Origin: the human T2T-CHM13v2.0 reference genome, Homo sapiens
Assembly: GCF_009914755.1 (NCBI RefSeq)
Contig: NC_060925.1
Reading direction: 5' to 3' (one strand)
DNA length: 64,000 nucleotides
Position numbers and translations under genes: made by a program. The notes below the pieces were generated by a model that searched no databases, was not told the DNA's origin, and saw only the letters and a list, made by a program, of their open reading frames with translations. This document shows positions 1-64,000 of this stretch, piece after piece; within the stretch, counting starts at the first letter, position 1, and the number at the start of each line of letters is the position of its first letter.

Positions 1-59
1 AAATAATACCAACATTTTTATTAAAATATAAAAGAAGATAATCTTTTTCATTAAAGAGA

Positions 60-1315
60 AAAGAAAATATGGGACACTTTCTAATTTATTTTATCTGACT
101 ATCATAGATGTAATATTAAAGCTAGACACATACATTCAAGGAAAAAAAAATCACAGACCAATATTCCCCATTAATAAAGGCACAGAATTCAACAACAAAG
201 TATTAGTAAACTTAATCTAGCAAAATAGAAAAATTGTAATACATCTTAGCAAAGAAGAAGTGTTCATCCCAGAATGCAAGGTTAGTTCAATGTTTAAGAA
301 ACAATCATTTTAAGTCTGAAAATAGAGTGAAGGAGAAAATTTTTATGATTATCTCAATAGGCACAGATTAAATTTAGCCAAATTTAATTTTAATTCATAA
401 TAAAAACTCTTAACAAACTAAGAATGGATAGAAATTTCCTAAACTTGATAAAATTCACCTATAGAAAAGGCACAGCTACCTTCACACTTAATGGAGGAAG
501 ACTGAATCATTTTTCCTGAGACTGGCAACAAGACAAGAGTGTTATTCTAATAATTCCTAGTGAGTACTTTACTGGGGATTCCTAACCAATGCAGTAAGAC
601 AAGAAAAAGAAGTAAAAGGCATACACAATGGAATGAAAAAAGCAAAACTGTCTTCATTCACAGACAGCACAATTGTTTACATGGAAAATTGTTAGGAATC
701 TACAAAGTAACTAAAATAATTATTAAGTAAATACAGCAAATCTCAGGATGCAAAAAAAGAATCCATTTTCTTCATATATTCTACCAACAAGTATTTTTAA
801 AGCAAAATTATTAATAATGCAATGTATGACTGCATCAGTAAACAAATCTAGGAAATGTTTGTAGCAACTTTATACATATCACAAAACTGCAAACTACCCA
901 AATATTCTCAACAGGCAAAAAGATAAAGATGTTGTATTACAGCTATACAATATAAAACTACTCAGCAATAAAACAGAATAAATTACTAATATTATATGCA
1001 ACAACATGGAGGAATTTGAAAGCTAATATAAGCCAGATACAAAATATATATGCTATATTATTTGATTCATCTATATTCCTAGTACCAGCAAAGCTAACAT
1101 GATGAAAAAAAACCCAGAACATTGGTTGTCACTGGTTGTTTGGTGGTAACTGGGATAGATTTGAAATGGACACATGAGTGCTACCTAGGATGATGGGAGG
1201 GTTCTATGTTTTGACAGGGATGTGGGTTACACAGATACTTGTATTTATCAAAGTTGACTAAATTGTACATCTGGTATCTATGTATTTTATTGTATGAAAA
1301 CTGTATTACAATGAA
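60..1315 (+). mobile_element. Ancient L1M (L1MC/L1ME-like) fragment: degraded ORF2 RT region joined to 3' end/3'UTR
   Basis: Degenerate matches to ORF2 (cacagaccaatattcc, ttcatcccagaatgcaaggttagttcaa, atgattatctcaatagg, gcaacaagacaag). After about 850 it jumps to the L1 3' end (atgtttgtagcaactttat...gcaacaacatggaggaat...). Confidence 0.8.
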
Positions 1316-3619
1316 AAGAAAAGAAAAATGGAGGAAAAAACGAGGCAGGGAGAAAAGGAGAGAGATGAAGAAGAGGTAGAAGGAACAGAGGGAGAGAGAA
1401 AAAATAATGGTCCTAGGAACTGGGGAGGATGTGAGCCAGGAGCTTGGGGTTACTGTTGCCAACAGCTGAGAAAATAGGCGAGCAGAGCTCTGAAGGGTCA
1501 GTGTCTCAGTTAGAATTTTGTAATTCTTTAAATGGTTAAACTAAATCTTGATACAAAAGGAAAGCATATTTTGGGGATGCAAGATGGAAAAGATAAGCTC
1601 TGACCCCTGACTTCTGCTCTATTGGCTTTAAATAGCAGTTGGATTTATAAAAGCCTATTCTCAGAGATTCGTTTGTATAGTTTTCTTGTTCAGTTTCTTT
1701 AACTTGGAATATAAAAGTTGTTCCAAATTGCCCACTGTATATCTGCCAAACTTTTATGTGAAGAATTGGGTGGCAGGTGTTTCATTCTGTAGTCATTCTT
1801 AGAAGGGTTTGTTCCCATGTTTGAATGGAGTCAGTTGTGCACTTACCCCTTCCCCCAAGCTCTCATTGCAGCCTTGCCTGAAATCTATTCTTCTGAAGTA
1901 CAGTGGAATGTTAACCCATTTATAATTGCAATGATCATTCATTTCTCTTTCTATTGCTTTGCTGTGCCAAGCACATGGGAGCTAAATTCTTGGCAAAAGT
2001 CTTTTTTTGCTTGTAGTAGTAGGAAGCAGAACTTACTCTGCCCTGAAATGTGCACAGTGGAGGGAGATGAGGAAAGCCCTGTAGTAACGGAGGAAGGAAT
2101 TTCTCAATTCAACAATTGTTATATAAAAGTAAACTTTCACTGCAGCTACACTGAGGTACCTCCAGGGTGTGGCAGCAAAATCAGAAAAAAAAATTACCTT
2201 GAGAACAAGAAACTCCAGAAACTCAATATCAAATATATCAATTCAGACTCATAACTGCCCTACTGGGCAGTTATCATTAATCCTTTCTATTTCATATGAT
2301 GAAACTTATGTTCAAAAATAGATGCTAAATAACTAGTCTAGGTAAAAAAATAATTTCTATAGGTGAGATTTTAATTTTTGTGTATCAAATTCCACACTGT
2401 ACTGTTTCCTTATCTCAGATTGTTTTATGACTCTACCCCAAGGATCTAGCACAGTGCCTGGCACTAAATAGACCCCCAATGAATATGGGTTAAATTAAAA
2501 ACCCACACAAAAGTTAACCCCTGTGGTAGATAGCTGAGGACAATGCCAAGTTTAATACATGTGTCTCTAGAGCATCTCAATTTTCTCAGGATTATAGGAA
2601 ACATGGAAAGCTGAAATGTAATTAACTAACTATATTATGGAATATATTGCTTTTTAATAAGAAGAGTCATGTGTTTCCAAGAATCACTATTTAAAGAAAT
2701 ACTTACATTAATAAATCACTTTAAAAGTTTCTGGCATGATTAGGAGTTTCAACTACTAGACCCGAACTCACTAGCTCAGGGACTTGAGATTGGCTATTCA
2801 GTAATCACCAAAGATATGTTTTATAACTCTCATGAAGTTGTTTGACCTTTATATAGCACCAAGACAACTATCACCATGGCTGCTGATGGGTGTGGCAGGC
2901 AAATGACTGACAGTCAATCACATCCTAGTTGAGTTAGGCAAGCTCATTCATGGAGGGACCAATATTAATCTTTTGGGAGGTTTTTTTAGTTTGTTTATGT
3001 GTTGTGTTTTTGTTGTCTTTACATTGGGCCAGTGGTCTTCAGGTTTCAGTGAAGTCTCTGATATTTTATGAAAACTTTTGTGAATATAAATCTCTTATGG
3101 TTTCGGTGGAGAGGCTTTATAGCTTTATAAAATTAGTAATGAATTCATAATACCAAAATTACTAAATATCATTCTAGGCCTTACAGTTCAAGGGGTGCCC
3201 TCAGAGGCTCCATCTCTCAAGTTTCGCTGTAATGAAAAGAGTATTCATTGTGGTGGAAGCTCCATGCATGGACGGGAACACAGATGGCCTCTTCTGATAC
3301 CTTCATTCATTGCGTAAGTACCCACTATCATTTTAATATCCTTTCTCTGATCACATGACTAAAGTATGGGCTAATGGAAAGCTGGTATCCTGCAGAGTCG
3401 AGAGTTATTTTCACCAGAATGCAAAAATTTGACAGCGTATCTTATTCAGTATGGCCTTGGACCTAGTGACCACCCTCCTTTTTCTCTTCATGGAGGTGTT
3501 TTACTGGGAGATGTTATTTGTCTAGAGTACACAATAATGCCTGTGATGTTTCCTGTCAATAACCCAAAATATTCTTGAGACATCTAAACATATAAAGATT
3601 AATGGTGATGATTATGACT

Positions 3620-4030
3620 ACATGACATTTTGAAAAAGGCAAAACTATGGAGACAGTAAAGATGTCAGTGGTTGTCTGGAGTAAGTGGAGACAGACAACG
3701 AATAGACGGAGCATGGAGAAATTTTAGGGCAGTGGAATTATTCTGTATAATTCTGTAATGGTCTATATAAGCCATTATATATTTATCAAAACCCATAGAC
3801 TGTACAGCACCAACAGTGAAAAGTGAATACTAACATAAACTGTGGACCTTGAGTGATAATGATGCATTGATGTAGGTTTATCAGTTGTAATAAATATACC
3901 ATTCTGGTGTGTGATGTTGGTAATGGGGGAAGCTGTGCTTCTGTGAGGCAGAGTATATGGAGACTTTCTATGCATTCTGCTCAATTTTGTTGTGGAACTG
4001 AAAACTACTCTTTAAAAAGAGGTTATTGAA
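3620..4030 (+). mobile_element. L1MC1/L1MC2-like 3'UTR fragment
   Basis: aaaggcaaaactatggagacagtaaa...caaaacccatagactgtacagcacc...taaactgtggaccttgagtgataatgatg...aaaactactctttaaaaa. Confidence 0.8.
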
Positions 4031-4731
4031 AAAACAATCTGGCATAATGGGAAACAAGGTACTATGTTATGGTAAACTGGGCTTGTTCTCAATAAAACTC
4101 AATGTGAAATTGTGGTAATCCTGGGTTGGAACATTTGCTATAGCCTTGAAAACAACAAAGCCCTTTTCCTCCTCTTAGCCAAAAATCAAGATGGCAGAAT
4201 GGGTCTTTAAAAGGCAGGCTTTGGATTACCTTATCCATCCAAATTCATGGAAGGAAAATGTAGGTAGGAACAGGAAACAAACCCATACATATACAACTTT
4301 TTATCACACAGTGCCCACAAAAAGACCTAATCTGATTAATGAGAGTAAAAACATCTTGGGGAATGAGCAAGAAAAAAGGCACTTTGAAGATCATAGTAGA
4401 TGAAGAGATTGGCACATTCCTTTCATCTAGAGCCCTGCTCATTAATATTATTCCATCCATGCACTTAACATTAGAGTTTCCAATCTACTCAGAATGATTG
4501 AATTCCTATACATATATTCTCCTTGAGAGGAGAGACCAGTGAAATGAAGCAGTTCAATTGTTTTGCCAATTTAATTTTTTCAGTTATTGGCATTCCGGTT
4601 TATTTATCTCTCTTCTGGTAGGAGCTTATTCTTATATATCCAAAACCCAGCATGGTTCTTGAACACAGCAGAAACTCAATAAGTGTTTTTACATTTATCC
4701 TGAAATATAGATATTCTAAACCTCTGCAGAG

Positions 4732-4920
4732 CAGTGATTCTCAAAATGTGGTCCCCAAACTAGCAGCATCAGCATTACGTGAGAATTTGCTGGAAACACA
4801 AATTACTGGATCCCACCCAAGACCTACTAAATCAGAAGTTCTGAGGGTGGGGCCCAGAAAACTCAGCTTTACCAAGTCCTCCAGATGATTCTGATGCATG
4901 GTAACATTTAAGAAATACTT
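4732..4920. mobile_element. MER5A (hAT-Charlie non-autonomous DNA transposon)
   Basis: cagtgattctcaaaatgtggtccc...agcagcatcagcatt...gacctactaaatcagaa...gatgattctgatgca. Confidence 0.85.
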
Positions 4921-5389
4921 CTTTAGAGTGTAGCCTAATGAACTAATGAACTGAAGTTCTTGAACCAGACAGATGATACCATAATGAGCCCACCAAGTTC
5001 CGCCTTCTGAAGGGCTTGTTGATGGCCCCTGTAGGCTCACGGGGCTGCAGCCCTGCCAGTTTGCTGACTTCCAAAAGGCCTGACAGGAGGTGTTTTCTGC
5101 GGTATATTGAACACAGATCAGAATGTGACCCTTACAAACTCAGACTAACCTTTGTCAACCCTATATTACCGTAGGCATTACCTCAGGAATGAATTGAAAT
5201 GATCTAGGCTCAGAGAAAATTATACGTAAACAAGAATGGCCATTTTAAAATGTACAGTGTGAAAGACAACTCTCATTGCATTTCCTCTCTATAGTCAGCC
5301 TAACCTGAAGAAGTCAAAAAAACTTCCTCAAAAGCAGACAACCAATCCCAGAAAAGTTAACTTAATTGCTTTGTGCTTAAACAGGCTAA

Positions 5390-5660
5390 AATAACAATAA
5401 AAAGGCTAATATTTATTAAATATTTTCTACGTGCCAATCATGGTGCTAAGTAATTTACATACATTCTATAATTTAATCCTCACAACAGCTTTATGAGTTG
5501 GATATAATAGTATCCCCATGTTGTGCACTAGAAAACTAAAGGGTAAAGAGGTTAAATCGCTTTGCTGGGATTACCCAGGTAGTAAACATCAGGGACCAAG
5601 ATTTAGACCTTAGTCTGTCTTAAAACAGAGAAATACTATTAATTACAATACTGAGCTGCC
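5390..5660 (-). mobile_element. MIR SINE, near full length
   Basis: Reverse complement of the MIR core (atttaatcctcacaacagctttatgag...gaaaactaaagggtaaagaggttaaat). Confidence 0.8.
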
Positions 5661-6259
5661 TGCCATAAGACCAACACAGCCCTCCCCAACTCAGGGTAAC
5701 CTTGCCAATAGGGCTATGATAGCTACAGTCCCTTTGCCAAGACTTCTTCATCAGATGGCAAAACTAAAATGGGCTCTATATAACTTTTTTTCCTCTATGT
5801 TTCTGTTGCCTGACCAATATCCTTAAACTCCAGGGTGCACTTTCTTCAACTACGTCAATATTTCAATCACACGAAAGTAAGGGTCTTCAGCAGGAGAGCC
5901 ACTGCATCTCTTTCAGATAACTTTGTACATCTTTGCTCTAATTCATTGTTGAACTTACTGGTTTTCTCTTAGAGAATAATCTTTTTGCCACATTCCTGAT
6001 TTCTTAAAGAAACTCCTATTCATTTTCCCCAATTGTCAGTTAGAGTTCAAATCCATTGGGCAAATTTCTATAAAGCAGAAACCATGGATGGCATGGAGCC
6101 AAATTTCTACCATTTTAATAAACTCTTCTCTGCCTCCCTCCCCATTTCCTTAAAATCCTAAAAGTAAAAAAGAGAGAGAAAGAAATAAAAGTTAAAACCA
6201 AGCACTTCCCATGTCCCAGGCAGTTTCATCTTATTATTTCACCTAAGCCCCTGCCTCCC

Positions 6260-6380
6260 ACCAGGAATCCTGTCAAAGTAGGCATTACTATCTCCAGTTT
6301 AGAAATGGAGAAATTGTGGTTCAGAGAAGATAGAGTTCTTGAATCACTTGGATCAAAGTATTTCTGTTACCAAAGCCTGG
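6260..6380 (-). mobile_element. MIR fragment
   Basis: gtaggcattactatctccagtttagaaatggagaaattgtggttcagaga. Confidence 0.6.
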
Positions 6381-6619
6381 GTTTGTTTCTCTGCTCACAT
6401 GAAGGTTTGATGGCTTCTGTAGCCTCACATGAAGGGTAGATGGTTTTAAGAGATTGTCAGAAGGTCAACTGGAGAGCAAAGGGAAATAGCCTTTCCTGTA
6501 CCCCATTATATTCTTGTAATCTCTTCCATTTGATAGTTTGTCTGCCTACTGAACATTTTGACAGACTTTGCATCTTCTGTGACTTTTAAAAGTACAAGTA
6601 GGTAGCAAAGTAAGACATC

Positions 6620-6765
6620 CAGCAACATCCTTGATTTGCAGGTCAGGAAACAAAAATTCAGAGATGTTAAATGTTTTAGCTAGGGTCAATTATCTATGAA
6701 AGGTAGAAATGATAGCCGTACCTAAATCTTCTAATTCCTGAGTCAATGCTCTGACAGCTACACCA
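6620..6765 (-). mobile_element. MIR fragment
   Basis: ttgcaggtcaggaaacaaaaattcagagatgttaaatgttttagctagggtca. Confidence 0.6.
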
Positions 6766-9173
6766 TGTTCCAGGACACATGGTTCTCTAGTTGCCAATAT
6801 AACAGGAAGGACAATTCACGGAGGAGCCCAATATGGATTTTAAGAGGTAACAAGACTGTGACTGTAGCATGAAGTTACCCCCAAATATTCCGAAAAATTA
6901 GTGTTGGTGTCCCAAATCTCACACAATTACCAAAACAGAGAACCCATTCTCTGGTTGTCTTTGAAAAATACAAGTTTTTAAGGAAGAATGATCATGAAAA
7001 AAGCTAATTAGAAGGGGCCTCAAGATGGCCAACTAGAGACATTTAGCATTTACAACCTCCACAAATTAGAACCAAAATAGCAAGTGATAATCCCACTTTA
7101 AACAGAACATTTAAGAGAGAACACTGGAATTCCACAGAGCAATGACAGGAAATGACTGAGGCATATAAGGAGAGGGAAATGAGGTAGACATATTGGCCAA
7201 GATGAGCTGGGACCCTGGAGAGGCTCCCCAGTATGGGGAAAATTAAGTAACAGAAACATAGTGATTCACATTTCCACCACAGACTTCTTCAACCCTAGCC
7301 ATGGAAGAGCCTTTCGACCTTCACAGGCCCTGAGACTTGCATAAGGAGCTGCCCAGAGACTGCATGATGACAGTGCCTCAGAGAGTGAGCCCATGCTGGG
7401 TCCCATGCACCCCTGAGTCCTAAGAAGCTGATGCATGGTGCCATTTTGAGATCCCAGCTCCCACCAGTCTTCATCTTGCCCTAGGTACCAAGAGCTCCTG
7501 CATCTGCACATCTTTAGAGTTTCACTGACATCCCCACATGTCCACCCAGAGGGCTGTAGTGGCATGACGCTGATTGAGCCCAGCATAGTGGCAGGGCTCC
7601 CAACACCCTAGCATATGTAGTATCTTGTGCTCTGGGTAACAGGTGGTGCAGCACACTGGGGAGGCTGCCCCAGGACAAAGGGAGCCAAAGCACATGCTCC
7701 TGAGAGCTTGAAACCCTCTTGGTATGGCTGCTGCCACTGACGGCAACCCCGCTGTCACCAGAAGCAGGGCCACAGCACCCTTGCCTGTCCCCTGAGTACT
7801 GGCTCTCTCGACTACTGTCACTGCCACAGCCACCGCTGTTGTCACTGGGGGCTGAAGTGCATGCTTCCCCAGAGACTGAGAGCCACCTCCATGCAACTGC
7901 TGCCACTGACCACATCTCTCCCCACCCAACCCCTGCCAGCACATACATGTGCCCTGAGGACAGAATCTTCCTGCCTGCTGCCACTGTCACTGTCACCATT
8001 TGAGGCCAAAGCATGTGCTATGGCAGTTGCCTCACAACCCCATCAGCAGGACTACCCCACACATACATGCACCCTGAGTACTGACTGTTTCTGCTGCTGC
8101 CACTGCCATAGCAGCAGAAGTGCATCCTCCCCAGAATCTGACAGCTGCCTGCCTTTGGCTGCTGCCACTGACAGTAACCCACTCCCTAAGGACCAAGGCT
8201 GCAGTGCACTTGTACACACCCTAAGGACATGCCTTCCCTGCCCACCACCACTGTTGGAAGGCCTGTGAATCCCCTCCCCTGCCTACTAAATCTGGCATCT
8301 ATGCACACCACTGGGGTCCCTGAGGATAGGCCCAGTGGGCCTGGTACCATGCTTCCCAGTGCATAAGCATGCCACCTGGGGACCTGGAGATCACCCTGCC
8401 CTATCCTCCACCAGCGGCATCTATACACTACTCCCAGGAGCCTGAGTATGGGCCCATCTAGCCTGCCAGACCCACCACAGTCAGCAACCACAAACATGTA
8501 CCACCTGGGGGCCTGGAGACTGGCCCATCCAACACATCGCAGCCACCACTAACACCAAAGAGTGCTGCTTAGGAGCCTGAAGATTGTCCTGCCACCACTA
8601 CTGTAGTCACCCACGTCACATACACTGTCCAGGGGCATGGAATCCACCCATTACTGCCACTGTTGGCACTTAAGCAAGTCAACTGAAGGTCCAAGAATTA
8701 TCCCACTTGGACCTTTTAATACCAATACACATGTACCCTGCCCAGAAGCCTGAGGACAGGCACACTTGGCCCACAGCTTCCACAACTGAGGCCTGAGGAC
8801 TGGCCCATCTGCATCCCTGTCCTCAGCAAAACCTCAACACAACCTCCATTAACAACTGCAGCTTAAGCCACTGAAGAAATCATGAACACAACTGACACTG
8901 CTTCGAGCTAAAGAAATCATATGGAGACTACACTACTGCATACACCAGAATCAAAGCTAAAGTGACCTACCCAACCAACAGCATATATATATCTTCAGGA
9001 GAAAGTATTCTACTACAGTAGCCAATCCAAAAATGTAGAAGTGACTACTATATCAGTTCAACATAAGAACACAGGAACATGAAAAAATAAGTATGATATC
9101 TCCAAAGGAACACAGTAATTTTTTGCAACAACAGATTCCAATAAAAATGAAATGTATGAAATGCCAGAAAATG

Positions 9174-9511
9174 GGCTGGGCATAGTGGCTCATGCCTATA
9201 ATCCCAGCATTTTGGGAGGTCGAGGCAGGCAGAGTACTTGAGGTCAGGAGTTTGAGACCAGGCTGGCCAACATGGTGAAACCCCGTCTCTACTAAAAATA
9301 CACAAATTTGCTGGATATGGAGGTGCATGACTGTAATCCCAGCTACTTGGGAGGCTAAAGCATGAGAATGACTTGAACCTAGGGAGGTGGAGGTTGCAGT
9401 GAGCTGAGATCATGCCACCGCACTCCAGCCTGCGCAACAGAGGGAGATTCCGTCTAAAAAAAAAAAAAAAAAAAAAAAAACACAGAGAAAGAAAAGAAAA
9501 AAAGAAAGAAA
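9174..9511 (+). mobile_element. AluS
   Basis: Dimeric Alu with A-tail; TSD gaaatgcca(a)gaaaatg on both sides. Confidence 0.95.
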
Positions 9512-12254
9512 GAAATGCCAAGAAAATGGATTTGAAATAATGATACTAAAGAAAATCACTGAGATACAAGAGAATGCTGACAAGGAATACAAAGAAATCA
9601 GAAAAACAAGTCAGGAAATGAATAAGAAATTCACCAACAAGATAAATGTCATAAAAAAGAACCAAACAGAAATCATGGAACAGAAGAATTCAATGAATAA
9701 AATAAAAAATACAACTAAGAGACTAAGAGCTTCAACAGTAGACTAGATCAAATAGAAAAAAGAATTTCAAAATTTGAAGACTGGTCTCTTGAAATAACTC
9801 AATCAGATTTTTTTTGAAAAAGAAAAAAAATGACAAAAGTTATGTGACATATGACACCCCAAAAAGCCAGTAAGTATTGAATTTTTGGTATTCTAAAGGT
9901 TAAGAGAAGGCCAAAGGCATAGAAAATCTGTTTAACAAATTAATAGCTGAAAACATCCCAGACAAGATATTTATACATATAGATAGAGGAAACTCAGAGA
10001 TTACCAAACAGAAACAACCTAAAAAAGTATTTTCCACAGTGCACTGTAGTCACACTGTCAAAGTCAAAGAGAGAATTCTACAAACAGCAGGAGAAAAACT
10101 TCTAGTTATGTATAAGGGAACCTCCCTCAGACTAACAGCAGATTTCTCAGCAGAAACATTACAGGCCAGGAGTAAATGGGATGATATATTTAAAGTATTG
10201 AAACAAAAAAAGAAAAAAACTATCATCCATGAATACTATACTTAGCAAACTTATCATTCATAAATGAAGGAGAAATAAAGTATTTCCCAAATAAGCAAAA
10301 ACTGAGGGAATTCATCACCACTACACCTGCCATTCTAGAAATGTGTAAGGGAATCCTACACCTGGAAATAAAAAGGTTATATCTACCATCATGAAAACAC
10401 ACAAAAGTATAAAATTCGCTGGTTGACCAAACACACAAACAAGGAAGAGAAAGGACTCAAATGTTACCATAACAGAAAACCTACAAACCACAATGATAAA
10501 AATTAAGAAAGAAAAGAACAAAGAAGAGTAAGACAACAAGAAAACAATTGACAAAATGACAGGAATAAGTCTTCACATATTAGTAATAGCCTTGAATGTA
10601 AATGATTTAAATTTTTCGGTTAAAAAATACAGACTGGCTGAATGGATTTTAAAATGACCCTATTATATGCTGCCTAAAGAAACTCACTTCACCTGTAAAG
10701 ACACATATATGCTGAAAGTAAAGAAATGGGAATAATATTCCATACAATTGGAAACCAAAAGCTAGCAGGAGTAGCTATACTTATATCACATAAAATAGCC
10801 TTTAAGTCAAAAATATTTAAAAAACACAAAGAACTCATTATATAATGAGAAAGGGGTTAATTCAACAAGAAGATATAACAATTCTGAATATATATGTATG
10901 CAACAGTGGAGCAAATATAAAGCAAAGTTATTAGGTCTAAAGGGAGAAATAGACTTCAATACAATAATAGTTAAGAATTTCTATACCCCACTCTCAGCAT
11001 TAGAGGGTTTATCTTGACAGAAAATTAACAAACACTGGATTTAAACTGCACTTTAGACCAAAGGGACCTTACAGTCATCCACAGAACATTTTATCCAACA
11101 GTTGCAAAATACACATTGTTTTAATTATCACATGAAACATTCTCCAGGATAGACCGTATGTTAGGGCACAACCAATTTTAAAAAGTCAAAATTATATCAA
11201 ATATTTTCTCAGACCACAATAGAATGAAACTAAAAATTAACAGAAAAGGGATCTTTGGAAACTGTATAAACACATGGAAATTAAGCAACATGACCCTGAC
11301 TGACCACTGGGTCAAGGAAAAAATTAAGAGATATCAAAAATGTCTTGAAAAAAATGAAAATGGAAACACAACATATCAAAACTTATGGGATAGAGCAAGA
11401 GCAGTGCTAAGAGGTAAGTTTATAGCAGTAACTGTCTACATCAAATAGTAGAATGATTTCAAATAAGCAGTCCAACAATGTACCTCAGGGGCTAGAAAAG
11501 TAAGAACAAACCAAACCCCAAATTAGTAGATGGAAATAAAGTATATAAAGATCAGAGCAGAGCTAAATAAAACAGAGACAATAAATATATATAAAGGATC
11601 AAAAAAAGAAAACGTGTTTTCTTGAAAAGATAAACTGCTAGATAGATTAATAAAAAGGACTCAAATAAACAAAATCAGAAATGAAAAAGGAGACATTATA
11701 ACTGATACCAAATAAATACAATAGATCATCAGAAATTATTATGAACAACTATACGCTAACAAACTGGAAAACCTGGATAAATTCCTAGGCACACACAACC
11801 AGTAAGATTGATTCAAATGACATAGAGAACTTGAACAAACCAATAATGAGCAAAAAGATTGAATCAATAATAAAAAGTTTCCTGACAAATAAAAGTCCAA
11901 TACCAAATGGCTTCATTGCCAAATTCTACCAAACTTATAAAAAAAGAACACCAATTGCCCTGAAACTATTCCAAAACATTGAAGAGGAAGGAATTCTCTT
12001 AAATCCACTCTACGAGGCCTGTATTACCATTATACTAAAAGTACACAAAGACACAACAACAAAAAAGAAAAGTACAGCCCAATATCCCGGATGAACACAA
12101 ATGGAAAAATTCTCAACAAAATAGTACCAAATTTAATTTAACAGCACATCAAAAAGATAATAAAACACGATCAAGAGAGATTTGTTCCAGGAATGCATGG
12201 ATAGTTTAATGTATGTAAATCAATAAATGTGACACGTCACATCAATAGAATGAA

Positions 12255-12630
<376 letters not shown>

Positions 12631-13010
12631 TTACAAGTCTATAGTAATCAAAGAAGCATGGAAGCATGCTATTGGTATAAAAACAAACAGGTAGACCAAT
12701 GGAACAGACATTGTCTAGTCAACCCAGAAATAAATCTATGTATTTACAACCAAAAGATTTTTGACAAAGGAATTAAAAAACATACACTGGGGAAAAAAAC
12801 ACCCTCTTCAACAAATGGTAGTAGAAAATGTGGACGTCCATATTCAGAAAAATAAAATTCAACCTCTATGTCTCAACATATACAAGAATAAACTAAAAAT
12901 GGATCAAAAATTTAAATGTAAGACCTGAAACTATAAAACTATTAGAAGAAAATATAGGGAAAACACTCCAAGACATTGGTCCAGAGAACGATTTTATGAC
13001 TACAACCTCA

Positions 13011-13346
<336 letters not shown>

Positions 13347-15069
13347 GAGGCAGGAAAATCAAAAAGCAGACAAATGAGAAATGAGACTATATTAAACCAA
13401 AAGCTTCTGCACAGCAAAGGAAACAATTGACAGAATGAAGAGAAAACTTATTGAATATGAGGAAATATTTCATCTGACAAGGGACTAATATCTAGAATAT
13501 ACAGGGAACTCAAACAACTCAACAGCAAATATTAATAATTCCATTTAAAAGTGATCAAGGACATTAATAGATATTTCTCAAAAGAAGACATACCAAGGGC
13601 CAATAGGCATATGTAAAAATGCTTAACATCACTAATAATCAGTGAATCCAAATCAAAGTCACATAAAGATATCTTACCCCAGTTAGAATGGCTCTTAATA
13701 AAAAGACAAAAAGTAACAGAAGCTAGCAAGGATGCAGAGAAAAGGTACTGTTGGTGGGAAGTAAATTAGTACAACCCGTATGGAAAACAGTATGGAGATT
13801 TCACCAAAAACTAAAAATAGAACTACCATACAATCATGCAATGCCACTACTTCGGTATATATCCAAAGGAAAAAAATATCAGTATAACAAAGGGATATCT
13901 GTACCCCCCATGTTAATTGCAGCAATATTCACAACAGTAAAGATATGGAATCAACCAAAGTGTCCATCAATAGATGAATGATAAAGAACATGTGGTTACA
14001 TACACGACAGAATACTATTCAGCCATAAAAAGAATGAAATTATGTAAGTTGCAGCAACATGGATGGAACTGGAGTGAAATAGGCCAGGCACAGAAAGACA
14101 AATATTGCATATTCTCACTCACATGTGGGAGCTAAAAAATGTTGGTCTAATGGAGGTAGAAGGAGAATGAAGATTACCAGAGGCTAAGAAAGGTATGTGT
14201 GGACAAACATGAAAACATCCAGTTGGATAGAAGGAATAAGTTCTACTGTTTGATAGCAGAGTAGAATGACTACAGCTAACATCAATGAATCACATATTTC
14301 AAAATAACTAGAAGACAGGACTTGAAATGCTCTGAACAAATAGAAATAATAAATACTCAAGGTAATGGATACCCTAAATACCCTGACTTGATTATTACAT
14401 ATTATATGCATGTAACAAATTACCACATGTACCCCATAAATCCTTATAAATATTATATTAATATGTCAATAAAAAATTCTTAAAAAGAATCATCATGAGG
14501 AAAAAAGCTTTCTATTTCCCTCATTTCCAGGACTTTTTCACAGGCAGGATGAGCAGAAAAGGAACCTGGTACCAACTGCTTCTAACAAAGCTATGCATAT
14601 AGACCTAATTCTACTTGCTTTTTCTCTTTAAAAAAAGGTCCATGCTCAGAATCACAATCATAGATGTCTCTTGGTTAGGAGGTTACTTGAGTCTTTAGGT
14701 AGCAGGGAGCATGCCATTTTTCTTTATACTCTTGGCATTCATTCAGGCTCCCAGGGGCAAGTTAGTGACCAGCAAATCCAGTAAAAACAGAAATCGTTAC
14801 CTCATAAAACACCAAGAGACTTTCCAAGCCTCAGGGAGAGTAACACCCCTGCCCTTTCTAATTCACAGACCACATTCCAAGTGCAAAATGGAATCATTTT
14901 TGTTTTCAAAGTGATGCTAATTTATTAGCCATGGTGGAAATGTTGACTATGGTAATTGACTTCAAACAGAATATCTTCAGTCCAGAGAGCTTGAGGCGAA
15001 AAGGGAAGTCAGTAGGGAGGTGAACAGAATCCAGTAGGGTTCTCCAGACCAAACTGACTGCACTCAGCA

Positions 15070-15370
15070 ATTCATCCACTCACTTTCCTCCTCATTAATT
15101 CTTTTATTATTGACCTACTAGATTCCAGGGACTTCCTAGGTGCTGGGGGTATACAGCTGTTAATATATGAACTGTTTTCTCATAGAAATCATGGTTGAGT
15201 CAGGAACACAGATGAGTAAACACAGCATCACAGACAAGTTTGTTTCCTTCCCAATGGAAGCACGTACTAAGAATGTGGGAAATGTCAGAAAAGCACTGCA
15301 AAAGGGACAATGTCAAGGAAGGCATGAGAGAGTATGAGAAATTTGAAGGACGATGAATCCTGAAGTATGA
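15070..15370 (-). mobile_element. L2 3' fragment
   Basis: ttattattgacctactagattccagggacttcctaggtgctgggggtatacag, the reverse complement of an L2 3' end. Confidence 0.6.
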
Positions 15371-15554
15371 CTTACACGAATTTGTTTAAATAAAACCTCA
15401 GATCATACAAGGAATAATTAAATATATGTTAGAGAAAATCTCAAGGTGGGATGAGACAATTTCACAAGGGCCTCAAATTTTATTTTGGGTGTTTTTCCTT
15501 CTTAGGATCTCTTCTAAACTGTCTCCTTGGAGGCTTAAGTAAGTAAAAGTCTTT

Positions 15555-15860
15555 ATAACTCAGGGTTCTTAATTACTTGTGAAAGAAACAGAGTCTGGCT
15601 ATCTTAAGCAGAAAAATAATTTACTGGAAAGTTATTAGGAGCCCATCCAATTGACAGAGTTTGGAAGAGCAGACCTGGAAAACAAAGAGGAGCCAGAGGA
15701 GCCACAGAGGGGCAGGTAGTAGAAGCAGAGCAATGATTGACCGGGAGCAATCTAATCTTGCCCAAGGCCACACAGCAGCAAAGTATCCCTGAGGCCAGCA
15801 ATGCTCTAGGTAATTTCTAAGCACTTCTTACTGGGGGCTCTGTTGTGAACACCTACCATT
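15555..15860 (-). mobile_element. Old MaLR LTR fragment (MLT1-type)
   Basis: tcagggttcttaattacttgtgaaagaaacagagtctggctatcttaagcagaaaaataatttactgg. Confidence 0.5.
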
Positions 15861-15914
15861 TTTTGACTGTCAATACCCTCTTTCCTATTTGAATTGTTTT
15901 TTAACTTGATTATC

Positions 15915-16143
15915 TTTTAATTATTTTCAAAACTTTAGTGCAATACACATAACATAAAATTTACCATCTAAACCATTTTTAAGTGTACAGTATAGTGGCA
16001 TTAAGTACATTCACATTGTTGTGCAACTGTAACCACTATCCATCTCCAGAACTCTTTTCTTCTTGCAAAACCAAAATTCTATAGCCATGAAACAATAACT
16101 CCCCATTTCCTCTTTCCCCAGTCCCCGGTGACCATCCCTACTT
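15915..16143 (-). mobile_element. L1MB-type 3' end
   Basis: cataacataaaatttaccatctaaaccatttttaagtgtacag...ggcattaagtacattcacattgttgtgcaac. Confidence 0.85.
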
Positions 16144-16474
16144 GCACCCTTATCTTTCTTTTGGGGAACTCCCCAAGTTGTGTGGTCCTGGAGGAAATGG
16201 CTGCCTCTCATTCCAGATCTCCCTTTCCTTGCCCAGATTGGCCAGAAGAAGACAGGTGACCGAAGTGCAGTCAATTCGGTGCTCTCTCTCAAGAGTTTGT
16301 GTTTTCAGTAGAGATGCAAAGATGTAGAGTGGGTTGGAGACATAGTCACAGAAACTGCAAGGACATGTGGCTGCCCAACATCACACAGCTTGTTAAGTGG
16401 TAGAGCCAGGGTATCAACCCAGGCAATCTGAAAATGAGAACCAACAAAGCTATTGAATTAGAGAGCCACTTTTC

Positions 16475-16960
16475 AGCCATTTATTGAACAGAAAATGCAG
16501 TGAATTTTTTGCATAATACATCATATGTATAGAAAAACTATATAAATAAATTTCTTGCTCTTAAAGAGTTCTCTTAAGTGGGGACATAGAGTAGCAATTA
16601 CAGTGCAGTTTGATGGTCATTTCTATAAGATTTGATAAGAATATACAAAAAGAAAATTTTAAGTTGGCTTTAAATGTGGGAAAGAATTCTCAGAGAACTT
16701 AGTTATTAAGCCAGATCTTGAAGGTTGGTAATAAGTGTGCCTTCCGGGCAAACCCCAGAGAGTTCAGTATATGCAAAGGCATTAAGGCAAGAGAGGCCTT
16801 ATTGTTCTATGAACTACAAAAGATCTCAGAAATTGCTAAAGCATGAAATGAGAGATAGGACATGGCCAGAAAGCACTCAGGCATGGACTGGCAATGGAGA
16901 AGGGCCTCTCATGTCATACAAGGAAATATTATTTTAGTCTTCCAAGGCTAGGATTATAAA
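16475..16960 (-). mobile_element. L2 fragment (highly degraded)
   Basis: catttattgaac...cttgctcttaaagagttctc...tgcaaaggcattaaggcaagagag. Confidence 0.5.
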
Positions 16961-17919
16961 TAGGGAGCCCTTGGATCCTCTGTGAGTTCATGAGAAATCA
17001 CACTGAAATAATATCAAAATGTTTCTGGTGGACATTTTACTTAACTGTAACTTCTATCATCTTTTCATGGTGGTGGGTAGAATCTGGGGAGTTGGTAGAA
17101 GCTGTAGCTCTTCTGGCTCCTCTGTAAACTTAAAAAATGTACTTTTTCCATTGGTAGTTAACAATGTAATCTTCATGTTAGCAAAACCATCATTGTTAGC
17201 ACTTCCACTGGGTTGCAGGAAGAGAGTGCATGAGGATGAAAGATGGAAAGAGGGGAGTGTGAAACGGAAGGAGATTGTTGGGTTTTTTCCCCTCTAGGAG
17301 TAGCAGTATGCTGATTGTCAATAAAATGAGTTCATCTTGCATGCTAATGCACCAAGTGTCAGGTGAATAAATTATCTCTTATTAGACTTTACCATGAGGT
17401 AAGTACTTTTGTCCCCTTCTTTCTTGGGTAACACCAGTTGTCACAATGCTTATCAACGTAAGGAAACTTGGACCTCATTAACATGGAAGGAAGGGAAAAT
17501 GTGTGAGAGAAATGCTTGCACAGAGAGTGATTAACTGTAAAAAGATCTTTGTTAGAGCACAATTGTTTAAAACTCTGTCTATAATGGTGGGGTGGTAGTA
17601 ATATTTGTCTTTCCTTTCCAGTTTTCTTATAAGATTTAAGGTAGGGAACATTAGAGTATATTTTTTTCCTCTCTACTCCCTGGCACATCGAAACATTCAG
17701 GGCATATAGCAAGTTATTTAAAATGGTATACCCCACTAACCTGAATTAAACTAAATCAATTTAGCAAATCACTTATCAAAGAAGTAGTGAGCATCCTGTT
17801 AATTGCAGGGATAGTAAGACCTCCCTTTCTCAAGAAACTTAAAGTCTAAAGTGAGATGAATCTTTCATAATTGATAATAGTACAAATAAGAATAAAATAT
17901 ACTTCATAGAAAAAGACAA

Positions 17920-20270
<2,351 letters not shown>

Positions 20271-20299
20271 GGTTAAAATGGTTAAAAAACACAGGAGGT

Positions 20300-20910
20300 T
20301 CAAGAGGAGTAGGCCATTTTTTTCTGAGTAGTAGCATAGAGAAATCTTAGCCAAGGAGGTAGTATTTGACCTGAACCTTGAAGGATGAGGACAATTACCT
20401 TAGAAGAATAAAGTGGGAAGGGAGAAAGGCAGTAAGGCCTAGAAAAATGCCTGGAGAGGTACAAGTACATGTCAAAGATGTGGGGAATAGAATATAAACC
20501 AGTATAGATAGAGCCAAAAAACATCACTGTATGAGGAATAGAAAGTTATTGAAGGGAGGTGGAACTGGAATAAGACTCAACTAAAATCATAAGCAACCTC
20601 CATGCCTTGATAACAAGCATAACTGAATGACTGAATTAATTAATTTATGCTACAGTTAATGATGCAACATTAAAATCTTTGTTCAAATACATTTTTAGAA
20701 AGATTATTCTGATGGCATTAAGAGGGTATGGCTAACCCAGGAAGCACAATTGAAGGTATAAAGAACCTTACATTATTCCAGGTAATAGATAATGAGAGAC
20801 TGAACTAAAGTAATGACAACAGGAATGCAGACGTGGGGACAGAAGAAGAGATAACTGGGGGTGAAGGAACTAACAGTATAAAGAGATTCCTCAAAATTGG
20901 TGCCTGGGTA
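20300..20910 (-). mobile_element. L2 fragment
   Basis: ggaggtagtatttgacctgaaccttgaaggatgag...ttttagaaagattattctgatggc...ccaggtaatagataatgag. Confidence 0.6.
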
Positions 20911-21029
20911 TTTAAATATAAGAAATAATTATTGCCAATTAAATTATTATTTTTCTTAATCTATCATTTATGGACATGTATATAAGCATATTTTTTATTA
21001 AAAATACATCCTGTGTCCAATCAACTACC

Positions 21030-21545
21030 CAAATATTAGATTACTGCTAAATAACAAACCAGCTCCAATACTTAATTGCCTAAAACTACAACCATTTTAT
21101 CATATCTCATTATTCTGTGGGTTGACTGAACTCAGTTCAGCTAGACAGCTCTAATCACAAGATGTCGGCTTGAGCTGTAGTTATCTGGGTCTTGACTGGG
21201 CTGCAACATCCAAGATGGGTCACTCATGTCTGGTACTGCTGCTGGCTGTGAGCTGGGAGCTCAGCTGGAGATGTTGAAGGCAGCACCTCATTTTCTTTCA
21301 CATGGCTTCCCCATGTTGTTTGAGCTACCACAAGAAAGGAAGTAGAATATGCTAGACCTCTTAAGTCCTGGGCTTGGACTTCCTTGGTTACCACTCTAAA
21401 TACCTTCTCTTTGGCATGGCCAGTTTCAAGCATAGTCAAGATTCAAGGAGAAGGTAAATAAGTACCACCTCTTGATGTGAAGAGCAGCACACACACACAT
21501 AAGGAGGGAAAGATTGTTTGGGGCCATCTTTGGGGACAGAGATTG
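21030..21545 (-). mobile_element. MLT1H-like MaLR solo LTR
   Basis: aacaaaccagctccaa...ttctgtgggttgactg...catccaagatgggtcactcatg...gctgggagctcagctgg...ggccatctttgg. Confidence 0.75.
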
Positions 21546-21649
21546 GTTCTCAAATGATTCAAATTGAAGAAACTGGCTTGAAAATATTCTCCCTTTCTAA
21601 TGACTAGGGATCCAAAGTCCACATCAAAATATAATTGGTCATTATCCAC

Positions 21650-22900
21650 TTATATTCTTGGGCAATCTCCTCTAGTCCCATGTATCCACTATTTCCAATG
21701 CTCTGGTCATTGCTGAAATAGTATTTTCTCCTGAGATCTAGACTCTTATACACAATGGCTCTTTCAACTGGATCTTCCACAGACAGATCAAACTCTTCAA
21801 TATGCCTAAACCAAAGTTATCCTCCTCCTCCTCTTCCATTCTGAACAACCCACCCCTGAAAGAATCCACTATGTTTTCCTCCTGGGTTTTTTGCCTTCAT
21901 GCATGGTGCTTCTGTTCACCCTTCTGTCTGAGTCAGTGCTTCTCAAACTTTAATGTGCAAAGCGATCACCTAAGAATCCACTTAAAGTGCAAATTCTGAT
22001 TTGGTACTTCTGGAGTGAGGCCCGGGATTCTACATTTTAACAGGTTTCCAGATCATGTCAATGCTGCTTGTCCATGAGGTGTAAATGTCAAAGTCACAGA
22101 ATTTGAGTTTATGTAAAACATTGTTGCATCTCCCTTTTCTTTCAAACACCATCAGTCACCAAATCTTGTCAATTATTCCTTCTAAATTTATCTCAAATCT
22201 ATTCCTTCCTGACTTCTCTAATCTCTTTTATCTAGTCTGGTCTGAGCAATTGCAGCGAGCTCCTCACTTAGCTATCTGGCCCCATCTCATCTATAATGTA
22301 TCCTATAGAGTGTTTTCAAGACTATCTTTCTCATGCGAAAATATGATTATGCTACTAATTGTCTCTGCTTCACATTTTCCCATGCATCCTGCAGAGTAAG
22401 AAATAAACTCATCTGAATATCGTGCCCCTACTTTTGTGCTCAGCCTTGTGCCCTGCCACTCCTGCAACACTTCACTTTAACTTCCCCTTTCCCCCACCCC
22501 CAGCACATGTGCACACAACACACACACAGTCTGTGCCACAGAACACAGAGTGATCTTTCCTAATATCCTGGCCTTGCTACATGCTATTTCCCTACCTATA
22601 ACGCAACTCATCCTTTAAATATCAATTAAAATATTCTCTACTTCAGGATGTCTTCTCTGACCCCCAGGGATAAGTTAAGAACTCTTTCTCCTAAATGCTC
22701 ATTGCACTTTGTAAGTACCATCACTAAAAGCAATCTTTCTTGGTTGTTGTTTGTTTCCATGTTTCTTTTCCCACTAAGCCATATGACCTTTGAGAGCAAA
22801 CCACAACTTCCCAACTTTGTATTCCTGATGACTAGCCCCAACTCAAAAATGATTATGATTGTACATAGTAATAAGTAAATTAAATAAGTGAATAAACATA
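21650..22900 (+). mobile_element. L2 fragment (interrupted by MER5)
   Basis: ctcctgagatctagactc, caatatgcctaaaccaaag, atcagtcaccaaatcttgtc, tgctatttccct, 3' end gtacatagtaataagtaaat. Confidence 0.65.
21934..22080. mobile_element. MER5-family DNA transposon
   Basis: cagtgcttctcaaactttaatgtgca...tgcaaattctgatt...cattttaacagg. Confidence 0.75.
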
Positions 22901-24018
22901 CATCAACATTTGATAATATCAGTAAAGTTGGATTTTAGTCCAACACAAAAAGGAATTTTATTGCAACTAAATCTTTTGTGTTCTTTGTGCAGTAATGTGC
23001 TTCCCTGCCAAGGGAAAAATAGGCAGTCATCATATAAAAGGAAATTCTAATTTGAATGTATATTTTAACTATATAACTTTTCAACTTCCTTCCAATTATG
23101 AGATTATATGATGTAAGATGAATTTGAGAAGGATGTTCATTTTTGAATGATTTCTAGACCATGTAATAATTTCCTTCTAAACTATTATAGGAAGGACTAG
23201 AGGAAATTCCAGATTTGTGACACATAGAGAGATAGCAGTTCTATCTCCCGTATTTTCAACTGTATGTTATTTAAAGTTCCTTGAAACAAATTTCAATTAT
23301 CAACATTTCCCTGACATATCTTCCACTAAAACAAAAGTTTTCCAGCTCAGCAGAAAGACCCACATTCCTGTAGTTTCAGGAGGCAGGGTGATGTGGACTT
23401 GATTTTTACTTTTCTCATCAATTCTATTCTGTAAGTTTTGTAAGAATCTTTACTCTTCAAAACAGCTAAGAAGTTGTTGCCAGAAGGAAAAACAGAATTT
23501 ATGAAATCACAGTCTCAAAGAACAGAAGATACTCTCAAGAGACACTTTTAATTTGGGTTATGACATTAAATCTATTATAATGACCACTTTTAGGCTCTTC
23601 TTCATAGGAAAAACTGCAGATTTCCTTCCAATTTGATATTTGAATAATTATTCATCAGTCATTAGGTTTAAAAACATCATGGCTAACTGAACTCTCTCAA
23701 TTTATTTATTCAACAATTATACCAAAAAATTAAGTACTTAAAAATTTTACTTATTGTTTGATGTACATCATGAGGATATACAAACAAGACACAAGTCTTG
23801 CCAAGAAGAGATCAAAGCCAGTTTGTTAAATGGCAACTCAGGGACAACTACAAAGTCTTCTTATACTAGTTCACTAAGAGACTAAATCAATGAAAGGCTC
23901 TTTCACCACATTAATTTTTTTTTATTTTACTTTTGTCCTTGATCATTTAGATGATTGAATGTGCTTTCCCTTTATTGTGTGTCTGTGTGTATGTTATTTT
24001 AACCTCTGTCTAGTAGTG

Positions 24019-24382
24019 TGTATTAGTCAGTTCCCATGCTGCTAATAAAGACATACCTCAGACAGGGTAATTTATAAAGAAAAAGAGGTTTAATGGACTC
24101 ACAGTTCCATGTGGCTGGGGAGGCCTCACAATCATAGCAGAAGGTGAAGGAGAAGCAAGACACATCTTACATGGCAGCAGGCAAGAGCGCATGTGCAGAG
24201 GAACTCCCGTTTATAAAACCATCATATCTAGTGAGACTTATTCACTATTACAAAAACAGTATGGGCAAAACCCGCCCCCACAATTCAATTACCTCCCACC
24301 AGGTCCCTCCCATGACACCTGGGGATTATGGGAGCTACAATTCAAGATGAGATTTGGGTGGGGACACAGCCAAATCATATCA
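24019..24382 (-). mobile_element. THE1B/C solo LTR (MaLR)
   Basis: tgtattagtc...gctgctaataaagacatac...gagatttgggtggggacacagccaaatcatatca; TG..CA ends; 5-bp TSD tagtg/tggtg. Confidence 0.95.
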
Positions 24383-24663
24383 TGGTGTATAACTGCCCTC
24401 CCTATACCTTCATCTCCGGATTAGCCACAGAGATCTTTTGACAATTACTTTAAATGGAGTCTAGGAGAGTTTACCACAGACATGTTTTCTCCAGGGCAAA
24501 TGCTAGACCAGGGGCAAACCAAACATACTGCAATAATTTGGTGAGTTAATTTTTGGTGAGTTTTGGAAAATTGAATTTTAAGAAGTTAACATTATAGCTA
24601 TCATCAAGGATCTCACCATTTAGTCAAAAGAAACAAAGGAATAAACCAATAAGAACAACAGAA

Positions 24664-25500
24664 GCATGTTCCTCAAAGTGCCATCCCTGCATCATTATTC
24701 ACAATAGCCAAGATATGGAAATTAAGTGTCTGTGTCTGTGAACAGATGAATGGATAAAGAAAATGCAACAGACAGACACACACGTACACACACACACACA
24801 CACACACACAGAGAGAGAGAAATATTATTCAGCCTTAAAAATGAAATAAATTCCTACCATTTGTGAAAACATGGCTGAATCTGGAGGACATTATACTAAG
24901 TGAAATAAGCCAAACACAGGACTATAAACACTGCATGATCTTACTTATATGTGGAATCTAAGAAATTTGAACTTAGAGAGTAGAAGTGTGATTACCTAGG
25001 GTCACAGGGTGGGGAAACAGGAGAGATATTGGTGAAAGGATACAAACTTTACATATATAACATGGTGACTATAGTTAATAACATTGTCTTGTACCCTTGC
25101 AATTTGCTAAGAAAGTGGATCTTAAGTGTTCTCACCACACATATACATACACAAATGTAACTGTGAAGTAATAGATGTATTAATTAGCTTGATTATGATG
25201 ATCATTTCACAATGTGTATTTACATCAAAGCCTCACTTTGTACACCTTAAATATATGCAACTTTTATTTGTCAATCATACTTTAATAAAGCTGAACAAAA
25301 TAAAAATAATTTTAGATTTTTTAATTTAAAAAAAGTGTGGTCCCCTAACTAACAGTATTAGCATTCTTGGGCAGAGTGCAAATTCTAAAGGCCCACCTCA
25401 GATCTATTGAATCAGCAACTCTGAAAACAGGGTCCAACAATCTCTGGTTTAACAAATGTCCTCCAAGTTATTCTGATAATAGCCATGTTTGAGAACCCTT
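24664..25500. mobile_element. MER5A split by L1MA (24664-24680 and 25333-25500)
   Basis: ttcctcaaagtg | aaagtgtggtcccc...gaatcagcaactctg...gtttgagaacc; aaagtg is duplicated at the L1 junctions. Confidence 0.75.
24680..25332 (+). mobile_element. L1MA8/L1MA9-like 3' end containing a (CA)n(GA)n microsatellite at about 24775-24820
   Basis: ttattcacaatagccaagatatggaa...ctggaggacatt...gtgactatagttaataac...cttaagtgttctcaccac...gtacaccttaaatat. Confidence 0.88.
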
Positions 25501-25909
25501 GTGATAAGGTTTGAGAAATGTTTTGGTAGAGGGACATTTCAGAGCACTGTATGGAGCCCAGGAGGGGCAATTAACCCAGCACTGAGAACTCAAGGCAGGC
25601 TTCACAGGAAAGGTTAGCACCTGACAATTTTTATCATTGAATTCACCTTCTTCTAGTCCCTTAAATTCTGCCAGGTTTGCTAGCAATAATACTATGTGAT
25701 TTGAGTTTCTTCATAAGTTGCTTCTCTTGACTACTTTCTGGTGGCTTTAAGAATAATTCGAAACACAGGAAACATGAATTTAGTAGCAAAAAAAAAAAAA
25801 AAAAAAGAGAAAAATGGAGCTGATGTAGACCGTATTGGAATAACCAATGTTTCTTTAATGCCACAAATGCAAAAAGCTTAGGCTTTGGGACCAATTAACC
25901 CTGAGTTAA

Positions 25910-26101
25910 ACTTGTCAGATATGGAAAATAAAAACATAACATGTACATGTCCAGTTACATCTAGATGTCAGAAAAAAATGAATAGTTTTTAGTATAAATA
26001 TGTGCCATGCAATAATTTGGATTTACTTATACTAAAAAATTATTCTTTTTTTTTACCTGAAATTCAAAACTGGGTGTTTTATATTTTATCTGGTAACCCT
26101 A
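25910..26101. mobile_element. MER53 palindromic DNA element
   Basis: ttgtcagat...ttttagtataaatatgtgccatgcaataatttggatttacttatactaaaaaattattc...ttatctggtaacccta (internal inverted repeat). Confidence 0.8.
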
Positions 26102-26151
26102 TCCTGGATTCAAGTCAGGAACCACTATTCATGTTTTACTTTAAATTGGAA

Positions 26152-26375
26152 TTAATAACAATAACAGAAGATATTTATTAAGCACTTCCTGTTTACCAGG
26201 TATTATCAAAAGCATATGATAGCATTATCTTGTTAAATCCTCACAATACACTTATCAATTAGGTATTATTATTAGTCTCCTTAAACACATAAGGAAACTG
26301 GGGCTTAGTGGTTGGGTAATCAAAGCTAGTAGAAGGTAGAGCCAGAATTTAAATACATATCAAATTCCAAAGCAG
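26152..26375 (-). mobile_element. MIR
   Basis: atttattaagcactt...taaatcctcacaatac...aggaaactgggg. Confidence 0.75.
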
Positions 26376-27364
26376 GGACAAACCAAAGATACTGATAACA
26401 AATCTGACCGCAGAATCAAAGCTTTTTTAATGACTGCATTTTATGGCCTCTCTTATACTTCAATTTGTTTAAACCTTGTGAATCCTGGTTTCTTTTCAGT
26501 TTTTGTGAAGATTAACTGAGATTATGTACTGACCTAACCCAGTTTGTGACCACTCGTAAACACATAAAAATGTATACTTATTAATAATAATATTTATACT
26601 CATAATCAAGAAAACTGACCTAAAAACATACTTCACTTCAGAACAATACTTCCACTCTAAGTAATGAGTTTTAGGAAACAAGAGCTCTGGTTTATCTGGG
26701 ATTACAGACTTATGTTTTGGCCTGAGGTCATTAAGGATGGAGTTAAAGTTAAATAATGTGTATCTTGTCAGGGAGTTGACTTTCTGGTCTCTATGACAGA
26801 AGAAAGCAGTATGCCTCCACAGATGCCACAGTCAATGGACAAAAAGTGATACCATGGAGTATTATTTTGACTCCTAAGTGACTCTGAGATCCCAACGGCC
26901 ATAGCTACTCTCCATGGAAAAGGTGAGAGCTATGAATGACTGTATGGACAAGGAGTGGCATGACCAAAGGGTCTACCTACAGAAAGAATGAGAGGAGATA
27001 ATAGGTGTGGTGTCAAAAGCAGGAGGCTTCGAGTGTCCTGCTTCATTAGTTGTGTAGAGGATTAAAAGAAAGGATGTACATAAAATGGTTCACATGGTGC
27101 TCGTGTACACTACATGCTCAACGAATAGTGTGTATTTTAATTATTATTAAGATTATTATTACTGAAATAAAGAAAACATTCTGTCTGCAAAATGAACTTC
27201 TTTTTAAAACAAGAATCATGAGCTCTTCCAAGTCACAATAGTCTCAAGTGAGACTGAAATAATAGGTCTATTTATGATGTAGTATTTGCCATTCTAAAAC
27301 AAAAAGAAAAATAAGAACTCTTGTTCCCACTTTTCTATTAGCTGCTATTAAGAACTTTGAATGG

Positions 27365-27915
27365 TCTAAGATTTTACTTCACTTGCAAACTATTAAGTTA
27401 GCCTGCCACAATTTCATGGATGCTGGTAGAAGACATGAGACAAAGAACAGTTTGTTACTCAAGCGATATCAGTAGCCAGAGTACCAGCAATTTTTCCGTG
27501 GGTTCCTCGAGCCTCCGTTCCCACAATGTGACAAGAGGGCCAAAAGTCACCTGTACATGTGGTGGATTGTGTGACAGGAGAGGAAAACGTAGCTGAGAGA
27601 ACCCAAATATTTTTAAATGGGTGTTAAATGTACTTGCCCTTTCTCCAGGGGAGCAGGAAGCATTTCCTTTATTATACTGGACAGTGAGCACCTCTGCCCT
27701 TTACTCCAGAGGAAGATGCTATTTCTATCCTCCAAAGCTGTGATCAGAACTGTACTTTGCTCTGGAAATAATACAAACTTTATTTTCTAAAAATTTTCTC
27801 TAAACAAACATCCTTGAAAATATAGTCCAGAACAAAAAGCACCCAAATAAGCCATAAAACTAGGGTGATGCTCCATGTTTTGCCAAGAAGAGACGCAGCA
27901 TGATTTCAGGTGGCT
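27365..27915 (-). mobile_element. ERVL-type solo LTR (LTR47/LTR53-like; family uncertain)
   Basis: tgcaaactattaagttagcctgccacaatttcatggatgctggtagaagacatgagac resembles recalled ERVL LTR termini. Confidence 0.5.
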
Positions 27916-28139
27916 CTTATTATGAGATAATTTACTGCCTGCATGCAATCTTTTAGGATAAAATAATGCAATGAAGGACGCTTTATAAATTGCAGTCTTG
28001 TGTCCTCCCTGACTCTTCCTAAAACAAATGTATGTGAAAGAAATATACTCCTTGGGAATATATAAGATAATTTTTAATAAAAGCCAACAAAACTTACTTG
28101 ACCTAGATAGCCAAATTCTATTATGAGCTCTCAATAACA

Positions 28140-28360
28140 TTTTGTATCTTACCCTTGTAGTTTTAATCACAATTGTAATTAATTAGGCATGTATTTAATT
28201 TATTATTCAATTTCTATCAGTTCTCCTAGATTGTAAGCTTTCTGTTTCTGAGCGGTCTGTGTTTCTTTCTTTTTAAGCTCCATTTTTGAGTTGCCTAGCA
28301 TAGCATCTGCTATATGGTAAATATGCAGTAAATACACGCAAAAAATTATGTTGACTGAAT
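28140..28360 (+). mobile_element. L2 3' end
   Basis: ctagattgtaagctt...gcctagcatagcatctgctatatggtaa...ttgactgaat. Confidence 0.65.
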
Positions 28361-28454
28361 TTCACTTCACATATAAATGAAGTATGAAAATTTGACTTCA
28401 CCAGGGTTTCCAGAAATCTGATCTGAATTTCATAGAAGACTGTCCTGGGAGGGG

Positions 28455-28610
28455 TAATGACCTAAGAGATTATCTCGGATCCACTTTATTTCAAAAATGA
28501 GGAATCCGAAGGCCAGAGACAGCAAATGAATTAGCCAAACTCACTCAGCCAGTAATGAAGGACCTAGGCCAGAATTCAAGTTTTCTATCTCTTGGCCTAA
28601 TGCTCTTTCA
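28455..28610 (-). mobile_element. MIR/MIR3 fragment
   Basis: atttcaaaaatgaggaatccgaaggccagagacagcaaatgaattagccaa. Confidence 0.65.
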
Positions 28611-28741
28611 CCTGTCATTTCTTCACCTGTCCCTTCAACCTCTTGTGACAAAGTTTTAAAGCACACAAACATCTCCACAGTTAAGATCCTAGAAAGCCAT
28701 TTCTGTTTCTAATACGAAAGAATGTGTGATATTCTACTTAC

Positions 28742-28825
28742 CTTGCAGGCTCCCAACATCCCTGTGATCAATTGCTCCTCCAGAAGCCAACTGTGACAAA
28801 GATGTTGCTTTGAAAGAAAGGTGCT
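28742..28825 (-). other. Candidate 84-nt internal exon (unvalidated)
   Basis: Minus strand: tttatttatttattacatttctag|AGCACC...CTGCAAG|gtaagt. Lies in unique sequence; length is a multiple of 3; phases 0 and 1 are open. Confidence 0.4.
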
Positions 28826-29629
28826 CTAGAAATGTAATAAATAAATAAATGCATGGACTAGGCAGAACAGCATAGGCTCTGGATTAAATAGAAGCAAACA
28901 TTTGGTTTTTAAATTTGAAATGAATGTGGACTAGTCTCAGTCTTCTACCTTGGGAAGAGCCATGAAGATTTATTTTTGTGAACCTATCACAATTCTCATT
29001 CTCATGCAGCTATTGCTATCGAAATACCTGAGGTGAGATTGTTTTATGGCCTAACAAGAGCAAATATAGGTCTCTCTTGCCTTACTGGCTAAGTGGTTTC
29101 ACACTCACTTCTGAGCAATGAATCTCAGTTTTCTAGTGAATTTCATGAAAAGATTTTTAGAGCTATAATGCTGCAGAGCAAAAATTTCCACCATAGGCTG
29201 AATGGAAAACTTAGAAAGAGGCCAGCCATCGATTTTCTGAGGGATACTGGATGGACATTACTCTTGAAATATGTTTCAGCATCTAGTATTCCAGTCCATA
29301 ATTTCTCACAGTGATATTGCTTTCCTGTATTGAATGTGACTTAAGTCTGCATTCTTATATTCCCAATTTAACTCAACTCCTTCTTTGGAATTAGGATTTT
29401 AATATGTAATAGTATTATACTGTATTATAACATTTTGCTAGCAAGTTCTATCATTAATCCATATTTTACCCCTTCCTAGCCATTTAAGTCTAAGAGTTTG
29501 ATTCCTAGAATGATAGTACTCTGTTGGTCCTTTTTAACAAATGTTTTCTTTATCTGCAGAAAAGAGAACTGTCTCACTCTTGTATGTCATAACTTTTAGA
29601 GTATTTAGAAGCCATTATAAAATCAGCCT

Positions 29630-29805
29630 TGGTTTGTGGATTGTACCAATGTCAATTTCCTGGTTTTGAGGGTGGTTCTTTGGTTATCTAAGACGTTACC
29701 GCAGGGAGACTAGGCAAAGGGTGCAGCGGGACCTATCTGTTCTAGCTTTAAATCTTTGAAACTTTCTGTGACCCTCGAATTATTTTGAAATGAACAGTGA
29801 AAGTA
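29630..29805 (+). mobile_element. L1MC/L1MD-type extreme 3' end
   Basis: ttgtaccaatgtcaatttcctggttttga...gcaaagggtgcagcgggacctatctg...aattattttgaaatgaa. Confidence 0.65.
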
Positions 29806-29984
29806 AAGAAGAGATCTGGAATTAGAGGAGTAGAAGCAGGAGACAAACATTTGAGTGACAAACCTGACTCTTGTCCATTGGATACACAACCTCTGTTTTG
29901 TATGTTTGTTAAACTATAAAATGGAGAATGCATCTGGCAGTAGTAACAATTAAATGAGATTAAGTGTAATGGCTTGTTCATGGA

Positions 29985-30242
29985 GAGGCAATATGGCATT
30001 ATAATTAAGATCCTATAATGCCAGACTGCCTGCATTTAAATCCAGTTCATGCAATTTCTATGTGTGTCTTTGGCCCAGGAATTTGATCTTGCCTCAGTAG
30101 CTTAACCTGAAAATTAGGATGAGATGATAATAACATCACTTATTTTATAAAGTATTTGTGATAATTAAGTTGGTTAATATATTTAAGGCACTTAGAACAG
30201 TGCCTGGTACTTAGCAATACCGCATGAGTGTTGGCTATATTG
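29985..30242 (+). mobile_element. MIR (apparently nested in another MIR spanning about 29820-30285)
   Basis: gccagactgcctgcatttaaatccag...cacttagaacagtgcctggtacttag. Confidence 0.8.
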
Positions 30243-30546
30243 TTAAGAAATCACTTGGCACATAGCTTAATAAATGTTAGTCTTTTTGTTTTTCTTTTCT
30301 AATTCTGAGTTAAAGCCTGTAGGCAGCCATCAGAGTAGTATGAGTAAAAGAATTGTGATATGCTGACACAATGTATACTATGAAGTAATGAATGAACAAT
30401 TTCCACTACATGTAAAATTTTGGATGAATCTCACAAACATAATAGCAAGTGAAAGAAGTCATCCACCCAGGAGTTGCTTGATGTATGATTGCAATTCCAT
30501 AAAGTAATAAATAGGTGAAATAAGACTTTTGCTTCTGACCATGTTG

Positions 30547-30755
30547 CTGTAACTGGTGCTGAACCAGCCCTGCCACAAAAATAATGAACACTTGCAAAAA
30601 ATACAGAACAACTGTTTTCACATATCGGGCAGACTATTGCCTAGACTTTGCCTGTAACTGGTGCTGAACCAGCCCTGCCACAAAAATAATGAACACTTGC
30701 AAAAAATACAGAACAACTGTTTTCACATATTGGGCAGACTATTGCCTAGACTTTG
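30547..30755. repeat. Tandem duplication, 105-bp period, two copies
   Basis: 30547-30650 and 30652-30755 are identical except one C/T at a CpG. Confidence 0.98.
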
Positions 30756-31498
30756 TACCCTAAGAGAAGGTAAGCCTTAAGTTTAGCCCATATTTCTAGC
30801 TCTGGGCACTTTTCAGACCCTGGTTTAGAGGAGGAGAGCTCAAAAAGTGTTTGACAATATCACTAAGCTAACGATGCAGAAACTGGAGTTCAAGGAGGCA
30901 CAGGTAGCTGGGATCAGAGTGAATGGGAAGAGGAAGCTGTGCAGAGAAAAACTTCAAGAAATTTACATAGACTTCCACTTGAGCCATTGGCTGAATTTTA
31001 AGCTTGTAAAACATAAGCAAGATCCCATGAGCCAGGGTGAAGAACAACTACTAAAAAAGAACAGCTACCAGAAAGCTATAAATTGAACTACAAGAGCTCA
31101 CACAGGGTTGGTAGATGTTCTAATTCTTATCACTTTGTATGAAGAGAGTTTATTAACAATCCACATCATACAGTAGAAACCAATGAAGTTTACTTTTTAG
31201 GAATAGGACTAATCCAGCCCCAGAGTAAAGACCTGTTAAAACTAGCACAAAGAAAATTAAAAAACAAACGCCAAAAATATTGAGATAATCTGCAAATGAA
31301 TTGCCTATCTTCTGAAATAAATTGACACATTGTTTAAAAGAAAATAACAAAATCCAAACAACATAAAAAATACAATGTCAAGTTCCCAACCAAAAATTAC
31401 TAGATATGCCAAGAAGCAAAGAGATGAAACCCACAGCCAAGAGAAAAATAAGTCTATAAAAACAGACACATAAATGATAGAAAAGATGGTATTAGTAG

Positions 31499-31824
<326 letters not shown>

Positions 31825-33309
31825 TAGATAAGGCTTTAAAACATCTTATATAAATATGTAAATGGATATTAAGGAAAGCATTAAAATAATGAGGGGAGAA
31901 ACTTAAAATTGTGAAAAAAATGTAAAACTTCTGATGTGAAATTGACAATACCTAAAATGAAAAATCATTGATGGTCTTGATAGCAAATCAAACATCAGAA
32001 AAGAAAAGATCAGTAAATCTGAAGAAAGGGCAATAGAAACTAACCAGCATAAAGCACATGCTTTCAGTCATATATACAAAGCTACCAGAAATGAACAAAG
32101 CCACTGTGACCTGTGGGAAAATGTCAAGTGGTCTAAGATACATATAATTGGCATTTAGGATAGGTGAGACAGAAAAAATTCTTTAAAGAGGTAATGACCA
32201 AAATGTTCCTAAATTTTATAATATATAAACCCACAATTCCAAGAGATTCAACAAACCCTAAGAAAGATAAATACCAAAAAAAATAAACACACATCAAGGC
32301 ACATAATAATCCAATTGCTTGATGTGAGCTATAAGAAGAAAATCTTAAATGTGAGGAAAAAAACTCACAAGACCTACAAAGAAATGAAGGTAAGAATCAA
32401 TACAAACTTCATATTGAAATAATGAAAGCCAAAGGCAATGGAATAATATTTAAGGTGCTATAAGACAATAAAAATAAAAACAATTAAGTTAGAATTCATA
32501 CCCAGAAAAAATTATCTTCCAACAATAAAAGCAAAATAAATACAATGATAGTCAGAAGCTGAAAAGATTCATCACCTGCACCCCTACACTGCAAAAAAAA
32601 AAAAAAAAAAAAATTAAAGGAAATTTTTAAGCTGAAGGGAAATGATACAAACTGGAAATATAGATTTGTACAAAAGAATAAAGTGAGCTAGAGGGGTAAA
32701 TGTAGAATAAATTCCAAAGACATTATTTTTCTCATTTTAAAATTTCATTAAAATTTCTTTTTTAAACCAAAAATAAATAATACATATGTGGAAGTTTAAA
32801 ACATACATATACATAAAAGTTTCAACAATAATAGCACAAAGGACAGAAAAAAATAGAAGTATACTACTGTAAGATTTTAATATTATAATAAATGATATAA
32901 TATCATTTAAATGTAGACTAAGGTAAAGTTAAAGGTGCAAATTGTAAACCTTAAAGCAGTCATTAAAGAATTCATCAAATCTGTAAAGCTAATTAAAACA
33001 CACACAAACACACACACACACAGGCAAAGCAAATCAGTGTTTTTCAAAGTCAAAATAGTTAACTTTGTAGGAATAGTGACTAGAAGAGGGCACAAGGGGA
33101 ACTTCAAGGTAATGCTCCGGTTATGTTATGCTTCTTATCTGCATATTTGCTATCTGGGTGTCTTCACTTAGTGATAACTGAGTTGTACAGTTAAGATATG
33201 CAGTTTTCCACATTTACATAAGCATATATGTATGTGTGTATATAAATATATGTACACAAGGGGGCTTGAACGGGTTGGTGGAAAAATTGAATTAAAAGAT
33301 GAAAATATG

Positions 33310-33457
33310 GAGCTGACTGCAATGGCTCGTTCCTATAATCCTATCTACAGGTGGGATAATTGCTTGAGCTCAGGTGTTTGAGGCTGCTGTGAGCTATGAT
33401 TGCACTACTACAGCCTGGGTGACACAGCAAGACCCCATCTCTAATAATAATAATAAT
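33310..33457 (+). mobile_element. Free Alu monomer (FRAM/FAM-like) inside HSMAR2
   Basis: Single arm with gaggctgctgtgagctatgattgcac and a (TAA)n tail; TSD-like gatgaaaata / gataaaaaata. Confidence 0.8.
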
Positions 33458-33474
33458 GATAAAAAATACAAACT

Positions 33475-34560
33475 TCATTTTTCAGGATAAGTTTCATCAA
33501 GTTCAAAACACTTTTGTTTTCTTCATTCTTGCTGTCATCTTAAGTTTAAGACACTTTTGTAAGCAATGATATCAGCCATTTAGTCCATACCTAAAGAGCT
33601 GAACATCCTGGAAATATAATCATGTCAATGCAGTTTTTTTACATTATTAACTGAAGAAAAATATGTCTCCTTAACAGATTGTTTAAGATGACGAAACAAA
33701 AAAAGTCAAAAGGAGACAAAACAAGTCTGTAAGGTGGATGCCTAATGATTTCCCATTGAAACTCACAAAATTGCCTTTGTTTGATGAGAGGAATGAGCAA
33801 GAGCATTGTTATGGTGGAAGGAGACTCTCTGGTGAATCTTTCCTGGGCAATTTTCTGCTAAAGCTTTGGCTAACTTTCTCAAAGAACTCTCATAATAAGC
33901 AGATGTTATCGTTCTTTGGCCCTCCAGAAAGTTAACAAGCAAAATGCTTTGAACAACCTGAAAAACTGTTGCCATGACCTGTGTTCTTGACTGGTCTGCT
34001 TTTGCTTGGACTGGACCACTTCCATTTCTTGGTAGCCATTGTTTTGATTGTGCTTTGTCTTAGGGATCATACTGGTAAAGCCATGTTTCATCTTCTGTTA
34101 CAGTTCTTTGAAAACACCCTTCAGAGTCTTGATCCTAATTGTCTAAAATTTCCATTAAAGTCTCTGCTCTTGTCTGCAGCAGATCAGGGTGCAATGGTTT
34201 TGGCACCCATCGAGTGGAAGTTTTGTTAAACTTTAATTTTTCAGCCAGAATTATGTAAGCTGAACCAGTTGAGATGTGTATGGTGTTGGCTACTGTTTGC
34301 ACATTTAATTCTTCAGTTAGGGCATGAACGAGATAAATTTTTTCCTTGCAAGTTGATGTGGATAGTCTGCTGCTATGGGCTTTGTCTGCAACATTGTCTC
34401 TTCCCTTCTTAAAATGAATTATCCATTTGTAAATTGCTGATTTCTTTGGGACATTGTCTCCATAAACTTTTTGTTAAGTATCAACAATTTCACCATTCTT
34501 ACACCCAAACCTCACCCAATATTTGATATTTGCTCTTGCTTCAATTTTAGCAGAATTCAT
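33475..34560 (-). pseudogene. Disrupted Hsmar2 transposase (Tc1/mariner)
   Basis: Starts MNSAKIEAR; ORF fragment MATVF...ILLVNFLEGQRTITSAYYESSLRKLAKALAENCPGKIHQRVSFHHNNALAHSS; multiple stops and frameshifts. Confidence 0.88.
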
Positions 34561-35070
34561 GTTGCTCTGATAGGGGCTCTTTCAAAAGGTGTCTTATCCT
34601 TCTTAGCATCTCAAACTAGATCCTGTCTAGACATGTTAATGAGCTAGTATGAGTTTATTTTGGTGCAAAAAAAAAATCAAAATCCATGCATCAAGTTTTT
34701 TATAATATGCATTTTCCATAAGTGTTTTAAAGATTCCTCATGTGTGTGTGCATTTGTGTGTGCATACATACATACTTATATGTACATAAGGCAAAGGGAG
34801 ACAAATAACAGATCATCTCAGAAAATATCAGGACTATCACATTGCCCACCTAACTCACAGATGCACAACTCATGTCCCAGTCTTTCTCTATAAATAGCAC
34901 CCCTTGGAGTTCTACCTGAACAAAATTGCATGGCTTTATCTGATTACTGTGGAAACTACTACTCTATTAGAATTACTTTTCAAAAGCTTTTAGTGGTCCG
35001 TTATACATCAAAGAACAAGCCAAGGAATGTTAATCCAAACTTTATCCATTTTGTTTTTGAGAAAATAGTC

Positions 35071-35210
35071 AGGCACCCACCTCCTTGCCTGACTAATTTT
35101 TGTATTTTTAATAGAGATGGGGTTTCACTTGAACTCCTAACCTCAGGTAATCCACCTACCTCAGCTTCTCAAAGTGCTGGGATTACAGGGGTGAGCCACT
35201 GTGCCCGGCC
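35071..35210 (-). mobile_element. Alu remnant (left arm, linker and start of right arm; rest deleted)
   Basis: ctaattttttgtattttt...aagtgctgggattacagg...cccggcc; no poly-T tail. Confidence 0.9.
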
Positions 35211-35281
35211 AATCAAATTTATTTTTAAGGAGCCTCAGGGAGCTGAGTTTTTCTATAAAACCTCTTCAAGAAAACACTCAC

Positions 35282-35732
<451 letters not shown>

Positions 35733-35859
35733 TTATAATTTATAACACTATTCTAAACCAATTCAGCTCACAATTGCGTACATTGCTACAATTGCCCCAA
35801 AACTAATGAGGTCGTAAGTAAAACCTTACCTATGAAACAGATAATATGTGTCTGTCAAG

Positions 35860-36100
35860 ATCCTGTTCAAGCATCACCTCCTCTCTGAAGCCTTGCTGGA
35901 TTCCAATGAGGCAGAATTAATTACCGTTTCTTGAAGCATCAACATATTGTGCATCTTCTATTAAAGCACATGTCCTAGTGAAAAGAGCTGATTTGTTTAT
36001 TTCTCTGCTTCCCTGACGAGACTGTTTTAGCCATCTTTGTATGTTCAGCACCCAGTATAGGGTCTAATCCATGACAAGTGCTCAAAAATTGTTTCAAAGT
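35860..36100 (+). mobile_element. L2 3' end
   Basis: catcacctcctctctgaagccttgc...cagcacccagtatagggtc...gtgctcaaaaattgttt. Confidence 0.7.
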
Positions 36101-36484
36101 TGGGGAGAGAGGATGGGGGCCCAGGATGGGGGAGGTAAATGGGATGGAAAAAAAAAGAAAGGATTTGCTTAACACTAGTAAATGAAAGGGAAGATATTCT
36201 TGGTTGGATAAAACAGTTGTTTGTCCAGCAAGCTTAAATTTGCATCCATTGTCACAAAATAATTAGACTCTCTCTAGGTCGTTTCACAGCACTGACTGTA
36301 AATACTTTGAAAGTATTAATCCAGTGTTAGACTGGTGCTTCGTGTCCTGCTATGCCATATGAATTGTTTCCCTTATGATCTGAGGACTGCAAAATATTTT
36401 ACAAATATTATCTTGCCAAATGAGTATGTGTAAAAATTGTCCTCAGGGCTTCCAGTGATGAAAGAGTTTGCACACCAACAAAAT

Positions 36485-36735
36485 GAACATGCTTCCGCAA
36501 CCCCCAGGCAACACTATTCACTCCCTTCTCTGATTCCCAGAGCACATTATTCATTTCTCTAATACAGCATTCAGTGCAGCCTGTCAGAGTCTGTTAGGCT
36601 TTCCCTGCCCAGTTGTATTGTAAGCTTCTTGAGGACAGAGACTGTGTTTTTATCTTGTTATCCCCAGTTCCTAACACAGAAACTGGCACGTGGTAGGTGT
36701 TCCATACTCATTTCTTGAGTGATTAAATGAATAAG
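36485..36735 (+). mobile_element. L2 3' end
   Basis: ttgtaagcttcttgaggacagagactgtg...cctaacacagaaactggcacgtggtaggtg. Confidence 0.75.
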
Positions 36736-37253
36736 AAAACATCTTGTAGTACTTTTATTTGAATAGGTCCTAAAAGTCCTGTCAATCTAGCTGTCTGGAG
36801 TCCAACTTTAAAAGCATCTCCAAAATAAGGAGCCAATAAAAGTCTTTGTTAAGAGTTGACTCCTGATCCTGCAGTGGCAACATGACAACCAGAAAGGGGC
36901 CTTAAATCATTCTCAGTATCCTAGGAACAATCTGATCACCCTGTGTGAGGAGGGCAACCCTTTAATCTGTAGCAATATTTAGTAGTAATTGTATTTTTCA
37001 TGTGAAACTTGATAAGCTCAGAGATATTTGGAGAACCAGTAAAAAAGCAAAAAGAAGAACAAACAAAATGATAGAAATGGAAAGACAAATTGTTTTCTAT
37101 TTAAATACAACATATGCCAGGTACTATGTGAGGTGCTCAGGATTCAGTGTTGAAATAAGATGTGCTCCAAGGCCTGGTTCACATATTTCTGGGGCCTGTG
37201 GAATCTTAAAGTGCCTCCTGCTACCATCTCAAAATGTTCCCCAGAGGAAAAAA

Positions 37254-37279
37254 ATATATATATATATATATATATATAT
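37254..37279. repeat. (TA)n microsatellite
   Basis: About 13 TA units. Confidence 0.95.
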
Positions 37280-38336
37280 GATCATTGAGTCTACAGCAAT
37301 TTGGTGGTGTTCCATTTTGGTGTTCATTTGGCTTTAATATAATAAAATGTACTCTTCATTTACCAATAGAACAAACAAGTCACTAAAACAAAATGTCATA
37401 GTTATGATTTCACTCCCAAACTGCTCTTCAAAGTCAGACTCAGCAGCCTCAGAGACAAAACTGCTCCACCCTACCCATTCAATGACAAAACACACTGAAG
37501 AGCCTTGGCAGCCAGCAGAGCAAGTCCTGCATTGGGGTTTTGGATGATGAGATCAAGACATGATCACAGCAGAGTTATATTAGTGCAATTACTAAGCAAT
37601 TAATAGACCTATAGACTATTCTCATGAACCCATAATGAGACCAGGGTATCAAGACAAGGAGGGTCATACACAGGGCCGTGCCAGTGGAAGGAGGGTTCAG
37701 GAAACTCTAAAACAATTCTGAAAAAAATTTTAATATGCCAATTAAGGAGGACATTTACCAATGTAATTATAGTATCTAGATTATTTTTGAAACCCTGTAT
37801 ATTAAAACTTATTTGAATGTGACTTTTTGTGAGATTTTCAAAGGAAATTTTCTAGTAGTTCAAACGCTCCACAATGTTTTATTTTAAATTTTCTAGAATT
37901 TGTATTGGGAATAAATATAAAATGGGCCCAAAGTACTTCCTTTTCAGAAACAGAACTTCACATTAAAACTTCAATTAATTATCATTTGGGATATTCATTC
38001 TTGCAGCAAATATGGATGCGTTGCAATGATGAATCTTTTCAGTGTGGGACACTTATGACTCTGACAGGGTCTATCCCTTCAGAAATCTCCAGTTGAGTAA
38101 GGTAATAAGATGTGTGCTCAAACAAGTAAAATAAGAGGTAAAATATTTTTACAAATTCTAAGAGAGATCCAGAGAAAATGCCATGGGACATCAGGGGATA
38201 AAAACAATGTATCCAGGTAAAGGCCAAAAAATGAATCAGAATTACTGGGGGCGGGGGGTGGGGTCAGGGGCGGTGGGAATAAACAGTCTGTTTAGTGACT
38301 GTGACATAGGAACAGTTTATTAGTAAGAATAATGCC

Positions 38337-38644
38337 AGCTGAGCATGGTGGCTCACACCTGTAATCCCAGCACTTTGGGAGGCCAAGGCAGGTGGATCAC
38401 TTGAGGTCAGGAGTTCGCGACTGGCCTGGCCAACATGGTGAAACTCCTCTCTACTAAAAATACAAAGAATATCCGGGCATCTTGATGTGTTCCTGTAATC
38501 CCCGCTACTCAGGAGGCTGAGGCAGGAGAACCACTTGAACCCAGGAAGCAGTGGTTGCAGTGAGCCAAGATTGCACCATTGCACTCAAGTCTGGGTGACA
38601 CAGCAAGACTCTGTCTCAAAAAAACACAAAAAAACAAACAAAAA
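38337..38644 (+). mobile_element. AluS
   Basis: TSD aagaataatgcc (38325-38336 / 38645-38656). Confidence 0.95.
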
Positions 38645-38658
38645 AAGAATAATGCCTA

Positions 38659-39003
<345 letters not shown>

Positions 39004-39419
39004 TAAAAGAGTACATATGTAAAAGGTTTCAAATGTCATCAAGCATGTAACTGATGTCTAATAAATGAGCTAAAATACTGTGTAACTTTTGAAGATTCAT
39101 TGCCAGTTTTTGTTTGTACCCTTACTAAAAATCTTTAGAAATATTAGTTTACTTTTATCCTTAAAAATCAGTGCTTCCTGATGATAATGGTTTGTTAATA
39201 ATAAGCTTAGAGTGCCCCGGTCTTTACAATTTTTATTGCATTTCACATTGTTTTAGCGATAAGTGGAGATCTAGAGTTGAAAATGTAAATGCTCCAGGGA
39301 CCAGGCAGGTCATGGAAGCATGTGAAACAATCTGTAATAAAGCAATAATAAGCAGTAGAGATCTGGGCAAGTTGGAAAGCAACTGTGTCTTCTGAAAGCA
39401 TTCCATTTCAAGTTCCAAA

Positions 39420-40745
39420 GGTTTAAAATTCTGTATTTCAAAGATTCAGATAAACCTCTGTCAAAATCCCAGCTGTTATTTTTGCAGAAATTGAAAAGTT
39501 AATCTTAAATTTCACATGGAAATGCAAAGGATCCAGAATAACCAAAACAAACTGGAAATAGAAACTAAGTTGGAGATTTTACACTTCTTGATTTCCAAAC
39601 TTACTACAAAGCTACAACAATCAAGGCAGTATGGTACCAACTTAAAGAGATCATATATAGATCAATAGAATAGAACTGAGAGTCCAGAAGTAAGCCCTCA
39701 TATTTATGGCATATTGCTTTTTAACAAAGGTGTTAAGACAATTCAATGTGGAAAGGATAGTTTTTTGAACAAATGATGCTTGGACAATTGGATATCTACA
39801 TTGCAAGAAATACATTTGTCCCTTTACCTCATACCATGCACAAAAATTAACTCAAAATAGCTCCTAGACCTAAATATATGAGCTAAAACTATAAACCTAC
39901 TTAAAGAAAATATAGGGGCACATTTATGTAATCCTGTGTAACAAATATTTCTTAGATATGGTATCTAAAATTTAATGAAGAAAAGATAAAAATAATACAT
40001 TGGACTTCATTAAAATTAGAAACTTTGCCCTTAATAAAACACTACCAAGACAATAAAAAAAGACAAGTCATGGATTACAAAAATATTTCTAAATTGTATA
40101 TCCAATAAGGAACTTGTATCCAGAATAAAATAATTCTTTTAACTCAATAAGAAAACAAACCAATTTTAAAATGTGAAGTGTTTCATAAACATTTCACCAA
40201 AGAAGCTATATAAATGGCAAATAAGCCCGTGAAAAGATGCCCAATAACATTGGGCATTAGGGAAAGAAAAATTAAAATCATAGTAAGATAACGTTTTGCA
40301 CCCACTAGAATGGTTGTAGTCATAAATAGCCAAAAACAAGTACTGATATGGATGTAGGGAAATTGGACATTGCAATGCCAAATGAAGCAGTCACATTGGA
40401 AAACAGTTTCAGTTTTTTTAAGTATTAAACACAGATTTACCATATGACCAAGCAATTCCACTCCTCAGCATGCAAGATAAATGAAAGCGTATATCCACCC
40501 AAAGACTTGTACATGAACAGCATTACTCATAATAGTCAACAGTAGAAATAATCCAACTAAGCAATGCATAAACAAGGTGTGGCATATCCATACAATGGAA
40601 CACTACTTGGCAATGTAAAGGAATAAAGTATTGAAATGTTCTACAACATGAATAAACCTCAAAATAAACCTATGGTAAGTGAAAGAAGCCAGAAAAAAAA
40701 GTCACATATTGGATAATTACATTTGTAGAAAATGACAAAAAATGA
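39420..40745 (+). mobile_element. Old L1MB/L1MC ORF2 3' portion
   Basis: tactacaaagctacaacaatcaaggcagtatggtac, aaaaattaactcaaaat, cacccactagaatgg, agcaattccactcct, catatccatacaatggaa. Confidence 0.88.
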
Positions 40746-40974
40746 GAGTTGAATTTTTTTTGGAGGCCACACTTTAGATACATTACAGCATTTACCTCCC
40801 TTCCACTGCCATCCATTCTCTTACTTATCAACTCAATACCTTTCTTATCAGCCCCCAAATCCCTATCTCCTCTATTTCAGTTCATCTCTCATAGCAATGA
40901 TTTTGCCAAAGAATTCCTCTATTGTGCAATCTCTTCTTTTATAATTGTGCTTTCATGATATATTAGTTAATAGC

Positions 40975-41490
40975 TGGAGGCTTGGAGCCTGAGATACATG
41001 AACTTGTATCCTAGATACTAACCAGATGTTTCTTAGAAAAATTATTTAACCTCTCAGAACTTAACCTATAAAATAGAGTTAATTTCATTTCCTTCGTAGA
41101 GCAGTGTAAAAATTAAACAAGCAATTACATTGAATGCTTATTGCATGCCCTGGTCCAATAAAATAGAGCTTTTAGTATTATTAGAATAAATGACTTGTCC
41201 AGGTTCACTGATAATAGTGAGGGGATTAGATCCCTTTGTATCATATTGTACTGTTCCATGCTGCCCGTTTTCTTTACCTGACACAACTTGCATTGTAGGC
41301 TAAATGAAAGGAGTGTTTAGCAAGAAAAGCCTAAACATAAGCATAAGCGAAGACTAGGCTCTAATATTGTCATCATAATTTGCTAGCTCTGTCACCCTGT
41401 TCAACATTCTGAGTCTTCAGATTTGTCTATCAAATTACTGACTGTGATTGTATGTAATAGAAATATTGTAGATGATTTATAAATGTTAGT
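40975..41490. mobile_element. Cluster of MIR fragments
   Basis: attatttaacctctcag, tgacttgtccaggttcac, ctagctctgtcaccctg. Confidence 0.55.
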
Positions 41491-42012
41491 TGCTTATGCA
41501 TTGCAGCTCAAATTACCCTATTTATCTGCAGGAGCCTATTTTTCCCTTTCTTATATACAGTGCCCTCATGCTCTCTGCCAGCCACCCTCCAATCCAAACC
41601 TACTTAAAAAAAGAAAAGCTGACATCAACAACATGGTGGAATAGGCAGCTCTTGACTCTCTTTCCACCCATGGATGCATCAAATAAACATTTATTCATGG
41701 ATCAATTCCCTCTGAGGGGAAGTCAGAGACCAGTTGAGAGACTCCTACCCTCTGGAGAAGTCAGAAACATTCACATTAAACAGGCAGAAAATGCTGAGGC
41801 ACATTCAGGCATGGACCTCCCTCTAGGCACCATGCCATAAGATTGGGAAAGAAATCCCCAACACACAACATCTCCCTGTGGAGAGAAGGAGTTGGACCTC
41901 ACATAGACTGCCCTAACTCTAAAGTTCCCATGATTTGGCCCTTAATTCACCAACTCTGGGAATGCAGGGAAGGGATTACTCACAAGTGAGTTTTTCTAGT
42001 GGTGTTTTATTA

Positions 42013-42372
<360 letters not shown>

Positions 42373-42928
42373 TCATTGAACTTTTGATACCATATCTAAG
42401 AAATATTTGTTACACAGGATTACATAAATGTGCCCCACATTTTTTCTTTATACAAGCTGCAAGTACTTCCAGGGGCTTTTTCTTCCAGGAACAGTGCAGA
42501 GAGAGAGCTATAAAAACTTCAACCCCCTATTTCTCCCTGGAAAGGACATAGTGTTCCAGTGGCCACTTGGTGACCTGGGTTCTAACTAACTTGTGTAGGC
42601 GAGTAGGAGGAGCAGACAAGTATTAACTTGCTGGCAAGCTGAGAAGATGGGCACTTCTTGAGCCTTCTCTGACTCCTCCCAGTGACGATTCCAGGTCTCT
42701 TAATCCTTGGAAGAAGTTTTTTCACAGATAGAGCACCCTAACTTTTATAGCTTCTATCAAGGGACAGCATCCTAAACCTCCTAGCCCTGGAAGCAGAGGA
42801 CAATTAGAAATGTGACTCTATTTAGACGACAGAAAAAAACTGACCATTTTATGTGGATGCGTAAGCACTTTCAGAGGCTTCATTCCCCAGGAGTAGTGCA
42901 GAAAAGGGGCTTTAAAAATGTACCTTCC

Positions 42929-43821
42929 GGGAGGAGCCAAGATGGCCGAACAGGAACAGCTCCGGTCTACAGCTCCCAGTGTGAGCGAGGCAGAAGACAG
43001 GTGATTTCTGCATTTCCATCTGAGGTACCAGGTTCATCTCACTAGGGAGTGCCAGAGAGTGGGCTCAGGTCAGTGGGTGCGCGCACTGTGCGCGAGCCGA
43101 AGCAGGGCGAGGCATTGCCTCACTTGGGAAGCGCAAGGGGTCAGGGAGTTCCCTTTCCAAGTCAAAGAAAGGGGTGACAGACAGCACCTGGAAAATCGGG
43201 TCACTCCCACCCGAATACTGCGCTTCTCCAACGGGCTTAAAAAACGGCGCACCACGAGATTATCTCCGGCACCTGGCTTGGAGGGTCCTACACCCACGGA
43301 GTCTCGCTGATTGCTAGCAGGGCAGTCTGAGATCAAACTGCAAGGCGGCAGCGAGGCTGGGGGAGGGGCGCCCGCCATTGCCCAGGATTGCTTAGGTAAA
43401 CAAAGCAGCCTGGAAGCTCGAACTGGGTGGAGCCCACCACAGCTCAAGGAGGCCTGCCTGCCTCTGTAGGCTCCACCTCTGGGGGCAGGGCACAGACAAA
43501 CAAAAAGACAGCAGTAACTTCTGCAGACTTAAATGTCCCTGTCTGACAGCTTTGAAGAGAGCAGTGGTTCTCCCAGCACGCAGCTGGAGATCTGAGAACT
43601 GGCAGACTGCCTCCTCAAGTGGGTCCCTGACCCCTGACCACCGAGCAGCCTAACTGGGAGGCACCCCCAGCAGGGGCACACTGACACCTCACACGGCAGG
43701 GTATTCCAACTGAAGGTCCTGTCTGTTAGAAGGAAAACTAACAAACAGAAAGGACATCCACACCAAAAACCCATCTGTACATCACCATCATCAAAGATCA
43801 AAAGTAGATAAAACCACAAAG
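42929..43821. promoter_or_regulatory. L1 5'UTR: sense and antisense Pol II promoter, CpG-rich, YY1 site intact
   Basis: caagatggccg at the 5' end; many CpGs retained against a CpG-depleted background. Confidence 0.85.
43070..43378 (-). CDS. L1 ORF0-like antisense ORF (102 aa, open)
   Basis: MAGAPPPASLPPCSLISDCPASNQRDSVGVGPSKPG... matches the primate ORF0 N-terminus; ATG at 43378. Confidence 0.7.
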   Translation of the reverse strand: MAGAPPPASLPPCSLISDCPASNQRDSVGVGPSKPGAGDNLVVRRFLSPLEKRSIRVGVTRFSRCCLSPLSLTWKGNSLTPCASQVRQCLALLRLAHSARTH

Positions 43822-44838
43822 ATGGGGAAAAAACAGAACAGAAAAACTGGAAACTGTAAAACGCAGAGCGCCTCTCCTCCTCCAAAGGAACGCAGCTCCT
43901 CACCAGCGATGGAACAAAGCTGGATGGAGAATGACTTTGATGAGCTGAGAGAAGAAGGCTTCAGATGATCAAATTACTCTGAGCTATGGGAGGACATTCA
44001 AACCAAAGGCAAAGAAGTTGAAAACTTTGAAAAAAATTTAGAAGAATGTATAACTAGAATAACCAATACAGAGAAGTGCTTAAAGGAGCTGATGGAGCTG
44101 AAAACCAAGGCTCGAGAACTACGTGAAGAATACAGAAGCCTCAGGAGCCGATGCGATCAACTGGAAGAAAGGGTATCAGCAATGGAAGATGAAATGAATG
44201 AAATGAAGCGAGAAGGGAAGTTTAGAGAAAAAAGAATAAAAAGAAATGAGCAAAGCCTCCAAGATATATGGGACTATGTGAAAAGAGCAAATCTACGTCT
44301 GATTGGTGTACCTGAAAGTGATGGGGAGAATGGAACCAAGTTGGAAAACACACTGCAGGATATTATCCAGGAGAACTTCCCCAATCTAGCAAGGCAGGCC
44401 AACGTTCAGATTCAGGAAATACAGAGAACGCCACAAAGATACTCCTCGAGAAGAGCAACTCCAAGACACATAATTGTCAGATTCACCAAAGTTGAAATGA
44501 AGGAATAAATGTTAACGGCAGCCAGAGAGAAAGGTCGGGTTACCCTCAAAGGGAATCCCATCAGACTAACAGCGGATCTCTCGGCACAAACCCTACAAGC
44601 CAGAAGAGAGTGGGGGCCAATATTCAACATTCTTAAAGAAAAGAATTTTCAACCCAGAATTTCATATCCAGCCAAACTAAGCTTCGTAAGCGAAGGAGAA
44701 ATAAAATACTTTACAGACAAGCAAATGCTGAGAGATTTTGTCACCACCATCCCTGCCCTAAAAGAGCTCCTGAAGGAAGCGCTAAATATGGAAAGGAACA
44801 ACCGGTACCAGCCGCTGCAAAATCATGCCAAAATGTAA
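43822..44838 (+). pseudogene. L1 ORF1p (338 codons) with two nonsense mutations
   Basis: MGKKQNRK...QPLQNHAKM; TGA at 43966-43968 (codon 49) and TAA at 44506-44508 (codon 229). Confidence 0.95.
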
Positions 44839-44901
44839 AGACCATCGAGACTAGGAAGAAACTGCATCAACTAACACGCAAAATAACAAGCTAACATCAT
44901 A

Positions 44902-48723
<3,822 letters not shown>

Positions 48724-49433
48724 ACAATGAGATCACATGGACACAGGAAGGGGAATATCACACTCTGGGGACTGCTGTGGGGGTGGGGGGAGGGTGGAGG
48801 GATAGCATTGGGAGATATACCTAATGCTAGATGACGAGTTAGTGGGTGCAGCACACCAGCATGTCACATGTATACATATGTAACCTGCACAATGTGCACA
48901 TGTACCCTAAAACTTAAAAGTATAATAATAATAATTAAAAAAAAGAATTATCAACTCAAAAAAAAATGTACCTTCCTGTTTCTCCTTAGAAGGGTTTATA
49001 CCACACATCAAGTGCCTCAATTTTACAGCTACCTCACAAAAGATTCCATGTTAAACTTCTTGGCTTTGGGAGCAGAAGGGACTAGACCTATGTGAGTCTC
49101 TCTAGACTACAGAAAAAAAGAGGTAATATTAAATGTGGTGCAAACATTTCCAGAGGCTACACCCCATTGGAGCAATGCAGTAAAGGGGCACAGACATTCA
49201 GCTCCCATTTTCTCTTTGGAAAGGGCTTTCCAGTGACTACTTGCTGGTCTGGCTTCTAACAAACTTGCATCAGTAGCTAAAAGAGCAAACAAACAATAGC
49301 CCTCCAGCAGCCAAAGCCAGAGCTTGCCTCTTCATGAGCCTTTCCTCCAGCTCAGCCCAGTGATAAATCCAGGTATGCCCATTCTTCCTGGAAGGAATTT
49401 GGTTCAGAGCCACAACTTCCATAAGCCCCAAGC

Positions 49434-51494
<2,061 letters not shown>

Positions 51495-54400
51495 TGGGAG
51501 GAGGAATAGTAAAAGCAAAAAGTTTGTGTTTGCAATCAAGGCTAAGTTGTTATTACATTAAAATAGCCTATTGTAAGTATAAGATGTTTTTTGTAAGCAT
51601 CAGGGTAACCATAAAGAAAAATCCTATAATAGAAATACAGAAGACAAAAAGAGAAGATACAAAACATACCACTACAGAAAGCCATCAAACACAAAATAAA
51701 GTACTAGAGGAAGAAAGAAGCACAGGGTGTACAAAACAATCAGAAAACAACTAACAAAATGGTACAAATAAGTTCTTACATATCCATAACTACTTTGAAT
51801 GTAAATATATTAATTCTCCAATCAAAAGGCATAGAGTGGCTAAATGGATATTTTTAAGACCATAACAAGACCCAATATGTGCTGCCTACAAGAGACTCAC
51901 TTCACATTAAATGACACTCAGACCAAAAGTGAAGAGATAGAAAAAATAACTCCATGCAGATGTAAACAAATAGAGACAGGGGTAGCTATACTCTTTTAAG
52001 GCAAAGTAGATTTTAGGTCAAAAATTGTCAAAAGAAACAAGATCATTATATAGTCAATAAAGAGGCCAATTCATCAAGATGATATGACAACTGTAAATAT
52101 GTATATGCACCCAATATCAGAGCATCTACATATGTAAAGCAAACATTAAGAGGTCTGAAGGGAGACAACACTGCAACACAATAATAGTAGAAGATGCAAT
52201 ATCCCACTTTCAACATTGGGCAGATCACACAGAAAATTGATTTTTTTAAATGATTGGACTTGAACTACACTTTAGACCAAATAGACCTAACAGACATGTA
52301 CAGAACATTTCTCTCTACAGCAACAGAATATATATGTATTACATTTATATTCTGTATATCCATTATATCTGTATATACATTATAATGTATATATAAATGT
52401 ATAAATGTACATTTGTTGCTGTTGAGTGGAATATACATTGTTTTCAAGTGCATACAAAATATTCTCCAACATAGATACTATGCTAGACCACAAAACAAGT
52501 CTTAACAAATTTTAAAATATCAAAATCTTATCAAGCATCTTTTCTAATCACAGAAGTGTGAAACTAGAAATAAATAACAGGAGAAAATCATAGAAAATAA
52601 AAAAGTTGTAGAAATTAAACAATATAATCCTGAACAACTATTGAGTCAAAGAAGAAATTTTTTTAAAAAAAATTAAAATATCAAGACAAAAAATGGAAAC
52701 ACGAGTTATGAAAACCTTGGAGATAAATAAAGCACTTAGAGGAGGGAAGTTTATAGCAATAAATGCCTACATCAACAAAGAAGAAAGATCTCAAATAAAC
52801 AACCTAACATTACAGTTCAAGAAATTAGAAGAACCAACTAAGCCCAAAGTTAGCACAAGAAAGGAAATAACAAGGACCACAGCAGAAATAAATGAAATAG
52901 AGACTAGAAAAACAATAGAAAAGATAAACTAACGTAAGCGTTGGATTTTTGGAAAACTAAACAAAACTAACGAAATCTTAGTTAGACCAAGAACAAAGAG
53001 CGAAGAATCAAATTAAGAGAGTCAGAAATGAAAGAGGAAACATTACAAATGGTAACACAAAAATACAAATGATCACAAAAGACTGCTAAGAATAACTATA
53101 CACCAACAAATTGCACAACCTAGAGAAATGAATAAATTTCTAAAATATATAACTTACCAATACTAAATTATAAAGAAATTTGAAATCTAAACCGATCAAG
53201 AACAAGTAAGGAAATTGAATTAGTAACTAAGTCTCTCATACAACAGGCTCAATTCCAGCAGCTATCTGGAAAAGATAAAGTGAAATTATGTGTTTGCTGA
53301 CAACATGATCTTGTACACAGAAAATCCTGAAGACCCCACCAAAAAATTGTTGAAACTGATGAACAAATTGAATAAAGTTGCAGGGTGCAGTTACAGACTG
53401 CAAAATCAAAAATCAGTAGCATTACTATACACTAACAATGAACTGTCTGAAAATAAATTCAGAAAATTTCTCTCATAATAGTATCAAAAAATAAAATGTT
53501 TGAGTAAATTTAACCAAGGCATCAAAATATCTGTATACTGAAAACTGTAAAACATTGACAAAAGAAACTAAAGATTACACAAATAAATGTAAAGATATTT
53601 CATGTTGATGGACTGAAGAATTAATTCTGTTAAAATAACCATGCTACACAACGTGATCTACCAATTCAATGCAATCCCTATCAAAATTCAAATGTCATTC
53701 TTTGCAGAAATAGAAAAAAAATTCTAAAATTTATATGGAACCACAAAAGGACCTAAGAAGCTAAGAAGGTCTTGACCAAATAGAGCAAAGCTTGAAGCAA
53801 CAGACTACTGGATAAAAATACTTTACAAAGTTATAGAAATCAGAACAGCATGATACTACTATTAAAAACAGACACATCAACCAATGGAGTAGTACGGAGT
53901 GTTCAGAAATAAACCCACACATCTACAGCCAATTGATTTTCAACAAGGGTGCCTAGAATACACAATGGGTAAAGAATAGTCTCTTCAATAAATGTTGGTG
54001 GGAAAACTGAATATTTTCATACAGAGATTTAAAATAGACCCTTGTCTCACTCCTTATACAATTATCAGCTCAGAATGGATTAAATACTTGAACATAAGGT
54101 CTGCAATCAGAAAAATTATAGGAGAAAGCTATATGACATTGATCTGGGCAGTGATTTCTTGGATATGACCTCAAAAGCGTGGGCAACAAAAACAAGAATA
54201 GACAAACGGGATTTCATCAAAATAAAATGCTTCTGCACAGTAAACAATTAATAGAGTGAAGAGACAACTCACCAATTGGGAGAAAATATTTGCAAATCAT
54301 ACATTCGATAAGAGGCTAATATCTTAAATATACAAAGAACTCAAACTACAAAATAACAAGAAAACAAACAACCCTATTCAAAAGGGCGAAGGACTTGAAT

Positions 54401-55696
54401 AGATCTTTCTAAAAGAAGACATATAAATGACCAACAGACAAACAAAAAAATTGCTAAACATCTTCAATCATCAGAGAAATGCAAATTAAAACCACAATGA
54501 GAGATTGACCATCATTAAAAAGACGAAAGATGACAAGTCTTGGCAAAGATGTGAAGAAAAGGGAACTCTTATACACTGCTGATAGTATTGTAAATTAGTA
54601 CAGCCATTTTGGAAAACAACATAAAGGGTCTGCAAAAAATTAAAAATAAAATTCCAACATGATCCAACCATCCCACTACTGAGTATATACCCAAAGGAAT
54701 TGAAATAAGTATGTAGAAGAGTTACCTACTCTCCTATGTTTAATGTAGCATTATTCACAATGGCCCAGCTATGGAAATAACCTAAATGTCCATCAATGGA
54801 TGAATGGATTTTTTTAAGTGTGGTATACGTACACAATGTGATACTATTCAGCCTTTTAAAAACCCAGGAAATTCTTTCATTTTTGACAATATGGATAAGC
54901 CTAGAACACATTATGTTACATGAAATAAGCCATGTACAAAGAGACAAATACTGTATGATCTCACGTACATGTGGTATCTAAAAATGTTGAACTTACAGAG
55001 GTAGAGTGTAGAATGATGGTGGTTACTAGAGATTGGGATTGAGGGAGGAGTGGATGGGAAAGGGGAGACATTGATCAACATCAGTGAGATAAGAGGAATA
55101 AGTTCTGATATTCTATTGCACAGCACAGTGACTATAGTTAACAATAACGTATTGTATATTTCAAAACAGCAAAAAGAAAAGATTTTAAATGCTCTCACCA
55201 CAAAGAAATTATAAATATTTGAGGTGATGGATATGCTAATTAGCCTAATTTTATCATTCCACAGTGTATAAATGTATTGAAACATCCCATTGTAGCCCAT
55301 AATTATATACAATTCTTATTTGTCAATTAAAAATACAATAAAACTTTAAGAAAAAAATAGTGATTGAAGAGTAATTTAGAGTAAAGATGACATTTACTTG
55401 GTTCATGGTCCATTGATCCCATCTCCACCCATCACATCATCCTTTCCTTGTGAGCAAGAATATGACTTCAAAGCCTTCCCCATCCAGTGTTCCAGCTGTC
55501 ATTATCAATTGACCAGAGCCGAGATACAAGCTGAAACCTATTTGGCTATCTCAGGGTTGGAGTTGCACCCACTCCAAGTGAAATATATTTTTAAGACATT
55601 TCACAAACCATGTGTAAAGGGAGGAGGGGTTACCACCAGTGGTAGGGAGGGATAGTGTAAAAGTTACTAAGAGGATTTTTGAAACAGTGAACTTAC

Positions 55697-55761
55697 CCTA
55701 GCAGGAAATTGCGAAAGGTTCACTACGGATAGTCAGAGGGAATTCAGGTTTTCAATAATAC
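55697..55761 (-). other. Candidate 65-nt non-coding exon (unvalidated)
   Basis: Minus strand: ctttgtttttattggactttcag|GTATTA...TGCTAGG|gtaagt; stops in all three frames. Confidence 0.35.
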
Positions 55762-56749
55762 CTGAAAGTCCAATAAAAACAAAGCCCACAATATCTCAGA
55801 ACATCTCAGGCCCCCAAGCTCCCTGGCATGTACCCTCGCTAATGTCTTTTGTGTTTTTTTCCTAAAATGTACCATTCTTAAAAAATGAGAGCCAAGCTCC
55901 AGGAGATGAAATTCTACATCTCAAATACATCGAGAGTCTCAGTGCCTATAGCCCCAGCAAGCTGCAGTGATCATGAGTAACATTACAAACTTCATGGAAG
56001 ACTGGTAGCCTCAGGAAGAAGCTGTCAACCCGAATTAAGACGTCAACGTATCAGATGAGGAAGGTACTGCCATGAAGCCTATTGTTGCATGCGTGTCAGG
56101 TGAAGGCCATACTAATTACTGCGTGATCCAAATATGTCTGTTCCCTACTCCTCCCAAACTAAGGTCACTGAGTTATTATGGCCTGGTGGTTTGCACTATT
56201 TTGGATTCTGCCAAGTGGCAGGTGGCCTGACAAACATGCGACTCAGCATGTTTTGTTGGGTCCCCACAGCTGTGCTGCCAATCAGTTCAGGATGGCTGCA
56301 AGTTAATGCTAATTAGCTTCTGTTGATCTGCATATTCCAACAGCCTCCCAGGATTCCCATTTTGATATGCAAGATTGCCGGTTGGGTATGTGATTGAATT
56401 AAGAAGCAAGAAAGATTTTAGTTTCCATGCGGGGATATGCGGATCTGAATCCCCAGCAGAAGCTGTTACCCTTTTGATTTATGGTTGGCAGCTCTGGCCA
56501 TCAGCATGGGAGCATGGGCTCTAGGCTAGAGGGTGCTGCCCCCCTGCTTATGGAAACAACCGACGCCTTAACCTCCTAGCACTATTAGGAGTAAACATTC
56601 TTTCCATCTGCTCTGTGAACTGGCACTGGCAGTTTATTTGAGCAAGGAATCTATAGTTTTCCGTTTGATTCAAATCTATTTAGTTCAAATAATCTAAACA
56701 AAAATGTAACAGTAAAGAAGAATTATTTCCTGTGGTGTACAAAAAGTAC

Positions 56750-57330
56750 TAATTTCAAACTGTCACTTTCAAACTCACTGGGTATCTTTGAATAAACTGC
56801 TTCACCTTCATGGCCCTCAGTTTCTCGAATGCAATGTTAGGAGGTAATGCTAGAGTCTATTAAATGAGAGAAAGTATATGACAAGGATAACAAAATGTCT
56901 GACACATATGAGCTCTTGGATATTTTAATATATTTTTATACCATAAAAAAATTAAAAGCTATACAGTGCCTTCTCTGTGCCAGCACTTTGCACATGGTTG
57001 GAGATTCAAATATGAACAAAAAATTATTCACTTCCCTCCAGGAGTACATAGTAAACAGATAATTACAATTTGATAAATAAGGTTCATTCCAACAATGATA
57101 TTCTATAATTCTATTCCTTCTTTCTTTCTGCTATGACAACATGGGAACACCACGAGCTTCTGGCTTCATAATAGCTTTGTTTTCTTGAGTATGTTGCTTA
57201 ACTTATCTGAGCCCGTGTTTCTCCTTCTGTAAAAACAATATACCCCACATAACATTGTTGAGTAAGTTTAATGAAATAATGCTTGTTAAAGCTACTGACA
57301 CATAGTAGACATTCAGTAAACAGTATTTCC
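56750..57330. mobile_element. MIR (+), L2 (-) and MIR (+) fragments
   Basis: ggccctcagtttctc; ctctgtgccagcactttgc; aacttatctgagcccgtgtttctcc...gacacatagtagacattcagtaaa. Confidence 0.6.
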
Positions 57331-57739
57331 CTGATGTTTTCTTTTTTAGTGGATATTATTAGAATCACATGAGTCCAGCAAATTCTGGGGTGAAGGACAG
57401 AGGTAGAAGAAAAAGAGGTGGAAGGATTTCAGCCTTGCTAAGAAAGGAACTCAGCAGGAAACACTGCACTATGGGGGCTAATGTATTTAGATTTTGCACC
57501 TGTATTTCATCAGGGCAATGAAAATATGATCTCACTGGGTAAACATTACAAAACAATTTTCAAAAGTTTTACTTGGCTACAGCCTTAGAAAGTTCCGCTT
57601 CCCTGAAGTGATTAAATAATATTTCTTGGAAAACATTTGCTAAATATAATTTTAAGGAGAAGTTTTTTTCTCATTTTCATATTGTTGAATTTGAGGGTCC
57701 CAATTGGGATTTTGTAGGAAAAGTTACTAAAACTGTTGC

Positions 57740-57965
57740 TATATTTATATTTTATATTTATTACATATTGTATATTTTCATATTTGTGTGTATGTATAAA
57801 TATGTATGTCTCCATTTTCTATGTATATGCATATAACACATATGAGCATATGTGTCTATATATAGTGTATGCATTTAAATCTGCATCTATGTGTATAGAA
57901 ATTTATGTTCATTATGATATGAGAATGGAGTGTATGCATATACATATGCATGTGTTTTATAATAT
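57740..57965. repeat. AT-rich low-complexity, degenerate (TATG)n tract
   Basis: Alternating purine-pyrimidine tatg/cata motifs. Confidence 0.75.
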
Positions 57966-57987
57966 GACACCCATATTTATCATTTAT

Positions 57988-58235
57988 TGTAGTGGTTAAG
58001 AGCATAGATGTATAGACTCTGAAATAGACCTGAATTTGAATTTCAGCTCTATCAGTTACTGCTATGTGAGTATAGCCAAGTTATTTAATCTCTGCATCTC
58101 AGTGAATTTCTCTGTAAAATGGAGATAATAATTGTACCTACCACAAAGATTGTTGTGAGGATTAAATAGATTAACATATATGAAAATGTTTAAACAAAAC
58201 TTGGCCAATAAGAAACTCTATTTTATATTATTTTA
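57988..58235 (+). mobile_element. MIR
   Basis: tagtggttaagagcataga...ctgtaaaatggagataataattgtacctacc...ttgttgtgaggattaaat. Confidence 0.9.
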
Positions 58236-59169
58236 ATAATTGCTATTGTTATTATGACTATTTGTGTTATTGTTATTTTTTCATGCATTTATTTGTTCTG
58301 AATCACTTTGACTTTAAGGGTTTTTTGCTTAAAACCTCAATGAAAGGCAATTTTTAAAAAGTAATATCAGAGCTTGTAGAGTTTCTGTTTTGCAAGTGGT
58401 AGATATTTTGATTAAATTTTGAAGCACATTATATCTTTGTTTTGAAAAGAATCATCTGGATATATGTATTCAGCTATGCAAATGTTAATGTAACTACTCT
58501 CCATCCCACCCCACCTCATCGCCATCCACCTTGTTGGATAACCTGAATGCATATGTTTTAGACTAAATGAAGAAATGTGCTATTTGGCAATGCAAATTAG
58601 ATGTATGCTTTAGCAAAGCTATTTCCTTGCATACTTTGCTGCTACTTTGAGAGAAATATTTCTTTATTAAGGAATTTAGGCTGCAGATTATTGCTTGTTT
58701 TGACCAAGATGCATGATCAAAAGAGATTAGTAACAGAGACTTCATGACTGCAGGAAAAGAAATGCAGCCCCACCGTTTAACTCAAGTTGGGGGACAAATT
58801 GGACAAAAGGGTTGAGTGAGCTTGGCACAAGTCAAATGGGACTGGATTTGATGCTTCGCTCCTTCCTTTCCTAGTGATGTGACCTTGGTCAAGTAGTGAA
58901 TTCAGAGATAAATGCCTGAGTCTTTCAAACAGTATTGATGTTGGACTGTTACCCTGTTGCATCATGGTCTTGTGGTGGCCACAGGGCCACACAGTACCTC
59001 TGCTGATGAAAGGTGGAGTTTTCTATAAAGAATGCGGACATTTACACAATCATCCTGGGAAAAATTTAATCCTTGGTTTGAAATGAGAACAGGGTAGAAA
59101 ATTACATATTCTATGGCTCTTGATTTGTTTCTTTAAGAAATCCATTTAACTGTGAAACTAATATTTACT

Positions 59170-60260
59170 AGATTCTTATTCTGGATTGGACACTAATTGG
59201 AGTGGTAGGAACAGGATGTACAAGACATGGCCTCTGTCCTTAAAATGCTGATACTTAAATGAGGGATATAAACGTGTAAACAAATAAAAACAATCAGTTT
59301 GATGGATGCTATGGCAGAGTGCAAGAAAGAGGATGAACACAGAGAAGGAAGAAATCATAAATTCTTTCCAGGAATAAGGGAAATCATCTAAAATAAGATA
59401 AAGCTTGAGCTGTCTCTTAAAAAAAAAAGGCAATTATAGCAAATGGAAAGAGGGGGAAGGGTGTTTCAAGTAAGAGGAACATTCATGAGGCAAAGGAATA
59501 TAGCAAATTTGCCACTAGTTTAGTGTGCCTGGATCTTAAGACATAAAGAGAGGAATAACAAGAGCTAAGACTATGGAAGTAGCTACCCAGACCATGATGG
59601 CCTATGTCATGCTAACCTCTTGGATTTCTTTTTCTTAGTGTCAATGTGACACCATCAAAAAGTTCTAAGCAGGTGAAGGACTTATTTATATTTTCATTTT
59701 AGATAGTGCATTCTTGTAGACATATGACGCAAAAATGAGAAGAGGGAAATAACACAGGCAGGGAATTATTTAAGAGGGCAATATAGTAATAGGGATATGG
59801 AATAATAAAGGTTAGAATTAAGGAAGTGGTAATGGGAATAAATACAATTGAGTATATTTTAGAAATATTTAGGGAATAACCATCCCCTGAACTTGGAAAT
59901 TGGATTTTAAAAGGACTGGGTCAAGGATAGTCCCAGATTTCTTGTTTGGAGGTTACAAATAAGTAAATATTGGAATACGGGTTGGAGAGCAAGTTGAGGA
60001 AGGATAGGATAGATGAGTCTAGTTTTGAAAATGATAAGACTTAAATGCTTTGGAGGCATTCAAATAGATACAATACAAATTAGGATAAATCGATTTGGAG
60101 CCAAATGGAGAGGTAGGGGCTAGAGGTATTGACAGGTATTCAGAAAGAATTAGAAATGGTAAGTATAGTTATGAGAGTAGATGAGATAATCCACAAAAAA
60201 CTTTCAAGTGAAATGAGAATATGGACAAAGGAGGAACCAAAGGTAATGGCAATATGTACA
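59170..60260 (-). mobile_element. L2 fragment
   Basis: tggcctctgtcctt...cttgagctgtctcttaa...ttttagatagtgcattc...gtcaaggatagtcccagatttc...ggaggcattcaaataga. Confidence 0.7.
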
Positions 60261-61299
60261 AAGAATGATGTCTGTCATCTACTATTTACCATTTAAGTAG
60301 CATTGATCTTTCAAGATACCAAATGAATCCCTCGATTTACTGAAAGACCCTAAATTAGCTGTATGATATATGGTGCTCTTGCAGAAGCTGTTTACTTTCT
60401 CTGCCAATGTAGACCTATCTGAATCTAGAGGAAATAGCAATCTTGAGCCAGTAGAGAAAAAATAAATTAATCCTAATTTTCAATAGAAGAATTAAAAATT
60501 TGGCAACTATTGCTTTGAATGGTATTCTAGTCTGTTCTCTAAAAGTGAACAGACTAAGACAGTGGGACACTTCACTTTCCTTTTAAAGTAAAGTAACAAC
60601 CCAAAACCAGGATTCTATTATATTTAAAAAATTGTCCAGACTACAATAAAATGAGACATTAAAAGGCCCTATTTATACAGTAGTAATGAGTAATACAATC
60701 ATCTCTTCGTTGTTGGTGGTTGGGGCATTTTTTAAGGCCATGAATAAAGGGTCTCCAAGTGATGTGGGCACTGTGGTTTTTCTCAGACAGTTCAATAAAT
60801 ATAAGATAGGACCCAGGGATAATTTAACGAGTAAGCTTAGTAGAGAATTTTGAGTGAGGAAAAACCTTAGGATGTTTCTTATGGATCAAAGACAAGTTTT
60901 AATGAATTGGGTGGAGCTGATAGAGCTCTGAAGTTTATTCTCCTTTGTACAAAGGAAATGATCTCACAGTAATAATACAAATGGTATTCATGAAATATTT
61001 TTCTTTTTACAAAAGTTAATTATGAATGAACTTCATAGCTCGTTAGATTCAGAAAGCATAATACATTTTAGTAATTGACTTATTCTCTAGGAAGGGACTT
61101 TATGAATATTTGGGGAAAGATTTGGTTGAGGATAAATTAGATGTAATGGATTCTTTTTTTAAAAAAGTCATAACAAGCATAATATATTTCTTTACTTTCA
61201 AGAATTTGAGGTCTGTTCTCTACTCTGGTGCCAGTTGAATATCAATTTGGTTGCAGTCTTCTGCCTGTCATGCCGAAATCTCATCATTTCCTAAACTTG

Positions 61300-61870
61300 T
61301 CTAAGTCACATGCTGTTCAAACTACCTTGGAAGCCTCCCTCTTTTCTTTCTTGGCAAATTGCTCATCCTTAAAGAACCATCACAATTTTATCTCCAGTGA
61401 AGTCTTCTCCAGTTCACACTACTGTTCCAACAACACTTTGACATCATATCCCTATATGAATGTTATCAATTTTCATTACAGTTAGCAGCCTACACATATA
61501 TTTCCACAGCTGGACAGTGCCTAGCTCCATGCCTGGCACACAGCACACATTCAGGAACATTTTTTGTTATGACTACCGATTATTACCTATTCAATCCTCA
61601 ATCATTATCTCTCTTATCTAAAGATATGTACATATTTATATCTAGCTATACGTCTATCTGTAATTTACACAGCGAGCTTACATATGTGATCTCCTTTTGA
61701 ACTTCAAGATTACCACACAGGATTGTAAGAGTAGCTGTATTTAGTGCCATTTTTCAAATAGGGAAGGTGAGAAGCCTGAGACTCAGAAAGTCTTGCCCCA
61801 TATCCATGAGAAATGAATGGAAGACAGGAAATCAACTCTCCTTTTTTGACTTTAAATCTAGTGGACTATA
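61300..61870. mobile_element. L2 3' end (+, about 61300-61570) and MIR (-, about 61680-61870)
   Basis: agtgcctagctccatgcctggcacacag; gccatttttcaaataggga...ctgagactcagaaag. Confidence 0.6.
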
Positions 61871-61974
61871 TTAAATTAAGTGGAATTTTTAGACCATCCA
61901 TGCATTCATAAATTTATTCCTTGGAGCTATTCTTTTACTTAAATAGAGCTCAGGTGTATGAAATTGGATTAATA

Positions 61975-63650
61975 TTATTCTTAGGTTTATCACAGTCATC
62001 GATAGTTTATGCATATCCCTAATTTTATGTGTGTATGCATGGATTCATATTTGAATGATATGACTAATACACATGAATCCATCATTCAACCTTATACCTA
62101 ACATATTGTCATTAGCTATCTATATCTCTATACTACTCTTTTCCCATCTCACCAACCCTTGGTTTACTGCCCAACCCTAAAGTATCCGTATTTTGAATTG
62201 CATGTTTACCATTTCTTTGTTTGTTTGTTTTTACAGTTAGTTTAGTTTTGGTTCATTTTTGCCTGTTTTGAATGTTGTATTAAAATTATATTCCATAGAG
62301 TCTTCTGGAACTAGATTTTCTTAATTCAACTTTATATTACTGATATGTATCCATACTGTTTTGATATAGTTGCAGTTTCTTGATTTTCACTCCTGAGTAA
62401 TATTCCATTATATGAATATACCAGTATTTATTTAATCATTGTTTTATTTATACAAATTTGAGTCATTTCAGTTTTTTCTGTTTGTTTTTGCTGCTATGAA
62501 TAATGCTGCCATGAATGATTTAACATTTTGAGGGAGCGTAATTGCCAGGTTGTAAATTATATGAATGTACAACTTTACAGGAGAATGCCAAGTTGCTTTT
62601 ACAAAGTGGTTATAACAATTTATAAACCCACCAACAAAGTATGAGAGATCCTGATGATCCACATTCTCTGCAATAATTATTATTGCCAGAATTGTAATAT
62701 TTTATCAAGCATGTAGATGTAAAATGGTATCTCATTTTAGTGTTGATTTGCATTTCTTCAATTGTTAATAAGATTGAGAATATCTTCAGATATCGTCCTT
62801 ATGTATTTTTAAAAATTATTTGTAGAACTTCTTTTTATTTTTGATACAAACTCTCTGTCAGTCATATATATTGTCAGTATCTTTTCCTGGTTGGAATCTT
62901 GTCTTTTGAGTCTCCTGGTAGATGCTGTTTTCAAATGAATGTTAACTGCTACCAATTCACAACTACATCCTTCTCAAAAGAACTGTGCCTGGCAAATGGA
63001 CATGCCTCACCCAAAAGTTTTTGTGTCCTACCCTGGGTTCAGCCTGCAACCAATAATTGATGAATACACAGATACAAGAGGCTGACTCCTTTCCCTCCAG
63101 GAAATACTTCCTCTGTGGTATAATTCATGTGCCCACAGTTTTCCATGGGATTTGGCTGACACTAGTCTCCAGCTGAAACCACATCCTTAGTCAACTCCTT
63201 CCCCTCCCTGTTTTGCTTCTTTCATTTCCCTATAGGTTCTTCCTGAGGGCATTTCCTCAATAAATCACTTGCACAAAAATCTCCATCTCAGGTTCTGCTT
63301 CTAGGAAATCCAACTTCAGATACTTTCTTTGAGGTGTCTTTTGATGAACAGTTCTGATTATAATGAAATGTATCAAATTTTTTATTTTATGGATTTTCTT
63401 TTTTAAGAATCTCTATTTACAAATCCTTCCTTACTCCAAGATCAGAAAGCTATCATTATCTGTTATTTCCTGTAAAAAATTGAAAGGTTTGCTTTGACAT
63501 TTGAGTCTTTATTTATTTTGGAGTTGATTGTTTTGTAAAGTATGAGGTAGAAATTCAATGTCTCTATATGTCAGTAACTATTTTGTCCAGGTTAATTTAT
63601 TGAAAATTTCTTCTTTTCCCTATCATGTATCTTTTTAGAACACTGATAGT
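61975..63650 (-). mobile_element. L1ME-type 3' fragment interrupted by LTR16
   Basis: tattccattatatgaatatacc, tgctatgaataatgctgcc, cccaccaacaaagtatgagag, aatggtatctcatt, ttttgatgaacag, tatgaggtaga. Confidence 0.8.
62915..63322 (+). mobile_element. LTR16C-like ERVL solo LTR
   Basis: gtctccagctgaaaccacatc...ttcctcaataaatcacttgcacaaaaatctccatctcaggttctgcttctaggaaatccaac. Confidence 0.8.
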
Positions 63651-63683
63651 TTAGTCAACATTTATTCCACACTTTTTAAATGC

Positions 63684-64000
63684 TTTTTATTTTTATTTTT
63701 TTATTATTATTATACTTTAAGTTTTAGGGTACATGTGCACAACGTGCAGGTTTGTTACATATGTATACATGTGCCATGTTGGTGTGCTGCACCCATTAAC
63801 TCGTCATTCAGCATTAGGTATATCTCGCCCCTCCCCCCACCCCACAACAGTCCCCCGTGTGTGATGTTCCCCTTCCTGTGTCCAAGTGTTCTCATTGTTC
63901 AATTCCCACCTATGAGTGAGAACATGCAGTGTTTGGTTTTTTGTCCTTGCGATAGTTTGCTGAGAATGATGGTTTCCAGCTTCATCCATGTCCCTACAAA
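63684..64000 (-). mobile_element. L1PA4-like 3' end (continues beyond the window)
   Basis: ttatactttaagttttagggtacatgtgcacaacgtgcaggtttgttac...cccacctatgagtgagaac. Confidence 0.93.

What the first reader, a model, noticed from the sequence alone, without database searches (positions are those of the whole stretch)
39902..53270. Four locally templated rearrangements concentrated in one old L1: possible fossil of a complex template-switching event
Seen in sequence: the 41.6-55.4 kb L1MA carries (i) an inverted copy of flank DNA from about 2 kb upstream, (ii) a 193-bp direct copy of its own 5'UTR in the inter-ORF region, (iii) a fold-back insertion in the endonuclease region and (iv) a 29-bp 5'UTR-derived filler at a ~670-bp ORF2 deletion. 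None has a poly-A tail or a clean TSD. Pieces (ii) and (iv) come from the same 5'UTR patch. Established: templated insertions with microhomology are hallmarks of polymerase-theta end joining and MMBIR/FoSTeS. Inference: either one multi-switch germline repair event, or a locus prone to repeated switching. Copy-to-source divergence (about 8-14% by eye) looks lower than expected if ORF2p template jumps had made them at L1MA insertion time, but that alternative needs testing. Standard repeat masking would hide all of this.
Basis: partly seen in the sequence, partly recalled or inferred. Interest (0 to 1): 0.8.

Follow-up and report, generated by a model that had tools for sequence, protein, structure and literature searches.

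The report
Four templated repair scars in one L1
One ancient, dead L1 element on human chromosome 1 carries four small rearrangements, each copied from DNA at most about 2 kb away; they are real fossils of a known kind of error-prone DNA copying, but it cannot yet be told whether one accident or several made them.

Summary
All four features are at the stated places and are private to this L1 copy. None of 71 control contigs from other family copies has an alignment running through any junction. No other genomic hit spans a junction.

- (i) A ~147-nt inverted copy of 39902-40045, later split by an Alu with its own target-site duplication.
- (ii) A 186-nt direct copy of the element's 5'UTR (49434-49626), inserted after ORF1.
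- (iii) A 93-nt fold-back in the endonuclease region.
- (iv) A ~660-nt ORF2 deletion closed by a 24-29-nt filler matching the same 5'UTR patch.

Junctions show 1-7 nt of microhomology and no poly-A. Copies (i) and (ii) differ from their sources by 8-10%, against about 27% between family copies, so they arose long after insertion.

This fits microhomology-primed template switching or templated break repair, a known mutation class. In ~243 kb of controls I found only three comparable events, so the clustering is unusual locally. A few such clusters are still expected genome-wide by chance.

One event versus several is unresolved. One weak hint places (iv) before (ii). Primate orthologues would decide and are not available here. 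Interest is moderate.

The parts
39457..40724 (+). Older L1 ORF2/3' fragment that contains the source of (i)
   Evidence: Aligns to ORF2 3' part of the young L1 (39505-39916 ~ 47428-47840; D2, D8); covered by other genomic L1 copies L043-L052
39902..40045 (+). Source (template) of the inverted copy (i)
   Evidence: (I6, I15); contiguous in 10 outgroup copies, so native here
41617..55345 (+). Old full-length L1 (reader: L1MA; subfamily not verifiable here), host of all four insertion sites; 3' end approximate
   Evidence: Colinear alignments with other genomic copies from 5'UTR to ORF2 3' part; ends read
41999..42027 (-). (i) inverted copy, left part (before the nested Alu)
   Evidence: Matches 40019-40045 inverted, 22 of 27 (I15)
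42028..42333 (+). Alu (AluS-like by recalled diagnostic features) with poly-A and second copy of its target-site duplication AAAAGTTCCT; nested inside copy (i), so younger than (i)
   Evidence: TSD read
42334..42450 (-). (i) inverted copy, right part
   Evidence: 90.5% to 39902-40026 inverted; 92.4% over 105 nt, E 2e-38
42931..48975 (+). Later insertion: full-length young L1 (L1PA type) with 15-nt TSD AAAAATGTACCTTCC; not part of the events but separates their sites today
49434..49626 (+). Source of (ii): patch of the element's own 5'UTR; 49527-49555 is also one candidate template of the filler (iv)
   Evidence: (D5, D11, D12)
50100..50415 (-). Later or earlier Alu insertion (minus strand) with 16-nt TSD ACAAACTGAGAATTTC, between source and copy of (ii); relative age unknown
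51305..51490 (+). (ii) 186-nt direct templated insertion just after ORF1 (homology to source runs 51301-51494 because of AAA and AATG microhomology)
   Evidence: 17 control contigs abut 51304|51491; 26 of 26 copies with both flanks lack it; junction alignment
52307..52432 (.). Imperfect AT-rich palindrome created by (iii)
   Evidence: I1-I3; self inverted hit; z -5.1
52336..52428 (+). (iii) 93-nt fold-back insertion in the ORF2 endonuclease region, flanked by 7-nt direct duplication GAATATA; inverted copy of 52309-52340 interrupted by ~57 nt of nested tandem and palindromic TA-rich copies
   Evidence: 24 control contigs abut across it
53244..53267 (+). (iv) templated filler closing a ~660-nt ORF2 deletion; preceded by 7-nt microhomology CATACAA (53237-53243)
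   Evidence: 15 control contigs carry 610-1013 extra nt here; (D11)
51395..51423 (+). Second candidate template of the filler (iv), inside the (ii) copy
   Evidence: 25 of 29 identical, exact 15-mer 51409-51423 = 53253-53267

Best explanation
The four features are scars of error-prone DNA synthesis that copied nearby DNA into this already dead L1 in the germline of a primate ancestor. Each time, a free 3' end annealed through a few bases of microhomology to sequence lying 0-2 kb behind it. That 3' end came from a stalled or collapsed fork, or from a resected double-strand break. It was extended for 24-190 nt and then returned to the original template.

The products are an inverted insertion with a 22-nt loss (i), a clean direct insertion (ii), a snap-back hairpin with nested re-copying (iii), and a 660-nt deletion with filler (iv). 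They are neutral fossils with no function.

Steps that are shown: the features are private to this copy, they have local templates, the junctions have microhomology and no poly-A, and (i) and (ii) are much younger than the L1.

Steps that are inferred: the enzymology (MMBIR-like restart versus polymerase-theta-type joining), the date, and the number of episodes. The date is roughly 20-45 Myr, from about 4-5% divergence per lineage and recalled neutral rates. On the number of episodes, I think two or more, possibly with some sites linked, is somewhat more likely than one event for all four (about 0.2).

The confidence given here is for the general statement: post-insertion, locally templated, microhomology-primed copying. 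It is not for any particular number of episodes.
For: Private to this copy:
- 0 of 71 control contigs has an alignment running through any of the four sites.
- 2, 17, 24 and 15 contigs respectively bridge sites (i) to (iv) without the insert, or with the deleted DNA present.
- No other genomic hit among the scored candidates spans a junction.

Local templates:
- (i) 90.5% over 126 nt.
- (ii) 91.75% over 194 nt.
- (iv) exact 15-mer within 25 of 29 matches, local E 2e-4.
- (iii) palindrome, z -5.1.

Microhomology, read from the alignments:
- (ii) AAA and AATG.
- (iv) CATACAA on the left, at most 1 nt on the right.
- (i) up to TAG on the left, (C)TTTA on the right.
- (iii) a 7-nt flanking duplication.

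Timing:
- In (ii), 27 sites are shared-derived against only 6 and 8 private changes in 193 nt. This copy is 66-78% identical to other family copies.
- The source of (i) lies outside the host L1.
- An Alu with its own TSD sits inside copy (i).

Completeness: a coverage scan finds no other private segment of 15 nt or more in the well-covered part of the element.

Literature:
- Germline templated insertions with 2-12 bp microhomology, including multi-template ones, are described and attributed to an MMBIR-like process (PMC8421209, passages read).
- Templated inserts are a signature of polymerase theta end joining (PMC4490562, passages read).
- Short inverted template switches create hairpins (PMC5453318, passages read).
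Against: - Templates 1.8-2 kb away and tracts of 147-186 nt are longer-range than the definitions used in the papers I read. Those are a template within 100 bp (PMC8421209) and 'in close proximity' to the break (PMC4490562).
- No enzyme can be assigned from sequence alone.
- Four such events in about 6.7 kb of old L1 is far above the control density. Controls gave 3 locally templated private segments in 243 kb: L049, L079 and L051. Poisson P(>=3) is 2e-4 to 8e-3 and P(>=4) is 4e-6 to 8e-4 for lambda 0.1-0.4. This argues against fully independent events unless the locus is fragile.
- Evidence that (iv) is older than (ii) rests on one clear site and one inferred site only.
- The divergence of the nested Alu from a pooled majority is 7.7% at non-CpG sites. 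This exceeds the ~4.8% per lineage of (i), although nesting requires the Alu to be younger. My divergence clocks are therefore crude.
Confidence: 0.85

Rival explanations
1. One complex event. A single error-prone restart tract (BIR/MMBIR or FoSTeS type) ran left to right through about 7 kb of this L1 and made four backward excursions.
For: - Clustering is well above the control rate.
- The divergences of (i), (ii), (iv) and the arms of (iii) are indistinguishable: 9.5%, 7.8%, 13.8% and 13%, with overlapping intervals.
- All four templates lie on the same (left) side of their insertion points.
- The jump-back distances are similar: 1.95 kb, 1.87 kb, and 1.84 kb if (iv) used the inter-ORF copy.
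- (ii) and (iv) use the same patch.
- In fission yeast, restarted forks show frequent template switching at least 12.4 kb from the restart site (PMC9701231, passages read).
Against: - The filler of (iv) carries C at positions 6 and 10, where both copies of (ii) share T. The family has C at position 10 in 10 of 16 copies. So the filler seems to have been copied before the source acquired those changes.
- If (iv) belonged to the same tract, its template would have to be the 5'UTR original, 3.7 kb back, because the fresh copy has no complementary strand yet. The distance regularity is then lost.
- Intervening kilobases are in normal order with no copy-number change.
- Genome-wide, roughly 2-360 chance clusters of four are expected under independence, for lambda 0.1-0.4. 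This window was picked out post hoc.
Confidence: 0.2
2. A locally fragile site. The AT-rich palindrome made by (iii), or another local feature, repeatedly stalled forks or broke. The neighbouring scars (i), (ii) and (iv) would then be separate repair events over millions of years.
For: - (iii) forms a strong hairpin (z -5.1). It lies 0.85-1.0 kb from (ii) and (iv).
- There is a hint that the events are not simultaneous.
- A fixed replication direction at the locus would explain why all the templates lie upstream.
- From recall, AT-rich palindromes are known break-prone sites in humans. I did not check this.
Against: - The palindrome is short and imperfect today.
- The order of (iii) relative to the other events cannot be established. 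Its arms differ at 7 of 54 positions, with an interval of 5-25%.
- (i) lies several kb away from the palindrome.
- I ran no test of fragility.
Confidence: 0.2
3. Fragment capture rather than polymerase switching. Pieces of nearby DNA released during resection or replication stress were ligated into double-strand breaks by end joining.
For: - The inserts occur in either orientation, are 147-186 nt long, and come from 2 kb away.
- (i) is accompanied by loss of ~22 nt at the site.
Against: - There is microhomology at both ends of (ii), and the insertion is exact with no loss or gain at the site.
- There is 7-nt microhomology at the left junction of (iv).
- The snap-back structure of (iii) cannot arise by capture.
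Confidence: 0.1
4. The features were made at retrotransposition, by ORF2p template jumps or twin priming, or were inherited from the source element.
For: Only for (iv):
- The filler differs from an inferred early state of the patch at about 2-3 of 29 positions.
- If it had been copied at insertion time, 4 or fewer differences from the local copy would have probability 0.06. That is not rejected outright.
Against: - No other genomic copy shares any of the junctions.
- (i) copies DNA from outside the element.
- (i) and (ii) differ from their sources by 8-10%, against about 27% between family copies.
Confidence: 0.05
5. Chance similarity or assembly artefact.
For: - The filler is short. The TA-rich core of (iii) is low-complexity, where inverted matches arise easily.
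Against: - E-values are 2e-38 to 9e-70 for (i) and (ii), and 2e-4 for (iv).
- 0 of 200 shuffles fold as well as (iii).
- The 8-10% divergence between copies is not what a mis-assembly gives.
Confidence: 0.02

Closest known systems
Microhomology-mediated templated insertions (MMB-TI; MMBIR/FoSTeS class), Osia et al. 2021, PMC8421209 (passages read)
   Same: [quoted passage not shown]
- The paper reports germline events, including multi-template ones. It states that localised events that disrupt no gene may accumulate over evolution.
   Different: - Templates there are defined as lying within about 100 bp. Here three of the four are 1.8-2 kb away.
- The copied tracts here reach 147-186 nt.
- Here the four sites are separated by kilobases of unrearranged sequence rather than forming one compound junction.
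Polymerase theta-mediated end joining with templated inserts, van Schendel et al. 2015, PMC4490562 (passages read)
   Same: - (iv) is a deletion closed by a short insert copied from elsewhere on the same molecule, with microhomology.
- (iii) looks like iterated snap-back synthesis.
   Different: - The inserts described there match sequence in close proximity to the break, and the deletions are small. Here the deletion is ~660 nt and the template is 1.8 kb or more away.
- Dependence on POLQ cannot be tested from sequence.
Short-range template switch mutations (four-point model), Loytynoja and Goldman 2017, PMC5453318 (passages read)
   Same: (iii) is an inverted copy of the adjoining sequence. 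It creates a hairpin and returns upstream of the point of departure, which gives the 7-nt duplication.
   Different: - Those events were searched for within 100-200 bp and are typically short.
- (iii) carries about 57 nt of extra nested copies.
- (i) is inverted but comes from 2 kb away.
Template switching during recombination-dependent replication restart in fission yeast, PMC9701231 (passages read)
   Same: An error-prone elongation phase with repeated switching between homeologous or microhomologous sequences, kilobases from the restart site. This would suit a one-tract model.
   Different: That is an experimental yeast system scored with repeat reporters. Nothing shows that such a tract occurred here.
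L1 5' inversion by twin priming (recalled: Ostertag and Kazazian 2001, not read here)
   Same: An inverted L1-derived segment inside an L1. A textbook-looking example lies in the same window at 18097-20185.
   Different: - Twin priming acts at insertion and uses the element's own RNA.
- (i) copies a different, older L1 fragment 2 kb upstream and is much younger than its host.

Membership tests
MMBIR/FoSTeS-type templated insertion | Inserted sequence is a copy of DNA found nearby on the same chromosome | tested here: met
   (i) 90.5% over 126 nt, (ii) 91.75% over 194 nt, (iv) 25 of 29 with an exact 15-mer, (iii) inverted copy of its left flank
MMBIR/FoSTeS-type templated insertion | Microhomology of about 2-12 bp at switch junctions (PMC8421209) | tested here: met
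   Read from the alignments: 3 and 4 nt at (ii); 7 nt and at most 1 nt at (iv); up to 3 nt and 4-5 nt at (i). Exact lengths are blurred by later substitutions.
MMBIR/FoSTeS-type templated insertion | Template within about 100 bp of the insertion (operational definition in PMC8421209) | tested here: not met
   Met for (iii) only. (i), (ii) and (iv) have templates 1.84-1.95 kb away, or 3.7 kb for the alternative template of (iv).
MMBIR/FoSTeS-type templated insertion | Several switches belong to one event | not testable with these tools
   Needs primate orthologues. Divergences are compatible with one event. One weak hint points the other way.
Polymerase theta end joining (TMEJ) | Deletion plus short insert identical to sequence close to the break | tested here: inconclusive
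   (iv) has a ~660-nt deletion and a 24-29-nt insert, but its template is 1.84 kb or more away
Polymerase theta end joining (TMEJ) | Dependence on POLQ | not testable with these tools
   Requires genetics
Short-range template switch (four-point model) | Inverted copy of adjacent sequence producing a hairpin or inverted repeat | tested here: met
   (iii). (i) is inverted but lies outside the short range.
Structure made at L1 retrotransposition or inherited from the source element | Same junction present in other copies of the family | tested here: not met
   0 of 71 control contigs run through any site. No spanning hit among the scored candidates. The genome search scores only the best candidates, so rare siblings could be missed.
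Structure made at L1 retrotransposition or inherited from the source element | Copy and source as diverged from each other as two lineages that separated at insertion | tested here: not met
   (i) 9.5% and (ii) 7.8%, against about 22-34% between this copy and other family copies. Inconclusive for (iv).
Retrotransposed insert (target-primed reverse transcription) | Poly-A tail and target-site duplication flanking the insert | tested here: not met
   No poly-A at any of the four sites. Only (iii) has a 7-nt flanking duplication. By contrast, the nested Alu, the second Alu and the young L1 all show poly-A and 10-16-nt TSDs.

The most novel reading that the evidence does not exclude
All four scars are the track of one error-prone restart or repair episode that moved left to right through about 7 kb in an anthropoid-ancestor germline. 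The similar jump-back lengths (1.84-1.95 kb), with the far ends of the copied tracts 1.7-2.1 kb from the break points, would then record a physical length. That length could be the extent of end resection, or of the displaced nascent strand, at the moment of switching. If so, old transposable elements, read against their family copies as an ancestral reference, could give the geometry of germline template switching over deep time.
Probability: 0.15. Interest if true: 0.6.

Novelty: new member of a known kind. Interest (0 to 1): 0.35.

Why it matters
The locus has no evident function. Its value is as a well-resolved natural record of microhomology-primed templated mutagenesis in the primate germline.

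It shows four products of different shape side by side: an inverted insertion, a direct insertion, a snap-back hairpin, and a deletion with filler. Their templates are farther away than the usual detection tools look.

It also shows a usable method. Other copies of an old repeat family serve as an outgroup, which exposes private templated events that repeat masking hides.

If the four prove to be one event, or if the ~1.9-kb jump length recurs elsewhere, this would bear on how complex rearrangements start. If not, it is an ordinary accumulation of known mutation types.

Tried and rejected
- I asked for 39 control regions of 10 kb, to give full context around other family copies. I did not send a smaller request. 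I used the 76 loci already held instead, merged into 71 contigs totalling 243 kb. These windows are only 3.1-6.1 kb long. The effective control length for pairs 1.9-2.4 kb apart is therefore only about 62-97 kb.
- Dating the nested Alu against a pooled majority of 55 Alu copies gave 7.7% non-CpG divergence. That exceeds the per-lineage divergence of the copy it sits in. The measure is inflated by mixed subfamilies, so I did not use it for ordering.
- Ordering (iii) by the divergence of its arms failed: 7 differences in 54 positions, with an interval of 5-25%.
- Polarising the filler against family copies gave only one clear and one inferred informative site.
- The category counts for (i) include boundary columns outside the homology. 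I used my own count from the printed alignment instead: 14 substitutions and 2 indels in about 147 nt.
- No tool holds primate genomes or a repeat-consensus library. The branch test and the subfamily label could not be checked.
- A private 75-nt stretch at 55021-55095 has no local template and lies where family coverage is thin. I did not count it.
It was re-sent with the value added.
Full report
**Setting**

The window is human (T2T-CHM13 chr1), and the window's own genome can be searched. Self-comparison and comparison with other genomic copies give the following anatomy on the + strand:
- An older L1 ORF2/3' fragment at about 39457-40724.
- About 0.9 kb with no match in my set.
- An old full-length L1 from 41617 to about 55345. 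I cannot check the subfamily without a repeat library.

The old L1 is interrupted by three later insertions:
- An Alu at 42028-42327, with TSD AAAAGTTCCT.
- A full-length young L1 at 42931-48960, with TSD AAAAATGTACCTTCC. Its ORF2 is broken into several frames.
- A minus-strand Alu at 50100-50399, with TSD ACAAACTGAGAATTTC.

Without these insertions, the stretch that holds the four features is about 6.7 kb.

**Are the four features real and private?**

I fetched 76 loci from other copies of the two L1 families. I merged them into 71 contigs totalling 243 kb and aligned them to the window. In one search:
- No contig has an alignment running through any of the four sites.
- At (i), 2 contigs bridge with 55-70 nt of their own sequence.
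- At (ii), 17 contigs bridge, eleven of them with a gap of -1 to +10 nt.
- At (iii), 24 contigs bridge, mostly with a 4-13-nt overlap.
- At (iv), 15 contigs carry 610-1013 extra nucleotides.

A separate test found 26 of 26 copies with both flanks of (ii) lacking the insert.

Searches of the whole genome with each junction returned no other hit that spans a junction. Only the best candidates are scored, so rare siblings could be missed.

A coverage scan shows that these are the only private segments of 15 nt or more in the well-covered part of the element. A 75-nt stretch at 55021-55095 lies where coverage is thin and has no local template.

**Anatomy of each site**

*(i) Inverted copy.*
- The inverted copy of 39902-40045 is about 147 nt, not 112-126 nt.
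- It runs 41999-42027, is interrupted by the Alu and its duplicated target site, and resumes at 42334-42450. The Alu is therefore younger than the copy.
- The source is native sequence of the older L1 fragment. It is contiguous in 10 outgroup copies.
- Elsewhere in the genome the best matches are 70-86%, the higher values only over shorter stretches, against 90% locally.
- At the insertion site about 22 nt of family 5'UTR sequence is missing.
- Junctions show up to TAG on the left and (C)TTTA on the right.

*(ii) Direct copy.*
- Family copies read ...CATAA|AATGTGG... at the site.
- The window has the 186-nt copy of 49434-49626 between them, with AAA and AATG shared between source and recipient. 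Nothing is lost or duplicated.

*(iii) Fold-back.*
- The L1 sequence ...ACAGAATATA is followed by 93 nt and then resumes at GAATATACATT, giving a 7-nt flanking duplication.
- The insert begins and ends as the reverse complement of the left flank 52309-52340.
- It is split by about 57 nt of TA-rich nested tandem and palindromic copies.
- The region folds far better than shuffles (z -5.1) and hits itself on the opposite strand.
- It lies inside the endonuclease domain, judged from the neighbouring young L1 (with D10).

*(iv) Deletion with filler.*
- The L1 runs to about 53243 and resumes at 53268.
- The 24 nt between, together with the 7-nt CATACAA overlap, match the 5'UTR patch. The match is 25 of 29 to the inter-ORF copy and 23 of 29 to the original.

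None of the four has a poly-A tail.

**Timing**

- Copy and source differ by 9.5% at (i). This is my count from the alignment printed: 14 substitutions in about 147 nt. BLAST gives 90.5% over 126 nt.
- Copy and source differ by 7.8% at (ii): 15 substitutions in 193 nt.
- This L1 is only 66-78% identical to other family copies.
- Polarised against 16 family copies, (ii) shows 27 shared-derived sites and 6 and 8 private changes. The shared-derived sites include lineage differences present at insertion. The duplication therefore happened late, at very roughly a quarter of the element's age.
- ORF2p template jumps at insertion are excluded for (i) and (ii). In addition, (i) copies DNA from outside the element.
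- With recalled neutral rates of about 1-2e-9 per site per year, about 4-5% per lineage means roughly 20-45 Myr.
- The nested Alu looks AluS-like by recalled diagnostic features, which favours the older part of that range.
- My attempt to date the Alus against a pooled majority was not usable.

**One event or several?**

Points for a single event or burst:
- The divergences of (i), (ii), (iv) and the arms of (iii) are statistically indistinguishable.
- All templates lie on the left of their insertion points.
- The jump-back distances are alike: 1.95, 1.87 and 1.84 kb. This is post hoc. The 1.84-kb figure holds only if (iv) used the inter-ORF copy. The 1.87-kb figure includes an Alu of unknown relative age.
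- (ii) and (iv) use the same patch.
- Controls contain only three locally templated private segments in 243 kb: L049 (240 nt, inverted), L079 (42-55 nt) and L051 (17 nt). There is no dispersed one in the remaining ~50 kb of the window.
- With an expected 0.1-0.4 events per 6.7 kb, P(>=3) is 2e-4 to 8e-3 and P(>=4) is 4e-6 to 8e-4.

Points against:
- The same arithmetic predicts about 2-360 such four-fold clusters genome-wide by chance. This locus was noticed post hoc.
- The time resolution is poor.
- The filler has C at position 10, where both copies of (ii) have T and 10 of 16 family copies have C. It also has C at position 6, an inferred old CpG, where both copies have T. This suggests the filler was copied before (ii) formed. 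It rests on one clear site and one inferred site. Low-fidelity synthesis or back-mutation could mimic it.
- In a strict one-tract model, the fresh inter-ORF copy has no complementary strand to serve as template for (iv).

I therefore put about 0.2 on one event for all four. The rest is split between partly linked events and separate events at a fragile spot. The hairpin of (iii) is a candidate cause of such fragility.

**Mechanism and comparison with what is known**

The shapes match known products of microhomology-primed template switching:
- Germline templated insertions attributed to an MMBIR-like process, including multi-template ones, with average microhomology of 3.7 bp (PMC8421209, passages read).
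- Templated inserts of polymerase theta end joining (PMC4490562, passages read).
- Short inverted template switches that create hairpins (PMC5453318, passages read).

The differences here are the long range of three templates (1.8-2 kb, against within about 100 bp in the definitions I read), the length of two tracts (147 and 186 nt), and the spread of the four sites over kilobases of otherwise colinear sequence.

Which polymerase or pathway acted is inference only.

**Verdict**

- This is a new example of a known kind of mutation, neutral and old.
- It would become more interesting only if primate orthologues show a single origin, or if a genome-wide scan shows the same ~1.9-kb jump length.

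**Limits of this work**

No primate genomes and no repeat-consensus library were available. 

Noticed in passing
window 18097-20185: A young L1 fragment with a 5' inversion of the twin-priming type. 18097-19435 (minus) matches the full-length young L1 at 46851-48186 (97.4%). 19433-20185 (plus) matches 48215-48966 (94.8%). About 29 nt of L1 sequence is missing at the turn.
   Followed up: no
window 30547-30755: A nearly perfect tandem duplication, 104 nt twice at 99% identity, not shared with any control contig.
   Followed up: no
window 42650-43762: The two RefSeq 'enhancer' features cover a repeat unit of the old L1 5'UTR plus the 5'UTR of the full-length young L1 inserted at 42931. They are not related to the four rearrangements.
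   Followed up: partly
window 42447-42930 and 48976-49400; loci L003, L008, L010: The 5'UTR of this old L1 family is internally repetitive, and the number of units differs among genomic copies. L008 aligns twice to 42447-42915. L003 and L010 skip most of it.
   Followed up: no
L049 454-692 and 1535-1774: A control locus on another chromosome holds a private 240-nt inverted repeat at 93% identity, with arms 843 nt apart and no match in other contigs. It is another fossil of the same class.
   Followed up: no
window 41998->40045, 51304->49437, 53243->51402: The three long-range template jumps all go back 1.84-1.95 kb on the + strand. This is post hoc. It depends on which template (iv) used and on the relative age of the Alu at 50100-50415.
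   Followed up: partly
window 10060-14477: A second old L1 of a different subfamily, carrying two Alus (12255-12557 and 13026-13346). It lacks all four features.
   Followed up: no
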